DNA of 61,775 nucleotides, counting the filler. It is 3 parts of 3 records of this genome, joined end to end, with 100 filler letters (N's around TTAATTAATTAA, not from the genome) between each part and the next. Parts side by side here need not be neighbours in the genome. Positions count along the whole stretch, not along the records: positions 30,659 to 51,533 come from SRR22947727_1655; 2 more parts are not named here. The stretch is one strand, 5' to 3'. Below are positions 1-61,775 of the stretch, piece by piece. How positions within the stretch are numbered: position 1 is the stretch's first letter; each line of letters starts with the position of its first letter. The position numbers were made by a program, and so were the translations under genes. Under the pieces are notes generated by a model. The model made no database searches. It was not told the origin of the DNA and was given only the letters and a program-made list of their open reading frames with translations.

Positions 1-2
1 TA

Positions 3-680
3 TCAGCGATCAGACACTGTCTGATCGTGGCGAGCTGCTAAAATTGCTTCGGCCAATTTCAAATCGGCCGGAAAAGTGATTTTCAGGTTCGGCTCGGGAT
101 TTTTCACCAGCAAGACTTCAGTCCCAAGCGCCTGAACAGCGGACACTTCATCGGTTACAAGTTCACCTTGTTCTAGAATTTTCTCGTAGGCCGCTCGCAA
201 TAAGTCTGCTCGAAAAATCTGGGGAGTTTCCATTGCCCACAGCAAATCTCGCGACACCGACTCGACCACAGCATGGCCATCAGAATCACTTCGTTTTAAC
301 GTATCAGAAATTGGATGCGCCAATGTCGCAGCCCCCGATTTCTTCGCTTCCGTGAGGCATTTAGCAATGGCTTCTGGAGTCACCAGCGGACGAGCACCGT
401 CATGCACGGCAATGTATTCCGCATTCGGATCAATTGCTTGAATGCCATTCCAAACTGAAAAATGCCGTTCGGCCCCGCCTTCGACAACACGGGTCAGTTT
501 TTGGAAATGAGACGAAATCTCAGCAGAGGTCACCACGACAATTTCATCAATTTCGGAACACACTTCAAAAGCCTCGATCGATCTTTCACGCACGGATTTC
601 CCCGCGAGATCTGCCGCGAGCTTATCAAAACCCATGCGACGACTGCTTCCAGCCGCCACGATAATTGCCGAAACCGACAT
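3..680 (-). CDS. ispD: 2-C-methyl-D-erythritol 4-phosphate cytidylyltransferase
   Basis: IIVAAGSSRRMG N-terminus, GGAERHFSV, VHDGARPLV, METPQIF, TDE and NLKITFPADL motifs. Confidence 0.95.
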   Translation of the reverse strand: MSVSAIIVAAGSSRRMGFDKLAADLAGKSVRERSIEAFEVCSEIDEIVVVTSAEISSHFQKLTRVVEGGAERHFSVWNGIQAIDPNAEYIAVHDGARPLVTPEAIAKCLTEAKKSGAATLAHPISDTLKRSDSDGHAVVESVSRDLLWAMETPQIFRADLLRAAYEKILEQGELVTDEVSAVQALGTEVLLVKNPEPNLKITFPADLKLAEAILAARHDQTVSDR

Positions 681-693
681 CAGGAAAAATCAG

Positions 694-1149
694 TTAACTG
701 AGCTTCGCCATGACGGCTTGCGAAAGCGTTTTCCCGTCAACCCGACCACCGGTCGTCTTTGCCAGAATACCCATGACTTGGCCCATCTCTTTACGTGAAG
801 TCGCACCAACTTCGGCAACGGCTTCATCGATCAATTTGGAAATCTCTTCTTCGCTAAGCGGCTCGGGGAGGTATTTATTCAGCGCCTCGATCTCGTTTTC
901 TTCCTGCTCAACGAGTTCAGGGCGATTGGCCTTAGTGTATTGCTCGATCGAATCCTGACGCTTTTTCACCTCTTTTCGGATAACTGCGGTAACTTCTACA
1001 TCATCCAATTCCGCATCTGCGCCGCCCTTTTCGATCGCCTGATTTTTGATTGCTGATTTCAACATACGCACCGTGCCCAGCGTGATCGTGTCTTTTGCAC
1101 GCATCGCTGTCTTCATGTCTTCCGTAATTTGATTGGCCAATTCACTCAT
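694..1149 (-). CDS. GatB/YqeY domain protein
   Basis: 151 aa; MKTAMRAKD...RMLKSAI, KKRQDSIEQY, YLPEPLSEEEI, KEMGQVMG, GRVDGK pattern. Confidence 0.92.
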   Translation of the reverse strand: MSELANQITEDMKTAMRAKDTITLGTVRMLKSAIKNQAIEKGGADAELDDVEVTAVIRKEVKKRQDSIEQYTKANRPELVEQEENEIEALNKYLPEPLSEEEISKLIDEAVAEVGATSRKEMGQVMGILAKTTGGRVDGKTLSQAVMAKLS

Positions 1150-1211
1150 CCAGAAACGTATACCCGCTTGCGAAATTCGCGATTTGGTTCTGACTTAAAC
1201 CTGAAAAAACT

Positions 1212-1721
1212 TTGAGCACAAAATCACCGTCTTCAAACCTCGCCGGCCGCCTCTGGATCTCAGGGCTTGGTATCGCTTGTATTCTCATGGGCAGCTTTTT
1301 CGTCTGGTACCTTTGGGCTTCCTACAAAAAGGCCAGTCTTACGGATTCCTGGATCGAAACGCCCGCGAAAATCACCTCTTCCGTGATCGATCAATCCCAG
1401 CTGACTCAGCACTACATGACGAAACACCGGCTCGATCTGACCTACGATTATCAGTTTAAAGGCGAAAAATTAGTCGGAACAAAAATTCGGAGACTGCCGA
1501 CCGAAAGCGGCGACCTCCAGAAAGTACAGAAAAAGGAAAAGAAATATCCCATAGGAGCCGTGGTGACCGCGTTAGTCAATCCAGAGAAATCAACAGAAGT
1601 CATTCTTGAGGCAAATTCAAAAGCAGCGCTCTATTCCATTTGGTTCCCCTGCCTCTTTATCGTGGGTGGATTGGGGATAATCCTCGCAGCAATTTTTCGA
1701 AAATCTCACGCCCGTGCCTGA
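1212..1721 (+). CDS. DUF3592-like membrane protein
   Basis: N- and C-terminal TM helices flanking W.ETPAKI...Y.YQFKG...YPIG..V...VNP; TTG start. Confidence 0.7.
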   Translation: MSTKSPSSNLAGRLWISGLGIACILMGSFFVWYLWASYKKASLTDSWIETPAKITSSVIDQSQLTQHYMTKHRLDLTYDYQFKGEKLVGTKIRRLPTESGDLQKVQKKEKKYPIGAVVTALVNPEKSTEVILEANSKAALYSIWFPCLFIVGGLGIILAAIFRKSHARA

Positions 1722-2178
1722 TTTAGAGACAGCTCACGAATGGGGAATTCGGGTAATCGAGCGCGATTCGGCGCTTTATCCGGCAATGCTTGATCTTCGA
1801 AAATCCATTCTCCGAAAACCACTGGGCCTTGATCTTTCGGCGACTGATCTCGCTGCTGAAACGGAACAGATTCATTTTGTTCTCGTAAATCGTGAAACTG
1901 AAAACGTGGAAGGCTGCGCGATGCTGATCGAAAAATCCGGTGGGGTGGCAAAAGTTCGCCAGGTCGCCATTTCAGAAAGCATTCGAGCAAAAGGGCTCGG
2001 CCAGTTTCTGATGAAGGGCGTCGAAGAAACTGCCCGAGTCAGACATTTTTCAGAAATTCAGCTTCACGCTCGCGATTCGGCTGTCCCGTTTTATCTCCAT
2101 ATCGGATACGAAATCGTTGGCGATTCGTTCATCGAGGTCGGCTTGCCGCATTTCTTAATGCGGAAAAAAATCGCTTAA
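1714..2178 (+). CDS. GNAT family N-acetyltransferase (ElaA/YjcF-like)
   Basis: LRKSILRKPLG, VRQVAI...RAKGLG, LHARDSAVPFY, FIEVGLPH motifs. Confidence 0.88.
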   Translation: MPDLETAHEWGIRVIERDSALYPAMLDLRKSILRKPLGLDLSATDLAAETEQIHFVLVNRETENVEGCAMLIEKSGGVAKVRQVAISESIRAKGLGQFLMKGVEETARVRHFSEIQLHARDSAVPFYLHIGYEIVGDSFIEVGLPHFLMRKKIA

Positions 2179-4589
2179 TTCGACTGCAACAATCGTTGCT
2201 GCAAATCCTGAACCAATCCCTGCAACTGCGGGTTCTGCGGATTCGTTGTCAGGGCGCGATTTGCAAAATCCAGGGCCTCTTTAATCCGCCCGTTATCACG
2301 CATAATTGCGGCAATGCCGGTGAGATACTCAACATTGTAGGGTTCGATTTCGACAGCACGATTCAGCGGCACAATCGACTCCTCAAATCGCTCCAGGGAA
2401 TTCAACGCAACTCCGTAAAAATAGTGAGTCTGCGCATGATTCGGCATCAGCTCAGTCGCTGTTTTCAATTCCAACAATCCTTCGTCGTAGCGTTTTTGAC
2501 GCACCAGAAACCGAGCATACGCATCGTGGGCAAGGCCTTTATTCTCAGGAACCATCGCGGATTCAATCGCTCCTTTAAATTCTGTCTCCGCGTCATTGAT
2601 CCGGTTCTGCCCCAGCAAAAGCTCGGCGAGATTGACATGCGTCGGCACGTATTCGGGCTCCACTCGAATCCCGTCTCGATAGGCCTTTTCAGCATTGGCA
2701 ACATCGCCGAGGTCGGTATAGAAAAGCGCCAGCCCCATGTGGCCTGCCGCTCGGTCTGAAACCGCCATTTGCTGGGCAATGAATTCCGCCTTCGCTTTTT
2801 CAAAATCGGCCTTTTGCGTTTCATCCATAAAACTCGCTGCTGGAGCCAAAATTCGCGCAGCCTCAGTGCGAACCGCACGAACCGAGTCGCGTAGAAAACG
2901 TCCCGCAATCTGCAATCGCTGCTGGGGCTGAAGCGGCATTATGGCGCTGACGGCTTGCTTTCGAATCGCCGGAATAGGATCATCCATCTGCGCCATGATT
3001 GCCTGCAGACTTTGCTGCGTGGGCGCATGGCGGCTTGCCATCGCTTCGATCGCTGTTGCCCGAACAATCCCCGGACGTTTTGTGTCAGCGGCCAGAGCCA
3101 TTAATTTTTCCAAAGCTCCCGGACTTCCTGAGCGGCCATCGGCTAATAATTCACCGTAGTGCGCATTGCGCGGACCTTTGCCCCACCATTTGAAGAATGC
3201 GTCGGTTGCCCAATCGACATCTTTATCCGTGTGACAGTTCGTGCAGGCATCCGGTGAGTTCGTTTTCTTCGCCAAATCGGGACGCGGAATCCGCAAGCTG
3301 TGATCGCGGCGGGCATCCACCACCATGAAATTTTTCTCCGGCATATGGCACTCGACGCATTGCGCTCCTGTGCTTCCCATTTGGTGAAAATGGTGAGACT
3401 CTGGCTGATACTTCGTTCCATCGTGACACTGCAAACACAGCGCGTTTCCCGTGGCTTTTAGCTTCATGGAATGCGGGTTGTGGCAGTCAGTACAGCGCAC
3501 GCCTTTATGATACATCTTGCTCTGCACAAAAGATCCATAAACGTATACCTCCTCATCGATCTGACCGTCGTGATGATACAACTGATCGTTCAAAACCGAC
3601 GGCGCGTGAGTATCGTGAAATGACTGTCCCGCCTCGTAATTCTCCGTGAGAAGCTGACGGTGAGCATGGCATCGCGCGCAGGTATCGACTTGAACCGTCG
3701 ACTCAAGCGGCACCGTTCGCTCCGGTTGACGTGTCTCGGGATTCAACGCCCAGGCACCTTCGGTAGGTTCCTTCAACTTCACGACCAGCCCTTTCGACTG
3801 CAAATAGCTCGCCATTTTTTCTGTGTCGACCGCTTCGCCGCTTTCAGCTCCTCCATTCTTCGTCCAATTGGCCCATTTCACATGTTCAGAAGCAGGGCCA
3901 TGACACGCCTCGCAGCTCACGTTCATCTCCGACCACGTCGTGTTGTATTCGTTTTTCTCGTGATCGAATCCCTTTTTCAAATCCGTCGAGTGGCAGTCCG
4001 CACACATGTAATTCCAGTTAAAATGGCGACGCGACCAATGCAGGATATCCGAGGACGGAATCGCCTCATCGGGATACAAATGATACCAGCGTTGCCCGCC
4101 TTCTTCGGCAGGACGTGAATCCCAGCAAACCTGGAGAGCCTGATAGCGGCCGCCGGGAAATTTAATCAAATACTGCTGCAACGGATAATGCCCGAACGTG
4201 TAATCGATTTTAAAATCTACGAGGTCGCCCTCAGGACCTTCCGTATTCACCCAAAATTCCCCGTCTTTTTTATAAAATCGCGTCTTTGCTCCGAAGTGAT
4301 CAAACGTCACATCCGAAAAGTCTCCCAGCACCGATTCCGCTGTCGCCGGCATCATGGCTTTGTGGTGATCACTCAGCATCCAGTCCGCAAACTCCGGCTG
4401 GTGACAATTCTTGCACTGTCCGACGCCCACGTATTTTGCATCTGCGATGTCGTGATACGGCGAATACGGCTCGACTGAAGCCGTTTTCGAACCTGAGTCA
4501 GGTTTGGCCGACGGATCCGATTCATTACAGGAAATCAGGCCCACAAGGGTCAACAAACACAGCAACAGTCTCACAGAAAAATTCGTCAT
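2175..4589 (-). CDS. Multihaem c-type cytochrome lipoprotein with HEAT and TPR repeats
   Basis: Eight CxxCH motifs (CKNCH, CADCH, CEACH, CARCH, CTDCH, CLQCH, CVECH, CTNCH); lipobox LISC after Met at 4589; helical repeat C-terminus. Confidence 0.88.
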   Translation of the reverse strand: MTNFSVRLLLCLLTLVGLISCNESDPSAKPDSGSKTASVEPYSPYHDIADAKYVGVGQCKNCHQPEFADWMLSDHHKAMMPATAESVLGDFSDVTFDHFGAKTRFYKKDGEFWVNTEGPEGDLVDFKIDYTFGHYPLQQYLIKFPGGRYQALQVCWDSRPAEEGGQRWYHLYPDEAIPSSDILHWSRRHFNWNYMCADCHSTDLKKGFDHEKNEYNTTWSEMNVSCEACHGPASEHVKWANWTKNGGAESGEAVDTEKMASYLQSKGLVVKLKEPTEGAWALNPETRQPERTVPLESTVQVDTCARCHAHRQLLTENYEAGQSFHDTHAPSVLNDQLYHHDGQIDEEVYVYGSFVQSKMYHKGVRCTDCHNPHSMKLKATGNALCLQCHDGTKYQPESHHFHQMGSTGAQCVECHMPEKNFMVVDARRDHSLRIPRPDLAKKTNSPDACTNCHTDKDVDWATDAFFKWWGKGPRNAHYGELLADGRSGSPGALEKLMALAADTKRPGIVRATAIEAMASRHAPTQQSLQAIMAQMDDPIPAIRKQAVSAIMPLQPQQRLQIAGRFLRDSVRAVRTEAARILAPAASFMDETQKADFEKAKAEFIAQQMAVSDRAAGHMGLALFYTDLGDVANAEKAYRDGIRVEPEYVPTHVNLAELLLGQNRINDAETEFKGAIESAMVPENKGLAHDAYARFLVRQKRYDEGLLELKTATELMPNHAQTHYFYGVALNSLERFEESIVPLNRAVEIEPYNVEYLTGIAAIMRDNGRIKEALDFANRALTTNPQNPQLQGLVQDLQQRLLQSN

Positions 4590-4600
4590 TTTAGGAAGTC

Positions 4601-4647
4601 TACGATCCAACAGGGTAAGTTCGATGAACATACCCTATTGATTCGTA
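4601..4647 (-). repeat. 47-bp palindromic intergenic element, copy 1
   Basis: Minus strand TACGAATCAATAGGGT-AT-GTTCATCGAAC-TT-ACCCTGTTGGATCGTA; homologous to 11251, 25702 and 30527. Confidence 0.85.
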
Positions 4648-4679
4648 AATTCCTGCGCACAATTGAATGACGCGTCCGA

Positions 4680-7600
4680 TTATCGCTGTGGAGGCGTCGC
4701 TTCGCGAACAAGTGCCCCATCTTTTTCGCTCATGATGAGGAGACTGAATTTTTCAACCCGATCCAACTCGTTCGTATTCAGGCTGATGTAGTCGAATTTT
4801 CCGCGAAGGTCAGTGTAACCGTCTTTGAAGAACTTGACTGTTCCGTCATCGAATCGGCTATACACCTTCACGTAAACCTTGCTCATCGGCTGACCATTTT
4901 CTTTTCCACGAACCTGGATCCGACCATAATTTTCGGTGAGATCCACGTTCAGAGAATTCGCGAAAACGGCAGTCGATTTGCGATCACCCGCAGCGACGAT
5001 TTCGACGAGCACGTTCTTGCTGGCGTATTCCTTCGGCACCGTGAATGCGAGGCTCGATTTGTCTTTCGGCAGTTTTTTTACTGCAGATTGATTCGGACGA
5101 ATGTAGCTGAACTGACCGCTGTCTCCGGAAACGAAGGGCTTGCTGCTGAAGAGAAACTCGAGATCCATTTCGTAATAATTTACGACGACATCTTCGAGGT
5201 TCCGATAATTAACGGTCACGGTTTGGCCTTCTGAATCGAGCTCGAAACCAGGCTCGGTTGCAGCGATCTGATCCTGCTGCTGATCGCGGTTTTCGTTGTC
5301 GGTCATGTTGGCCGCCTCGCCCTGAATTTCTTTCACCTGCGCACCGATTTGGGCGAACCGCTGCTGCCAACGATCAACGGGATAGTCTTCGTATTTCTTC
5401 GCCAACTGAGCCGCAATCTGAGGCTCCTCACGATAGAGCGAGGCATATGCATCGAGGTAATCGAGCTGAATTTTTGTCTCCACATCTTGGGGATTCACTT
5501 TGTCCAACCAACCGAGACCTTCTTCAATTCGATCTTGAAGCAGGAGGTAATTTCCGACGGCAAGCACATCATCCTGATCAAACGTCGGCTTGTAGCTGAG
5601 CACTTTCATGTGTTGCTGATATTGCTGGCGGAAAGGCCCGTTGAGGATTTTTTGATCCTGCCCAAGACGATGTGTCCGTGCATTCACCAACGGCGAATAC
5701 TCCAAATGCTGATACCAATGACGCTCGATCGGCGCGATGGAAACGAGCTCGGTTTCGATCCACTGTCCACACTGGCGAAGGAAATCTTCGCGGTGCAGCA
5801 AATACTGGCGAGCGACTGGAGTTTCGTTGTGGAAAATTCCGTAGCTCCACAGCGTTTCGTCGTAACGATGCAAATTGTCGAGCAACGCCGTGACGGCACG
5901 GAAGAAATCGACGTCTTTTTTGCAACGCCACGCGATCAAACCAAGATCGAGATTCTGCACGTTATTTTTCCCGAGGTAGTCGAGAACTTCGCGATCGGTC
6001 GCGAACTGAGAAAGGTAATCCCACGACGCTTCATCAATTTTACTGAGTTGATCGACGACTTTAAAATCGAAGGCATCACCCCAGGCAACCGTCTCTTCTG
6101 ATTTCGCAAGATGCACCGGATAATGCGTGAACGTTCCTTCGCCCGAGTTCGATGGAAAATAGAAATGCGTTTCCACTTTCTGCGTGCTGAACGGTGCCAA
6201 TCGCACATGCTGAGTTTTTGTGTAATCGCTGCTCTGAACCGGAAGCGCTCCCTGCGGAACTTGCAGCAACAGATCGAGTTTTTGCGTCGACGAAGTCGGA
6301 TTGGTTACGACAACCTGCGAGCCGTAAAGCACGCCGGTGAGGAACTCGTCGGTGACAAATTTGTCAGTCCGCTCGCCCGCAATGTTGATGTAGCGGTCAT
6401 CATTGCGGAAGAAATTCTCGCTCACCAACAGTGGCGGTTTCTCTTCAGCTTCCGGGGTTTCTTCAATCTCTTCGTGAAAAACCACGACCGGACTTTTGGC
6501 TGAAAACGTTAGCGAATTGTCGTCGATTTTCGTTTCGTGCTCACCCGCTTTAAACGGCACATCGAGAACAGAAAGCGCGAACATCATTTCGGAAAAATTA
6601 CGCGTCGCTGCTGGGAATTCTCGTGAGTAGAAACCGCCTTGGCCGTCCCAATTTGCGAAGTCCCGCCAGAATCCGTTTGTCGAAATCAGATCCGCAAGCT
6701 GCTCAGCGATAGGAAGGTGGTAGTAATTATTTTCAGCCCATTCCATCGTCGATTCGAGTTTGCGGAACAATTTACGACGCGAAAGCGATTCGCGAACGGC
6801 CATCAAATCGTCACCGGCAACGCCGAAACTATCGACATCGGCTTCCATCAGTTCCTGTTCTTCAAAATCGCGCTCGACACCAAGCTCCATTTTCAGTCCG
6901 CCTGTAACTGCAACTAAACCGTCTGCCTTATCGGCGGCCATTTTTGGAGCGGCTGCAGCAGCTGGAAGTGCCATTGACGCGCGCCCGCTCATTCGCGAAG
7001 CCCCTGGCGCATTCTTGGCCTTTTCGGAAAGTTGGCGCATGACACGCGCGCCGCCGCTGCTAAATGAATCGGCCATCTCTTTTGCAGGGGCAGGATCAGC
7101 AAAAGGATCCATTGCTGCACCTAAACTGGCTCCACCGCCACCAAATCCGCCTCCCGCAATTCCACCGGACATGCCACGCCCGCGAAGGGCGCTGCGGAAG
7201 AGAAACTGCTCTTGTTCTGCATTTACCGGTTGGAGTTCGAAAATTTCCTGAATGTGACGCGCGGTCGAACCGGGCTCGTCACCACCGAGTTTCCGAGCGA
7301 GCAAAATCCGTTCAGGAATATTGAGCCGATTGAATTTCCACGGCTCGACGTAACCCGCCAAATCGCTACCGATCAGATAATGATCCATGAAAGTTTTGTC
7401 CCGCTTGTATGCCAAATACGGCTGGATGACTTGCTCGAAGAATTCAGGATCGCGCTGCGACAGGAAAAAATTCAGTTCGTGACTTGAGTATTTAGAATAC
7501 AACTCGCGCTTCCGTTCCACCGGCAGATCTGGCCATTGCAAAACGAATCCAAACTCGGCAAACGTCTCGTCACCATTCACGCCCATCATCGCTGCGTATA

Positions 7601-10600
7601 TTGAATCGACCGTGTCATAGATTTCAAATTCGGAGGAGCGAAGATCTGGAATCGTCAGCGATTCACCCGCGCCAAGCTGGGTCACTTTGCGGCGCTGGGA
7701 AAAATGCTTATCGAGTTCGAGACTTCCCTTCAAGCGCAGATCGCGGAAGAAAGTGCCTTTGCCTTCATCGAGCGAAACCTGGCGAAATGCTACGTTTTGG
7801 GAATCAATCGCAATGACGTGGACGTGCTGGCGGTCGCCTAAATCTGAGCGCTTGATTGTAATCACGCCGTTTGCGTCAGGAGCGACATTCAGAATGACCG
7901 GCGATGCAGATGCAAGAAAATCGAAGTTTGATGTCGTCGTCCCTTGCTCATAAGCGTCAGCAGACTCAGATCGTCTCTTCGACATTTTCGCGGCTCGCGA
8001 AGAGGGTTCTGATTCCGCACTTTTCTTATATTCCTGTCCCGCTTTGGCAACATCGATGGTTGTCTCGGTGTCACGCAATGACCATGGGTTCAACAAAAGA
8101 CCCGGACGAGTCAGCATGTTCCCCGGGAATTTTTTCGCGGCGCGACGCTCCAAAATATAACGGTATTCTTCACCAATATCGCGACCGGAAAGGTAACGCG
8201 TTTCAGCGGTTCCCCGATCAATTTCAAAGGGCTCCGGCAATCCTGCCACATCGAGATTTTCGAAGACCGAATACTCTGGGAGAAATCGTGACGCGGTGAT
8301 GTGAACTCGCGTCGATGGCGATCCATTTTTTGTCTGAATCGTAATATTTTCGCCGACTTCAGAAATGCTCGCGATCTGAAGCGGCGATCCATTTTTAATT
8401 TCCAAATGACGATGTTTGGACAGCGCGTAGCCCGATTCCGCTTTTTTGGAATCCGTAACCCGAACGGTGATGGTGTGTTCAGGATTTCGCAAAACCAACT
8501 CATAATCACCCGGCGTCAGCCCTTCGATGGAGATCAATCCGTCCGCCAGTTTTGCTTTTGCAAAATCATCGCTCACCAAGGTTCCCGACCGCGCTTCGAA
8601 GATCGCGAAATCCGCACGCTCCATTTGCGCAGCAGTCAGCGTTCCGGGGATTTGAATGGGCTGACCGAAGATTCCATGAACCGAAGTCGGCAACGTATGC
8701 CCATCTTCCGCAAGGGCCCAATCCCGAGTCTCCAACCAGTTCCCTTGTGCATGAATCGAAACAATTCCGTCTAGCACACCGAGGTTGATCCGACCATTTT
8801 CGTCGGTCTTTAGATTGAAATTTTTGTCGCGGGTAAAATCCTCGTGATTCACCACCACATTCACCGCGCGTTCGGCAATCGCCTCGCCGGTTTTGCCGAG
8901 CACTTCGAGAATGTAATTTCCACCGATTCGGCTGAGGTGAAGATCGGAAACCAGTTCGCGCTGATCGATCGTGTTCAGCAGAACTGAATCCGTAGCTACC
9001 AACGTATCCTTCGAACCGCTTCCACTCATCGCGGTTACTTTCGCTTCGAGAATAAAATTCAGATTGATGACTCGACTCGGGACTCGAAATTTGTGAATCG
9101 ATTCCACGTCGTTTTTCAGCTCAAAACCGGGAACTTCCTCGACGGATTCGATTCCATCCAAATCGGTGGAACGAATCGTTAATTTCACTTCTTCCAAAAT
9201 CGACACCGGAACGGGGTAGCCATTCACCGTGATTGATGGTCGCACCACGAGATCCGCGAGATTCCCCGGAATCAATGCTTCACGATCGACGTAAAAGCCC
9301 GCTTCAAGCGCGTAATTCTCGGAAGGAATTGCCAGATTTTCCAGCGTCGCAAAATCTCCATCCGTCAGAACAATTTGCTGATTCCCCGGCTGATTCGAAA
9401 ACGGAAGCGCGATGATCCCTTTGTCGCTCGGCGTGTATTTGCGTCCGCCAAACCAAACGGCGGGTTTCTTTGCGAGGTCGTTATTCTCGTCCAAAACCGT
9501 GACGAACGTTCCCGCTCCGGTTGTTTTCGCCAAATACTGAAGACGTCCTTTTTGGACCAAGGCCCGACTGCTCATTCCATTACCGATGAACTCAATCACC
9601 CAGGCTCCGCGCTGTCCTTTTAGAGAATCAAAAGTGAATGTGCGCTTCGTGCGGCGAATTGATGTCGCATCGTAATCGTGCTCCGCTTCTTCATTCGCGA
9701 TCAATCCATCGAGCTTCAAATCAGTGTTCAGCTCACGTTTCTGATCGAGGAAATAATTCAACGAATTGAGTTCGTAAACCTTCACGACCAGCGCATCGAC
9801 GTTTTTCACAAAGATATCCAACGAAACAGCGGCATCCTGCGAAAAGTGGGTTTCATTCGCGAGGGCGAATTCCAGATCTACCCGATCTTTCAATGCCTGA
9901 ACCGCTGACGGGCTCAACATGGAATACCACTGAGCTGCATCTCCAATTCCATTGGTCAGCTTCGTTTCTGCAAAAAGCGGCTTCAAATACGTGTCCCGAA
10001 TCAGCGACGCGTAGCCCTCCCACGTTTGATCTTCGACAAAGAAATGCTTCAAGAAATCGCGCACCAGCGGCTCATCCTGATAAATGGGCGGCAACATCGT
10101 CACCGCCTGAAAATTGGCATTCATATCCACCTGATTGCGACGACGCTCTGCATCTGCAAGATAGCGAGGCTCGACGTAATTCACCGGGCGCGGCAGCTTC
10201 AGGTAAGTAATAAAAAGCTCCCGCGAATATTTTCCCTGCCGTTGCTCATGCAACAGCAATTGATACAGCGAGTGCGCCTTTAGCGAATTGAACGCTGCGG
10301 AAAGTGGCTGCACATAATCCCACACTCGCTGCAAATATTCGCCGCGAGCTTCATCATCCTGACGCCAATTAATATCCGCATTCGGATGCAGTTTCCGGAT
10401 GTTCGCATTGATGAAATTCGAGTTATTGATCAGCTCCGGACGAAGATCAAGCAGCGCATCGAGTTGCATCGGCAAAAGCCGGTTGTGAATTCCGAACTCA
10501 CCAAACCCGCGACTTTCTTTGGTTCTCAAATCAGCAGCAATAAAGCCCACGAGCCTTTTGTAATCTGGATACTTAACCCGGGCCAACAACGCGCGGCGAC

Positions 10601-11141
10601 GCTTTTCGTCCAATTCGAGATCACTCCGCAACAACTGATCCAAGCCCGATTCCGTAAAATAATCGATCGTCGAAGAATTCCCAAATGCAGATTTTTGGAA
10701 CGCTTCCCAGGTGATGAAATCCGGATTCAGCGAGACCGGATAGTTCGGCTTTTGATTGAGCTTCCGCTGGCTGTGATTGAAATGCAGCCCCATTCGATCA
10801 CGAAGGTAATCGAGCGACTTTTTTGGCTCCGTCCCGTATTTCAAAAGCGCTTCGCGATTGCGAATTTCCCAAACCTGCGCGGTTTCGCCGTATCGCTTGA
10901 TCCACGGCTCCAAATAATTCAAAACTTCGGCGTGTTTTCCCTGATTTTGAGCATGCAGCGCATGGAAATAGTAAAATTCCTGCGTTCCGGGAATCAGTTG
11001 CTTGAGCGCTTCGTCGCGATCTTCCGCGAGGGCGAAGGTTTCGATAAAACCAATTTCTTCAGCGGCCTCAGACACAGAGGGAGAGATAAAATGGGCGATT
11101 GCTCCGAGACAAGCAATCAACAGGTTGAGTTTCGTTTTCAT
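4680..11141 (-). CDS. Giant secreted hypothetical protein (2153 aa), possibly with macroglobulin-like beta-sandwich domains
   Basis: Uninterrupted ORF, Sec-type signal (MKTKLNLLIACLGAIAHFISPSVSEA), central Gly/Ala-rich segment; fold assignment is inference. Confidence 0.85.
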   Translation of the reverse strand: MKTKLNLLIACLGAIAHFISPSVSEAAEEIGFIETFALAEDRDEALKQLIPGTQEFYYFHALHAQNQGKHAEVLNYLEPWIKRYGETAQVWEIRNREALLKYGTEPKKSLDYLRDRMGLHFNHSQRKLNQKPNYPVSLNPDFITWEAFQKSAFGNSSTIDYFTESGLDQLLRSDLELDEKRRRALLARVKYPDYKRLVGFIAADLRTKESRGFGEFGIHNRLLPMQLDALLDLRPELINNSNFINANIRKLHPNADINWRQDDEARGEYLQRVWDYVQPLSAAFNSLKAHSLYQLLLHEQRQGKYSRELFITYLKLPRPVNYVEPRYLADAERRRNQVDMNANFQAVTMLPPIYQDEPLVRDFLKHFFVEDQTWEGYASLIRDTYLKPLFAETKLTNGIGDAAQWYSMLSPSAVQALKDRVDLEFALANETHFSQDAAVSLDIFVKNVDALVVKVYELNSLNYFLDQKRELNTDLKLDGLIANEEAEHDYDATSIRRTKRTFTFDSLKGQRGAWVIEFIGNGMSSRALVQKGRLQYLAKTTGAGTFVTVLDENNDLAKKPAVWFGGRKYTPSDKGIIALPFSNQPGNQQIVLTDGDFATLENLAIPSENYALEAGFYVDREALIPGNLADLVVRPSITVNGYPVPVSILEEVKLTIRSTDLDGIESVEEVPGFELKNDVESIHKFRVPSRVINLNFILEAKVTAMSGSGSKDTLVATDSVLLNTIDQRELVSDLHLSRIGGNYILEVLGKTGEAIAERAVNVVVNHEDFTRDKNFNLKTDENGRINLGVLDGIVSIHAQGNWLETRDWALAEDGHTLPTSVHGIFGQPIQIPGTLTAAQMERADFAIFEARSGTLVSDDFAKAKLADGLISIEGLTPGDYELVLRNPEHTITVRVTDSKKAESGYALSKHRHLEIKNGSPLQIASISEVGENITIQTKNGSPSTRVHITASRFLPEYSVFENLDVAGLPEPFEIDRGTAETRYLSGRDIGEEYRYILERRAAKKFPGNMLTRPGLLLNPWSLRDTETTIDVAKAGQEYKKSAESEPSSRAAKMSKRRSESADAYEQGTTTSNFDFLASASPVILNVAPDANGVITIKRSDLGDRQHVHVIAIDSQNVAFRQVSLDEGKGTFFRDLRLKGSLELDKHFSQRRKVTQLGAGESLTIPDLRSSEFEIYDTVDSIYAAMMGVNGDETFAEFGFVLQWPDLPVERKRELYSKYSSHELNFFLSQRDPEFFEQVIQPYLAYKRDKTFMDHYLIGSDLAGYVEPWKFNRLNIPERILLARKLGGDEPGSTARHIQEIFELQPVNAEQEQFLFRSALRGRGMSGGIAGGGFGGGGASLGAAMDPFADPAPAKEMADSFSSGGARVMRQLSEKAKNAPGASRMSGRASMALPAAAAAPKMAADKADGLVAVTGGLKMELGVERDFEEQELMEADVDSFGVAGDDLMAVRESLSRRKLFRKLESTMEWAENNYYHLPIAEQLADLISTNGFWRDFANWDGQGGFYSREFPAATRNFSEMMFALSVLDVPFKAGEHETKIDDNSLTFSAKSPVVVFHEEIEETPEAEEKPPLLVSENFFRNDDRYINIAGERTDKFVTDEFLTGVLYGSQVVVTNPTSSTQKLDLLLQVPQGALPVQSSDYTKTQHVRLAPFSTQKVETHFYFPSNSGEGTFTHYPVHLAKSEETVAWGDAFDFKVVDQLSKIDEASWDYLSQFATDREVLDYLGKNNVQNLDLGLIAWRCKKDVDFFRAVTALLDNLHRYDETLWSYGIFHNETPVARQYLLHREDFLRQCGQWIETELVSIAPIERHWYQHLEYSPLVNARTHRLGQDQKILNGPFRQQYQQHMKVLSYKPTFDQDDVLAVGNYLLLQDRIEEGLGWLDKVNPQDVETKIQLDYLDAYASLYREEPQIAAQLAKKYEDYPVDRWQQRFAQIGAQVKEIQGEAANMTDNENRDQQQDQIAATEPGFELDSEGQTVTVNYRNLEDVVVNYYEMDLEFLFSSKPFVSGDSGQFSYIRPNQSAVKKLPKDKSSLAFTVPKEYASKNVLVEIVAAGDRKSTAVFANSLNVDLTENYGRIQVRGKENGQPMSKVYVKVYSRFDDGTVKFFKDGYTDLRGKFDYISLNTNELDRVEKFSLLIMSEKDGALVREATPPQR

Positions 11142-11250
11142 AAGCTGGCTGGTAAGTGGGGTTCTTCGCTGTTTTTTTTATTATAACGGATGGAATGCGG
11201 AAAACGGTAGTACGAAGTTGTAAAGAATCTGTAAGAAAGCGGACGCATTT

Positions 11251-11297
11251 TTCGATCCAATAGGGTTGGTTCATTGTACAGACCTTGTTGGTTCGTG
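11251..11297 (+). repeat. 47-bp palindromic intergenic element, copy 2
   Basis: TTCGATCCAATAGGGT-TG-GTTCATTGTAC-AG-ACCTTGTTGGTTCGTG. Confidence 0.85.
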
Positions 11298-11503
11298 AGA
11301 TTCTCCTCACCTAGTGCCACCCGTAAGCTCTCGGTAACGTCGCGCCCTTTTTTTAGAGTCGCTTACAATTATTGATTCATGCTGCATAACACCTGCAGAT
11401 TCCCCCAACATGATGAAGGGACGATATTTTGGATCTCGTCGCGTATTCTGTTGTCGGAAGTGATTCAAATCACGAGTTGTTTGAATAAAAAATTTTACCT
11501 GCG

Positions 11504-12775
11504 ATGCCATCAACCCTATTCCAACAAAGCCGGCGGCACTTTCTCCGAGGTGCTTCCGCAACGATTGCACTTCCGGTGCTTGAGACGTTTTCCGCTGATT
11601 CGACACCGGCGGACGGTCCGCGGAATTTTGTCGCAGTCGGGACATATCTCGGCTGGCATCAGAATGCGTTTTTTCCCAAGCAAACGGGCAAGGATTACGA
11701 GATTTCCCCGACGCTTTCCCCGCTTACGAGGTTCCGCGATGACTTCACTATCTTTTCCGGCCTTGATCATCGAGCACCAAACGGACATCAATCCTGGAGT
11801 AATTTTCTCTGTGGCCAAGCGCCCCGCGCTTGGTCGCTGGATCAGATGATTGCCGATGAGCTGGGAGAAAAATCGCGGTTTTCATCGCTACAACTCACCG
11901 CAGGATCCGGAGAGAGTGGGATTGGCAGTAAAGCGATCAGCTTCACGCGTCAGGGGATTCCTCTGCCGATGATTCAGCGCCCCAGCGTGCTCTACAAAAA
12001 GCTTTTCATGTCGACTGCCGATCGAGCGAGAGCGGAATATGTCATTGGAAGCGGGCGGAGCGCTTTGGACGATCTGCTGGAAGATGCGAAGCGGTTGCAG
12101 AAGTCGTTGCCGCATTCTGACAGTGAGAAATTGGAGGAGTATTTTGATTCTGTCCGGGCAGTGGAAAAGCGGATGGGGCGGCAATTGGAAGCGATCAATG
12201 ACCCAGTTCCGCAGCCCGATTATAAATTGCCGAGCTACGATCCGGTGACGCCGAATCTGCAAATCGAGGCGGAAACGATTCTTTACGATCTTATGGTGCT
12301 GGCCTTGCAGACTGATTCGACCCGAGTGATTTCGTTGTTTCTCGATGGACTTGGGCAGGTGTTTTCTTTCGATGGAAATGCACTTGGGTCGGGTTACCAC
12401 GGCTTGTCTCACCACGGGAATGACCCGGCGATGATTCGGGAATTGGTTTCTATTGAGACAGCGCACATGCATTGCTTTGCTGGATTTATGAAGCAACTGA
12501 AGGAGAAGAAAAATGCGCAAGGAAGGTCGCTTCTCGATGACACGATCATTATGCTAGGCACCGGGATGGGGGACGCGAGCCGACACAGCAGTCGTAATCT
12601 TCCGACGTTACTCGCCGGTGGCGGGTTTGCGCATCAAGGCCACATTGGGATCGATGAGAAGCAGTCCGATTCATTGCTTCTGGGTGATCTGTGTATCACG
12701 ATGATGCAGAAATTGGGGATGGAAGTGGATCAATTCTCCAATGCGCAGCGCAACATGAATCAACTGCTTTCCTGA
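11504..12775 (+). CDS. DUF1552 family protein
   Basis: SRRHFLRG..ATIALP.LE N-terminus, SLDQMIA, ALQTDSTRV, YHGLSHHG, SLLDDT, H...NLP.LLAGG. Confidence 0.9.
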   Translation: MPSTLFQQSRRHFLRGASATIALPVLETFSADSTPADGPRNFVAVGTYLGWHQNAFFPKQTGKDYEISPTLSPLTRFRDDFTIFSGLDHRAPNGHQSWSNFLCGQAPRAWSLDQMIADELGEKSRFSSLQLTAGSGESGIGSKAISFTRQGIPLPMIQRPSVLYKKLFMSTADRARAEYVIGSGRSALDDLLEDAKRLQKSLPHSDSEKLEEYFDSVRAVEKRMGRQLEAINDPVPQPDYKLPSYDPVTPNLQIEAETILYDLMVLALQTDSTRVISLFLDGLGQVFSFDGNALGSGYHGLSHHGNDPAMIRELVSIETAHMHCFAGFMKQLKEKKNAQGRSLLDDTIIMLGTGMGDASRHSSRNLPTLLAGGGFAHQGHIGIDEKQSDSLLLGDLCITMMQKLGMEVDQFSNAQRNMNQLLS

Positions 12776-12778
12776 TCG

Positions 12779-15358
12779 ATGCAGATGCGATTCACCGCTT
12801 GTTGGCTATTCGGCCTGTTCGTTTTCGGCAGCGCCCGCGCCGAGATCCCGCCTCAGCCTGCCGCCATTCTCAATAAATACTGTCTCGATTGCCACGACTC
12901 CGATTCCGAGAAAGGGGACGTCAATCTAGACGCTCTTGCGATTGATTGGACCATGGAGAAAGCTCGCGAACTCTGGGAGCACGTTCTCGATGCGAGCGAG
13001 GATGGGCTGATGCCACCGCCGGATAAACCGCAGCCCACCGCAGAAGAGCGCCAAGTTCTCTACGATTGGCTCGACGCAAAGCTCCTTGAGCACACGCCGA
13101 TTGGCGGAACGTTGCCGCGTCGGCTCAACCAGCCCGAATACGAACAAACGATTCGGAAACTCCTTGGGTTAGCGGATTTTAAACTTCCGATTGGATTTCC
13201 GAAGGACACCGAGTTCCACGGTTTCGACAATATCGGCGAGGGGCTGCTGCTTTCTCCGCCGCTGATGGAAGCCTATGCAACTGTGGCCTGGGAAATTGCG
13301 GATGAGATTTATCCGCCCAAAAAACCAGCTCCAAAATCGACGACGCGGACTGCAATGCCGGAGGATATGGTGATCAGTTTTTCGGCATCGAGCGTCCGGG
13401 GAGATGCCCTGCGATTGGCGTCGCGTCATCCAAATATCATGCGGAGTTGCACGTGGCCGAGTCGAATCGAGGTCAAACGTTCGGGAGTGTATCGGATCAC
13501 GATCAACGGTTCGACCTTCAAGCCGGTTTCTGATGAACCGATGATTTTGGAACTGACGGCGCGAGACGTGACGGCGAGTGATCGGTCTAACATTGATGTA
13601 TTTCGAGTGATCAAAGAAATTCCGTTCAGCACCGAATCGCCAAAAGCGGTGACTTTTGAAGCCGAACTTTATGAGGGCCAAACAGTGATGATGCGTTGGA
13701 CAAATGCGGAGCTCACGCATGACGGCAAGGAGTTGGAAAAGCTGATGCGGGTGAAGTTGGCAGAAAATCCGCGCTATCTCGCTGCCTGGCAAAAAGCGGT
13801 GTTTCCTCATGGAAAACCGAAGGGGCCGCGAGTGACTGTTCTCCGGGGAGCGAACGGCTGGCGGATCGTGAAAAAGCACATGGCGGACCCGAACCTGGAT
13901 ATGAGCCAGGCGACGATGGACTCGGAGATGACCAAAGCTCTTTTGGTTGCGTTTCGAAACGGGAAGACAAACATCGCCGATGCACTGTGTCACAACTATT
14001 TTGAGAATGGCCCGTCGCTGGAGTTGCACGCGGTGACGATCGAAGGCCCGCTGAAGATTGTTGATGGGCCCAAAGATCTGCGCCGGGCTTCTTTGCAGGA
14101 AAAGATCGCCGGCTCGAAACAGGGCGACCTCTGCGATGAAGCGTTTGCCCGTGAGGCACTCACTAATTTTCTCCCACGTGCTTTTCGCAAGCAGGTCGAT
14201 TCAGAAACGGTTGAGCGCTATCTCGCCATCGCAAAGGAACACTGGGCGGCGGGTCACAGCTTTGATGAAGGGATGCATTTGCTCCTGCGCAACATTTTGA
14301 TTTCACCTCGTTTTCTCTACCGTGCGCTGGGAACGGGGAAAATGGATGACCACGATTTGGGGACGCGGCTTTCGTATTTTCTCACGCAGAGGCCCTCCGA
14401 CGCCACGCTCATTGATTTGGGAAATCGCAAGCGGCTCTCGCCGGCTTGGGTTTTGAAACGTGAATCCGAGCGGCTGATGCCAACCCGACCGACCGATGCC
14501 TTTGTCCAAAGTTTCACAGGGCAATGGCTCGACACCGCGTTGCTTCCAGAAATCATGCCGGATACGAAATTCAATTTCACACCGTTCTACATCGATCACG
14601 CGCAGAAAGAGGTGAGCTATTTCTTTGCTGAAATGCTGAGCAAAAATCGTCCAATGACGGATTTCATCGATCCGGATTTCACTTGGACGTCGCCGCTGTT
14701 TGCCAAAAATGTCTACAAGCTCAACATCAAACACAAGAAGGGCAAAGACCGAAATTTTGGCCGAGTTGAACTGGAGCGAGGCGGTCGAGTGGGAGGTTTG
14801 TTAGGGCAATCAGCGATCATGATAGCCACCGCCAACGGCGTCGATACCCAACCCGTGCTGCGCGGTGTGTGGATGTTAGAAAATATTCTCGGAATGCCAC
14901 CGCCAGAACCGCCGAAAGATGTTCCGGTGCTGACTCCCGATACGCAGGGCGCGACCACTCCCAGAGAGCTGCTGGCCGCCCACACCAAAGATGCAGCTTG
15001 TGCCACTTGTCACGAGAGCATCGATCCCCTCGGTTTTGTCCTCGAGAACTACGATCCCGTGGGCCGCTGGCGGGAACGTTGGCCCAAGAGCAACGCGAAG
15101 ATCGATCCAACCGGTGTTCTGCCTGACGGCACACCCATCGCTGATGTGGTTGATCTGAAAAAATGGATGGTGGAAAACATCGATTTATTTTCGCAATGTT
15201 TAGCCGAAAAACTCATGACCTACGCAACCGGACGCGTTCCGAATTACGCGGAGAGAAGCGAGATCAAATCCATCGTGAAGAAGAATCACGAGAATGGCAA
15301 TGGGTTCCAGGATCTGGTGTTGGCCTTGATCGAAAGCGAAACGTTTCGAACGTATTGA
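12779..15358 (+). CDS. Planctomycete-type cytochrome c with DUF1587/1595/1592/1588/1585 domains
   Basis: CLDCH...MPP N-terminus, RRLNQPEY, GFDN, SPRFLY, RLSYFL, FTGQWL, PVLRGVW.LENILG, CATCH..IDPLGF.LENYD, LMTYATGR. Confidence 0.9.
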   Translation: MQMRFTACWLFGLFVFGSARAEIPPQPAAILNKYCLDCHDSDSEKGDVNLDALAIDWTMEKARELWEHVLDASEDGLMPPPDKPQPTAEERQVLYDWLDAKLLEHTPIGGTLPRRLNQPEYEQTIRKLLGLADFKLPIGFPKDTEFHGFDNIGEGLLLSPPLMEAYATVAWEIADEIYPPKKPAPKSTTRTAMPEDMVISFSASSVRGDALRLASRHPNIMRSCTWPSRIEVKRSGVYRITINGSTFKPVSDEPMILELTARDVTASDRSNIDVFRVIKEIPFSTESPKAVTFEAELYEGQTVMMRWTNAELTHDGKELEKLMRVKLAENPRYLAAWQKAVFPHGKPKGPRVTVLRGANGWRIVKKHMADPNLDMSQATMDSEMTKALLVAFRNGKTNIADALCHNYFENGPSLELHAVTIEGPLKIVDGPKDLRRASLQEKIAGSKQGDLCDEAFAREALTNFLPRAFRKQVDSETVERYLAIAKEHWAAGHSFDEGMHLLLRNILISPRFLYRALGTGKMDDHDLGTRLSYFLTQRPSDATLIDLGNRKRLSPAWVLKRESERLMPTRPTDAFVQSFTGQWLDTALLPEIMPDTKFNFTPFYIDHAQKEVSYFFAEMLSKNRPMTDFIDPDFTWTSPLFAKNVYKLNIKHKKGKDRNFGRVELERGGRVGGLLGQSAIMIATANGVDTQPVLRGVWMLENILGMPPPEPPKDVPVLTPDTQGATTPRELLAAHTKDAACATCHESIDPLGFVLENYDPVGRWRERWPKSNAKIDPTGVLPDGTPIADVVDLKKWMVENIDLFSQCLAEKLMTYATGRVPNYAERSEIKSIVKKNHENGNGFQDLVLALIESETFRTY

Positions 15359-15454
15359 GACTGGCGGTGAATCCGACCAAAACGCCACCACTTTCGCGGA
15401 ATAAGACCCGTTGCGTTCTGTGGCCGTGTCATCATGTTGTTCCAATTCGTGCCT

Positions 15455-16339
15455 ATGAAATCAATTCTCTTTTCCCTCCTGACGTTGTTTCTTTCCTGTG
15501 CCGCAGTGCACGCCCAGCGAGTTTCCGGTCCGGCTGGAAAAGTTTACACCTACAAAGAAGTCGACGGAGTGAAGCGGGAACTGGAAGTCTATTTTCCTGA
15601 AGGTCACGATTCTGCGACAAAGCCGGTTCCGGGCATCATTTTCTTTCATGGTGGCGGATGGGGCGGAGGATCTCGCGATGCTTTTAAATACCAGAGCGCT
15701 TACTTTGCGAGTCGTGGAATCGTTGCTGCGACGGTGACTTACCGGCTCGCGACAAAAGAAGCGAGCGCTGAAATAAAGGACAACACTTCCCGCAAACGTC
15801 TTTGTATTCCCGATGCTAAAAGTGCCATCCGCTGGTTCAAGCAACATGCCGATGAATTGGGTGTTGATCCTGCCCGTCTTATTGTTGGCGGCGGATCGGC
15901 GGGCGGCCACATCGGGTTGATCGCGACAAGCAATCCCGAATTGAATGATCCCAACGATCCGAAAAAGTTCGATACGTCCATCGCAGCGATGGTGCTTTTT
16001 AATCCTGCGCTGAGTATCGCAGATGCTGAGGACCCGGAGATCGATTTTATACAGCACCTCAAACCAGGGGCGGCCCCGGCGATTGCATTTTTTGGCAGCA
16101 AAGACAGATGGCTGAAAGGATGGAACCCGGCGTATGAGAAGTGGAAATCACTTGAAGGTGCGACGATTGAAGTGGAGATCGCGCAAGGCCAGGGGCACGC
16201 CTTTTTTAACAGGCAGCCCTGGGCGGACCTGACTCTGGTCGCGGCCGATAAGTTTTTGAAAGGGCTGGGATTTCTCAAAGGTGAACCCACGTTACCAATG
16301 CCCGCGAACGGGGAAAAATTGGTTCCGTTTGTAAAATAA
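15455..16339 (+). CDS. Secreted alpha/beta hydrolase (HSL-family esterase)
   Basis: Signal peptide, FHGGGW oxyanion motif, GGSAGG nucleophile elbow, GHAFFN catalytic His. Confidence 0.88.
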   Translation: MKSILFSLLTLFLSCAAVHAQRVSGPAGKVYTYKEVDGVKRELEVYFPEGHDSATKPVPGIIFFHGGGWGGGSRDAFKYQSAYFASRGIVAATVTYRLATKEASAEIKDNTSRKRLCIPDAKSAIRWFKQHADELGVDPARLIVGGGSAGGHIGLIATSNPELNDPNDPKKFDTSIAAMVLFNPALSIADAEDPEIDFIQHLKPGAAPAIAFFGSKDRWLKGWNPAYEKWKSLEGATIEVEIAQGQGHAFFNRQPWADLTLVAADKFLKGLGFLKGEPTLPMPANGEKLVPFVK

Positions 16340-16360
16340 TACTCAATCTGAAATATCGAA

Positions 16361-17887
16361 ATGGCCTCCAGAGTAATTGTACTATTTTTGATCCTGTTCT
16401 CAGCGTCCCTTTCGGCGGCTGATCAAAAGCCAAATGTGATTGTGATCATGGCCGATGACCTTGGCTACGCGGACCTGAGTTTTCTAGCGCAGTCGCCCCC
16501 CGATGTCGCAACTCCGCACATCGACAGTCTCGCAAAGACGGGCACCTATTTCAGCAATGCCTATGCGACCGCTCCGATTTGCAGTCCATCCCGCTGTGGT
16601 ATGATTACCGGTCGCTACCAACACCGCTGGGGCAATTATTGGTATGGCCAGGGCGGCTTGCCTGACGAAGAAGTGACGTTGGCTCATGTCCTGAACGAGG
16701 CTGGATACTTCTGCACAAAGATTGGGAAGACCCACTTGAATGGAGGTCCTGCCGAGCACCCTCTTGAACATGGGTTTCACGAATTCCTTGGATTCCGGCA
16801 TCATACGTGGGACTACATTCGCCTCGATCAGAAAGACCTCGTTGCCTACAAGAAGCGGGCAAAAGAAAAATCGCTGGGGATTCTAAACGTGGGTCCCCTT
16901 GAGAAAAATAAGGGCGAGGTGGTCTCCTACGAAGACGGTTTTACCACCGACATTTTCACCAAAGAAGCGATCAAAACGATCAAGTCAGGAAGCGAGAGTG
17001 ATCAGCCGTTTTATATTCAGTTGGAGCATAACGCCGTGCATATGCCCACTTACGTCGCGGACCCTGACTACGCCCGAAAAGCCGGGTATGAACAGCCGGT
17101 CTGGGATCGGGAAGCGGAAAAGTGGGAGTTTCCTTTTTGGGATCCCAACGAGATTTCGTGGGCTGATTGGCACAAAAAATGGGGGCACATGGGCGAGGTC
17201 GATTCGCTCGGTCGGAAGCGTTACCTCGCCAATCTGATGGCGCTTGACGACAGCGTTGGGCAAATCATGAAGGTGCTGGAAGAAACCGGTCAGAGAAAAA
17301 ACACCATCGTTGTTTTCCTTTCTGACAATGGCGGCACGATCAACACCTACGCCAACAATGTTCCGCTCAGAGGTTACAAATACATGTTTGGCGAAGGGGG
17401 TGTCCGAATTCCGATGATCGTTTCCTTTCCGGGCATTCTCGCCGGAGATCAAAGCCGTGACCACCTCACCTCCGGCATGGATGTTTATCCGACAATCACA
17501 GAACTCGCGGGTATCAAATCTCCCGAGAATCTCGATGGCAAAAGCCTTGTCAGTGTGATGAAAAACGAGGACAACGCTATCGGCCGTGATTTTCTGTGTT
17601 TCTCGGATGGGAAAAAGACGTGGAGCATTCGTCAGGGTGACTGGAAACTCATTAGCTCACCCGGTTGGACTCATGCTAGTTATCGTCTCGATCAGGACAA
17701 TCTGGCTCATCCCGCCGACCCGGCTGAATATCCGAAAGGAACGGTCCTGTTTAACTTAAAAGACGATATCGGCGAAACCAAAGACCAGTCTGCTGAGAAT
17801 CCGGAACGAGTCAAAAAAATGACTGAGCTCTACCAGCAGTGGAGAGCTGAAATGGGGGACCCAGTCAGAGGGAAAAAAAAGAAGTAG
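16361..17887 (+). CDS. Secreted S1 (formylglycine-dependent) sulfatase
   Basis: KPNVIVIMADDLG, CSPSR signature, IGKTHL, FLSDNGG, EGGVRIP, LFNLKDDIGE. Confidence 0.93.
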   Translation: MASRVIVLFLILFSASLSAADQKPNVIVIMADDLGYADLSFLAQSPPDVATPHIDSLAKTGTYFSNAYATAPICSPSRCGMITGRYQHRWGNYWYGQGGLPDEEVTLAHVLNEAGYFCTKIGKTHLNGGPAEHPLEHGFHEFLGFRHHTWDYIRLDQKDLVAYKKRAKEKSLGILNVGPLEKNKGEVVSYEDGFTTDIFTKEAIKTIKSGSESDQPFYIQLEHNAVHMPTYVADPDYARKAGYEQPVWDREAEKWEFPFWDPNEISWADWHKKWGHMGEVDSLGRKRYLANLMALDDSVGQIMKVLEETGQRKNTIVVFLSDNGGTINTYANNVPLRGYKYMFGEGGVRIPMIVSFPGILAGDQSRDHLTSGMDVYPTITELAGIKSPENLDGKSLVSVMKNEDNAIGRDFLCFSDGKKTWSIRQGDWKLISSPGWTHASYRLDQDNLAHPADPAEYPKGTVLFNLKDDIGETKDQSAENPERVKKMTELYQQWRAEMGDPVRGKKKK

Positions 17888-17988
17888 ATTTTTCTGCCGT
17901 TCACGAATTCCCGAACGGGGATTGGAGATAGGAAGCTTAGTAAGCTCAATGTTGCAGTGCACGTCTCTTTACGGCATACTCACAAGCG

Positions 17989-18405
17989 ATGTCACGAAAC
18001 GTTAGACTCACCCGAATCATCCGAGAAACCGGAGAGGTTGCCTTCGAACTGGGAAATCTGCAGTTTGCTGAATTTCACCCGACGGATGGCTGGCGGCCGG
18101 ATATCAATGCGTATCGCTATGATGATCGGATTGAGCTATGGGTTGACCTGGCGGGTGTTAAAAAAGATGCAATTGCGGTCGATGTCTTGCCGGATCGAGT
18201 GCGGATTTCGGGAGAACGACGTTCCCCGGCTCCGACTCGAGATGCTTCCAGTCAGTGCCGTCAGGTAATTGCGATGGAGATCGAGAATGGTCGGTTTGCG
18301 CGGGAGATCGTGTTGCCGCTCGAAGTCGATCGCGATGGGGTTTCGGCCAAGCAGGAAAACGGCCTGCTTTGGATCATTTTGCCGACCATTTCCCCCGAAA
18401 AGTGA
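17989..18405 (+). CDS. Hsp20/alpha-crystallin small heat-shock protein
   Basis: WRPDINAY, VDLAGV, ISGER, EIENGRFAR, A..ENGLL.I.LP. Confidence 0.9.
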   Translation: MSRNVRLTRIIRETGEVAFELGNLQFAEFHPTDGWRPDINAYRYDDRIELWVDLAGVKKDAIAVDVLPDRVRISGERRSPAPTRDASSQCRQVIAMEIENGRFAREIVLPLEVDRDGVSAKQENGLLWIILPTISPEK

Positions 18406-18462
18406 CGGCTACTTTTCTTTTTTCTTAATTTTTTCTAATCCGCTACCGGATTTCTATTTCTT

Positions 18463-20877
18463 ATGTCGATGGACGATATTGAACAGCTTTTGCAAGAGTC
18501 TTCGGACGAGATCATCGAGATCTCGACGGGGCGACCTGATGATGACCTGCCGGAATGGCGGGAGGATTTGCCGGATGTGATTCCGGTGATGCCGCTTCGC
18601 GGGGTGGTGCTTTTTCCGGGAACAGTCGCGCCGCTCACGGTTGAGCGAAAAGCGAGCCAGCAGTTGCTCGAAGAATTGCTCCCAACGGGGCGGCTTCTCG
18701 GCCTCGTCACGCAGAAAAATTCCGAGGAAGAAACACCTCAACCGGATGGCGTTTACAAAGTGGGAGTGCTCGGAAATGTCCTCCGGATGATGCGTCAGGA
18801 TTTGGACACGGTTTTGGTTTTGATCCAAATCGTGGAGCGTGCCAAGTTTACCGAATTTACCGAAGTGGAGCCCTACATGCGGGCGAAGTTTGAGATTCTC
18901 GAAAACCAAATGCCGAAGGACGACAAGGTCTGGGAGGCGTCGATGCGGAATTTCAAGGAATCGGCTACGAGCCTGATTTTGGCGAATCCAAACATCCCGG
19001 ACGAAGCGACCCAAGCGCTGAATTCGATCGATTCGCCATCGGTGTTGACTGATTTTCTCGCGACCAATTTGTCGATCGATCTGCCGCAAAAGCAGGGGCT
19101 TCTCGAAGAAACGAAAGTGGGGAAACGTCTCAAGCGCGTTCAAAAAATCATCAACAATCAGCTTCACATCGCGGAGCTGCAGCAAAAATTGCGGGCCGAG
19201 GTGGAAGAGGAATTTTCCGATGCCCAGCGTCGGGCGTATCTTCGTGAGCAGCTGCGGGCGATTCAAAAGGAACTCGGCGAAGGCGAAGGAACCGAGGAGC
19301 AAGTCGAGGAGTTGCGCGAGCGGCTCGAAGCGGCGGGGCTTTCTGAAGAAGCAATGGGTGTGGCGACGCGCGAGTTGAAACGGCTCGATGTGATTCCGCC
19401 ATCCAGTCCGGAGCATTCTGTCATCACGACGTTTCTCGAAACGTTGGCCGAATTGCCGTGGGATAACCTGAGTGAAGATCACCACGATTTGGATGAGGCT
19501 CAGAAAATTCTCGACCGCGATCACTACGGTTTGGAGAACGTCAAAAAACGGCTCATCGAATATTTGGCTGTTCGGAAACTGAATCCAGAAGGCCGCGGCC
19601 CGATCCTTTGTTTACTGGGGCCTCCCGGCGTTGGTAAAACGAGTCTGGGCCATTCGATTGCTGCTGCCTTGGGGCGTGAATTTGCCCGCATCAGTCTTGG
19701 TGGTATTCGCGATGAATCCGAAATTCGGGGTCATCGCCGAACTTATATTGGAGCGATGCCGGGTCGTTTGATCCAGGAACTTCGTCGCGTGAAGACGCGT
19801 AATCCGATCATCATGCTGGACGAGATCGACAAGATAGGTGCCGATTTTCGCGGCGATCCAGCCAGTGCTTTGCTCGAAGTTCTTGATCCCGCGCAGAACA
19901 ATACGTTTGTCGATCGCTACGTCGATGTGGCGTTCGACCTCAGCCAGGTCATTTTTATCTCGACAGCGAACGCACTCGATCCGATTCCCGGGCCGCTCCG
20001 CGATCGGATGGAAGTCATCACGCTTCCCGGATATACCACCGAGGAAAAAGTCCAAATTGCGAGGCGTTATCAGGTGAAGCGTCAGCTGAAAGAAAACGGT
20101 ATTAAAGCCAATCAGTGCGTCTGGAACATGGCGTCGATCCGCAAAGTGATCGAAGAATACACCCGCGAGGCCGGCGTCCGAAATCTCGAACGCGAGATCG
20201 GAAGTGTCTGTCGCGCGGTCGCTGCTAGAGTGGCAGTTGATCCGAAAACGAAGATCAAAGTCACGCCGGAATTTATCGAAGAAGTTCTCGGGGCGCCTAA
20301 AATTTCCCGCGACGACGCGCTTGATGAAAGCGAACCCGGCGTGGTCAATGGTCTCGCTTACACGCCTTATGGCGGTGAGGTTTTGAATATCGAAGCGATT
20401 CGTTTTGCCGGAAAAAGAAACGTAAAACTCACGGGTCAAATTGGTGATGTGATGAAAGAATCCATGGAAGCCGCTTGGAGTCTCGTTCGCAGTCGCGCTG
20501 AGCAGCTTGAGATCAATCCCGAAGATTTCACCAAATACGACGTTCACGTCCACGTTCCTGCCGGAGCGACTCCCAAAGACGGCCCGTCAGCAGGAATTGC
20601 GATGTTCACAGCATTGGCGTCGCTCTTTGCGAATCGCAAAGTGAACAAAAACATCGCCATGACCGGTGAAGTGACCCTTCGCGGAAAAGTGCTTCCGATT
20701 GGCGGCTTGAAAGAAAAATCGCTCGGTGCCGTTCAGATGGGGATTAAGAAAATTCTCATTCCGATTGGCAACGCGAAAGACATTCCTGAGATTCCAGAAT
20801 CAGCCCGGAAGAAGCTGAAAATCGTTCCCGTTTCGACGGTGGAAGAGGTTTTGAAAGAGGTGCTTTTGAAAAAGTGA
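18463..20877 (+). CDS. lon: ATP-dependent Lon protease
   Basis: LON N-domain PLRGVVLFPG, Walker A GPPGVGKTS, LDEIDK, PKDGPSAG (Ser), PIGGLKEK (Lys). Confidence 0.97.
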   Translation: MSMDDIEQLLQESSDEIIEISTGRPDDDLPEWREDLPDVIPVMPLRGVVLFPGTVAPLTVERKASQQLLEELLPTGRLLGLVTQKNSEEETPQPDGVYKVGVLGNVLRMMRQDLDTVLVLIQIVERAKFTEFTEVEPYMRAKFEILENQMPKDDKVWEASMRNFKESATSLILANPNIPDEATQALNSIDSPSVLTDFLATNLSIDLPQKQGLLEETKVGKRLKRVQKIINNQLHIAELQQKLRAEVEEEFSDAQRRAYLREQLRAIQKELGEGEGTEEQVEELRERLEAAGLSEEAMGVATRELKRLDVIPPSSPEHSVITTFLETLAELPWDNLSEDHHDLDEAQKILDRDHYGLENVKKRLIEYLAVRKLNPEGRGPILCLLGPPGVGKTSLGHSIAAALGREFARISLGGIRDESEIRGHRRTYIGAMPGRLIQELRRVKTRNPIIMLDEIDKIGADFRGDPASALLEVLDPAQNNTFVDRYVDVAFDLSQVIFISTANALDPIPGPLRDRMEVITLPGYTTEEKVQIARRYQVKRQLKENGIKANQCVWNMASIRKVIEEYTREAGVRNLEREIGSVCRAVAARVAVDPKTKIKVTPEFIEEVLGAPKISRDDALDESEPGVVNGLAYTPYGGEVLNIEAIRFAGKRNVKLTGQIGDVMKESMEAAWSLVRSRAEQLEINPEDFTKYDVHVHVPAGATPKDGPSAGIAMFTALASLFANRKVNKNIAMTGEVTLRGKVLPIGGLKEKSLGAVQMGIKKILIPIGNAKDIPEIPESARKKLKIVPVSTVEEVLKEVLLKK

Positions 20878-20889
20878 TTTGGTCCCTGA

Positions 20890-21294
20890 ATGACAAAATC
20901 TGAAAACCTAGGGAAGTCCAATCACCGCCGAAGCGGGAATGTTTTGGCGCTCGTCGGCTTGTTGATTTTGACTGCTTCAACAGTGCTACTTTCCCTTTCG
21001 GTTAGGGCATTGTTCATCAAATACTATTCCGCTGGAGATATTTCGGAAACTGAGAACCGGTTGGAACTGTCTAATTTTTATCCAGTCGGCGGTTTAGCCC
21101 TCCTTTGGATAATTGGAACCGCAATTGTGTACGTAGTTTTGTTGCGATATCGAAATCGACAGCGCTGGTTTTTCTACTCCTCAATTTTAGCCGGAATTTT
21201 TACGAGCGTTGTTTTCTTTCCCACCGGAATCATTGGCGGGATGATCGTTGTTTTCCCGTTTCTACTGAAGCGCGATCAATTTAATTCTTTCTAA
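20890..21294 (+). CDS. Hypothetical membrane protein
   Basis: 134 aa, 3-4 hydrophobic segments, starts 12 bp after lon. Confidence 0.65.
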   Translation: MTKSENLGKSNHRRSGNVLALVGLLILTASTVLLSLSVRALFIKYYSAGDISETENRLELSNFYPVGGLALLWIIGTAIVYVVLLRYRNRQRWFFYSSILAGIFTSVVFFPTGIIGGMIVVFPFLLKRDQFNSF

Positions 21295-21305
21295 ACGCCA
21301 GGTCT

Positions 21306-22598
21306 TTACTTCGCCAAACTCACACAAACTAACTCACGATCATTCCGCACAAACACACAGCGATTGGCGAACGCGGGTGGTGACCACATCACGGCTCCGT
21401 TTTTGCGTTGTTTCAATTCAGTGGTCGGCTCGATGATCGTCGCGCGGCTGATCTCGTTGTAGCCCTGTGGCGTGAGCTTCGCCAAAATCAGTTCACCTTG
21501 TTCATTCACCATCCAGGTGTTCTTGCCGTTCTGAACCATAAAAATGGTCGACCAGCGTCCCGGTAGGGTAGCGTTCAAATCTTCCCAGACACGATCGCCT
21601 TTGGTCATTTCAAGGCTACGCATTTGGCCGTAGCTATCGATTCCGTAGATGTTTTCACCACGAATAAACGGCGGACTGATCATGCAATGCAGTGCATCGG
21701 TTTTGCGTTCGTTGATGCCCTGACGATGCCACAATTCTTTGGCATTAAGCGCTGTTTGGTCGATTTCAAGCAAGCGGGAGCCGTCGTAAAACACACTCAA
21801 AAACATCTTGGTTCCGTCAGCACTGAGAGCTGGTCCCGGAACGTTGATTGGCATTTTGGTCGGCTTGGTTGGCACTTCCCAGAACACCTCGCCCGTCGCT
21901 GCATTCATTCCTGCGATTCGTTCGCCGGTCCAAGCAACGAGCAAGCGCTTGCCAGCCTGCTCGATCATGATAGGCGACACGTAGGATCCTTTATCCTCAA
22001 AAGCCCGCCATTTTTCAGTGCCGGTTTTTCGATCAAATGCAATCACGCAAGCTCCCTCGGAACCTGCTGACGCCTGGACAATCACTTGATCTCCCTCAAC
22101 CAGCGGAGAATTGGTCAGCCCCCAAATCGGGAGGTCGACCTTGTAATCAACCATCAACTCTTTCGCCCAAATCACCGCGCCAGTTTTTGCATCGAGGCAA
22201 TGCAAATTCCCCATTGTTCCCATCGCAAACGCATGACCGCCCGAAATCGTGACGCTCCCGCGAGGCCCGTAGCCATATCCCACCTGACCGTATACGCAGT
22301 CATAAGAATGGATCCACTTCTCGGCCCCAGTTTCGAGATCGACACAGACAATCCGTTCGTGACTTTGATCCGGGCGATCCATCACATAAACAGCGCCTTC
22401 TGCCACCGTTGGGCCACTGTATCCCGCAGCGACCGGAGCCGACCATTTCCGTTTCAAATCAGATGCCTCAAACGATTCGAGAATGCCCGTTTCCGTCCAG
22501 ACATTCTGACGGCCGGCGCCTTGGAATTCAGGCCAGTCGGCGGCGTGCAAGATTCCGACGCTTGCAAGTAGTCCGAGGATGAGTTGCGATTTTTTCAT
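21306..22598 (-). CDS. PQQ-binding-like beta-propeller protein (PVC-expanded family)
   Basis: Signal peptide then ADWPEFQG, GYSGPTV, repeated D..TG...W motifs, C-terminal PAFAN..VFVRNDRELVCV. Confidence 0.88.
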   Translation of the reverse strand: MKKSQLILGLLASVGILHAADWPEFQGAGRQNVWTETGILESFEASDLKRKWSAPVAAGYSGPTVAEGAVYVMDRPDQSHERIVCVDLETGAEKWIHSYDCVYGQVGYGYGPRGSVTISGGHAFAMGTMGNLHCLDAKTGAVIWAKELMVDYKVDLPIWGLTNSPLVEGDQVIVQASAGSEGACVIAFDRKTGTEKWRAFEDKGSYVSPIMIEQAGKRLLVAWTGERIAGMNAATGEVFWEVPTKPTKMPINVPGPALSADGTKMFLSVFYDGSRLLEIDQTALNAKELWHRQGINERKTDALHCMISPPFIRGENIYGIDSYGQMRSLEMTKGDRVWEDLNATLPGRWSTIFMVQNGKNTWMVNEQGELILAKLTPQGYNEISRATIIEPTTELKQRKNGAVMWSPPAFANRCVFVRNDRELVCVSLAK

Positions 22599-22613
22599 GT
22601 TTTTTACAGGTAT

Positions 22614-23531
22614 TTAAACTTCGGTCTCATTGTGAAATCGATTCCAAAGGCATGAGAAAAAGCGTTCCGGACCCAGGCCCATCGGCAATCCAGAAACGCC
22701 CCCGTCACCTACTTCGACAATTTTCCACGTTCCGTCTTTGAGATAAGCGACATCGATTGTCATAAAAGCTGATTTAAAACGACTGGCAATTTCTTCCCAA
22801 CGCTCACGTTCATCCAGAGGTGACGGCGATTTACCTTCGGGGAGCACCAAAATTTTACCCCACCAGAAAAACAGCCGGGTTTCCTCGATGATCGGAAGTC
22901 CACTGATATCGCTGCCGCGCTCGACAATCGGCATGAATTCTCGGAGGACCACTCCTCGATTGAATAGCTTGCTTCGTTCGTTTCTAAAGACTTTGAAGAT
23001 CTCTTCAAATCGCTCTTTACTCGTTTGGGCGGGAATGAAACACCCGTCCTTCCAGCGACTTTTAGCAGATTTTACCCAGTCTTTGATGATTGCGTCCTGC
23101 GCTCTGAAATCGTTGTACAATTTCCACGCTGCATCAACATCGTCACCTTCGATCCAGCCGCTGCGGGGCGTATGGCCTTCGGTGTGGCGATAAGCAAACG
23201 GGATATAATGCGCTTCTTCGTAGGCTTCGGGAGAGACTTCCGGTCGATAGCCTTTCGTGTGTAATGCCTCGAAGCCAGCTTTGTAAATCTCTCCTGGAAT
23301 CATCCAGCCCCGAAAAATCAGGCGTTGTTCAGTCTTCGATTCTGGAAGCATTCGAAACGCTTCGGCGGTATTTCCGTTTTCAAGAGCTTCGTGATCGTAG
23401 AATGCCGTTGGCAACCCAATTACCCGAGCCGCCTCGTATTCTCCCGCCAATGCCGAATCAGCAATCGAGGGTTCGAACGGCTGATGAGGAAATAATATGA
23501 GGAGTGGTTCCATCAATAAAATCGAACTCAC
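22614..23531 (-). CDS. ATP-grasp domain protein, R2K-like clade
   Basis: FRGWM, IIKDWVKSAK..W...CFIP, VVLREF, E.RLFF, TIDVA....WKIVEVGDGGVSGLP; GTG start overlaps upstream stop (alternative ATG at 23513). Confidence 0.75.
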   Translation of the reverse strand: MSSILLMEPLLILFPHQPFEPSIADSALAGEYEAARVIGLPTAFYDHEALENGNTAEAFRMLPESKTEQRLIFRGWMIPGEIYKAGFEALHTKGYRPEVSPEAYEEAHYIPFAYRHTEGHTPRSGWIEGDDVDAAWKLYNDFRAQDAIIKDWVKSAKSRWKDGCFIPAQTSKERFEEIFKVFRNERSKLFNRGVVLREFMPIVERGSDISGLPIIEETRLFFWWGKILVLPEGKSPSPLDERERWEEIASRFKSAFMTIDVAYLKDGTWKIVEVGDGGVSGLPMGLGPERFFSCLWNRFHNETEV

Positions 23532-24499
23532 TCAGCAGCCGCAACCGCCGCCTTCATCTTCTCAAGGCCGAGCTTCGCGCATTCCAGAGCATCCATCGTC
23601 CAGTATTCCTTGTTGAAAACCTCAAGGCTCAAAACGGGATACGCGCCGACGGATTTGAAATTATTCAGGATATCATTCATCGGGGCGATTCCATCACCCG
23701 GCCACACGCGGTGGCTGTCATTGATCGTTTCACGCGGCGGATCCGCCGGATAATCGTTCATGTGATAGGTCTGCAACGCACCCGGTCCGAGCAGCTTGAT
23801 AGACTCAAACGAGCAACCGCCTTTGTAGGTGTGGTAGACGTCGCCGAGGAAACAGGCCTTCGGATGATTTGATGCAATCGCAACGTAGAGGGCTTTTTCG
23901 ACCGTGCCGATAATTGGGTGACCTCCCCACATTTCGACCTGTGGAGTCACTCCCATTTCATCGCCGAGCTCGAGTAACGCCCGATAGCGAGCGCCCAACT
24001 CATCAAGCGTCACAGGATCATCTTTGCTGATACCGGCTGGTGGCGCTGCGATTCGAATGCCGCCGAGCTGCGCGATCGTATCCATATCACGCTTGGCTTC
24101 TTCCATGCCTTTGGCGCGTTTCTCATCATCGCTGGTTCCCCAGGCTGCGAAACCAATGGCACTGGTTACCTTCAAGCCGTGATCATCGATCCGCTTTTTT
24201 AAATCCGACAACTTTCCGCCAGCTTCAACCCACGGATTGATCTTGCGGAACCATGGCTCAATCGCTTCGTAGCCTGCCTTCCCCGCGATTTCGATTTCCT
24301 GATCCGGATCCAATTCCTGGCCTCGAATTGTCGACATATTCAAACCCAGCATGAAGCGCTTCTTCTCCCCTTTTTCGTGGTGATCCGCTTTCGCAATTTG
24401 CGAACCCAGCGCCAATCCACCAGCCGCTATGCCAGCCGCAGCCGTGAGAAGCGAACGGCGATCCGTTGAAAAATCAGAGTCAGAGAAATCTTTTTGCAT
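23528..24499 (-). CDS. Tat-exported sugar phosphate isomerase/epimerase (xylose isomerase-like TIM barrel)
   Basis: TDRRSLL twin-arginine leader, AGYEAIEPW, DVYH, HMND, RVWPGDG, SLEVFN. Confidence 0.88.
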   Translation of the reverse strand: MQKDFSDSDFSTDRRSLLTAAAGIAAGGLALGSQIAKADHHEKGEKKRFMLGLNMSTIRGQELDPDQEIEIAGKAGYEAIEPWFRKINPWVEAGGKLSDLKKRIDDHGLKVTSAIGFAAWGTSDDEKRAKGMEEAKRDMDTIAQLGGIRIAAPPAGISKDDPVTLDELGARYRALLELGDEMGVTPQVEMWGGHPIIGTVEKALYVAIASNHPKACFLGDVYHTYKGGCSFESIKLLGPGALQTYHMNDYPADPPRETINDSHRVWPGDGIAPMNDILNNFKSVGAYPVLSLEVFNKEYWTMDALECAKLGLEKMKAAVAAAE

Positions 24500-24572
24500 G
24501 CGTTTGTTTTGCCACGAAATCCCGAAACGATCAAGCCCACCGTTTGGCACGAACGTGAGGGCTTTCTTCGAA

Positions 24573-25676
24573 TTACAGCTCCATCGGAAAATCGGAAAGC
24601 TGCTCGAGCCCGTTTTCGGTGATCCAGAAATTATTTTCCAAACGAATACCGCCGTTCAATTCATCACTATAAAGTCCCGGCTCAACCGCAACGACATCGC
24701 CGATTTCAAACGTGTCGTTCCAGCCGGGATTGATCCGTGGAACCTCGTGCGCGTCGAGCCCGATTCCGTGGCCGAGATGATGAAAAAACGCGCAGCCGTT
24801 CCAGCCATCGAGCATGGCTTCGACTTCGCGAAAAACCTCCGTGCAACTCACTCCCGGAGCGATGCGTGATTTCGCGTGAGCCATCGCCTCCATGACGCGG
24901 GCATGAGCTTCTAGTTGCACATTGGTCGGACTTCGATCGATCGAAAATGTGCGGCACAAATCACTGCGATAGCCGCGCACGCCAATTCCCACATCGAGAC
25001 AAATCAACTGACCGCTTTCGACCGCACGCCGTTCGGCGAAACCTCCAGGGCAGCCCGCTTTGTAATCCTGACCGAATCCGGATAAAATTTCGCCAGCCGC
25101 GCGTTCTGCCGCTCCGCGCATCGTGCTCATGATATCGATTTCGGAGACACCCGGCTGGATGAATTCGCGTCCGGCGGCGTAGGCTTTATCGGCGCAATCG
25201 ATCGTGAATTTGAGGGCATCAATTTCGTCCTGATCCTTTGAACGGCGGAGATGCTGGTATTCGATCGAAATATCGCGACAAGTCGGGCCTTCGACCAAAG
25301 CTGCGGGAGTCGTCCAATCAACCCCGATAGTTTTTGCTCCCGTCAGAACGGGGTTCATGACTTCCATCACACAGGCCGACTGATTTTCCCGAAGGGTAAA
25401 TAGATCATTCGGCTTGTAATTCAAAACCTGATCCGCAGCCGGTGCGACGGGCGTTTCATCGTGCGAAGCGATCACGATATCCCCTTCAACCGGAACCCAA
25501 ACGGCGGTTTCCGTGAGCGGCTGGGCGTGCCAATAGCCTGTCAGCGTGTAGACGTAAAATCGATTCCAGAAAAATGCCCCGTCCAGTTCCAGAGAACGAC
25601 ACAGCGATCTCAACTTTTCCTGACGTTCGCGGCAGGAGCCTGGATTGAGGGGTGGTGGAGTTCCGTGATCGGTCAT
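24573..25676 (-). CDS. M24 family Xaa-Pro aminopeptidase
   Basis: LDVG...GYRSDLCRT, HHLGHGIGLDAHE, VEPGLY, GGIRLEN metal ligands. Confidence 0.92.
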   Translation of the reverse strand: MTDHGTPPPLNPGSCRERQEKLRSLCRSLELDGAFFWNRFYVYTLTGYWHAQPLTETAVWVPVEGDIVIASHDETPVAPAADQVLNYKPNDLFTLRENQSACVMEVMNPVLTGAKTIGVDWTTPAALVEGPTCRDISIEYQHLRRSKDQDEIDALKFTIDCADKAYAAGREFIQPGVSEIDIMSTMRGAAERAAGEILSGFGQDYKAGCPGGFAERRAVESGQLICLDVGIGVRGYRSDLCRTFSIDRSPTNVQLEAHARVMEAMAHAKSRIAPGVSCTEVFREVEAMLDGWNGCAFFHHLGHGIGLDAHEVPRINPGWNDTFEIGDVVAVEPGLYSDELNGGIRLENNFWITENGLEQLSDFPMEL

Positions 25677-25701
25677 GCCTGACTTTTAACGGAAAATGTT
25701 T

Positions 25702-25780
25702 CACGAATCAATAGGGTTGGTTCAACGAACGCATACTATTGCTTCGAAACGGCTTTTCGAACAGACCCTCTTGGTTCGTG
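25702..25780 (+). repeat. Palindromic element copy 3, with a duplicated right arm
   Basis: CACGAATCAATAGGGT-TG-GTTCAACGAAC-GC-ATACTATTGCTTCGAA, then 10 bp and a second right half GAAC-AG-ACCCTCTTGGTTCGTG. Confidence 0.85.
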
Positions 25781-25883
25781 GAACTGGGATTTCGCGTCCG
25801 ATACAAACTTGGCGCGTTTAGATGAAAATCCAACTTTTCCGATTGAGCAGGTCGTTTATAGTACGCACTCGAAAAAATTCTCC

Positions 25884-28800
25884 ATGGAAAACGCATCTGA
25901 CTCACCTACAAAATTGATGGTCGTGAATCGCGGCGAAATCGCGATTCGAATTTTCCGCGCCGCTACGGAGCTTGGGCTGCGAACGGTTGCAATTTACGCG
26001 GATGAAGACCGGTTTTCGCGCCACCGTTTCAAAGCGGATGAAGCTTATCTTTTGCGGAAAGAAAAAGGACCGGTTGGGGCGTATTTGGATATCGAAGGAA
26101 TCGTTCAACTGGCTGTTGATAAGGGAGTCACCCTGATTCACCCCGGGTATGGTTTCCTTTCAGAGAATGCAGAATTCGCCAAAGCTTGCGGCGACGCGGG
26201 AATCAATTTTATCGGGCCTGATTACGAGATGCTCGGTTCGATGGGTGACAAAGTTTCGGCGAGGGCGCTTGCGAAAAAAGTCGGTGTGCCGGTTCTGCCG
26301 GGTACGGAAGAACCCGTAGAAAATCGCGCGGTTGCACTGAAGACAGCCAAAGAAATTGGCTTTCCGCTGATCATCAAAGCTGCTTTCGGCGGTGGCGGGC
26401 GCGGAATGCGGGTTGTGAACAAAGAAGAAGATCTCGATTCTTCGGTTACCGAGGCACAAAACGAAGCGGAAAATGCTTTCGGAAACGCGTCTGTTTTCAT
26501 GGAGCGTTTTGTGGGACGTGCAAAGCACATTGAAGTCCAGATCCTCGGCGATCGTCATGGCAACATGGTTCACCTGCATGAGCGGGATTGTTCGATTCAG
26601 CGTCGTCACCAGAAAGTAGTCGAGCTCGCGCCATCGGTTGATTTGGATGAAACCGTTCGGAAAGAGCTTTGCGATGCGGCGGTTAAGATTGCGAAAGCGA
26701 TCGATTATTCGAATGCGGGAACGGTCGAGTTTCTCTACGACATGGATTCGAACGAGTGGTTTTTCATTGAGATGAACCCGCGGATTCAAGTTGAGCACAC
26801 CGTGACGGAAATGATCACTGGGGTGGATTTGGTTCGCTCGCAAATTTTGATTGCTCAAGGGCACGAACTCCACGTCAAGGAAGTGGCGATTCCGGCGCAG
26901 GACGCGATTCCGCGCAACGGTTTCGCGGTGCAGGCTCGGATCACCACGGAAGATCCTGAGAACAATTTCGCGCCGGATTATGGTCGAATCATGAACTACC
27001 GCTCGGCTGCAGGCCTCGGGATTCGTCTCGATGCGGGCGCCGGTGATGCGGGTTCAATCATTACGCCGTATTACGATTCGATGTTGGTTAAGCTGACGGC
27101 GTTCGGTCCAACGTTCGAGATCGCTTTGCAGCGGATGGATCGTGCGCTGCGCGAATTCCGAATTCGCGGGGTAAAAACGAACATTCCTTTCATCGAAAAC
27201 GTGATCGCTGATCCGACTTTCCGGTCGGGCAAGGCGACGACTCGTTTGATCGATACCAATGCTGATCTATTCAAATTTACGCCACGTCGTGACCGAGCGA
27301 CCAAGATCCTGAATTATCTCAGCGACATCACAGTAAATGGAAATTCGACTGCAAAAGGCTACAAGCCAAAGGCGATCATAACGCCGGCGCGCCTTCCGAA
27401 AAATGAGCCAAAAGCCAAAAAGCCGGACGGTTCGCGTGACAAGTTGCTCGCGCTTGGGCCTGAAAAATTCGCCGAGTGGATTCGCGATGAAAAGCGTCTT
27501 CTTGTAACGGACACCACGATGCGTGACGCCCACCAATCGCTCATTGCGACGCGGATGCGGACGAAGGACATGCTTGAGATTGCGAGCATCATCGCCCAGC
27601 GCACGCCGGAACTTTTTAGTCTCGAAATGTGGGGCGGTGCGACGTTTGATTCTGCGATGCGTTTCCTTTCAGAATGTCCATGGGAGCGACTTGCGGAATT
27701 GCGTCAGCGCGTTCCAAACATCTGTTTCCAAATGCTTTTCCGTGGATCAAACGCGGTGGGTTACTCGAACTATCCCGACAATGTCGTGGCTGGTTTTGTG
27801 AAACACGCAGCGGATTCCGGCATGGATATTTTTCGGATTTTCGATTCGTTGAACTACCTGCCGAACATGAAAGTCGCGATGGAAGCGGCTCGCGACCACG
27901 GCAAAGTTGTCTGTGAAGCAGCGATTTGTTACACCGGAAATATTACTGACCCGAAGCGCGATAAGTATTCGCTGAAATACTATGTCGAAAAGGCCAAGGA
28001 GCTCGAAAAAATGGGCGCGCACATTTTGTGCATCAAAGACATGGCCGGTTTGGTTCGCCCGAAGGCCGCAACCAAGCTGGTTTCAGCGCTTCGCGATGAG
28101 ATCGGAATTCCGATTCACTTTCACACGCATGATAGCTCAGGCATCAACGCGGCTTCCGTTCTCACTGCAAGCGATGCCGGCGTCGACATCGTCGATTTGG
28201 CGATTTCCTCGATGAGTGGTTCGACCAGTCAGCCGAATATGAACTCGGTCGTAGCAGCGCTCGATGGCCACGAACGCGACACGGGGCTCGACGGAGACGC
28301 ACTTCAAGAATATGCAGATTATTGGGAACAAGTTCTCGGATTTTACACCCCGTTCGACACGAGCCCGCGTTCAGGAACGGCTGAGGTTTACACCCACGAA
28401 ATGCCCGGTGGTCAGTTCACGAACTTGAAAGAGCAGGCAAATGGAATGGGACTCGGTCATCGCTGGCCAGAGATCGCCAAGTGCTACGCCGAGGTGAATG
28501 ACCTTTTTGGTGACATCATCAAAGTGACTCCGAGCTCGAAAGTGGTTGGAGACATGGCGATGTTCTTGATCACTCGCGGGATCGCGCCGGCGGATGTTCC
28601 TGCGCTGGAGCCCGGCTCAGTGGATTTCCCGGAATCGGTCATCGATATGCTGTGGGGTGGCCTCGGTCAGCCTGACGGCGGTTGGCCCGTGGATGTTCAG
28701 AAAGTCGTTCTGGGAAATAAAGAGCCGACCACGAAACGTCCAGGTGAACTCGCCGATCCAGTCGACTTGGAAGCGACGCGAGTTGAGCTATCGAAAACGT

Positions 28801-29351
28801 TGGGCCGTGAAGCAACTCAGAACGATCTTTATAGTCATCTGATGTATCCGCAGGTGTTTGCTGATTTTCAGCAATTCCTCGAAACCTACGATCGCCTCAC
28901 CGGATTGCCGACCCCGGCGTTCTTTTACGGATTGCGACTCGGTGAAGAAATTTCGATTGAGATTGCTCCCGGAAAAGTCCTTTTCGTGAAGTTGATTTCT
29001 ATCGGTGACGTCGACGAAGTCGGAGAACGGAATATCTTCTTTGAACTGAACGGAATGCCTCGTGAGACTATGGTGCTCGATAAAAAACTGGCTCCGAAAG
29101 ATCTCAAAACTAGAGCCAAGGGTGATCAAAATGATCCGAACCACGCCGTTGCGCCGATGCCGGGAATGGTTACGGATGTCAACGTTGAAGTTGGCACGAA
29201 AGTCGAAGAAGGAGACCCTATCGTCACGCTTGAAGCGATGAAAATGCTCACGACGATTTCTGCCGGGCAAGCTGGAACCGTTACTGAAATTCACGCCGCC
29301 AAAGGTGAGACCGTGGAATCTGGAGATTTGCTTGCGAAGATCGAAGCGTAA
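25884..29351 (+). CDS. pyc: Pyruvate carboxylase
   Basis: Biotin carboxylase (NRGEIA, GGGGRGMR, ERDCSIQRRHQK), carboxyltransferase (DTTMRDAHQS, EMWGGATFD, HFHTHD), biotin site EAMKM. Confidence 0.97.
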   Translation: MENASDSPTKLMVVNRGEIAIRIFRAATELGLRTVAIYADEDRFSRHRFKADEAYLLRKEKGPVGAYLDIEGIVQLAVDKGVTLIHPGYGFLSENAEFAKACGDAGINFIGPDYEMLGSMGDKVSARALAKKVGVPVLPGTEEPVENRAVALKTAKEIGFPLIIKAAFGGGGRGMRVVNKEEDLDSSVTEAQNEAENAFGNASVFMERFVGRAKHIEVQILGDRHGNMVHLHERDCSIQRRHQKVVELAPSVDLDETVRKELCDAAVKIAKAIDYSNAGTVEFLYDMDSNEWFFIEMNPRIQVEHTVTEMITGVDLVRSQILIAQGHELHVKEVAIPAQDAIPRNGFAVQARITTEDPENNFAPDYGRIMNYRSAAGLGIRLDAGAGDAGSIITPYYDSMLVKLTAFGPTFEIALQRMDRALREFRIRGVKTNIPFIENVIADPTFRSGKATTRLIDTNADLFKFTPRRDRATKILNYLSDITVNGNSTAKGYKPKAIITPARLPKNEPKAKKPDGSRDKLLALGPEKFAEWIRDEKRLLVTDTTMRDAHQSLIATRMRTKDMLEIASIIAQRTPELFSLEMWGGATFDSAMRFLSECPWERLAELRQRVPNICFQMLFRGSNAVGYSNYPDNVVAGFVKHAADSGMDIFRIFDSLNYLPNMKVAMEAARDHGKVVCEAAICYTGNITDPKRDKYSLKYYVEKAKELEKMGAHILCIKDMAGLVRPKAATKLVSALRDEIGIPIHFHTHDSSGINAASVLTASDAGVDIVDLAISSMSGSTSQPNMNSVVAALDGHERDTGLDGDALQEYADYWEQVLGFYTPFDTSPRSGTAEVYTHEMPGGQFTNLKEQANGMGLGHRWPEIAKCYAEVNDLFGDIIKVTPSSKVVGDMAMFLITRGIAPADVPALEPGSVDFPESVIDMLWGGLGQPDGGWPVDVQKVVLGNKEPTTKRPGELADPVDLEATRVELSKTLGREATQNDLYSHLMYPQVFADFQQFLETYDRLTGLPTPAFFYGLRLGEEISIEIAPGKVLFVKLISIGDVDEVGERNIFFELNGMPRETMVLDKKLAPKDLKTRAKGDQNDPNHAVAPMPGMVTDVNVEVGTKVEEGDPIVTLEAMKMLTTISAGQAGTVTEIHAAKGETVESGDLLAKIEA

Positions 29352-29380
29352 TCTGACCCCAGATGCAGTTTACAAATTTT

Positions 29381-29415
29381 GCCCGCAAGTCGTTCTCCGG
29401 CTTGCGGGCTTTTTT
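29381..29415 (+). terminator. Intrinsic terminator of pyc
   Basis: GCCCGCAAGTCG-ttctc-CGGCTTGCGGGC hairpin followed by T6, about 30 bp after the stop. Confidence 0.85.
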
Positions 29416-29508
29416 GTGGGTGTGTGATTTTCTATCGAAAAGATCACCGTTTTCTGAATGATTCACAATTCCGCTCGTCGATTTTAGGATCTCTATTACT
29501 TTATAAAT

Positions 29509-30510
29509 ATGACCGTGCGAACCTCTCTCTTGTCTCTGTTTTCATTCACCGCGATTCCCGCCGCGTCTTTTGCCACCGGAAGTATCGCATACGAAGATGT
29601 CCGCGGGATGATTCCGAAAGAAGTTCGCGAGCACCTTGAGTTTGCATTCAAAATCAGTGAAGTGGGCGACGCAACTCGATTGGGTAAGCATTTTGGCGAT
29701 CTCGGTGGAGGTCGAATGGGGCCGTATTATTTTTCAGCAAAATCCAATGCGCGAGACGGTTCTGCCTGCACGATTGGAATCATCACCAACAGCCAAATCG
29801 TCGATGCAAATGGGCGCGACGTTGAAGAGCCGAGTGATGCTAAGGAATTGAAGGAAACGTTCGATTTTTATGAAGTCCGATTTGGAGACGGTGAAAAGCT
29901 TTCGGATCAGGGAATGCCTGACCGCGATCCAAATCCACGGCCGACAAAATTAACCGCGGCGGACAAAGAAGCGATCGTTGCTGACGTTCGGGCAGTCTAT
30001 GCCGATGTTGAAAAGACAGAATTGGAATTTGATGGCGGCCAAATGCAATCTGACGATGAGCAAAGCGGCGACATCATTCGCGGTTATGCTCGCGAGGGAG
30101 GGATTCGAAAAATTAAGTTCAATGTCGCCACCGGAGATCATGGTGGGTTCACAGTCGAGATTTTTACGGATCGCAAAAACCGTCCGTCGTTCATTCTTTG
30201 GGAAGAAAGTTATTGGAGTTTTGATCCGAACGATTCAGACAAAACAATTGATACGGTTGTTGAGCGTCGGTTCTATTTTTCGTCTCAAGGGCAACTTGCA
30301 AAAGCACTTCAGAAAAGCTACTCCGGAAGCGGCGAGCGTGATCTGGAGAAGAATCGAGACGCTGCCAATAACAGCGATTTCGAGGCTGATTCAGCGGGGG
30401 TTCCCGCTTTCTACAAAGCGCTCTCGGGTTTGGTTGAGTGCGATGACGCGAAACTGAAAAGGCTCGCGAATGAATTGAGGAATGCTCAGGATGCGATGAT
30501 CGGCCACTGA
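29509..30510 (+). CDS. Hypothetical secreted protein
   Basis: 333-aa ORF with Sec-like signal; no motif recognised. Confidence 0.7.
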   Translation: MTVRTSLLSLFSFTAIPAASFATGSIAYEDVRGMIPKEVREHLEFAFKISEVGDATRLGKHFGDLGGGRMGPYYFSAKSNARDGSACTIGIITNSQIVDANGRDVEEPSDAKELKETFDFYEVRFGDGEKLSDQGMPDRDPNPRPTKLTAADKEAIVADVRAVYADVEKTELEFDGGQMQSDDEQSGDIIRGYAREGGIRKIKFNVATGDHGGFTVEIFTDRKNRPSFILWEESYWSFDPNDSDKTIDTVVERRFYFSSQGQLAKALQKSYSGSGERDLEKNRDAANNSDFEADSAGVPAFYKALSGLVECDDAKLKRLANELRNAQDAMIGH

Positions 30511-30526
30511 GCGGGCGGCATGTCGA

Positions 30527-30558
30527 AATGAACCAACAGGGTTGATTCATCGAACGTA
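30527..30558 (+). repeat. Palindromic element copy 4, truncated by contig end
   Basis: AATGAACCAACAGGGT-TG-ATTCATCGAAC-GT-A then N spacer. Confidence 0.75.
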
Positions 30559-30658
30559 NNNNNNNNNNNNNNNNNNNNNNNNNNNNNNNNNNNNNNNNNN
30601 NNTTAATTAATTAANNNNNNNNNNNNNNNNNNNNNNNNNNNNNNNNNNNNNNNNNNNN
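30559..30658. other. Artificial contig spacer
   Basis: N44-TTAATTAATTAA-N44 (stops in six frames); gene content changes across it. Confidence 0.98.
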
Positions 30659-30659
30659 C

Positions 30660-32975
<2,316 letters not shown>

Positions 32976-33007
32976 CGCGGCGGCCTGATGCGCAAACTGC
33001 ATCGGGC

Positions 33008-34057
33008 TCAGATTGGTGCAATCAACCCCAGAAACTGGTCAATTTGAGATGTTTCAAGCGACCAGTCACAGACCAGGCGGGTAACCAGCTCTTCCTCTGC
33101 AGGGCCATGCGCAATATCGCCCGACCATACCGAAAAAACTGCGCCGCCCTGACGCGCGCGGTGCACCAAAGCCCGCGGCATATAGGCGAAAATCATATTG
33201 GCGGCGGGTTCATACTGAAACCGAACCGCGTCTAATTTACGCAGGCCCTGCGCCAGGTAGGCGCTGTTATCATTTGCTTTTTGCGCCAGGTCGCGCCAAA
33301 GATCATGCTCAAGATAGGCCTGCATTTGCGCGGCAAGAAAGCGGTTTTTTGAAAATAAATGCGCGCCGCGTTTGCGCCGCAACTCAAATTCCCAAGCGTA
33401 TTTAGGATCAAAAAAGATCACCGCCTCTACGCCCATCAAGCCGTTTTTCGTTCCACCAAACGTCAAGGCATCAATCCCGCATCGCCACGTCATTTCAGCC
33501 GCGCTGCACCCCAAGGCGGCAATCGCATTGGCAAACCGGGCCCCATCCATATGAACCGGAAGATCGTAAGCTTTGGCCACAGCGCACAGCTCTGAAAGCT
33601 CTGAAAGCGTATAAATTCTGCCTTTTTCGGTGATTTGGGTCAACGAAACGGGCCCGCGCTGCGGACCGTGGACATCCCCTTGCGCCGTTCCCAAAATAGC
33701 CTGTTCAAGCGCAGCAGGCGTCAGCTTATCATCGCTGCCGACGAGGTTTAATTTCGCCCCACCGGTGAAAAACTCGGGCGCATTGCATTCATCTTCTTGG
33801 ATATGCGCAACGGGGCTGCAATAAATTGTTGCCCAGGGTGGGCATATGCAGGCCAGGGCCAATGTATTGGCCGCGGTGCCAGTGGCGGCCAAATATACCG
33901 CCGCATCCGGGGCCTCAAACAGAGTTTGAATTCTCGAGACAACATCCAGAGTGATCGCATCAGCGCCATAAGAGGCGGCATAGCCCTGATTTGCCACGCG
34001 CAATGCCTCTAAAACGGCCTCGGGCACTGGCCCTTGATTATCTGAGCCAAAAAACAT
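33008..34057 (-). CDS. ltaE: Low-specificity L-threonine aldolase
   Basis: FGSDN, TGTAAN, HMDGARFAN, FGGTKNG PLP lysine. Confidence 0.9.
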   Translation of the reverse strand: MFFGSDNQGPVPEAVLEALRVANQGYAASYGADAITLDVVSRIQTLFEAPDAAVYLAATGTAANTLALACICPPWATIYCSPVAHIQEDECNAPEFFTGGAKLNLVGSDDKLTPAALEQAILGTAQGDVHGPQRGPVSLTQITEKGRIYTLSELSELCAVAKAYDLPVHMDGARFANAIAALGCSAAEMTWRCGIDALTFGGTKNGLMGVEAVIFFDPKYAWEFELRRKRGAHLFSKNRFLAAQMQAYLEHDLWRDLAQKANDNSAYLAQGLRKLDAVRFQYEPAANMIFAYMPRALVHRARQGGAVFSVWSGDIAHGPAEEELVTRLVCDWSLETSQIDQFLGLIAPI

Positions 34058-34534
34058 TCACGCGCGCTCCTCAAACAAATGATCTTCCCAATACTCTTCA
34101 TCCACTTCAAATTCAGGAAGGGTTTTTCCACGCACCGAAACACCGGCCGCATGCACCGTCTCGGGATCTCCGGAAATCAAAGGATGCCAATCATATAAGG
34201 GTTTGCCCTGCCATAATAACAGATAGGCACAGCTGCGCGGTAACCAATAGGCATGAGCGGCCAAGTTATCAGGGCGCAAGATGATGCATTCGGGCACAAA
34301 TTGATGGCGAATTTTATATTGTCCGCAGCCACAGCTGTCATCATCCAGCAAACGGCAGGCTACCCGCGTAAGCGCAACCTCACCGGTGTCTTCATCTTCT
34401 AATTTATTTAAGCAGCATTTTCCGCATCCATCGCAAAGCGCCTCCCATTCTGCCTGAGATAATTTGGACAGCGGTTTTTCTTCCCAAAACTTGGGGGCAA
34501 GACCGCTGCGCTTGATGCCTTCCTCTGCGCTCAT
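34058..34534 (-). CDS. YcgN family cysteine-cluster protein
   Basis: EWEALCDGCGKCCL, VACRLL, VPEC, WLPRSCAY, WHPLISG. Confidence 0.92.
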   Translation of the reverse strand: MSAEEGIKRSGLAPKFWEEKPLSKLSQAEWEALCDGCGKCCLNKLEDEDTGEVALTRVACRLLDDDSCGCGQYKIRHQFVPECIILRPDNLAAHAYWLPRSCAYLLLWQGKPLYDWHPLISGDPETVHAAGVSVRGKTLPEFEVDEEYWEDHLFEERA

Positions 34535-35469
34535 AATGCGGCCAGGGTTTTTCGCGCCTGATCACAATCGCGCTGCATTTGTTCGATCAACGCCTCCAGC
34601 CCGTCAAACTTCAATTCGGGGCGCAAGAAATCAACCAAGGCCACAGAAAGGTTCGAGCCGTAAAGATCGCCAGAAAAATCGAATATAAATGTTTCTAAAT
34701 TGGGGGTGTTTTCGCCAAACATCGGCCGTACACCCAGCGAGGCTGCCCCGTGATAGCTGCCTTGAAAAGGCCCATCCAGAACATCAACCAAAACCGCATA
34801 AACGCCAAGTTTTGGCAGATGCAGACCCTCAAGTGACATATTTGCCGTTGGATAACCAAGTTCACGCCCACGCTGTTCGCCGCCAATCACAATCCCTTCA
34901 ATCCGGTGCCAATGGCCCAGCTGGGTTGCGGCATCGCGCGGCCGCCCCTCGGCCAAGGCGCTGCGGATCGAGGTTGAAGACACTTGCCCTTCGCCAGCTT
35001 CAATCAATGGCGCAACGGTGACCCCAAAGCCCATTTCCGCACCAAAATGTTGCAAGTCTTCAACCGTTCCCGCGCGACCTTTTCCAAAACAAAAATCCGC
35101 TCCCACTACCAAATGGCTCAACCCAAGACCATCCGCAATCACGTTTTGTGCAAATTCGCGCGGCGTCAGCGAAGAGAGGCTGGTGTTAAAATTCAGCTCA
35201 TAGAGCAAGTCAACGTCAAGCTTTGCCAGGCGGGTGGCGCGCGCCTCCGAGCTCATCAGCCGGAAAGCGGGGCTTTGGGGCGCAAAATAGCTGCGTGGAT
35301 GCGGCTCAAAGGTTAAAATACCCAAAGGCGCTGATATGGTTTCAGCAGTCTGACGGGCCAAATCAATCACCGATTGATGGCCCAAATGCACCCCATCAAA
35401 ATTACCAACCGCCACGCTGGCGCCTCTGTCTTCAGGGTCAACATAAATATAATCGCGAATAATCTTCAT
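34531..35469 (-). CDS. ribF: Bifunctional riboflavin kinase/FAD synthetase
   Basis: GNFDGVHLGH, TFEPHP, VSSTSIR, GRELGYPTAN. Confidence 0.96.
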   Translation of the reverse strand: MKIIRDYIYVDPEDRGASVAVGNFDGVHLGHQSVIDLARQTAETISAPLGILTFEPHPRSYFAPQSPAFRLMSSEARATRLAKLDVDLLYELNFNTSLSSLTPREFAQNVIADGLGLSHLVVGADFCFGKGRAGTVEDLQHFGAEMGFGVTVAPLIEAGEGQVSSTSIRSALAEGRPRDAATQLGHWHRIEGIVIGGEQRGRELGYPTANMSLEGLHLPKLGVYAVLVDVLDGPFQGSYHGAASLGVRPMFGENTPNLETFIFDFSGDLYGSNLSVALVDFLRPELKFDGLEALIEQMQRDCDQARKTLAAL

Positions 35470-35517
35470 ACCCGTCAGGTAGCGTTCAAAACGATCAGAA
35501 GCAAGCCACTGCGCGCG

Positions 35518-35961
35518 CTAGTCAAACTTACGGCTTGGCGCAAGCACTGTTGCCTCGCCCACCAAGACCCGCCTGCCATCTACTTTACATTGGCAATCAA
35601 GAATCACGCGGCGCCTTGGAAGATCAATGTCTGATACAATCACTTCAGCATAAACCAAATCTCCCGGCCGTACGGGTGCCAAAAATTTCAGGCTTTGACC
35701 CAAATAAACGCTGCCATGACCGGGCAGTTGTTCGCCAATTACCGCCGAAATCAAGCCTGCGGTCAGCATCCCATGCGCAATGCGACCCTGAAAAATTGTA
35801 TCCCGTGCATAGCTTTCATCCAAATGAACAGGGTTATGATCCGTCGAGACTTGGGCAAATAAGGCGATATCTTCATCGCTTATCACCTTATGCAGGTGGC
35901 GCGACATGCCCATTTCGATATCTTCGATACAAATCGTACCCCTGGGAAAGTTATCCAACAT
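35518..35961 (-). CDS. MaoC/PhaJ-type (R)-specific enoyl-CoA hydratase
   Basis: DHNPVHLD, RIAHGML, LPGHG, FLAPVRPGD. Confidence 0.9.
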   Translation of the reverse strand: MLDNFPRGTICIEDIEMGMSRHLHKVISDEDIALFAQVSTDHNPVHLDESYARDTIFQGRIAHGMLTAGLISAVIGEQLPGHGSVYLGQSLKFLAPVRPGDLVYAEVIVSDIDLPRRRVILDCQCKVDGRRVLVGEATVLAPSRKFD

Positions 35962-36055
35962 CCGCCGCCTCATAATTACAAGGTAATATTAGACTGAAAA
36001 ATTCAGCAATTAAGTAACTTTATTACTCAATGGGGTGGATATGCAACCCTTTATA

Positions 36056-36928
36056 TCAACGCAAAAATCCTATCGTGTATTTTGCGCTTTGATTTTCGGC
36101 GTGTAAGAACTGGGCAAGGGCGGTTGGGTCAGGATCACGCTTGGTTTTTGTTTCGCGCGCCGCAAGCCCGCCTGCGATAAACAGCGCATCCAACCCTGCA
36201 TCCGAAGCGCCTTTGACATCGGTTTGCACGCCATCGCCAATCGCCAACACAGAGGCGGGGGAAATATCGGGCGCCAACGCCTTTAAGCGACGAAACGCCA
36301 AATCGTAAATCGGCGCAAATGGTTTGCCAAAATACAGGCTTTCCCCCCCAATTTGCGTATAAAGCTGCGCCAATGCGCCCGCACACCATTCGCGATGCGC
36401 GCCGCGATCCACCACAATATCCGGATTGGCGCATAAAAACTTTAAGCCTTTGGCACGCGCGATCTCAAGCTGCGGCAACATCACCTCCGGATCCGCGTTC
36501 GAATCAAAGGGCCCTGTACAAACGATGCCACTGGCCTGATCTAGCGCGACACAGGTGATCTGCACCGGGTGTTCAAGCAGTTTAAGCGGCTCAAAAAAGC
36601 CTTTATCACGCGGCTCGCCAATAAAATAAACCGCCTCGCCCACCACGCCCTGAAACATCGCGGCGCGGGCACTATCACCAGAGGTGGCGATGCTATCCCA
36701 CGCGTGGTCTGACACGCCAAATTCTTTGATTTGCTCTGCCACCGAGCTGCGCGGGCGCGGTGAATTGGTGACCAAAACAACCTTTCCGCCGCGTTTCCGA
36801 TAGGCGATCAGCGCCTCATTGGCTGCAGGATAAGCTTCAACCCCATTATGAACGCAGCCCCAAAGATCGACAAATAACGCTTCATATTGATCAGAAATAT
36901 CGCTGAGATTTTGAACGATCTGAGACAT
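36056..36928 (-). CDS. HAD-superfamily IIA hydrolase (TIGR01459-like)
   Basis: DLWGCVHNG, VTNSPR, CANPD, GKP..PIY, IGDG..TDV. Confidence 0.9.
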   Translation of the reverse strand: MSQIVQNLSDISDQYEALFVDLWGCVHNGVEAYPAANEALIAYRKRGGKVVLVTNSPRPRSSVAEQIKEFGVSDHAWDSIATSGDSARAAMFQGVVGEAVYFIGEPRDKGFFEPLKLLEHPVQITCVALDQASGIVCTGPFDSNADPEVMLPQLEIARAKGLKFLCANPDIVVDRGAHREWCAGALAQLYTQIGGESLYFGKPFAPIYDLAFRRLKALAPDISPASVLAIGDGVQTDVKGASDAGLDALFIAGGLAARETKTKRDPDPTALAQFLHAENQSAKYTIGFLR

Positions 36929-36976
36929 TTTGCGCCCTTTCATTTTAAGCGGGGCGTAAAGACGCCAGATACAATC

Positions 36977-37897
36977 TTATAAGGTTAATTGAGGAACGAT
37001 CTGTTTTTTGCGGCTCATCACACCGGGCAACACCACGCTATCCCCATCGACGCAAACGTCAAAAGACTTTTCCGCAATGGATTTAACGGCCTCATTTGGC
37101 ACCAAAAGCGTGGCCTCTTCGGCCAAGATATCGACAACAAACAACAACACCTGATCCACATTATCTTCTAGCGCCACCGGGCCCATCGCCGCCATCAAGG
37201 CCGCTTTGCGCGCCAGCACCACATGTGGTGCGGTGGTTTCCAAAACCGAGACGCGCAAGGTCTGATCGCCCACCGGGAAGGATTTGCTATCCATGCGCAG
37301 CAATTCAACATCTGAAAAAGCCGACACATCCGATTTTGCGGCAAACATTTGCGCAGAATATTCGCTTAGATTGACAGAAAGCTCCTCGGCCAAAGCCTCG
37401 GCTAAGGCCCGATCATGATCGGTGGTTGTCGGGCTGCGAAACGCCAAAGTATCAGAAAGAATGCACGACAGCATCGCGCCTTTAACAGCACGCGGCATTT
37501 TTGCAGCATCGGCGCCCATCAAATCATGCATAATCGTAGCTGTGCAGGCCAAGGGGCGAATGGTAATATCGATCGGCGCTTTGGTTTCAAGGCCACCCAC
37601 CAGTTTATGATGGTCAATCACAGCGCGAATATCGGCTTGATTGATTACATCGGGCAATTCTGCAGGGTTATTGGTATCAACGATCACCACAGGCGCCCCG
37701 GGTGCAACCTCTGAAATAATTTCAGGTTTATCAAGCTGCCAATGCTGAAGCATAAACAGCGCCTCATTATTGGGCTCTCCCAACAGGTTTGCTTGCGCAG
37801 GAATACCCTGAATCTCGCTGAGATACCAAGCCCATATGATCGGCGATCCCGTGCTATCAGTGTCGGGCGATTTATGGCCAAAAACCTGCAGAACCAT
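36977..37897 (-). CDS. ppaC: Manganese-dependent inorganic pyrophosphatase (family II)
   Basis: GHKSPDTDS, IDHHKL, ILSDTL, SRKKQIVP. Confidence 0.95.
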   Translation of the reverse strand: MVLQVFGHKSPDTDSTGSPIIWAWYLSEIQGIPAQANLLGEPNNEALFMLQHWQLDKPEIISEVAPGAPVVIVDTNNPAELPDVINQADIRAVIDHHKLVGGLETKAPIDITIRPLACTATIMHDLMGADAAKMPRAVKGAMLSCILSDTLAFRSPTTTDHDRALAEALAEELSVNLSEYSAQMFAAKSDVSAFSDVELLRMDSKSFPVGDQTLRVSVLETTAPHVVLARKAALMAAMGPVALEDNVDQVLLFVVDILAEEATLLVPNEAVKSIAEKSFDVCVDGDSVVLPGVMSRKKQIVPQLTL

Positions 37898-37980
37898 GGT
37901 GCTTTTCCTTCGCGATAGGGTCGATTCGCGCGGTTATACGCGGCTAGGCTGCGCTTGTCACCTTGCCGATCTTTGTGCGT

Positions 37981-38733
37981 TTAGCCGCGCAGAAAAACGG
38001 GTTTTTCTGGGGTGGAAAGCTGCGTTTGATAAGCATAGCCGCCCAGATCGAAATCGCGCAGGCTTTCCGGCGTGCTCAGGCGGCGGGTGATAATGAACCG
38101 CGCCATCGCACCACGGGCTTTTTTGGCATAAAAGCTTACGATTTTGGGCCCCTTATCCGTAGATTCCATAAAAACTGGCGTCACAACATCCAAATTCAGC
38201 GCCGTCTGATCCACAGCATTAAAATATTCTTGCGAGGCGCAATTCACCAAAACTGAGGCGTTGGTTTTTTCAGCCTGCGCGTTCAGCGCCAAGGAAATAC
38301 GATCGCCCCAATACTCATATAGTGATTTTCCGCGCGGCGTTTTCAGACGGCTGCCCATTTCTAAGCGGTAGGGCTCGATCGCATCCAAGGGGCGCAATAG
38401 CCCATAAAGGCCGGATAAGATCCGAAGATGCGCTTGCGCCCAGCGCAGCTCCTCTGCATCTAGGCTCATGGCTTCAAGGCCTTGATACGTGTCGCCAGCA
38501 AATGCAAACGCCGCAGCGCTGCGCGCCTGCTGGCCAAAATTGGCAAAGCGCTCTTGATTAAGCAGCGCCAGTTTTTCACTAATTCCCATCAGTTTTTGCA
38601 ATTGAGCTTGCGATAAAGCGCCGGCAACCTGTGCCAAATCTGCCGCTTGTTCGGGGAATATCGGCTGCGACTGCTCCAAATCCTCGCGCGGGGTCATATC
38701 AAGTTTTTTAGCAGGGGAAACAACGATCAACAT
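37981..38733 (-). CDS. yaaA: Peroxide stress protein YaaA
   Basis: VSPAKKL, LSGLYGLLRPLD, YRLEMG, AKKARG. Confidence 0.93.
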   Translation of the reverse strand: MLIVVSPAKKLDMTPREDLEQSQPIFPEQAADLAQVAGALSQAQLQKLMGISEKLALLNQERFANFGQQARSAAAFAFAGDTYQGLEAMSLDAEELRWAQAHLRILSGLYGLLRPLDAIEPYRLEMGSRLKTPRGKSLYEYWGDRISLALNAQAEKTNASVLVNCASQEYFNAVDQTALNLDVVTPVFMESTDKGPKIVSFYAKKARGAMARFIITRRLSTPESLRDFDLGGYAYQTQLSTPEKPVFLRG

Positions 38734-38763
38734 GGCAGGCCTCCAATTTCTCTTATTCTCTAT

Positions 38764-40803
38764 TTAGGGGCTTTCTTGCAAAACTTCCAGAAAAGCCTCG
38801 CCAAAGCGTTGATGACGCTTTTCTCCCAAGAGCTGTTTGAGCGCCTCTGGATTAGACCCGGGCAGCTTCGCCACCTTCGCTAATAATGCGGCAGAACAAC
38901 TGAGCGGTTTCTCAATCCCGCTTTCGCCACGCGCCAAATTGGCCTGCACTGCCAAAAGGCGATCAAATACAGCGCCATTTTGTCGCCCCGCCAATTTACG
39001 CCTCTGCGGGTGCATATGCGCCGCCTCTCCCGCAATGACCTGCAAGAAATCTTGCCCAAAACGATCCAGCTTTTTGGTGCCAATGCCACTAATCCGCGCC
39101 ATATCATCCAGCGAAGCTGGCCGGGTTTCCGCCATTTCAATCAGCGTTTTATCGTTGAAAATGATATAGGCAGGTACATGCGCAGCCTCGGCCAAAGCGC
39201 GGCGTTTGGCCTTTAAGGCCGAGAGCAAAGGCGCATCATCTTCGCTGACCAACGCTTTAACGCGCCGTGCGGGCAGCGCCGATTTCACCGTATCTGCACG
39301 CAAGGTGAGGCTGGCCTCGCCGCGCAACAGCGGCAAGGCGGCATCTGTCATCCGTAAAGCACCATGGCGGCTGCTATCGGGGCGGATCAAATCATGACCC
39401 ATCATCTGGCGAAATATTGCCTGCCATTGGGATTTTGAAAACTCTTTGCCGACGCCAAACGTGCTCAGGGATTCATGCCCATGGGCGCATATTTTATCCG
39501 TCTTATTGCCCAATAAAATATCGATCACATGGCCTCCCCCGAAGCGCTCATCGCTGCGCAACATTGCCGATAGCGCTTTGCGCACCGCTTCAGTGGCCTC
39601 AAAACGATCCGGGGGTGCATCACAAAGATCACAATGACCGCACGGCTGCGTGGTTTCATCAAAATATGCCAACAATGTTTGGCGGCGGCAGATCAAAGCC
39701 TCTGCCAGGCCCAATAGCGCGTTCAATCGGCCATGATCCGCGGCGCGCCGCTCAACCGGGGCTAGCCCCTCATCTATCTGCGCGCGGCGCAGGCGAATAT
39801 CTTCAGGGCCATAAAGCGTAAGCGTTTCGGCCGGTCCGCCATCGCGGCCGGCGCGGCCAATTTCTTGATAATAGCTTTCGATTGATTTGGGCAAATCCGC
39901 ATGCGCCACCCAGCGGATATCGGGTTTATCCACCCCCATGCCAAACGCCACTGTCGCCACCACGATCAGCCCATCTTCATTTGCAAAGCGTCCCTCAACA
40001 ATGCGCCGATCTTCTGCCTCCATTCCGCCATGATAATAACACGCCCGATGCCCTGCCTCATTTAATGCTGCAGATAACGCTTGGGTTTTGGCCCGTGTAC
40101 CGCAATAGACGATGCCCGATTGGCCTTTGCGGGGGGCTACGAAATCTAAAATTTGCCGCCGCGGGCTGTCTTTTGCTGTAAAGGCCAAATGAATATTCGG
40201 CCGATCGAACCCGCGCAGAAACACCTGCGGCTGCGACCCGGCAAATAATCGTTCGATAATCTCCTGCTGCGTGTCGCGATCCGCGGTGGCGGTAAAGGCC
40301 GCAACGGGAACGTTCAACGTCCGGCGCAACTCACCAATTCGCAAATAATCTGGGCGAAAATCATGCCCCCATTGGCTTACACAATGCGCTTCATCTACCG
40401 CGATCAGCGCGATATTATAGCGCTTTAAAGCCGCTTGCATCGAAGTGGAAGCCAAACGTTCAGGGGCCAGATAAAGCAGCTTTAGCTGACCCGCCGCCAA
40501 CGCTTGAAATACGCTATCGGTTTCCTCTTGCGTGTGCCCCGATGTTAGCGCGCCCGCAGCCACGCCGGCCGCCTGCAATCCGCGCACCTGATCGCGCATT
40601 AAAGCGATCAACGGCGAGACCACCAAGGTAACGCCCTCGCGCAGCAAAGCGGGAATTTGAAAACATAAGGATTTACCGCCCCCCGTGGGCATGATGGCCA
40701 ACACATTATGCCCCTCGACCACTGCCTCAACCACGTCTTCCTGCCCGGGGCGAAACGCATCGAATCCAAACACATCGCTTAAAAGCGTTTGAGGGCTGGC
40801 CAT
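38764..40803 (-). CDS. recQ: DNA helicase RecQ
   Basis: MPTGGGKS, DEAHCVSQWGHDFRP, QEIGRAGRDG, Zn motif CGHCDLC, RQC and HRDC regions. Confidence 0.96.
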   Translation of the reverse strand: MASPQTLLSDVFGFDAFRPGQEDVVEAVVEGHNVLAIMPTGGGKSLCFQIPALLREGVTLVVSPLIALMRDQVRGLQAAGVAAGALTSGHTQEETDSVFQALAAGQLKLLYLAPERLASTSMQAALKRYNIALIAVDEAHCVSQWGHDFRPDYLRIGELRRTLNVPVAAFTATADRDTQQEIIERLFAGSQPQVFLRGFDRPNIHLAFTAKDSPRRQILDFVAPRKGQSGIVYCGTRAKTQALSAALNEAGHRACYYHGGMEAEDRRIVEGRFANEDGLIVVATVAFGMGVDKPDIRWVAHADLPKSIESYYQEIGRAGRDGGPAETLTLYGPEDIRLRRAQIDEGLAPVERRAADHGRLNALLGLAEALICRRQTLLAYFDETTQPCGHCDLCDAPPDRFEATEAVRKALSAMLRSDERFGGGHVIDILLGNKTDKICAHGHESLSTFGVGKEFSKSQWQAIFRQMMGHDLIRPDSSRHGALRMTDAALPLLRGEASLTLRADTVKSALPARRVKALVSEDDAPLLSALKAKRRALAEAAHVPAYIIFNDKTLIEMAETRPASLDDMARISGIGTKKLDRFGQDFLQVIAGEAAHMHPQRRKLAGRQNGAVFDRLLAVQANLARGESGIEKPLSCSAALLAKVAKLPGSNPEALKQLLGEKRHQRFGEAFLEVLQESP

Positions 40804-40874
40804 TCATCACCTGCAATTTGGGGCGGGGCTGCGCGTTTCAAGCGTTGCCAGAGCGCGGGTTTAAAGGGCTGCCA

Positions 40875-41159
40875 TTAGCGCAGTAAAAGCTCAGGAAGAA
40901 TGTAATCACGTAAAGAAATGATGATTACAAAGGCCACCAAAGGCGCCAGATCCAACGGGTTGGTATTGGGTAAAACCCGGCGTAAAGGCTGATAAATAGG
41001 CTCTAACAAGCGGTTTATCCCCTGCCAAATCTGCGCCACCATTGGCTGGTGCAAATTCAAAACCTGAAAATTGATCAACCAGCTCATGATAATATGCACA
41101 ATCATGATGAAAAACGCGATATCCAAGATCAGCCGCAGAGGTCCATATATTGCCATCAT
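40875..41159 (-). CDS. yggT: YggT family membrane protein
   Basis: IMSWL, EPIYQPLRRVLP, LDLAPLV. Confidence 0.9.
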   Translation of the reverse strand: MMAIYGPLRLILDIAFFIMIVHIIMSWLINFQVLNLHQPMVAQIWQGINRLLEPIYQPLRRVLPNTNPLDLAPLVAFVIIISLRDYILPELLLR

Positions 41160-41242
41160 TATTTTGAGTTCCCGTTATTTCTAGTAAACTACCTAGTGAA
41201 GCGGATGCCAAAGAACAAGGCTGGCCAGAAGTTTCTGACAAA

Positions 41243-41677
41243 TTAATCCCCGTCAAATTCGGCTTTTGATGGCCGCCCACGATTGCTTTTCACCGCGCCT
41301 CGAATTTTTTTAGCCGCCAAGCGCCGGCGTTGACTGCCCAAAGTGGGTTTGGTGGCCACGCGCGGCTTGGGGCGCTGCAAAGCTTGCTGCAGCAAAGTCA
41401 CCAACCGGTTACGCACAATTTCTCTATTTCGGGCCTGATGGCGTGTTTCATCACATTGCAAGATAAGCGCACCATCTTTGGTCCAGCGCCGCCCAGCCAA
41501 TCGCTGCAAGCGCGCTTTAACCGGATCGCTCAGAGCCGGAGAACGCGCCGCTTCAAAGCGCAACTCAACCGCCGAGCTGACCTTATTCACGTTTTGACCA
41601 CCCGGGCCAGAGGCGCGCATGAACTGCTCGCTTAGCTCCCATTCCTCGATGATAATTTTATCCGATACGCGCAGCAT
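41243..41677 (-). CDS. arfB: Alternative ribosome rescue aminoacyl-tRNA hydrolase ArfB (YaeJ)
   Basis: RASGPGGQNVNKV; basic tail TKPTLGSQRRRLAAKK. Confidence 0.95.
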   Translation of the reverse strand: MLRVSDKIIIEEWELSEQFMRASGPGGQNVNKVSSAVELRFEAARSPALSDPVKARLQRLAGRRWTKDGALILQCDETRHQARNREIVRNRLVTLLQQALQRPKPRVATKPTLGSQRRRLAAKKIRGAVKSNRGRPSKAEFDGD

Positions 41678-41724
41678 GATTTGCCTTTTGAAGTGAAGTG
41701 AACCGCAATCCCTTTTTTAAGACC

Positions 41725-41754
41725 AAAAAGGGCCGCTTGAAACAAGCGACCCTT
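41725..41754 (-). terminator. Intrinsic terminator upstream of arfB
   Basis: Minus strand AAGGGTCGCTTG-ttt-CAAGCGGCCCTTTTT. Confidence 0.8.
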
Positions 41755-41822
41755 CGAGACTTACGGAGGTGGGCCGGTTAGGCAGCCACCAATTCAGTTG
41801 ATCCTGCGATCAAGGGTTGCCT

Positions 41823-41879
41823 TCAGACGCGGCTCTCCTGAACTGTTCCGACACCTCTCTCCAATACCTCTCTAGACAC
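41823..41879 (-). CDS. Putative 18-aa small protein MSREVLERGVGTVQESRV
   Basis: GTG start directly after GAAAGGAGGTGGTCC; 19 codons including TGA. Confidence 0.5.
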   Translation of the reverse strand: MSREVLERGVGTVQESRV

Positions 41880-41915
41880 TGGACCACCTCCTTTCACATT
41901 GTTGAACTCATCCTT

Positions 41916-41943
41916 ACCGTGGCAGAGTTTACAGCTTTGTCAA
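41916..41943 (-). promoter_or_regulatory. Putative sigma70 promoter
   Basis: Perfect TTGACA, 16-bp spacer, degenerate -10 CACGGT. Confidence 0.5.
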
Positions 41944-42016
41944 ACAAATCTTTGCAGGGAAAATAAGCTTTTTCAGGCCTAGGTGAAAAATCCAGCAGAT
42001 AGACCGACACCGCGCA

Positions 42017-42937
42017 TTACTTTGCGTTTAACACATTGCGGCATTGGCCGGGCAAATCAGCCAATTGCAACACCCGCTTCGGCTTTGGACGCGCCTTTGG
42101 ACGCGGCGGGCCCGGCGGCTTTGGCTTGAGCTTGGGGGGATTGAGAATTCGAGCCACCCATTTCTCGGCCTCTTTACAACCATCGCCTTTCGGAGGTGGA
42201 GGCTGGTTTACGCAGCCCTGCAAGCCCGCCGGGCATTTCAGGCGCACGTGAAAATGGGAATGATGGCCCCACCAGGGGCGGATTTTACGCAACCAAGCGC
42301 GATCCCCGCTTGCCTGTTTGCACATTTTTACCTTAGCCCCGGGAAATATAAAAATCCGCGCAACACGCGGGTCTTGCGCGGCATATTTCAAAAGCTGAAA
42401 ATGCTGACCGGTCCATTTGTCATTTATATAGGCGCCTTTCGCGCGGCGCAGCGATGTTGACGAAATTTCTTCTCGCCGCGCGCGACTAAGCGATAAATCA
42501 TCCGCGCGGCGCAACCATATATCCACATCCAGACCAATTTGATGGCTGGCATGCCCGCTTAGCATTGGCCCCCCGCGTGGCTGTGATATATCGCCAATAT
42601 AAAGGCCGTTCCAACCGCGCAAATTACTGGCGCGCTGCGACAGTTTTTGAATGTAATTTATCGTCTCAGGGTGACCCCAATTGCGATTTCGAGACAGGCG
42701 CATGGCTTGCCAGGTGGGTCCAGATTCTGTCAATTGATCGGCGCCCGCCAAACAGCCTTTGGCGTAGCTGCCAAACGCAGATGGGGTTTGATCCGATCCG
42801 GTTTGCGCGCTTCCAAATAAGTTTTTTGCGGCTTTCGCCCCGACCTGAAGCACTGATCCGGCTAAAATACCACAAAACAGCAGCAAAAAGAGCGATGCAC
42901 TATGCCAGAAACGGATCACCGATGCCCCCCTAGTCAA
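42017..42937 (-). CDS. mepA: Penicillin-insensitive murein endopeptidase
   Basis: GSYAKGCLAG, RNRNWGHP, GDISQPRGG, GHASHQIGLDVD, GHHSHFHVRL. Confidence 0.93.
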   Translation of the reverse strand: MTRGASVIRFWHSASLFLLLFCGILAGSVLQVGAKAAKNLFGSAQTGSDQTPSAFGSYAKGCLAGADQLTESGPTWQAMRLSRNRNWGHPETINYIQKLSQRASNLRGWNGLYIGDISQPRGGPMLSGHASHQIGLDVDIWLRRADDLSLSRARREEISSTSLRRAKGAYINDKWTGQHFQLLKYAAQDPRVARIFIFPGAKVKMCKQASGDRAWLRKIRPWWGHHSHFHVRLKCPAGLQGCVNQPPPPKGDGCKEAEKWVARILNPPKLKPKPPGPPRPKARPKPKRVLQLADLPGQCRNVLNAK

Positions 42938-42949
42938 GTTCGCAGCGGG

Positions 42950-44323
42950 TTAGGCTATCTCACCGCTTTCTTGATCGCCATCCTTATTCACCCATCGTAG
43001 CAAAATAAGACCAATGATGAAAAGAAAAATCAGTGGCGAAACCCCCAGCCGGGGGCTTTCGGTCAACCAAGTAACCACGCCAATCAACGCGGGCGCCAAA
43101 AAGGCGGTAGCCCGCCCCATCAACCCATAAAGCCCAAAGCCTTCGGTGGCGCGTTCGGGGCTTGTGTGGCGTACCATCATCGTGCGGCTGGCCGATTGCA
43201 AAACCCCGCCAATGCCCCCAATCACCACACCGCAGCTCATAAACACCAAATCGGGCAGCGCAGATCCAGCCGCCAGCGGCACCCCAAAAAACATCTCACG
43301 GCTCATATTAACCACGGTGATACAGACTAAAATCAAAATTAAAATTGCCAGCGTAATAACCGGTTTGGGCCCGTATTTGCGATCGACGAAGCCACCCAGC
43401 CAACAAAAAACGGCCGCGGAAAGGCCTGCAACGATACCAAAAGCACCCAAACTGCTGATGCCCCAATCCAAAACCAAGACCGCGTAAATACCCCCGAAAC
43501 TGTAGAGCCCGTTCAATGCATCGCGATAAAACATCGAAGAGAGTAAATAAAGCGAAAAGCTTTTGCGGGTCTTTAAGCTTAAAAGAGAACGCCGCAAGCT
43601 GCTTAAACCGGCGCGAATGCGTATAAGCGATTTTTCACCCGGATCCTCCTTAACCCACAAAAAATAGGGAATGATCAACACCAAAAACCAAAGCGCAACG
43701 AAGGGTCCAACGCTGCGTGTGCCTTCTTTTTGCGCCGCATCCAACCCAAATAAAGGGTCTAATTCCAAGAAAATCGTTTTGCCATTCTCTTGCTCGACGA
43801 AAAGCAACAGCATGATCATCAACGACACAATTCCCCCGAAATATCCAAAGGCAAACCCATCCCCAGAAATCTTACCAATCTCATCGCGTTTGCCCAAGGA
43901 AGGCAATTGCGCATTGGTAAAAATATAGGCGAATTCGGCGCCTATGAAGCCGATCCCAAACGCCCCCAACATCCAGAGCATGTTCGAGCCATCAGGCAGC
44001 GTCCACCAAAGGCTATAAGAGCCCAAGACATAAAGGAGCGCAAAACCAACGATCCAGATGATGCGTCGGCCAGAGGTATCGGCAATCGCCCCTAAAACGG
44101 GGGCCCCAAAGCCAATGATTAAACCCGTTATAGTCAAACACAGGGACCAGAGGCTTTGCGCTTGTGCATCTGCCTGCGTTCCGGAAACCCCCGCTGACAG
44201 GTAATATTCCGCCGCAACCGAAGCGAAATACGGCCCAAAAATAAAGGTTAGCAGCAACGTATTATAAGGTTGGGTGGCCAAATCGAAAAAATACCAGCCC
44301 CAGATCCGTTTGCGCGCGCTCAT
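42950..44323 (-). CDS. MFS transporter (UMF1/BtlA-like)
   Basis: WYFFDLA, GAIADTSGRR, SG.GFAFGY.GG, YRDALN, QSASRT; about 12 TM helices. Confidence 0.88.
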   Translation of the reverse strand: MSARKRIWGWYFFDLATQPYNTLLLTFIFGPYFASVAAEYYLSAGVSGTQADAQAQSLWSLCLTITGLIIGFGAPVLGAIADTSGRRIIWIVGFALLYVLGSYSLWWTLPDGSNMLWMLGAFGIGFIGAEFAYIFTNAQLPSLGKRDEIGKISGDGFAFGYFGGIVSLMIMLLLFVEQENGKTIFLELDPLFGLDAAQKEGTRSVGPFVALWFLVLIIPYFLWVKEDPGEKSLIRIRAGLSSLRRSLLSLKTRKSFSLYLLSSMFYRDALNGLYSFGGIYAVLVLDWGISSLGAFGIVAGLSAAVFCWLGGFVDRKYGPKPVITLAILILILVCITVVNMSREMFFGVPLAAGSALPDLVFMSCGVVIGGIGGVLQSASRTMMVRHTSPERATEGFGLYGLMGRATAFLAPALIGVVTWLTESPRLGVSPLIFLFIIGLILLRWVNKDGDQESGEIA

Positions 44324-44443
44324 AATTCCCCCCCAGGCTTCATCCCCATAAGGCAGGCAAAAGCGATGAACATCAAGCAGACTTTTTAAAAACGCATATG
44401 TTCCGCGCCTTTAAAGGCAAATCGTTCCATTGCGCGCAACGTC

Positions 44444-45736
44444 CTAAACCAACACCTCAATCGGATTCTGGGCGCCCACGCCAAACACACGTTTGTAGCG
44501 CTTAATCTCGCTTTGAGGGCCCATCGCTTTGCGTGGATTGTCTGATAATTTGACCGTCGGCTTGCCGTCGGCTGAAACAGCTTTGCACACCAAAGAAAAT
44601 GAATCCAACCCTTCAGAAGGCACCAAACCTCTGAAGTCATTTGTAAAATGAGTGCCCCATCCAAAGGACACTTTCACCCGGCCGCTAAACTGGTGATGCA
44701 GTTTCTGGATCATCCCAGTATCCAGCCCATCCGAAAAAATAACCAGCTTTTGTCTGGGGTCTTCGCCGCGCTCTTGCCACCATTTGATCGCAATTTCTGC
44801 ACCACTTGCCGGATCACCACTATCGATACGTATGCCCGTCCACCCCGCCAAATAATCCGGCGCATTGCGCAAAAAACCTTCTGTGCCATAGGTATCGGGC
44901 AAAATAATTCTTAAATTCCCATCATGCTCATCCTGCCAATCCGACAGAACCTGATAGGGGGCCTGCGCCAAATCTGCATCGCTACGCGCCAAGGCCGAAT
45001 AGACCATCGGCAATTCATGCGCATTGGTGCCGATCGCCTCAATATCACGGCGCATGGCGATCAAACAGTTTGAGGTGCCGACGAATTTCTCACCCAAACC
45101 TTCCTGCATGGCTTGCACGCACCAATCCTGCCATAAAAAAGAATGCCGGCGGCGGGTGCCAAAATCTGCAATCCGCAAGGTCTCAATTTCGCGTAAAGTT
45201 TCGATTTTTTCCCATAATTTTGTTTTGGCGCGCGCGTATAGCACTTCCAACTCGAACCGACCCATTTTTTTCAACATAGCGCGGCCACGCAATTCCATCA
45301 GCGTCGCCAAAGCGGGTATTTCCCACAGCATAACTTCTGGCCAGCTGCCTTCAAATGTCAGCTCATATTGGCCGTCGCGTTTTTCCAAATGATAAGGGGG
45401 CAAGCGCAGCCCCTCGAACCACTCCATAAAATCTGGTCGAAACATATAGCGTTTGCCATAAAACGTATTGCCGCGCAGCCAAGTGCTTTCACCGCGCGTT
45501 AGGCGGAGCCCACGAATATGATCCAACTGCTCGCGCAATTCACCTTCATCGATCAAATCAGCAAGGCGCACCTGCGATGAGCGGTTGATCAAGCTGAACA
45601 CCACCGTGGTTTGGGGTTTGTTGCGCAGCACGGATTGGCACATCAGAAGTTTATAAAAATCCGTATCGATCAATGAGCGTACGATCGGGTCGATTTTCCA
45701 TTTGTGATTCCAGACGCGGGTGGCGATATCAACCAT
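44444..45736 (-). CDS. pncB: Nicotinate phosphoribosyltransferase
   Basis: [40 protein letters not shown]. Confidence 0.95.
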
Positions 45737-46337
45737 AATCAGCCTCCAATCGCACACCGGCATCGCGCATATCGCGTTGCGCTGCCGCCAATGAGCCGTT
45801 CACATCAATCCCGCGGCAGGCCCCCAATAAGACCCGCACGGAATATCCCAGTTTCGCGGCATCAACGGCCGAATAATTCACACAAAAATCGGTTGCCAGC
45901 CCAACCATGTCCAAAGCGCTAACGCCGCAATTTTGCAAATAACCATGCAAGCCAGTGGCGGTTACATGATCGTTTTCAAAAAACGCTGAATAGCTATCAA
46001 TCAAAGGATTGCTTCCTTTGCGCAGAATAAGCGCCGCCGCATCCTGATTGATATCCGCGTGAAGCTGCGCGCCAAAGGTGCCTTGCATACAATGATCCGG
46101 CCACAGCACTTGCGGGCCATATGGCATCTCAACCATATCCAGAGGCGCCTTACTGTTATGGCTGCTGGCAAAGCTGGAATGCCCCTTTGGGTGCCAGTCT
46201 TGCGTTAAAATCACCCGATCATATCCAACCATTAAGCCATTGATTGCAGGAATAATCTGATCACCTTCCGACACGGCCAACGCGCCGCCGGGGCAAAAAT
46301 CATTCTGGACATCAATCACCAAAAGCGTTTTTGACAT
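45729..46337 (-). CDS. pncA: Nicotinamidase/pyrazinamidase
   Basis: [38 protein letters not shown]. Confidence 0.95.
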
Positions 46338-46455
46338 GCTTTAGGCCCTTTCGTCGCGCCACATTACGGCACCACGAGTATAACAGCAGCGAAAGGTTTT
46401 CCACCCAACATCGGCAAGTTTTGCACCCTAAAGCCTTAATAAAGCAAGTTTGGCG

Positions 46456-47409
46456 TTAAGATCGGCGTTTGAGCAACAGGCTGATCCTTGGCGTGATGCC
46501 AATATCCATCCGGCTACGCGTGCTTAAAACTGGCTTTTGCGAGCTGTCTTTTCGGCGCCGCTCGCGCAGCAAAAGATATAGACCACTCAACACGATCACG
46601 GCTGAACCAAGCATCGTCATCCGGTCGGGAAATTCTTGAAACAAAACAATTCCATAGAGCGCCGCCCAAAGCATTTGTGAATAATGCATCGGGGCCACCA
46701 CCGCGGCCTCTCCAATGCGATAGGCTTTAATAATACAGAGCATCGCCAAGAAACCCAGCACCGCCATACAGCCCAACAAGCCAATATCTTCCAAAGCAAT
46801 TGGCGTATAGGAATAGGCCGCCAATGGACCCAGAACAATCAAATTGGCAAACATCGGATAAAGCATCAAAACAATCGTGCGTTCCTCATTGCCGATTTTA
46901 CGCACGATCAAAGATGAAAGCGCACCGCATAAGGCGGCGGTTAAGGCTGCAACATGGCCAAGAGTCAGCGCGGTGCTTGCCGGACGCAACACGATCAACA
47001 CCCCAACAAACCCCAAGATAACGGCTGCCCAGCGATGGGCACCAACTTGCTCTCCCAAAATCGGAATCGCCAAAACGGTGATCAGCAAGGGCATACAAAA
47101 CATCAATGCATAGGTTTGCGCCAGTGGCAAAACGGAAAAAGCATAAAACGCCGCCACCGCCGTAATCACCGTTGAACAGGTGCGCAGGAACACCCAGACC
47201 GGATGATGCGGCATTAGATTATCTTCATTGCGATCAGGCAGATGAAACAAAACCACAAGCGGAAAACTGAACAAAACCGAAAAGAAAATAATCTGGAACA
47301 CCGAATAAGTGTCACCCAGCATCTTCACGATCACGTCATGGCCTGAGAAAAGCGCAAAGCCAAGCAAGGCGAAAAGCGCCCCGGTGCGATTGGCGGATGT
47401 CTCTGACAT
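46456..47409 (-). CDS. DMT/EamA family transporter
   Basis: About 10 TM helices; LGEQVGAHRW..V..GFVGVLIVLRP. Confidence 0.88.
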   Translation of the reverse strand: MSETSANRTGALFALLGFALFSGHDVIVKMLGDTYSVFQIIFFSVLFSFPLVVLFHLPDRNEDNLMPHHPVWVFLRTCSTVITAVAAFYAFSVLPLAQTYALMFCMPLLITVLAIPILGEQVGAHRWAAVILGFVGVLIVLRPASTALTLGHVAALTAALCGALSSLIVRKIGNEERTIVLMLYPMFANLIVLGPLAAYSYTPIALEDIGLLGCMAVLGFLAMLCIIKAYRIGEAAVVAPMHYSQMLWAALYGIVLFQEFPDRMTMLGSAVIVLSGLYLLLRERRRKDSSQKPVLSTRSRMDIGITPRISLLLKRRS

Positions 47410-47490
47410 GGCACTCTCATTTCTGATGGGCGATTGGGTAAAACTCAGGTGCCGGAAACAGGCAAGGCGCATCCGCCTTGCCAAGGTGCT

Positions 47491-48597
47491 TTACAGGCTA
47501 GAGTCCAACGCTGCGATAATCGCATCACCCATTTCTGCGGTGGTGATCGGCGTGCCATCTTCGGGGCCCATCAGATCTGGTGTGCGCGCGCCTTGCGCCA
47601 AAACGGTTTCAATTGCTTGTTCCAACCGCGTCGCCTCCCCGCCCTGATCAAAGCTATAGCGCAACGCCATCGCAAAGCTTAGAATGCAAGCGATCGGATT
47701 GGCTTTGCCTTGACCGGCAATATCCGGCGCTGAGCCATGAACCGGCTCGTACAACGCTTTTGGACGTCCATTCGCCATCGGCAGGCCAAGGCTGGCCGAG
47801 GGCAACATACCCAAACTGCCAGTCAACATCGCCGCGGCATCCGACAGCAGATCCCCAAACAAGTTATCCGTGACAATCACGTCAAATTGTTTGGGCCAGC
47901 GGCACAGCTGCATAGCACCGGCATCGGCATACATATGGCTAAGCTCTACATCCGGATAATCCTCATCATGTACTTTCTGAACCACTTCGCGCCATAATAC
48001 GCCCGATTCCATGACATTGGCTTTTTCCATCGAACAGACTTTATTGCCGCGTTTTCGGGCCAATTCAAACGCACTGCGCGCTACCCGGTCAATCTCGCTT
48101 TCGGTATAGCGCTGCGTGTTGATGCCCACGCGCTCATTGCCTTCTTCAAAAATACCGCGCGGCTCTCCAAAATAAATCCCCGAGGTCAGCTCGCGAATGA
48201 TCATAATATCAAGGCCTGCTACCACATCTTTTTTCAAAGATGAAAAATCGGCCAAAGCATCAAAACATTGCGCGGGTCGCAAATTGGCAAAAAGATCCAT
48301 CTCTTTGCGCAAGCGCAACAAACCACGCTCGGGTTTCACGCTGAAATCCAGATCGTCATATTTTGGGCCACCAACCGCCCCCAGCAAAACCGCATCGACC
48401 TCTTGGGCTTTGGCCATCGTGTCATCATGCAGCGGCGTGCCATGCATATCATAGGCGCAGCCGCCCACCAAATCTTCAAACACGTCAAAAGGCAGAGCGC
48501 GCTTGGCCCCATACCAATCGATCACTTTGCGCACTTCGGTCATCACTTCTGGGCCAATACCATCGCCGGCCAAAATAAGAAGGGAGGGGTTTGTCAT
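47491..48597 (-). CDS. leuB: 3-isopropylmalate dehydrogenase
   Basis: [52 protein letters not shown]. Confidence 0.97.
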
Positions 48598-48705
48598 TTT
48601 CAAAGACTCCTTCGGAATATGTCATTTTGCAAAAACGGGCGCGTTGGAAAGAGGAGCACCCCCAGCTGCCACGCCCATTTGGTTTATGAGGTCAAAGCCG
48701 CCCGC

Positions 48706-49311
48706 TTACACCCAAGGGTGGCTTACTTGTAATTTGCTTTCATAGGCATCGATGGACGCAGCTTTTTCCATCGTCAGGCCGATATCGTCCAAACCGTTCA
48801 GCAGGCAATGCTTTTTGAACGCATCCACCTCGAAGGAAAAGGTTTCCCCATCCGAGGTTGTGACGGTCTGCGCTTCAAGATCAACCTCGATGCGCGCGTT
48901 TGAGCCTTTTTCAGCGTCTTTCATCAACACATCCACCTGCGCTTTTGGCAGCACAATCGGCAAAATACCATTTTTGAAGCAATTGTTGAAAAAGATATCG
49001 GCATAGCTTGTAGAAATCACGCAGCGGATCCCGAAATCTTTAATCGCCCATGGGGCATGTTCGCGGCTAGAGCCGCAGCCAAAATTATCGCCCGCCACCA
49101 ATATCTCCGTTTCACGATATTGCGGCTTGTTCAGCACAAAATCGGGGTTTTCGCTGCCATCATCCTGATAGCGCATTTCGTCAAACAGGTTCACACCCAA
49201 TCCCGAGCGCTTGATGGTTTTCAAAAAGACTTTCGGGATGATCATATCCGTATCGATATTGATCAAAGGCATGGGCGCGGCAATCCCACTGAGTTTTTCA
49301 AACTTATCCAT
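48706..49311 (-). CDS. leuD: 3-isopropylmalate dehydratase small subunit
   Basis: [31 protein letters not shown]. Confidence 0.97.
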
Positions 49312-50717
49312 TACATAATCTCCCGTACATCTGTGAGCTTGCCCGTGATCGCCGCCGCCGCCGCCATCCCCGGAGACATCAAATGCGTGCGTCCACCGCG
49401 GCCCTGGCGGCCCTCAAAGTTGCGATTTGACGTGGCCGCGCAGCGCTCGCCCGGCGCCAGCTGGTCTGGATTCATCGCCAAACACATCGAACATCCGGCA
49501 AGCCGCCATTCAAAACCAGCCTCTTTAAAGATATCTGCCAAACCTTCTTCTTCGGCTTGCGCGCGCACCAAACCTGACCCGGGAACCACCATAGCACGCA
49601 TACCGTCTTTGATTTTCTTCCCCTTTAGAATTTCGGCCGCCGCGCGCAAATCTTCAATCCGCCCATTCGTGCATGACCCGATAAACACGGTATCGATGGC
49701 GATATCGGTAAGAGGTGTGCCTGACGTCAACCCCATATAATCAAGCGAGCGGGCCGCAGCGTCAACTTTGCCGCCCTCAAAATCACTCGAGGCGGGCACG
49801 GATGCCGTGATCGGCAAAACGTCTTCGGGTGAAGTGCCCCAGGTAACGACGGGGGCGATATCTTCGCCTTTCAACGTCACGACTTTGTCAAAATGCGCGC
49901 CCTCATCCGAAAATAGCGATTTCCAATAGGCCAGTGCGGTTTCCCAACTGGCCCCTTTGGGCGCATGCGGGCGGCCCTGACAATACGCAAAGGTTTTTTC
50001 ATCCGGCGCGATCAAACCAGCGCGGGCACCACCTTCAATCGCCATATTGCACACGGTCATCCGGCCTTCCATCGACAAATCGCGAATAGCCTCACCGCAA
50101 TATTCGATCACATAGCCTGTTCCACCAGCGGTTCCGGTTGCGCCGATAACCGAGAGGGTAATGTCTTTCGCCGTCACGCCAGGGCGCAATTTCCCGGTGA
50201 TTTCTACTTTCATATTTTTTGATTTCTTCTGGATGAGCGTCTGCGTGGCCAGAACATGCTCAACCTCAGAGGTACCAATGCCATGCGCCAAAGCACCAAA
50301 AGCGCCATGGGTCGCGGTATGACTATCGCCGCACACAACGGTCATTCCGGGCAAAGTCCAGCCTTGCTCGGGCCCAACAATATGCACGATACCTTGGCGG
50401 ACATCCGAAACAGGATAATAGTGAATGCCAAAATCAGCCGCGTTTTTATCCAGCGCTTCCACTTGAATGCGGCTTTCAGGGTTGTCGATGCCTTTGGCAC
50501 GATCCAGCGTGGTGGGCACATTATGATCCGGCACGGCAATGGTTTTTTCAGGCGCGCGCACTTTGCGCCCGCTCATCCGAAGGCCTTCAAAAGCTTGCGG
50601 GCTGGTCACCTCATGCACAAGATGACGGTCAATATACAGCAAACAAGTGCCATCCTCGGCCTCATGCGCCACATGCGCATCCCAGATTTTATCGTAAAGT
50701 GTTTTCGGGGCGGTCAT
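49311..50717 (-). CDS. leuC: 3-isopropylmalate dehydratase large subunit
   Basis: [42 protein letters not shown]. Confidence 0.97.
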
Positions 50718-50772
50718 TTTTAATCCTCTCCCGTAGGGTATGAAAAGATAGGGCGAACGTTTTTTGACGGGC

Positions 50773-50865
50773 CTAGGAAGGCACGCGGACAGATTTCATC
50801 GCCCCAAAGAACCGCCAAGGCAGACGGGCGCGATCATCCATGTCAAAAATACGAGTCATTGTCAT
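50773..50865 (-). CDS. Putative leuC leader peptide [30 protein letters not shown]
   Basis: 30-codon uORF ending 55 bp before the leuC ATG, same strand. Confidence 0.55.
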
Positions 50866-51155
50866 AAACCGTTCATACGCCCAAATTTATGGCGCTTCAA
50901 GCCACCGGGGGACGCCAAAACCGTAATGTCAAAACCAGCGCCCTAAGATCCAAACCAGTGCCAGTGCGTCGCGTTTAAAAAGCGCGTCAAACGCGGCCAA
51001 GCCAGCAGCCGCCTGCGCAAAGCAATGATATGCTCTGCGGCTTGCCTGTTGCCAGAAAACCTCAATCCGGGCGTGCGCAAAGGTTTGATTGAGATTTCAT
51101 ATCAGCCATGTTACACTTTAAATATGCTCAGCGCCGGAGCTTTCGGCGTAACAAC

Positions 51156-51533
51156 ATGGAGGACACAGTCCTGACACTATCAGTTGATGCAGCAGGCGCT
51201 GCAGCTCAGCCCTCTTATTTAGAAGGGCATAAACCGGTCTCAAGTGAAACACTTCTTACCCGAATCCTTGACTCCCTCGCCGAAGACAAAGCCGAAGATA
51301 TTGTAGATATAGACCTGCGCGGCAAAACCGCGATCGGGGATTATATGGTGATTGCCTCGGGGCGCTCTACGCGGCAAGTCGCGGCGCTGGCAGAAAAATT
51401 GACCGACCGGTTGAAGCAAGAGTTTGGACGCCTGTCCAAAATCGAAGGCAAAAACACCGGTGATTGGATTCTCGTTGATACGGGGGATATTATTGTACAT
51501 CTCTTCCGCCCGGAAGTGCGCGAATTTTATCAG
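51156..51533 (+). CDS. rsfS: Ribosome silencing factor (3' truncated)
   Basis: EDKAEDIVDIDL, DYMVIASGRSTRQV, DWILVDTGDIIVHLF..EVREFY. Confidence 0.94.
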
Positions 51534-51633
51534 NNNNNNNNNNNNNNNNNNNNNNNNNNNNNNNNNNNNNNNNNNNNTTAATTAATTAANNNNNNNNNNN
51601 NNNNNNNNNNNNNNNNNNNNNNNNNNNNNNNNN
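51534..51633. other. Artificial contig spacer
   Basis: N44-TTAATTAATTAA-N44; abrupt switch to AT-rich DNA. Confidence 0.98.
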
Positions 51634-51706
51634 GCTGGGGCGGGAGGATTCGAACCTCCGAATACCGCTACCAAAAAGCGGTGCCTTACCACTTGGCCAC
51701 GCCCCA
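51634..51706 (-). tRNA. tRNA-Gln(TTG)
   Basis: TGGGGCGTGGCCAAGTGGTAAGGCACCGCTTTTTGGTAGCGGTATTCGGAGGTTCGAATCCTCCCGCCCCAGC; anticodon arm CCGCT-TTTTGGT-AGCGG; 3' end cut by contig edge. Confidence 0.95.
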
Positions 51707-51752
51707 ACGATAATTAATATATATTTAGTGTAACAAGGGTGAATTGCAATGA

Positions 51753-52619
51753 TTAAATAGTTCTGGTTGCAGTTGTCCACCAGTGCGGATAATTTTTAAT
51801 AAAATACTCTTTAGCTAATAAAGTGGCTTGTTTGTCCTCAAATATACCAAAATATGTAGACCCACTTCCTGACATTCTAGCAACAACTAAGTTTTTTTGT
51901 TTTTTCATTTCATTTTTTATAACATGTATATCTGGACAAAGCTCAGTAGCACTATCCTCTAATTCATTTGACGTAAAGTTCATAATCTTTTCAATATTTC
52001 TTAAAGGGGTGGAAATATCTAAATCTATTTTTTTTGAGTATGATGTATTTAAATTAAAGACTTTTGCTGTACTGAGGTTAACTTTTGGATTTACTAACAA
52101 AATATTTTGAGTTTTTTCTATATCAATTAAATTTTCAACCGAGCCTTTATTGTTAACTAATGCAGACTGATTATATAAAAAAAATTCAATATCTGATCCT
52201 AAATGTCTAGCGATACTGACAATATCAACATTATCCTTAAAAATATTAAGATCTTTTAAAACATTAATAATAGTTGCAACATTGCTTGATCCGCCTCCTA
52301 ATCCCGCTCCAATTGGAATTCTTTTTTCAATTATAATCTTATAATTAAAGTTTTTAATAAGATCTTTTTCTTTCAGCAAAGTAAATAATTTTAAAATATT
52401 ATCATCTACTATTTCCTTACTCTGCAGACCTTTATAGATAATTTCAAGCTTGCTACTTTCTGTAATTGTGATCACGTCACAGAGATCAATACGACTTAAT
52501 AGACTTGATATATTGTGATAGCCATCTTTTCGTTTATTCAATACGTGCAAAAACAGGTTTACCTTAGCGTATGATTTGAGCTCTGATATATCTAACACAG
52601 TGAATTTATAGCGCCTCAA
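51753..52619 (-). CDS. ispE: 4-diphosphocytidyl-2-C-methyl-D-erythritol kinase
   Basis: AKVNLFL, DGYH, KRIPIGAGLGGGSSN, LGSD, MSGSGST; exact start uncertain. Confidence 0.94.
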   Translation of the reverse strand: MRRYKFTVLDISELKSYAKVNLFLHVLNKRKDGYHNISSLLSRIDLCDVITITESSKLEIIYKGLQSKEIVDDNILKLFTLLKEKDLIKNFNYKIIIEKRIPIGAGLGGGSSNVATIINVLKDLNIFKDNVDIVSIARHLGSDIEFFLYNQSALVNNKGSVENLIDIEKTQNILLVNPKVNLSTAKVFNLNTSYSKKIDLDISTPLRNIEKIMNFTSNELEDSATELCPDIHVIKNEMKKQKNLVVARMSGSGSTYFGIFEDKQATLLAKEYFIKNYPHWWTTATRTI

Positions 52620-54277
52620 TATCCCTTTAGCAATTTAACTTTAATACTGTTGGCAAGTCCAATTTCTGGCTCAAGATCTAATGCTCTATTCCATTGATAT
52701 CTTGCTTCAATATATTTTCCAACTTTCCACAATGTATCTCCATAATGCTCATTAATTACAGGATCTGTTGGTGCAAGGTAAGCAGCGTAGCTTAATAGAG
52801 AATTAGCTTGCTCATAGTCATTCACTTTAAAATAGTACCATGCTAAGCTATCAATAAAGTAAGCATCATCAGGTTTTTGCTCTAGAGCAAGCTCAATCAT
52901 ACTCTTTGCTTCATCCATATTTCTATTACTATCAATCCAAGAATATCCTAGATAATTCAACACATCAGGTTGATTATCACTTAACAGAAGGGCTTGTACA
53001 AAATCTTTTTCAGCTAATTCCCACTGCTTATTTCTTTCATAAGAAATTCCTCGCCTATAATAAGTGTTCCAGATATTTGGATCTAAAGTATATTTATCAT
53101 CCTCGATAATCTGACTATATATATTTTGAGCTTTTTTCCATTCAGACTTATAACGATGATGATCACCAAGTGTCATTTTAACTTTAAAGTTATTTCTTTT
53201 TATTAAATAATTTTCTAAGATCTTTATCGCATCATCTTCTTTATTCTGAAGACTCAGTAAATTGGCAAGTTGAATTACTGCCATAGAACTAAGATAATGA
53301 TTATTTGGAATTGATTTATACAAAAGTATTGCTTTATCTGATTGTCGTAAGCTTTGCAGTAAGGTTGCAGATAAAAAATCTACTTCAAAAAGATTTGGGA
53401 AACTGTAATTTGCGATATTTAAAATACTAATCGAAAGATCTATATCATCAAAACCAAGAAATTGTGAAGCCTCATACAGTACTAGTCCAACACCATTTAT
53501 TTGATTTTCAATAAGTCTAGTGTCTAATAAAATATCATTATTAATCGATATTTGATAACTGGTATCTGAATAAAGTTTTTTTAAAAACTCTTCTTTTTTC
53601 TGTATTTTATTATTTCTATGTAAAAAATTTAAATAATAATTTATTAAGTTAATTTCTTTATTATGATTTAATGCTTGCTCATAAAATATTTCTGCAAGCT
53701 CAATCTCATTAACTAAATCGTAGATTAAAGCCTTATGCATAATTATTTCATTCGAATAATTATCTGAATTAATTTTATCTAAAGCTTCTATACTTTTTTT
53801 ATAGGTATAATAATTTGCTAATGACCAGGCCTTTAGAAGTGCTCCATACAGATTGTTATCTTTAATATTTTTGATATCAGAAAAAGCTTTGACAGCTTTA
53901 TTGTTTCTATTTTTTTTGAGATAGGAAACCCCATTAATTAATGGTCCAATCGATTGAAGTATGCTGTTACATTCAATATTATTATCATTACAGCCTAAAT
54001 TTTTCAACTTTATGTAATATTTATTGGCTGCTTCAATATTGTTGTTTAATAAATTATTTTTAATGATTTTAATATGTAAGCTTACATTGCTTTTATCCTT
54101 CTTAAGTAAGTTTAGATAATGTTCATTAGCAGCTTCATAATCATTTGCCTGAGAGGAAATTTGTGCAATTAAATAATCACTTACTTTTGGTAAATTGTTT
54201 TTTTTAGAAGCAATTGCATTTCCATGAAAAATAAGTATCGAAAAAAATATGAGTATAAATAATTTGATTTGAAGCAT
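52616..54277 (-). CDS. Exported TPR repeat protein
   Basis: Signal peptide; C-terminal VLNYLGYSW, DSLAW, EHYGDTLW, EARYQW typical of the alphaproteobacterial ETF-QO/TPR/ispE locus. Confidence 0.85.
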   Translation of the reverse strand: MLQIKLFILIFFSILIFHGNAIASKKNNLPKVSDYLIAQISSQANDYEAANEHYLNLLKKDKSNVSLHIKIIKNNLLNNNIEAANKYYIKLKNLGCNDNNIECNSILQSIGPLINGVSYLKKNRNNKAVKAFSDIKNIKDNNLYGALLKAWSLANYYTYKKSIEALDKINSDNYSNEIIMHKALIYDLVNEIELAEIFYEQALNHNKEINLINYYLNFLHRNNKIQKKEEFLKKLYSDTSYQISINNDILLDTRLIENQINGVGLVLYEASQFLGFDDIDLSISILNIANYSFPNLFEVDFLSATLLQSLRQSDKAILLYKSIPNNHYLSSMAVIQLANLLSLQNKEDDAIKILENYLIKRNNFKVKMTLGDHHRYKSEWKKAQNIYSQIIEDDKYTLDPNIWNTYYRRGISYERNKQWELAEKDFVQALLLSDNQPDVLNYLGYSWIDSNRNMDEAKSMIELALEQKPDDAYFIDSLAWYYFKVNDYEQANSLLSYAAYLAPTDPVINEHYGDTLWKVGKYIEARYQWNRALDLEPEIGLANSIKVKLLKGY

Positions 54278-54282
54278 ATTAT

Positions 54283-55926
54283 TTACATATTTGAATATTT
54301 TGGGCCACCACCACCCTCTGGTGTTACCCAATTAATATTCTGGGATGGTTCTTTAATATCACAAGTTTTACAATGTATGCAATTCTGACTATTGATAATA
54401 AACTTTTTTTCAGAAGTAGCCTCATCTTCTCTTACTTCATAAACCCCAACTGGACAGTATCTCTGTGCTGGTTCAGCAAATTTACCTAATGTATAATTTA
54501 TAGGTAAGTCAGGATCCTTTAATTTAAGGTGAACTGGTTGATTTTCGACATGATAAGTGCCAGATAGATACACAGAACTAAGCCTATCGAAAGTTAAAAT
54601 ACCATCAGGTTTTGGATAATCAATTTTTTTCACTTCATCTGCTGGTTTTAAGCACTCATGATCTTTGTGTTTATGTTTTAATGTAAAGGGAAGTCTACCT
54701 CTAAAAAATAATTGGTCGATTCCAGTTAAAATTATTCCAAGCAACAAACCTAAGCTCATAAAAGGTTTTACATTTCTAGCAGTATAAAGTTCTTTATAAG
54801 CCCAACTCTTTTTAAAATTAGTTTCGTATGAAGATAAGTCTTCTAATTCATTGGTAAATTTTTCATGAATAGTCTCTGCAGCAATTATTCCACTTTTTAA
54901 TGCAGTATGAGAACCCTTAATTTTTGGCATATTCAGTGTGCCTGCATCGCAACCAATAAGCAGGCCATTTGGCATATACATCCTTGGTAGACTCTGCAAC
55001 CCACCTTCTATTAATGCTCTTGCGCCGTATGATATTCTCTTACCACCGCTTAATATCTTAGATATAGCGGGATGAGTTTTAAACCTTTGAAATTCCTCAA
55101 ATGGTGAAAGATATGGATTTTTGTAGTCTAAACCAACTACATATCCAACAAATATTTGCTTATTCTCTGCATGATAAATAAAGCTTCCACCATAAGTATC
55201 ATTTTCTAACGGCCATCCTGCTGTATGCATGACCATTCCCTCTTTATGGTTTTCTTCTGTGACTTCCCAGATTTCTTTAAGTCCAATTCCATATTGTTGC
55301 GGATCACTATTCTCAGCCAAATTGTATTTTTCTATCAAAGATTTACCAAGATGGCCTCTGCATCCTTCAGCAAAAACAGTAACTGCTGCATGAAGTTCAA
55401 TTCCAGGCTCATAAGAGTCTTTTTTTTCATTATTTACATCTACACCCATGTCATTGGTTGCTACACCTTTAATAGAGTCATCATCATTAAATAAAACTTC
55501 AGAAGCGGCAAAACCTGGATAAATTTCCACACCTAAATTTTCTGCAACCTGTCCTAGCCATCGGCATAAATTCGCAAGACTAATTATATAGTTGCCTTTG
55601 TTATGCTGCACAGGAGGTAAAAATATTGTAGGGAAACTAAAATAACTTTTCTTTGAAAGAAATAAAAACTTTTCTGAATTTACTTGCGTCTTTACAGGAC
55701 AACCATCCATATTTTTCCAATCAGGAAGAAGTTCGTCTAAAGCTTTAGTTTCAAATACATTACCACTAAGTATATGGGCTCCAACTTCAGAAGCTTTCTC
55801 TACTACGCAGACATTTATGTCAGCATTTAACTGCTTTAGTTTGATGGCTGTAGCTAGTCCAGCAGGACCTGCCCCTACGACTACTACGTCATATTCCATC
55901 GACTCGCGTTGATTTTCTGTATCCAT
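54283..55926 (-). CDS. Electron transfer flavoprotein-ubiquinone oxidoreductase
   Basis: GAGPAG FAD motif, HILSG, KIKGSH, YCPVGVYE and NCIHCKTCDIKEP 4Fe-4S motifs. Confidence 0.96.
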   Translation of the reverse strand: MDTENQRESMEYDVVVVGAGPAGLATAIKLKQLNADINVCVVEKASEVGAHILSGNVFETKALDELLPDWKNMDGCPVKTQVNSEKFLFLSKKSYFSFPTIFLPPVQHNKGNYIISLANLCRWLGQVAENLGVEIYPGFAASEVLFNDDDSIKGVATNDMGVDVNNEKKDSYEPGIELHAAVTVFAEGCRGHLGKSLIEKYNLAENSDPQQYGIGLKEIWEVTEENHKEGMVMHTAGWPLENDTYGGSFIYHAENKQIFVGYVVGLDYKNPYLSPFEEFQRFKTHPAISKILSGGKRISYGARALIEGGLQSLPRMYMPNGLLIGCDAGTLNMPKIKGSHTALKSGIIAAETIHEKFTNELEDLSSYETNFKKSWAYKELYTARNVKPFMSLGLLLGIILTGIDQLFFRGRLPFTLKHKHKDHECLKPADEVKKIDYPKPDGILTFDRLSSVYLSGTYHVENQPVHLKLKDPDLPINYTLGKFAEPAQRYCPVGVYEVREDEATSEKKFIINSQNCIHCKTCDIKEPSQNINWVTPEGGGGPKYSNM

Positions 55927-55999
55927 ATAAATTATCTAATAGTATTATTTAAATTACTGATACAATAATTCAATCATATGATTCAATTTCTTTGAAATA

Positions 56000-56752
56000 A
56001 TGGGTAAAAAACTAATAAAATCTAGCATTCAAACTTTAAGAACTCTTAAAGAAAGTGGTGTGACTGATAATCTAACAAAATTTCCAGTCAATAGATTTGA
56101 AATTAAAGAATCAAAAAGACGTGCTAATACCCCTAAGAGCCTCGATAATATTGAAGTAATGAATGTAAAGACTGAAAAACAATTATCAAAAATCACTACT
56201 ATCGAGGAGTTAAAAACTTATATAAAAAATTTTAAAGGATGCCCTTTGTATAAAGAAGCCACAAATGCAGTTTTTTCAGATGGAAATCAAAATTCAAAAA
56301 TCATGCTAATTGGAGAAGCTCCAGGCCATGATGAGGATATAGAAGGTAAACCATTTGTAGGAAGAAGTGGAAAATTATTAGATAAAATGTTAAATGCAAT
56401 TAATCTTGATAGAGATAAAGTTTATATTGCCAATATTATTCCTTGGCGACCACCAGCCAATCGCAAACCAACCGAAGAAGAAATTAATATATGTCTACCA
56501 TTAATTCATAAGCATATTGAACTTATAAATCCAAAAGTTTTATTGCTTTTAGGTAGCACTTCTACTTACGCGTTACTTAAAGACAAAACACCAATAACTA
56601 AAATAAGAGGTAAATGGTTTTCATTAAATATAAATGGTAAAGATATTCAGGCCATGCCTACATTTCACCCAGCTTTTTTGTTGAGACAGCAAAAGCAAAA
56701 AAAGTATGTTTGGGAAGATCTTCAAAATGTAAGAGATAGTATAAACAGTTAA
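56000..56752 (+). CDS. Family 4 uracil-DNA glycosylase
   Basis: GEAPG..ED..G.PFVG.SG.LL, RPP.NR.P, FHPAFLLR. Confidence 0.92.
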   Translation: MGKKLIKSSIQTLRTLKESGVTDNLTKFPVNRFEIKESKRRANTPKSLDNIEVMNVKTEKQLSKITTIEELKTYIKNFKGCPLYKEATNAVFSDGNQNSKIMLIGEAPGHDEDIEGKPFVGRSGKLLDKMLNAINLDRDKVYIANIIPWRPPANRKPTEEEINICLPLIHKHIELINPKVLLLLGSTSTYALLKDKTPITKIRGKWFSLNINGKDIQAMPTFHPAFLLRQQKQKKYVWEDLQNVRDSINS

Positions 56753-56753
56753 A

Positions 56754-57347
56754 TTGGAACCAAGTTACAAATTTGATCAAGATTATGAAACTCCTATTAT
56801 AGGAGTTGATGAAGTAGGCAGAGGCCCTCTAGCAGGACCAGTTATATCAGCAGCTATTATCTTAAATAAAGAAAAGATTCCTGAAGGAATTAATGACTCA
56901 AAAAAACTGTCGAAGAAAAAGAGAGAGGTTATTAATGAAGAATTAATTTCTCAACATAGCTTTGCAATTGGTATAACTTCAGTTGAGGAGATAGATAAAA
57001 TAAATATTTTACAAGCTAGCTTACTAGCAATGAAAAGGGCGGTTTTAAATTTAAATATTAAGCCACAAACAATATTAGTTGATGGAAATAAATTGCCTGA
57101 TTTGGAATATAATATGTATCCAATAATAAAAGGAGATAGTAAATCTATATCAATTGCAGCAGCATCAATTATTGCTAAGGTTTATCGAGATAAATTGATG
57201 CAAGATCTTTCTCTTCAATACCCTGGTTATTATTGGGAAAAAAATTCAGGATATGGAACAAAACAGCACCTTTTAGCATTGAATAATTTAGGGGTAACCC
57301 CTATACATCGGAAAAGTTTTGCTCCTATATACAACATGTTGAATTAA
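56754..57347 (+). CDS. rnhB: Ribonuclease HII
   Basis: GVDEVGRGPLAGPV, DSKKL, VDGN, KGD...SIAAASIIAKV, HRKSF; TTG start. Confidence 0.96.
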   Translation: MEPSYKFDQDYETPIIGVDEVGRGPLAGPVISAAIILNKEKIPEGINDSKKLSKKKREVINEELISQHSFAIGITSVEEIDKINILQASLLAMKRAVLNLNIKPQTILVDGNKLPDLEYNMYPIIKGDSKSISIAAASIIAKVYRDKLMQDLSLQYPGYYWEKNSGYGTKQHLLALNNLGVTPIHRKSFAPIYNMLN

Positions 57348-57366
57348 GAAAATCTTCTAACTTATT

Positions 57367-59599
<2,233 letters not shown>

Positions 59600-59601
<2 letters not shown>

Positions 59602-60076
59602 GGTTTATAAAAAAAGACATTACGGATTAAATGCATTATCCAAGTTTCTTCCTGAAGAAGCAAAAAAAAATTTGAAAAAAAGAGGTTTTTTTGAACTTGA
59701 GCTCTTAAAGTCTTGGAGAGAGATTATTGGAGAAGATTACTATAAACTTACAAAACCCAATAAAATAAAAAAATCTCAAGTAAGTTTAAGGGATACTTCT
59801 ACATTACAATTAAAAGTAGACCCCACAATTGCTTTTGCAATTGAACATGATCAAACCAAAATAATATCTAAAATTAACGGATTTTTTGGATATAAAGCAA
59901 TTAATAAATTAGAAATTTTACAAGAGCGAATAGACATTGATGCTCTTAGATCAAATAATAACAATAAGTTAAATGAAGAAGTTAATATTGACTCTAATAG
60001 ATTTGATAAACTTTCTGACTATCCAGGTTTACAAACAAGTTTTCAAAAAATATTAAATAAAGTTAAGAAGAGCTAA
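59600..60076 (+). CDS. DUF721/DciA-like protein
   Basis: KRGF..LELLKSWREIIG, EH....II.KINGFFGYKAI..L.I.Q; conserved position between mutY and dsbA. Confidence 0.82.
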
Positions 60077-60213
60077 ATTTCTGACACAATTTTATGATTA
60101 ATATTTATCCAAGAGGATTGAGATTCTCCTGTATAATTATGTAAGAATTGAGTATATTCAATATATTGTACGTTAAATATCATTTATAGCACTAAATATT
60201 GATAATAGACCAA

Positions 60214-60846
60214 ATGAGCCACATTATAAAAATAGTAATTTTTTTCTCTCTTTTAGCTTCATCAAATGTATTGGCTAAAAATAGTTGGAACTTTGGTAAT
60301 GACAATAGTCTCATTGAACCAATAATTATTGGTAACCCAGATGCTGAAGTAAACATAATAGAATATAGGTCATTAACGTGTAGTCATTGTGCAGAGTTTG
60401 CAAGTAATGGTTTTGAACATTTAAAAGAAAAATATATTGATACTGGTTTAATTAGTTTTGAACTAAGACCATTCCCATTAAATGCATTAGATTTAAATGC
60501 CTTTAAATTACTTTATTGTGCATCTAAAGAAAATTTTTATAAATTAGATAAAGTATTATTAAAAAATCAATCAAAATGGATTAATACAAGTAACCAAGAA
60601 AAAGTTTTAGAAAATAGTACCGCTGCACTCACAAAACAAGCTGCCCTATTTGGCGTATCAAGTGATGACTATCAAGAATGTTTAGATAATGAAGAAATAA
60701 CTAACTTCATATTAAAATCTAGAATAGATGCAGTCAAAGAGTATGAAGTTAATTCAACACCCTCTTTTATAATTAATGGGGACTTGTATGCGGGCAGTCT
60801 TTCAGCCCAGAAAATAGATGAAATACTAGAAGGATATATCAACTAG
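60214..60846 (+). CDS. DsbA-family thioredoxin-fold protein
   Basis: Signal peptide, GNPDA.V.IIEY.SLTCSHCA, VNSTPSFIING. Confidence 0.9.
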   Translation: MSHIIKIVIFFSLLASSNVLAKNSWNFGNDNSLIEPIIIGNPDAEVNIIEYRSLTCSHCAEFASNGFEHLKEKYIDTGLISFELRPFPLNALDLNAFKLLYCASKENFYKLDKVLLKNQSKWINTSNQEKVLENSTAALTKQAALFGVSSDDYQECLDNEEITNFILKSRIDAVKEYEVNSTPSFIINGDLYAGSLSAQKIDEILEGYIN

Positions 60847-60848
60847 TT

Positions 60849-61775
60849 ATGAAATTTAAAAAAATAAAAGTTACTGGCTTTAAGTCTTTTGTTGATCCAA
60901 CAGAAATTATTATTGAAGAAGGTCTTACAGGAATTGTTGGTCCCAATGGTTGTGGTAAATCAAATGTAGTTGAGTCTTTAAGATGGTGTATGGGTGAAAC
61001 TTCTCCTAAAAGCATGAGAGGTTCAGGGATGGAGGATGTAATTTTTTCTGGCACTTCTGATAGACCGGCAAGAAATAATGCTGAAGTGACAATATCTCTA
61101 GACAATAAATCTAGAACTGCGCCTTCTGAGTTTAATGAAGAAGAAGAAATTCAAATTAAAAGAAAGATTGAAAAAGATCGAGGATCAGAATATCGAATTA
61201 ATGGCAAAGAAGTTAGAGCCCGAGATGTTCAAAGATTATTTGCTGATTTATCAACTGGTGCACACTCCCCTTCACTTATTAGTCAAGGTAGAGTTGGTGC
61301 ACTAATAAATGCAAAACCAATTGATCGAAGAGCTGTATTAGAAGAAGCTGCAGGCATTTCTGGTCTTCATTCGAGAAGACATGAGGCTGAGTTAAAACTT
61401 AAGGCTGCAGAAACAAATTTACAAAGATTAAAAGATATTATGCGACAACTTACATCACAAATATCCAATTTAAAAAAACAAGCTCAGCAAGCAGAAACAT
61501 ATAAAACGATATCTTCTGAAATTAATCGTCTTGAAGGCGTAGTGATGTATCTTAAGTGGTACAATCTAAAAGAATCTTTTGAAAAATCTAATGAAAACTT
61601 ACAATCAAGTGAGTCTCAGATTCAAAAATATACATTAGAGGTAACGCAAGCTACAACTAACCAGGCTAAAGCAAATGAAAAGATTAAACCTTTACGAGAA
61701 AAGGAAATTGAGGCTGCAGCAAAGCTCAATAGAATCAATCTTGAAAGGGAATCCTTGGATCATGAGGAAGAAAGA
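60849..61775 (+). CDS. smc: Chromosome segregation protein SMC (runs off window)
   Basis: Translated by hand, absent from ORF track: MKFKKIKVTGFKSFVD...GIVGPNGCGKSN...SMRGSGMEDVIFSG; then coiled coil. Confidence 0.95.
   Translation, partial: MKFKKIKVTGFKSFVDPTEIIIEEGLTGIVGPNGCGKSNVVESLRWCMGETSPKSMRGSGMEDVIFSGTSDRPARNNAEVTISLDNKSRTAPSEFNEEEEIQIKRKIEKDRGSEYRINGKEVRARDVQRLFADLSTGAHSPSLISQGRVGALINAKPIDRRAVLEEAAGISGLHSRRHEAELKLKAAETNLQRLKDIMRQLTSQISNLKKQAQQAETYKTISSEINRLEGVVMYLKWYNLKESFEKSNENLQSSESQIQKYTLEVTQATTNQAKANEKIKPLREKEIEAAAKLNRINLERESLDHEEER

Follow-up and report, generated by a model that had tools for sequence, protein, structure and literature searches.

An apparent Rhodobacterales relative of the CC2171 RNA, predicted to bury its own 16S-complementary box, lies upstream of arfB

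Overview

The region just ahead of arfB in the window (the whole stretch of 61,775 nucleotides of DNA that was analysed) appears, as read from its letters, to hold an RNA gene of approximately 190 nucleotides that has both a promoter and a terminator to itself. The element is real and is a variant of a known family. On the basis of its sequence, we consider it a divergent Rhodobacterales relative of Rfam family RF01867, the CC2171 sRNA, which is represented in Caulobacter by CCNA_R0051. The RNA carries an exceptionally long match to the 3′ tail of 16S rRNA, and conserved helices are predicted to bury this SD, together with the start codon of a short ORF, in the finished transcript.

All of the features listed in the original prediction were recovered on the minus strand and could be read directly from the letters (Table 1). 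Its description is upheld on these points: the unit stands by itself, has a very long SD and a long-range anti-SD that is conserved, and terminates just ahead of arfB. Chance is excluded for these features: the 19-nt box has a single match in the window when up to three mismatches are allowed, and none of 100 shuffled sequences gave any match.

Table 1. Positions of the element's features and of arfB in the window
Feature	Position	Strand	Remarks
−35 hexamer TTGACA	41943-41938	minus	putative own promoter of the element; read from sequence
Candidate −10 hexamer CACGGT	41921-41916	minus	weak; N16 after TTGACA
CAACAA motif	41904-41899	minus	single-stranded 5′ leader; unpaired probability 0.9-0.99
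17-nt box GAAAGGAGGTGGTCCAG	41895-41879	minus	complementary to 16S 3′ tail CUGGAUCACCUCCUUUC with one G-U; contains the SD
15-nt SD stretch GAAAGGAGGTGGTCC	41895-41881	minus	read from sequence
P2, predicted start-codon-burying hairpin, TCCAGTGTCT / AGGTATTGGA	41883-41860	minus	window MFE and RNAalifold
GTG-initiated 18-codon ORF plus TGA, peptide MSREVLERGVGTVQESRV	41879-41823	minus	read from sequence
Junction strand GAGAGGTGTCGGAACA	41859-41844	minus	SD-like; ORF codons 7-12; columns nearly invariant in alignment A1
P3, CAGTTCAG (41845-41838) with CTGAATTG (41797-41790)	41845-41790	minus	encloses the inner stem-loop
Nested stem-loop	41822-41780	minus	read from sequence
Inner stem-loop TTGATC-gcag-GATCAA	41813-41798	minus	within P3
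Distal anti-SD GGCCCACCTCC, 3′ strand of P1	41775-41765	minus	pairs with GGAGGTGGTCC at 10 of 11 positions
Intrinsic terminator stem	41755-41727	minus	13 pairs, 7 of them G-C, loop of 3; then TT, ending at 41725
arfB, alternative ribosome-rescue aminoacyl-tRNA hydrolase	41677-41243	minus	NCBIfam NF006718, 175.7 bits (cut-off 100)

Promoter and transcript boundaries

The promoter originally proposed for the element, TTGACA-N16-CACGGT, was confirmed in its first half. Of the 24 listed Rhodobacterales relatives for which upstream sequence is available, 19 carry TTGACA at a distance of 49–52 nt ahead of AAGGAGG, and this fixed spacing indicates a genuine −35 region despite the poor −10. The second half did not hold up, given that the −10 hexamer is poor and that a sigma-70 consensus scan called no minus-strand promoter at the element. 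The start site of CCNA_R0051 is mapped 14 nt before the annotated CDS start in the supplement of PMC4117421. From this site and from the spacing of the −35 region, we infer that transcription begins approximately 13–16 nt before GAAAGG. The distance from box to terminator is 165–219 nt in the 25 listed Rhodobacterales copies.

The 16S-complementary box and its leader

Complementarity between the SD and the 16S tail had been put at 15 nt. The pairing itself stands and its length does not: against a real 16S end it extends over 17 nt with one G-U, so that the last G of the box is the first base of the GTG start codon. The reference used here is the gene end of Methylobacterium radiotolerans (...CTGCGGCTGGATCACCTCCTTTCT), an alphaproteobacterium; no rRNA gene is present anywhere in the window. 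The computed duplex between box and 16S tail is worth −33.1 kcal/mol, compared with −8.7 kcal/mol for a plain GGAGG.

In a scan of genome contigs the box turned up at 120 loci or more, and almost all of these were named as Alphaproteobacteria. Counts over copies in this report rest on these listed loci, at least 80 of which have long flanks, and the Rhodobacterales set comprises 25 copies among the matches listed. Each of the listed loci carries one match, in diverse chromosomal contexts. Within the plasmid collection the box region alone was matched, in replicons of Azospirillum and Methylobacterium. Two flanking characters that the search pattern did not impose are shared widely among the listed copies: GA precedes AAGGAGG in 114 of 123, and 22 of the 25 Rhodobacterales copies and 87 of 97 others have CAAC or AACA in the 18 nt that precede the box. 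Linkage to rRNA operons was considered and rejected; a 16S gene lies approximately 900 nt downstream in plasmid copy L002, and none was seen at the other listed loci.

Membership in the CC2171 family

The original prediction could match the element to no named family. An Rfam scan (cmscan) did find one, aligning positions 41903–41729 of the minus strand with model positions 1–159 of RF01867, the full length of the model, at 33.9 bits (E = 1.5e-5), which is below the gathering score of 75 bits. Since the original prediction had itself held that such a match would count against novelty, part of that novelty is therefore removed. The copy at L071, also from Rhodobacterales, scores 43.2 bits, and eight of the nine MSHC-like copies tested score 76.7–103.8 bits, above the gathering score. 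The conserved 5′ box of the family, cAAcaAucGAAAGGAGGUGAUCCAGUGUCU, reads CAACAAUGUGAAAGGAGGUGGUCCAGUGUCU in the window, with 21 of 22 positions identical from GAAAGG to UCU, and the terminator and length (approximately 160–200 nt) characteristic of RF01867 are likewise present. The closing helix CAUUGUC/GACAAUG and the inner hairpins of the model are not, as the cmscan alignment marks non-standard pairs there.

The CC2171 RNA is said to have been described originally by Landt et al. in 2008. It has in common with the window element the CAACA motif and the box GAAAGGAGGUGRUCCAGUGUCU, a size of approximately 190 nt, a promoter of its own, a terminator, and a short GUG-initiated ORF that starts within the box. 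The two differ in that the closing helix of CC2171 is replaced in the window element by SD:anti-SD pairing, and in that the 18-codon ORF of the window encodes an unrelated peptide. They also differ in their neighbours: the Caulobacter gene faces a convergent one (entered as "> > <" in Table 1 of PMC6237742), whereas the window element heads arfB.

In Caulobacter the RNA is listed as a discrete small RNA, with a length of 193 nt in the supplement of PMC4117421 and 209 nt in Table 1 of PMC6237742. The supplements of the former annotate it as "Translated CCNA_03965" and "ORF mapped by Ribosome profiling", and a CCNA_03965::YFP strain is among the small CDSs that PMC4117421 gives as checked by western blot. 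Thus, translation of the Caulobacter founder's ORF is already on record. Expression of CC2171 RNA in Methylorubrum by Northern blot is given in a preprint (10.1101/2022.01.24.477521). In the literature searched, this preprint and the Rfam 15 paper are the only relevant items that name CC2171, and the portions of these sources consulted report no function for the family.

A conserved fold that sequesters the SD

The RNA in the window folds at −74.5 kcal/mol, compared with −62.0 ± 4.4 kcal/mol for shuffled sequences (z = −2.84), and 1 of 200 shuffles was as stable. Its MFE structure pairs the SD with the distal anti-SD. The fold computation leaves hardly any of the TIR accessible at equilibrium, with unpaired probabilities of approximately zero for box nucleotides 4–21 and of 0.9–0.99 for the CAACAAU leader.

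Pairing between the SD and the anti-SD, as first proposed from the single sequence, is kept among the 25 listed Rhodobacterales copies. The corresponding helix (P1, columns 21–27 with 160–166) is paired in 97.6% of cells and varies through G-U-type changes only, namely C or U opposite G (GC 13, GU 11) and A or G opposite U (UA 15, UG 8). P1 is present in the MFE structure of 21 of these copies, the closed form is better than the best SD-free fold by 12.2 ± 3.6 kcal/mol, and the anti-SD follows the SD by approximately 125–138 nt across the copies listed. P2 (columns 29–37 with 44–52, RNAalifold) is paired in 98.1% of cells. P3 (columns 67–74 with 117–124) exhibits changes on both sides in six of its eight pairs, for example CG 10, UA 6 and UG 5. 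Taken together, the three helices are paired in 94.1% of cells, compared with 39–49% for slid controls, and no shuffle out of 500 paired as well. The alignment and the folds thus show P1, P2 and P3 to be conserved and, as modelled, the SD and the start codon to be buried in the finished RNA. This sequestration is not family-wide, as at least five SD nucleotides are paired in 11 of 54 MSHC-like copies and the SD is free in the other 43.

An isoenergetic two-state switch, in which the SD-like decoy GGUGUCGG within the ORF would pair with CYGG..CAYC, was also considered and rejected, given that the closed form is the more stable one by 12.2 kcal/mol. RNAalifold proposes this helix once the TIR is removed, with 87.5% and 96.9% of cells pairable; at least six of its eight pairs were formed in none of 25 constrained single-sequence folds. 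We see in this alternative pairing a faint possibility.

A second, weak Rfam match, to RF00519 (suhB/MmgR; positions 41790–41715, 16.7 bits, E = 0.65), falls far below that family's gathering score of 41. MmgR/suhB likewise has a CCUCC-type motif just before its terminator, but in the window element this motif is not exposed, since it is taken up in pairing with the SD of the RNA itself.

Association with arfB and a proposed mechanism

The link to arfB, on which the original prediction had remarked, is conserved. Nineteen of the 25 listed Rhodobacterales copies are followed by this gene in the same orientation, and 13 of these have a gap of 15–90 nt between terminator and arfB. Its start is only 15–34 nt past the terminator in six loci (L099, L093, L114, L089, L068 and L081); in the window, the arfB ATG (position 41677) follows the T run by 47 nt and the terminator stem by 49 nt. 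Other arrangements are found as well: arfB is 0.9–1.4 kb away in L003, L055 and L009, is preceded by a second terminator in L006 and L021, and is missing from the 1.84 kb or more of sequence that follows the element in L046, L061 and L071, all three from Rhodobacterales. Presence or absence of arfB is thereby settled for 22 of the 25 listed copies. Among the listed non-Rhodobacterales loci with flanks of up to 2–2.5 kb, arfB occurs in none of 66, and the downstream genes are mutually unrelated (PilZ, OsmC, TctC, HI0933-like, DUF188, RNB, NAD synthase and more). The mepA gene, further upstream, is also syntenic.

Within a gap of 15–90 nt a promoter dedicated to arfB could hardly be accommodated, which suggests that arfB is probably transcribed by read-through from the promoter of the element. 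UpsM of Rhodobacter sphaeroides, another Rhodobacterales sRNA, is a 5′-leader sRNA ahead of the dcw cluster and the promoter-proximal part of a longer transcript; the account of it consulted (PMC5089854) mentions neither an anti-16S box nor an ORF. In the literature searched we found no report of arfB regulation and none of an arfB-linked small RNA in Rhodobacter.

We rate at about even chances a joint reading in which the Rhodobacterales form of the CC2171 family is a self-locking RNA of approximately 190 nt that engages ribosomes and is read through into arfB. The anti-SD would be transcribed approximately 125 nt after the SD, so that a fresh transcript could load a ribosome before it locks. 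Once locked, the RNA would be reopened only if the 16S tail of a 30S subunit entered the fold by way of the unpaired GAAA/CAACA end, with −33 kcal/mol for pairing to the 16S tail set against −20 kcal/mol for the internal pairing. Engagement or passage of the ribosome would matter, and not the peptide product. Read-through would then tie ribosome-rescue capacity to the element's promoter in most Rhodobacterales, including the organism of the window.

The same observations can be read in favour of an independent riboregulator, or an RNA that binds 30S subunits and serves as a sponge, as a standby site or to sense free 30S, for which the ORF is incidental and the proximity of arfB is inherited gene order. 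We regard this as a possibility to be taken seriously, although on balance an unlikely one. The box alone is invariant across all subfamilies and the ORFs differ completely, the element survives in the three Rhodobacterales loci without arfB, and its downstream genes are unrelated elsewhere. Moreover, because mepA is also syntenic, the whole neighbourhood is conserved. The abstract of PMC4117421 gives 75.4% of Caulobacter CDSs as lacking an SD, and a 17-nt SD is therefore anomalous for ordinary translation. However, the supplements of that paper place ribosomes on the Caulobacter ORF and list a strain with a YFP fusion. The stop-codon column is kept, and the six loci with the shortest gaps leave almost no room for an arfB promoter.

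More speculatively, the RNA might act as a probe of the 16S 3′ tail that reports the pool of initiation-competent 30S subunits and, in Rhodobacterales, is wired to arfB; we hold this to be doubtful. Only free 30S subunits with an intact, accessible tail would open the locked box through the GAAA/CAACA toehold. If true, such a probe would couple free-ribosome supply to ribosome-rescue capacity. A parallel exists in Escherichia coli, where arfA is coupled to tmRNA. In Caulobacter, arfB and ssrA form a synthetic lethal pair.

The terminator and the case for attenuation

A hairpin comparable to the terminator in the window, followed by a T-rich tail, is present in all 25 listed Rhodobacterales copies, with a mean hairpin energy of −21.4 kcal/mol. 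A leader ORF followed by a terminator 47–49 nt ahead of arfB, with arfB linked in 19 of 25 listed copies, would suit a classical ribosome-dependent attenuator dedicated to this gene, in which translation of the leader, or stalling on it, switches an antiterminator/terminator pair. Rare codons in the conserved half of the ORF (a CAI-like value of 0.494 for codons 2–12, in the lowest 0.5%, versus 0.741 for gene windows) point the same way, as does the SD-like 5′ arm of the terminator, with which the anti-SD could pair in some copies. Nevertheless, this arm found no consistent partner in 25 nascent-RNA folds, either with or without the SD blocked. The candidate 2:3 segment, from anti-SD to terminator arm, reaches −13.3 kcal/mol, compared with −12.9 kcal/mol when its upstream part is shuffled and −21.4 kcal/mol for the terminator. 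We reject a classical antiterminator as unsupported, this segment doing no better than its shuffled control; therefore read-through, if any, would proceed without visible control. In the window the stop codon of the ORF is approximately 70 nt before the terminator, and across the listed copies the anti-SD lies approximately 125–138 nt past the SD. There is also no fixed gene association, given the copies without arfB and the lack of a common downstream gene in other orders. We consequently judge attenuation to be improbable. The earlier suggestion of a translation-sensing leader that gates read-through is left without structural support, as no antiterminator was found and the element persists where arfB is not nearby.

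An instructive comparison is rnTrpL/peTrpL of Sinorhizobium meliloti, an attenuator-derived sRNA with a leader peptide. It too is a leader from an alphaproteobacterium that combines a short ORF with an intrinsic terminator, and in the accounts consulted (PMC6614838, PMC7298713) it gives a small RNA if terminated and the downstream mRNA if read through. Its antiterminator is defined and its Trp codons are regulatory. For the window element, by contrast, no antiterminator was found, the codons form no informative run, and the gene that follows is not always the same.

The 18-codon ORF and its peptide

The ORF is preceded by an SD and a 7-nt spacer and measures 18 codons in 24 of the 25 listed Rhodobacterales copies. 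Among 24 distinct copies, 23 have a stop at codon 19 (TAG 12, TGA 9, TAA 2), and TGG never occurs there. With this geometry and fixed length, and with a Caulobacter homologue annotated as a translated CDS (supplements of PMC4117421), the element could be viewed as a gene for a small protein like any other, served by a very strong ribosome-binding site, with the 18-residue peptide as its functional product. However, we think this very improbable. The pN/pS ratio is 0.90 in the ORF frame, not below the values of 0.82 and 0.77 for the control frames in the same listed copies, and amino-acid constraint on the peptide is therefore absent. The variable codons include no in-frame stops among 144 in the ORF frame, versus 1 of 144 in each control frame. 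The coding signals are weak, as neither pN/pS nor frame openness separates the ORF from the control frames. The position of the stop is nonetheless kept.

Codons 3–5, 8 and 13–18 specify radically different residues among copies, the six C-terminal codons being hypervariable, and codons 12–15 covary as an RNA helix. ORF lengths differ among subfamilies (14, 18, 20–27, 26 and 57–60 codons in the listed copies), and the listed subfamily peptides that were compared have no similarity beyond Met-Ser. NCBIfam holds no family for five subfamily peptides that were searched. Given the pN/pS value, the similarity limited to Met-Ser and this blank in NCBIfam, the conserved functional peptide of a dual-function sRNA was not found. 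Text searches with the subfamily peptide strings and the box returned nothing relevant in the literature searched.

Type I toxin mRNAs such as hok, tisB, aapA1, txpA and bsrG have a long SD and long-range SD sequestration in the full-length RNA. The window element resembles these in both respects, but that it is a type I toxin mRNA held from translation by 5′–3′ SD sequestration is scarcely credible, given a peptide that is hydrophilic, hypervariable and unconstrained (in agreement with the original view that it is not a classical membrane toxin), the failure to find a hydrophobic toxin or an antisense partner, a scan for sigma-70-type sites that found no convergent antisense promoter (the single plus-strand promoter-like site, at 41937–41964, reads away from the element), and the finding that each listed locus, in whatever chromosomal setting, carries a single match.

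Implications

At least 120 loci encode an RNA whose match to the 16S tail is as long as it could be, although most genes of the class reportedly lack an SD (75.4% in Caulobacter). The anatomy of this RNA is now mapped: a free toehold, a predicted burial of SD and start codon, a covarying P3, and an ORF whose frame is kept while its sequence is not. What is new is an apparently operonic link to arfB in Rhodobacterales, which is absent from the literature searched. If this link is functional, ribosome-rescue capacity would be set in a manner that is new; otherwise, the element would still be a clean case of a family missed across an entire order by an Rfam threshold.

Features of the element and its surroundings

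The features listed in the original prediction, and their positions, were all recovered on the minus strand of the window.

Features of the element and the start of the following gene
Feature	Position	Strand	Remark
-35 TTGACA	41943-41938	-	read from the sequence; CACGGT follows 16 nt further on
CAACAA motif	41904-41899	-	read from the sequence
SD stretch GAAAGGAGGTGGTCC	41895-41881	-	read from the sequence
18-codon ORF	41879-41823	-	read from the sequence; GTG start, TGA stop
Nested stem-loop	41822-41780	-	read from the sequence
Distal anti-SD GGCCCACCTCC	41775-41765	-	read from the sequence
Terminator	41755-41727	-	13-bp stem; T run ends at 41725
arfB ATG	41677	-	next gene after the terminator

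The downstream gene codes for the ribosome-rescue protein ArfB (NF006718, 175.7 bits, cut-off 100) and is followed further on by a RecQ gene, while the upstream neighbour is a penicillin-insensitive murein endopeptidase gene (mepA). Among the fetched loci, the closest matches to ArfB and MepA are from Roseovarius (74% and 63% identity, respectively). The window has a GC content of 48.3%, which is low for Rhodobacterales, and its sole Rfam match at the gathering threshold is a tRNA gene (51635-51706, minus strand).

The SD lies within a stretch, here called the box, whose last G is the first base of the start codon. The window contains a single copy of it, and none of 100 shuffles yielded a match with three or fewer mismatches. 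Pairing between the SD and the 16S rRNA tail had been proposed to extend over 15 nt with one G-U pair; the pairing holds, but it is 17 nt long, as GAAAGGAGGTGGTCCAG pairs along its full length, with one G-U, to the alphaproteobacterial 16S gene end ...CTGCGGCTGGATCACCTCCTTTCT. This end was taken from another alphaproteobacterium, and an Rfam scan found no rRNA gene in the window.

The suggested promoter TTGACA-N16-CACGGT is likewise present as a sequence, but its -10 region is weak and a consensus scan reports no promoter. Evidence that the element has its own promoter comes instead from the placement of TTGACA at a fixed distance, 49-52 nt 5′ of AAGGAGG, in 19 of 24 Rhodobacterales copies. 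Many copies share a conserved spacer between the -35 and presumed -10 regions (ACACAAAATCTGTGGCAGGCT in L003, L007, L015, L044, L068, L071, L091, L114 and others); it contains a CACA-N5-TGTG inverted repeat that could be an operator. The spacers of the window (41922-41937) and of locus L082 differ from the conserved one.

A divergent member of the CC2171 RNA family

The original prediction matched the element to no named family. However, when searched by E-value, the element is matched by Rfam RF01867 (‘caulobacter sRNA CC2171’) with 33.9 bits (E 1.5e-5), which is below the gathering score of 75. The match spans the model from end to end, and the window's 5′ box differs very little from the consensus cAAcaAucGAAAGGAGGUGAUCCAGUGUCU. 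Judged by its sequence, the element appears to belong to RF01867 in a divergent form.

A box-pattern scan of genome contigs returned at least 120 loci; among the matches listed, nearly all are named Alphaproteobacteria, with a few gamma- and betaproteobacterial and other MAG contigs. The 120 box loci listed, two plasmid loci and the window make up a set of 123 copies, which we grouped by the ORF beginning in the box. There are 63 MSHC-like copies (ORFs mostly of 20-27 codons; Hyphomicrobiales, Caulobacterales, Acetobacteraceae and others), 25 Rhodobacterales copies (18 codons in 24, 22 codons in one), 16 Bradyrhizobium/Xanthobacteraceae copies (14 codons), 14 ATG-initiated copies (26 codons in nine), four from Azospirillum (57-60 codons, signal-peptide-like) and one other (23 codons). 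RF01867 scores are graded across these groups: eight of nine MSHC-like copies tested exceed the gathering score; the values are 41.7-54.6 bits for three 14-codon copies, 43.2 bits for a second Rhodobacterales copy (L071) and about 37 bits for two ATG-type copies; and two loci give no match at E ≤0.01.

GA directly precedes AAGGAGG in 114 of the 123 copies, and CAAC or AACA is found within 18 nt 5′ of the box in 22/25 Rhodobacterales and 87/97 other copies. Because these shared features were not imposed by the search pattern, the copies are taken as homologous rather than convergent on the 16S complement.

Several contigs (L008, L047, L101, L104, L105, L112, L014 and L120) are labelled as Gammaproteobacteria, Betaproteobacteria, Planctomycetaceae or Parcubacteria MAGs. 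Binning errors are suggested for some of these by their MSHC-like ORFs, a type characteristic of Alphaproteobacteria; the ATG copies of gamma type appear to be authentic. In Azospirillum (L001, L037, L057 and L119), the box carries ATG and opens an ORF of 57-60 codons whose hydrophobic N-terminus resembles a signal peptide; a real small secreted protein gene may have captured the box or arisen from it. L037 has no Rfam match at E ≤0.01. On the Methylobacterium radiotolerans plasmid pNYY1_1 (L002), a copy scoring 82.8 bits (2491-2664) is followed on the same strand, after about 900 nt, by a 16S rRNA gene (3547-5020), an arrangement seen at no other locus.

Conserved sequestration of the SD and start codon

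The predicted fold of the window RNA (-74.5 kcal/mol, z -2.84, with 1 of 200 shuffles equally stable) pairs the SD with the distal CCACCUCC. We aligned the 25 Rhodobacterales copies (24 distinct) and examined them with RNAalifold and explicit pair counts, which revealed three helices 5′ of the terminator. In the first (P1), the SD GGAGGUG pairs with a distal CAYCUCC in 97.6% of cells, and the anti-SD varies only between C and U opposite G and between A and G opposite U (GC 13, GU 11; UA 15, UG 8), the changes being one-sided because the SD strand is fixed. The second (P2) is a hairpin that holds the start codon (98.1% of cells paired). The third (P3), whose 5′ strand comprises ORF codons 12-15, covaries, with changes on both sides in six of its eight pairs (for example CG 10, UA 6, UG 5). 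Together the helices are paired in 94.1% of cells versus 39-49% when the partners are slid, and none of 500 shuffles reached the observed pairing percentage or covariation score. Sequestration of both the SD and the start codon is therefore conserved in this group.

P1 is present in the minimum free energy (MFE) structure of 21 of the 25 copies folded singly, and the closed form is better than the best box-open fold by 12.2 ± 3.6 kcal/mol. In the window ensemble, the unpaired probability is near 0 for box nucleotides 4-21, 0.9-0.99 for CAACAAU and 0.26-0.98 for GAAA. Computed in trans, the box pairs with the 16S tail at -33.1 kcal/mol and with the internal anti-SD at -20.3, versus -8.7 for a plain GGAGG with the tail.

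At least five of seven SD nucleotides are paired in the MFE structures of 24/25 Rhodobacterales copies (21 with a distal C[AGU][CU]CUCC), of 11/11 foldable 14-codon copies, where the partner is a CACCUC within the ORF, and of 11/54 MSHC-like copies. As modelled, SD burial is not universal across the family. Among the 16 copies with a 14-codon ORF (L013, L048 and L063, for example), the conserved peptide MSxxKRCHLAGxxR coincides with this CACCUC anti-SD, and in two of them (L013, L063) the opposite strand holds a tRNA gene about 150-240 nt upstream.

Association with arfB

By tblastn with the ArfB of the window (E <1e-3), 17 loci, like the window itself, have arfB downstream of the element on the same strand. 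Including L114, where an 18-residue ArfB N-terminal match (E 0.005) reaches the locus end, 19 of the 25 Rhodobacterales copies are linked. The gap between terminator stem and arfB is 15-90 nt in 13 copies (15, 17, 17, 19, 32, 34, 49 (window), 55, 57, 65, 72, ~74 and 90), 128-144 nt in three, two of them with a second terminator between, and 898-1392 nt in three with an inserted EamA or CMAS gene. arfB is absent from three loci whose downstream sequence extends over at least 1.84 kb and which carry instead a histidine kinase gene on the other strand (L046), a polyprenyl synthetase gene (L061) or an amidase gene (L071); for three more copies only about 140 nt downstream is covered. The position ahead of arfB is thus tight and frequent, though not obligatory. 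In L006 and L021, a second strong terminator-like hairpin (~2181-2210, oriented) separates the element's terminator from arfB.

With only 15-34 nt from terminator to start in six loci, a separate arfB promoter is hardly possible, and given that the element has its own promoter, read-through is the simplest account of arfB expression. The 15-19-nt spacers of L099, L093, L089 and L114 have no recognisable arfB SD, so arfB translation there would have to be SD-independent.

Overall, the element is a conserved, independently promoted and terminated RNA with an invariant 16S-tail complement. To the following composite account we assign roughly even odds of being correct. The SD would be free until transcription has reached the anti-SD, about 125 nt further on; thereafter the locked RNA would open only if the 16S tail invaded it, starting at the free 5′ leader; and arfB would be expressed through read-through of the terminator.

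It is possible, but doubtful, that this is a free-standing 30S-directed RNA whose synteny with arfB is incidental. Conserved gene order alone may account for some of the linkage, since mepA is also syntenic upstream, and arfB was found at none of 66 non-Rhodobacterales loci (flanks up to 2-2.5 kb, some ended by the contig), whose downstream genes show no relation to one another. In only two related genomes, both of Bosea (L027, L029), a gene on the same strand (2288-4018) begins 287 nt past the box; its RNB and cold-shock domains indicate an RNase R/II-type exoribonuclease, another RNA/ribosome quality-control enzyme.

That the element is a dedicated arfB attenuator, despite its close placement, seems improbable. 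Read-through into arfB gated by translation had been suggested, but both antiterminator tests were negative. When nascent RNAs ending at the terminator loop were folded, no consistent partner emerged for the terminator 5′ arm, whether or not the box was blocked; the segment from anti-SD to arm folded at -13.3 kcal/mol versus -12.9 with upstream sequence shuffled, while terminators average -21.4. The alignment would allow an SD-like stretch of the ORF to form an alternative helix with the anti-SD region, and this helix forms fully in no single-sequence fold. Nothing visible therefore ties read-through to translation.

The ORF and its product

At least occasional translation of the Rhodobacterales 18-codon ORF is probable. 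The SD and start codon are correctly spaced, 7 nt apart, a stop at codon 19 is kept in 23 of 24 distinct copies (TAG 12, TGA 9, TAA 2; never TGG), and the Caulobacter ORF is reported to be occupied by ribosomes (PMC4117421). A functional peptide is nevertheless very unlikely. The pN/pS of codons 3-18 is 0.90 in frame versus 0.82 and 0.77 in two control frames, codons 13-18 are hypervariable, and second-position changes at codons 3, 4, 5 and 8 bring in unrelated residues. The open frame does not stand out, with in-frame stops at 0/144 versus 1/144 in either other frame. Met-Ser is all that the subfamily peptides have in common, and NCBIfam has no family for any of five of them. The ORF is conserved in length and not in sequence, and we read this as ribosome engagement or passage mattering while the peptide product does not. 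The conserved ORF half uses codons that are rare in this genome (CAI-like 0.494 versus 0.741 for gene windows, lowest 0.5%), which may merely reflect RNA constraints. A type I toxin is highly improbable.

Relation to published CC2171 RNAs

The sections consulted of a Methylorubrum preprint confirm CC2171 by Northern blot and state that no condition affecting the Caulobacter RNA had been identified (10.1101/2022.01.24.477521). According to the portions used of Schrader et al. 2014 (PMC4117421), two formerly predicted Caulobacter ncRNAs are actually translated, and one probe serves ‘CC2171_CC2172’ and R0051, with the remark ‘Translated CCNA_03965’. There, CCNA_R0051 (2404309-2404501, 193 nt) has a mapped 5′-PPP site and is marked conserved, and CCNA_03965 (2404323-2404409) is an ‘ORF mapped by Ribosome profiling’ with start codon CTG. 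A CCNA_03965::YFP strain appears in the strain list, four chosen small CDSs gave bands of expected size, and 75.4% of Caulobacter CDSs lack an SD. Because Caulobacteraceae copies have an in-frame CTG 18 nt 5′ of the GTG, CCNA_03965 is most likely the GTG-ORF frame begun six codons earlier. Elsewhere, CCNA_R0051 is listed in one further paper as peaking in G1, and the excerpts used of PMC6237742 describe a 209-nt RNA with its own promoter and a convergent neighbour that rises 4.4-fold after mitomycin C, a response not specific to this agent. The portions of the literature examined, outside which the original description by Landt et al. 2008 falls, assign no function to CC2171/CCNA_R0051.

RF01867 is an established family whose founding member is known to be translated, so the element does not represent a new kind. 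The literature searched, to which the original CC2171 description does not belong, neither mentions the box as a 16S-tail complement nor offers a precedent for an operonic tie to arfB. What is new is a Rhodobacterales clade missed by the Rfam threshold, the recognition of the invariant box as a 17-nt complement of the 16S tail, a distal anti-SD lock specific to this clade, and an apparently operonic tie to arfB.
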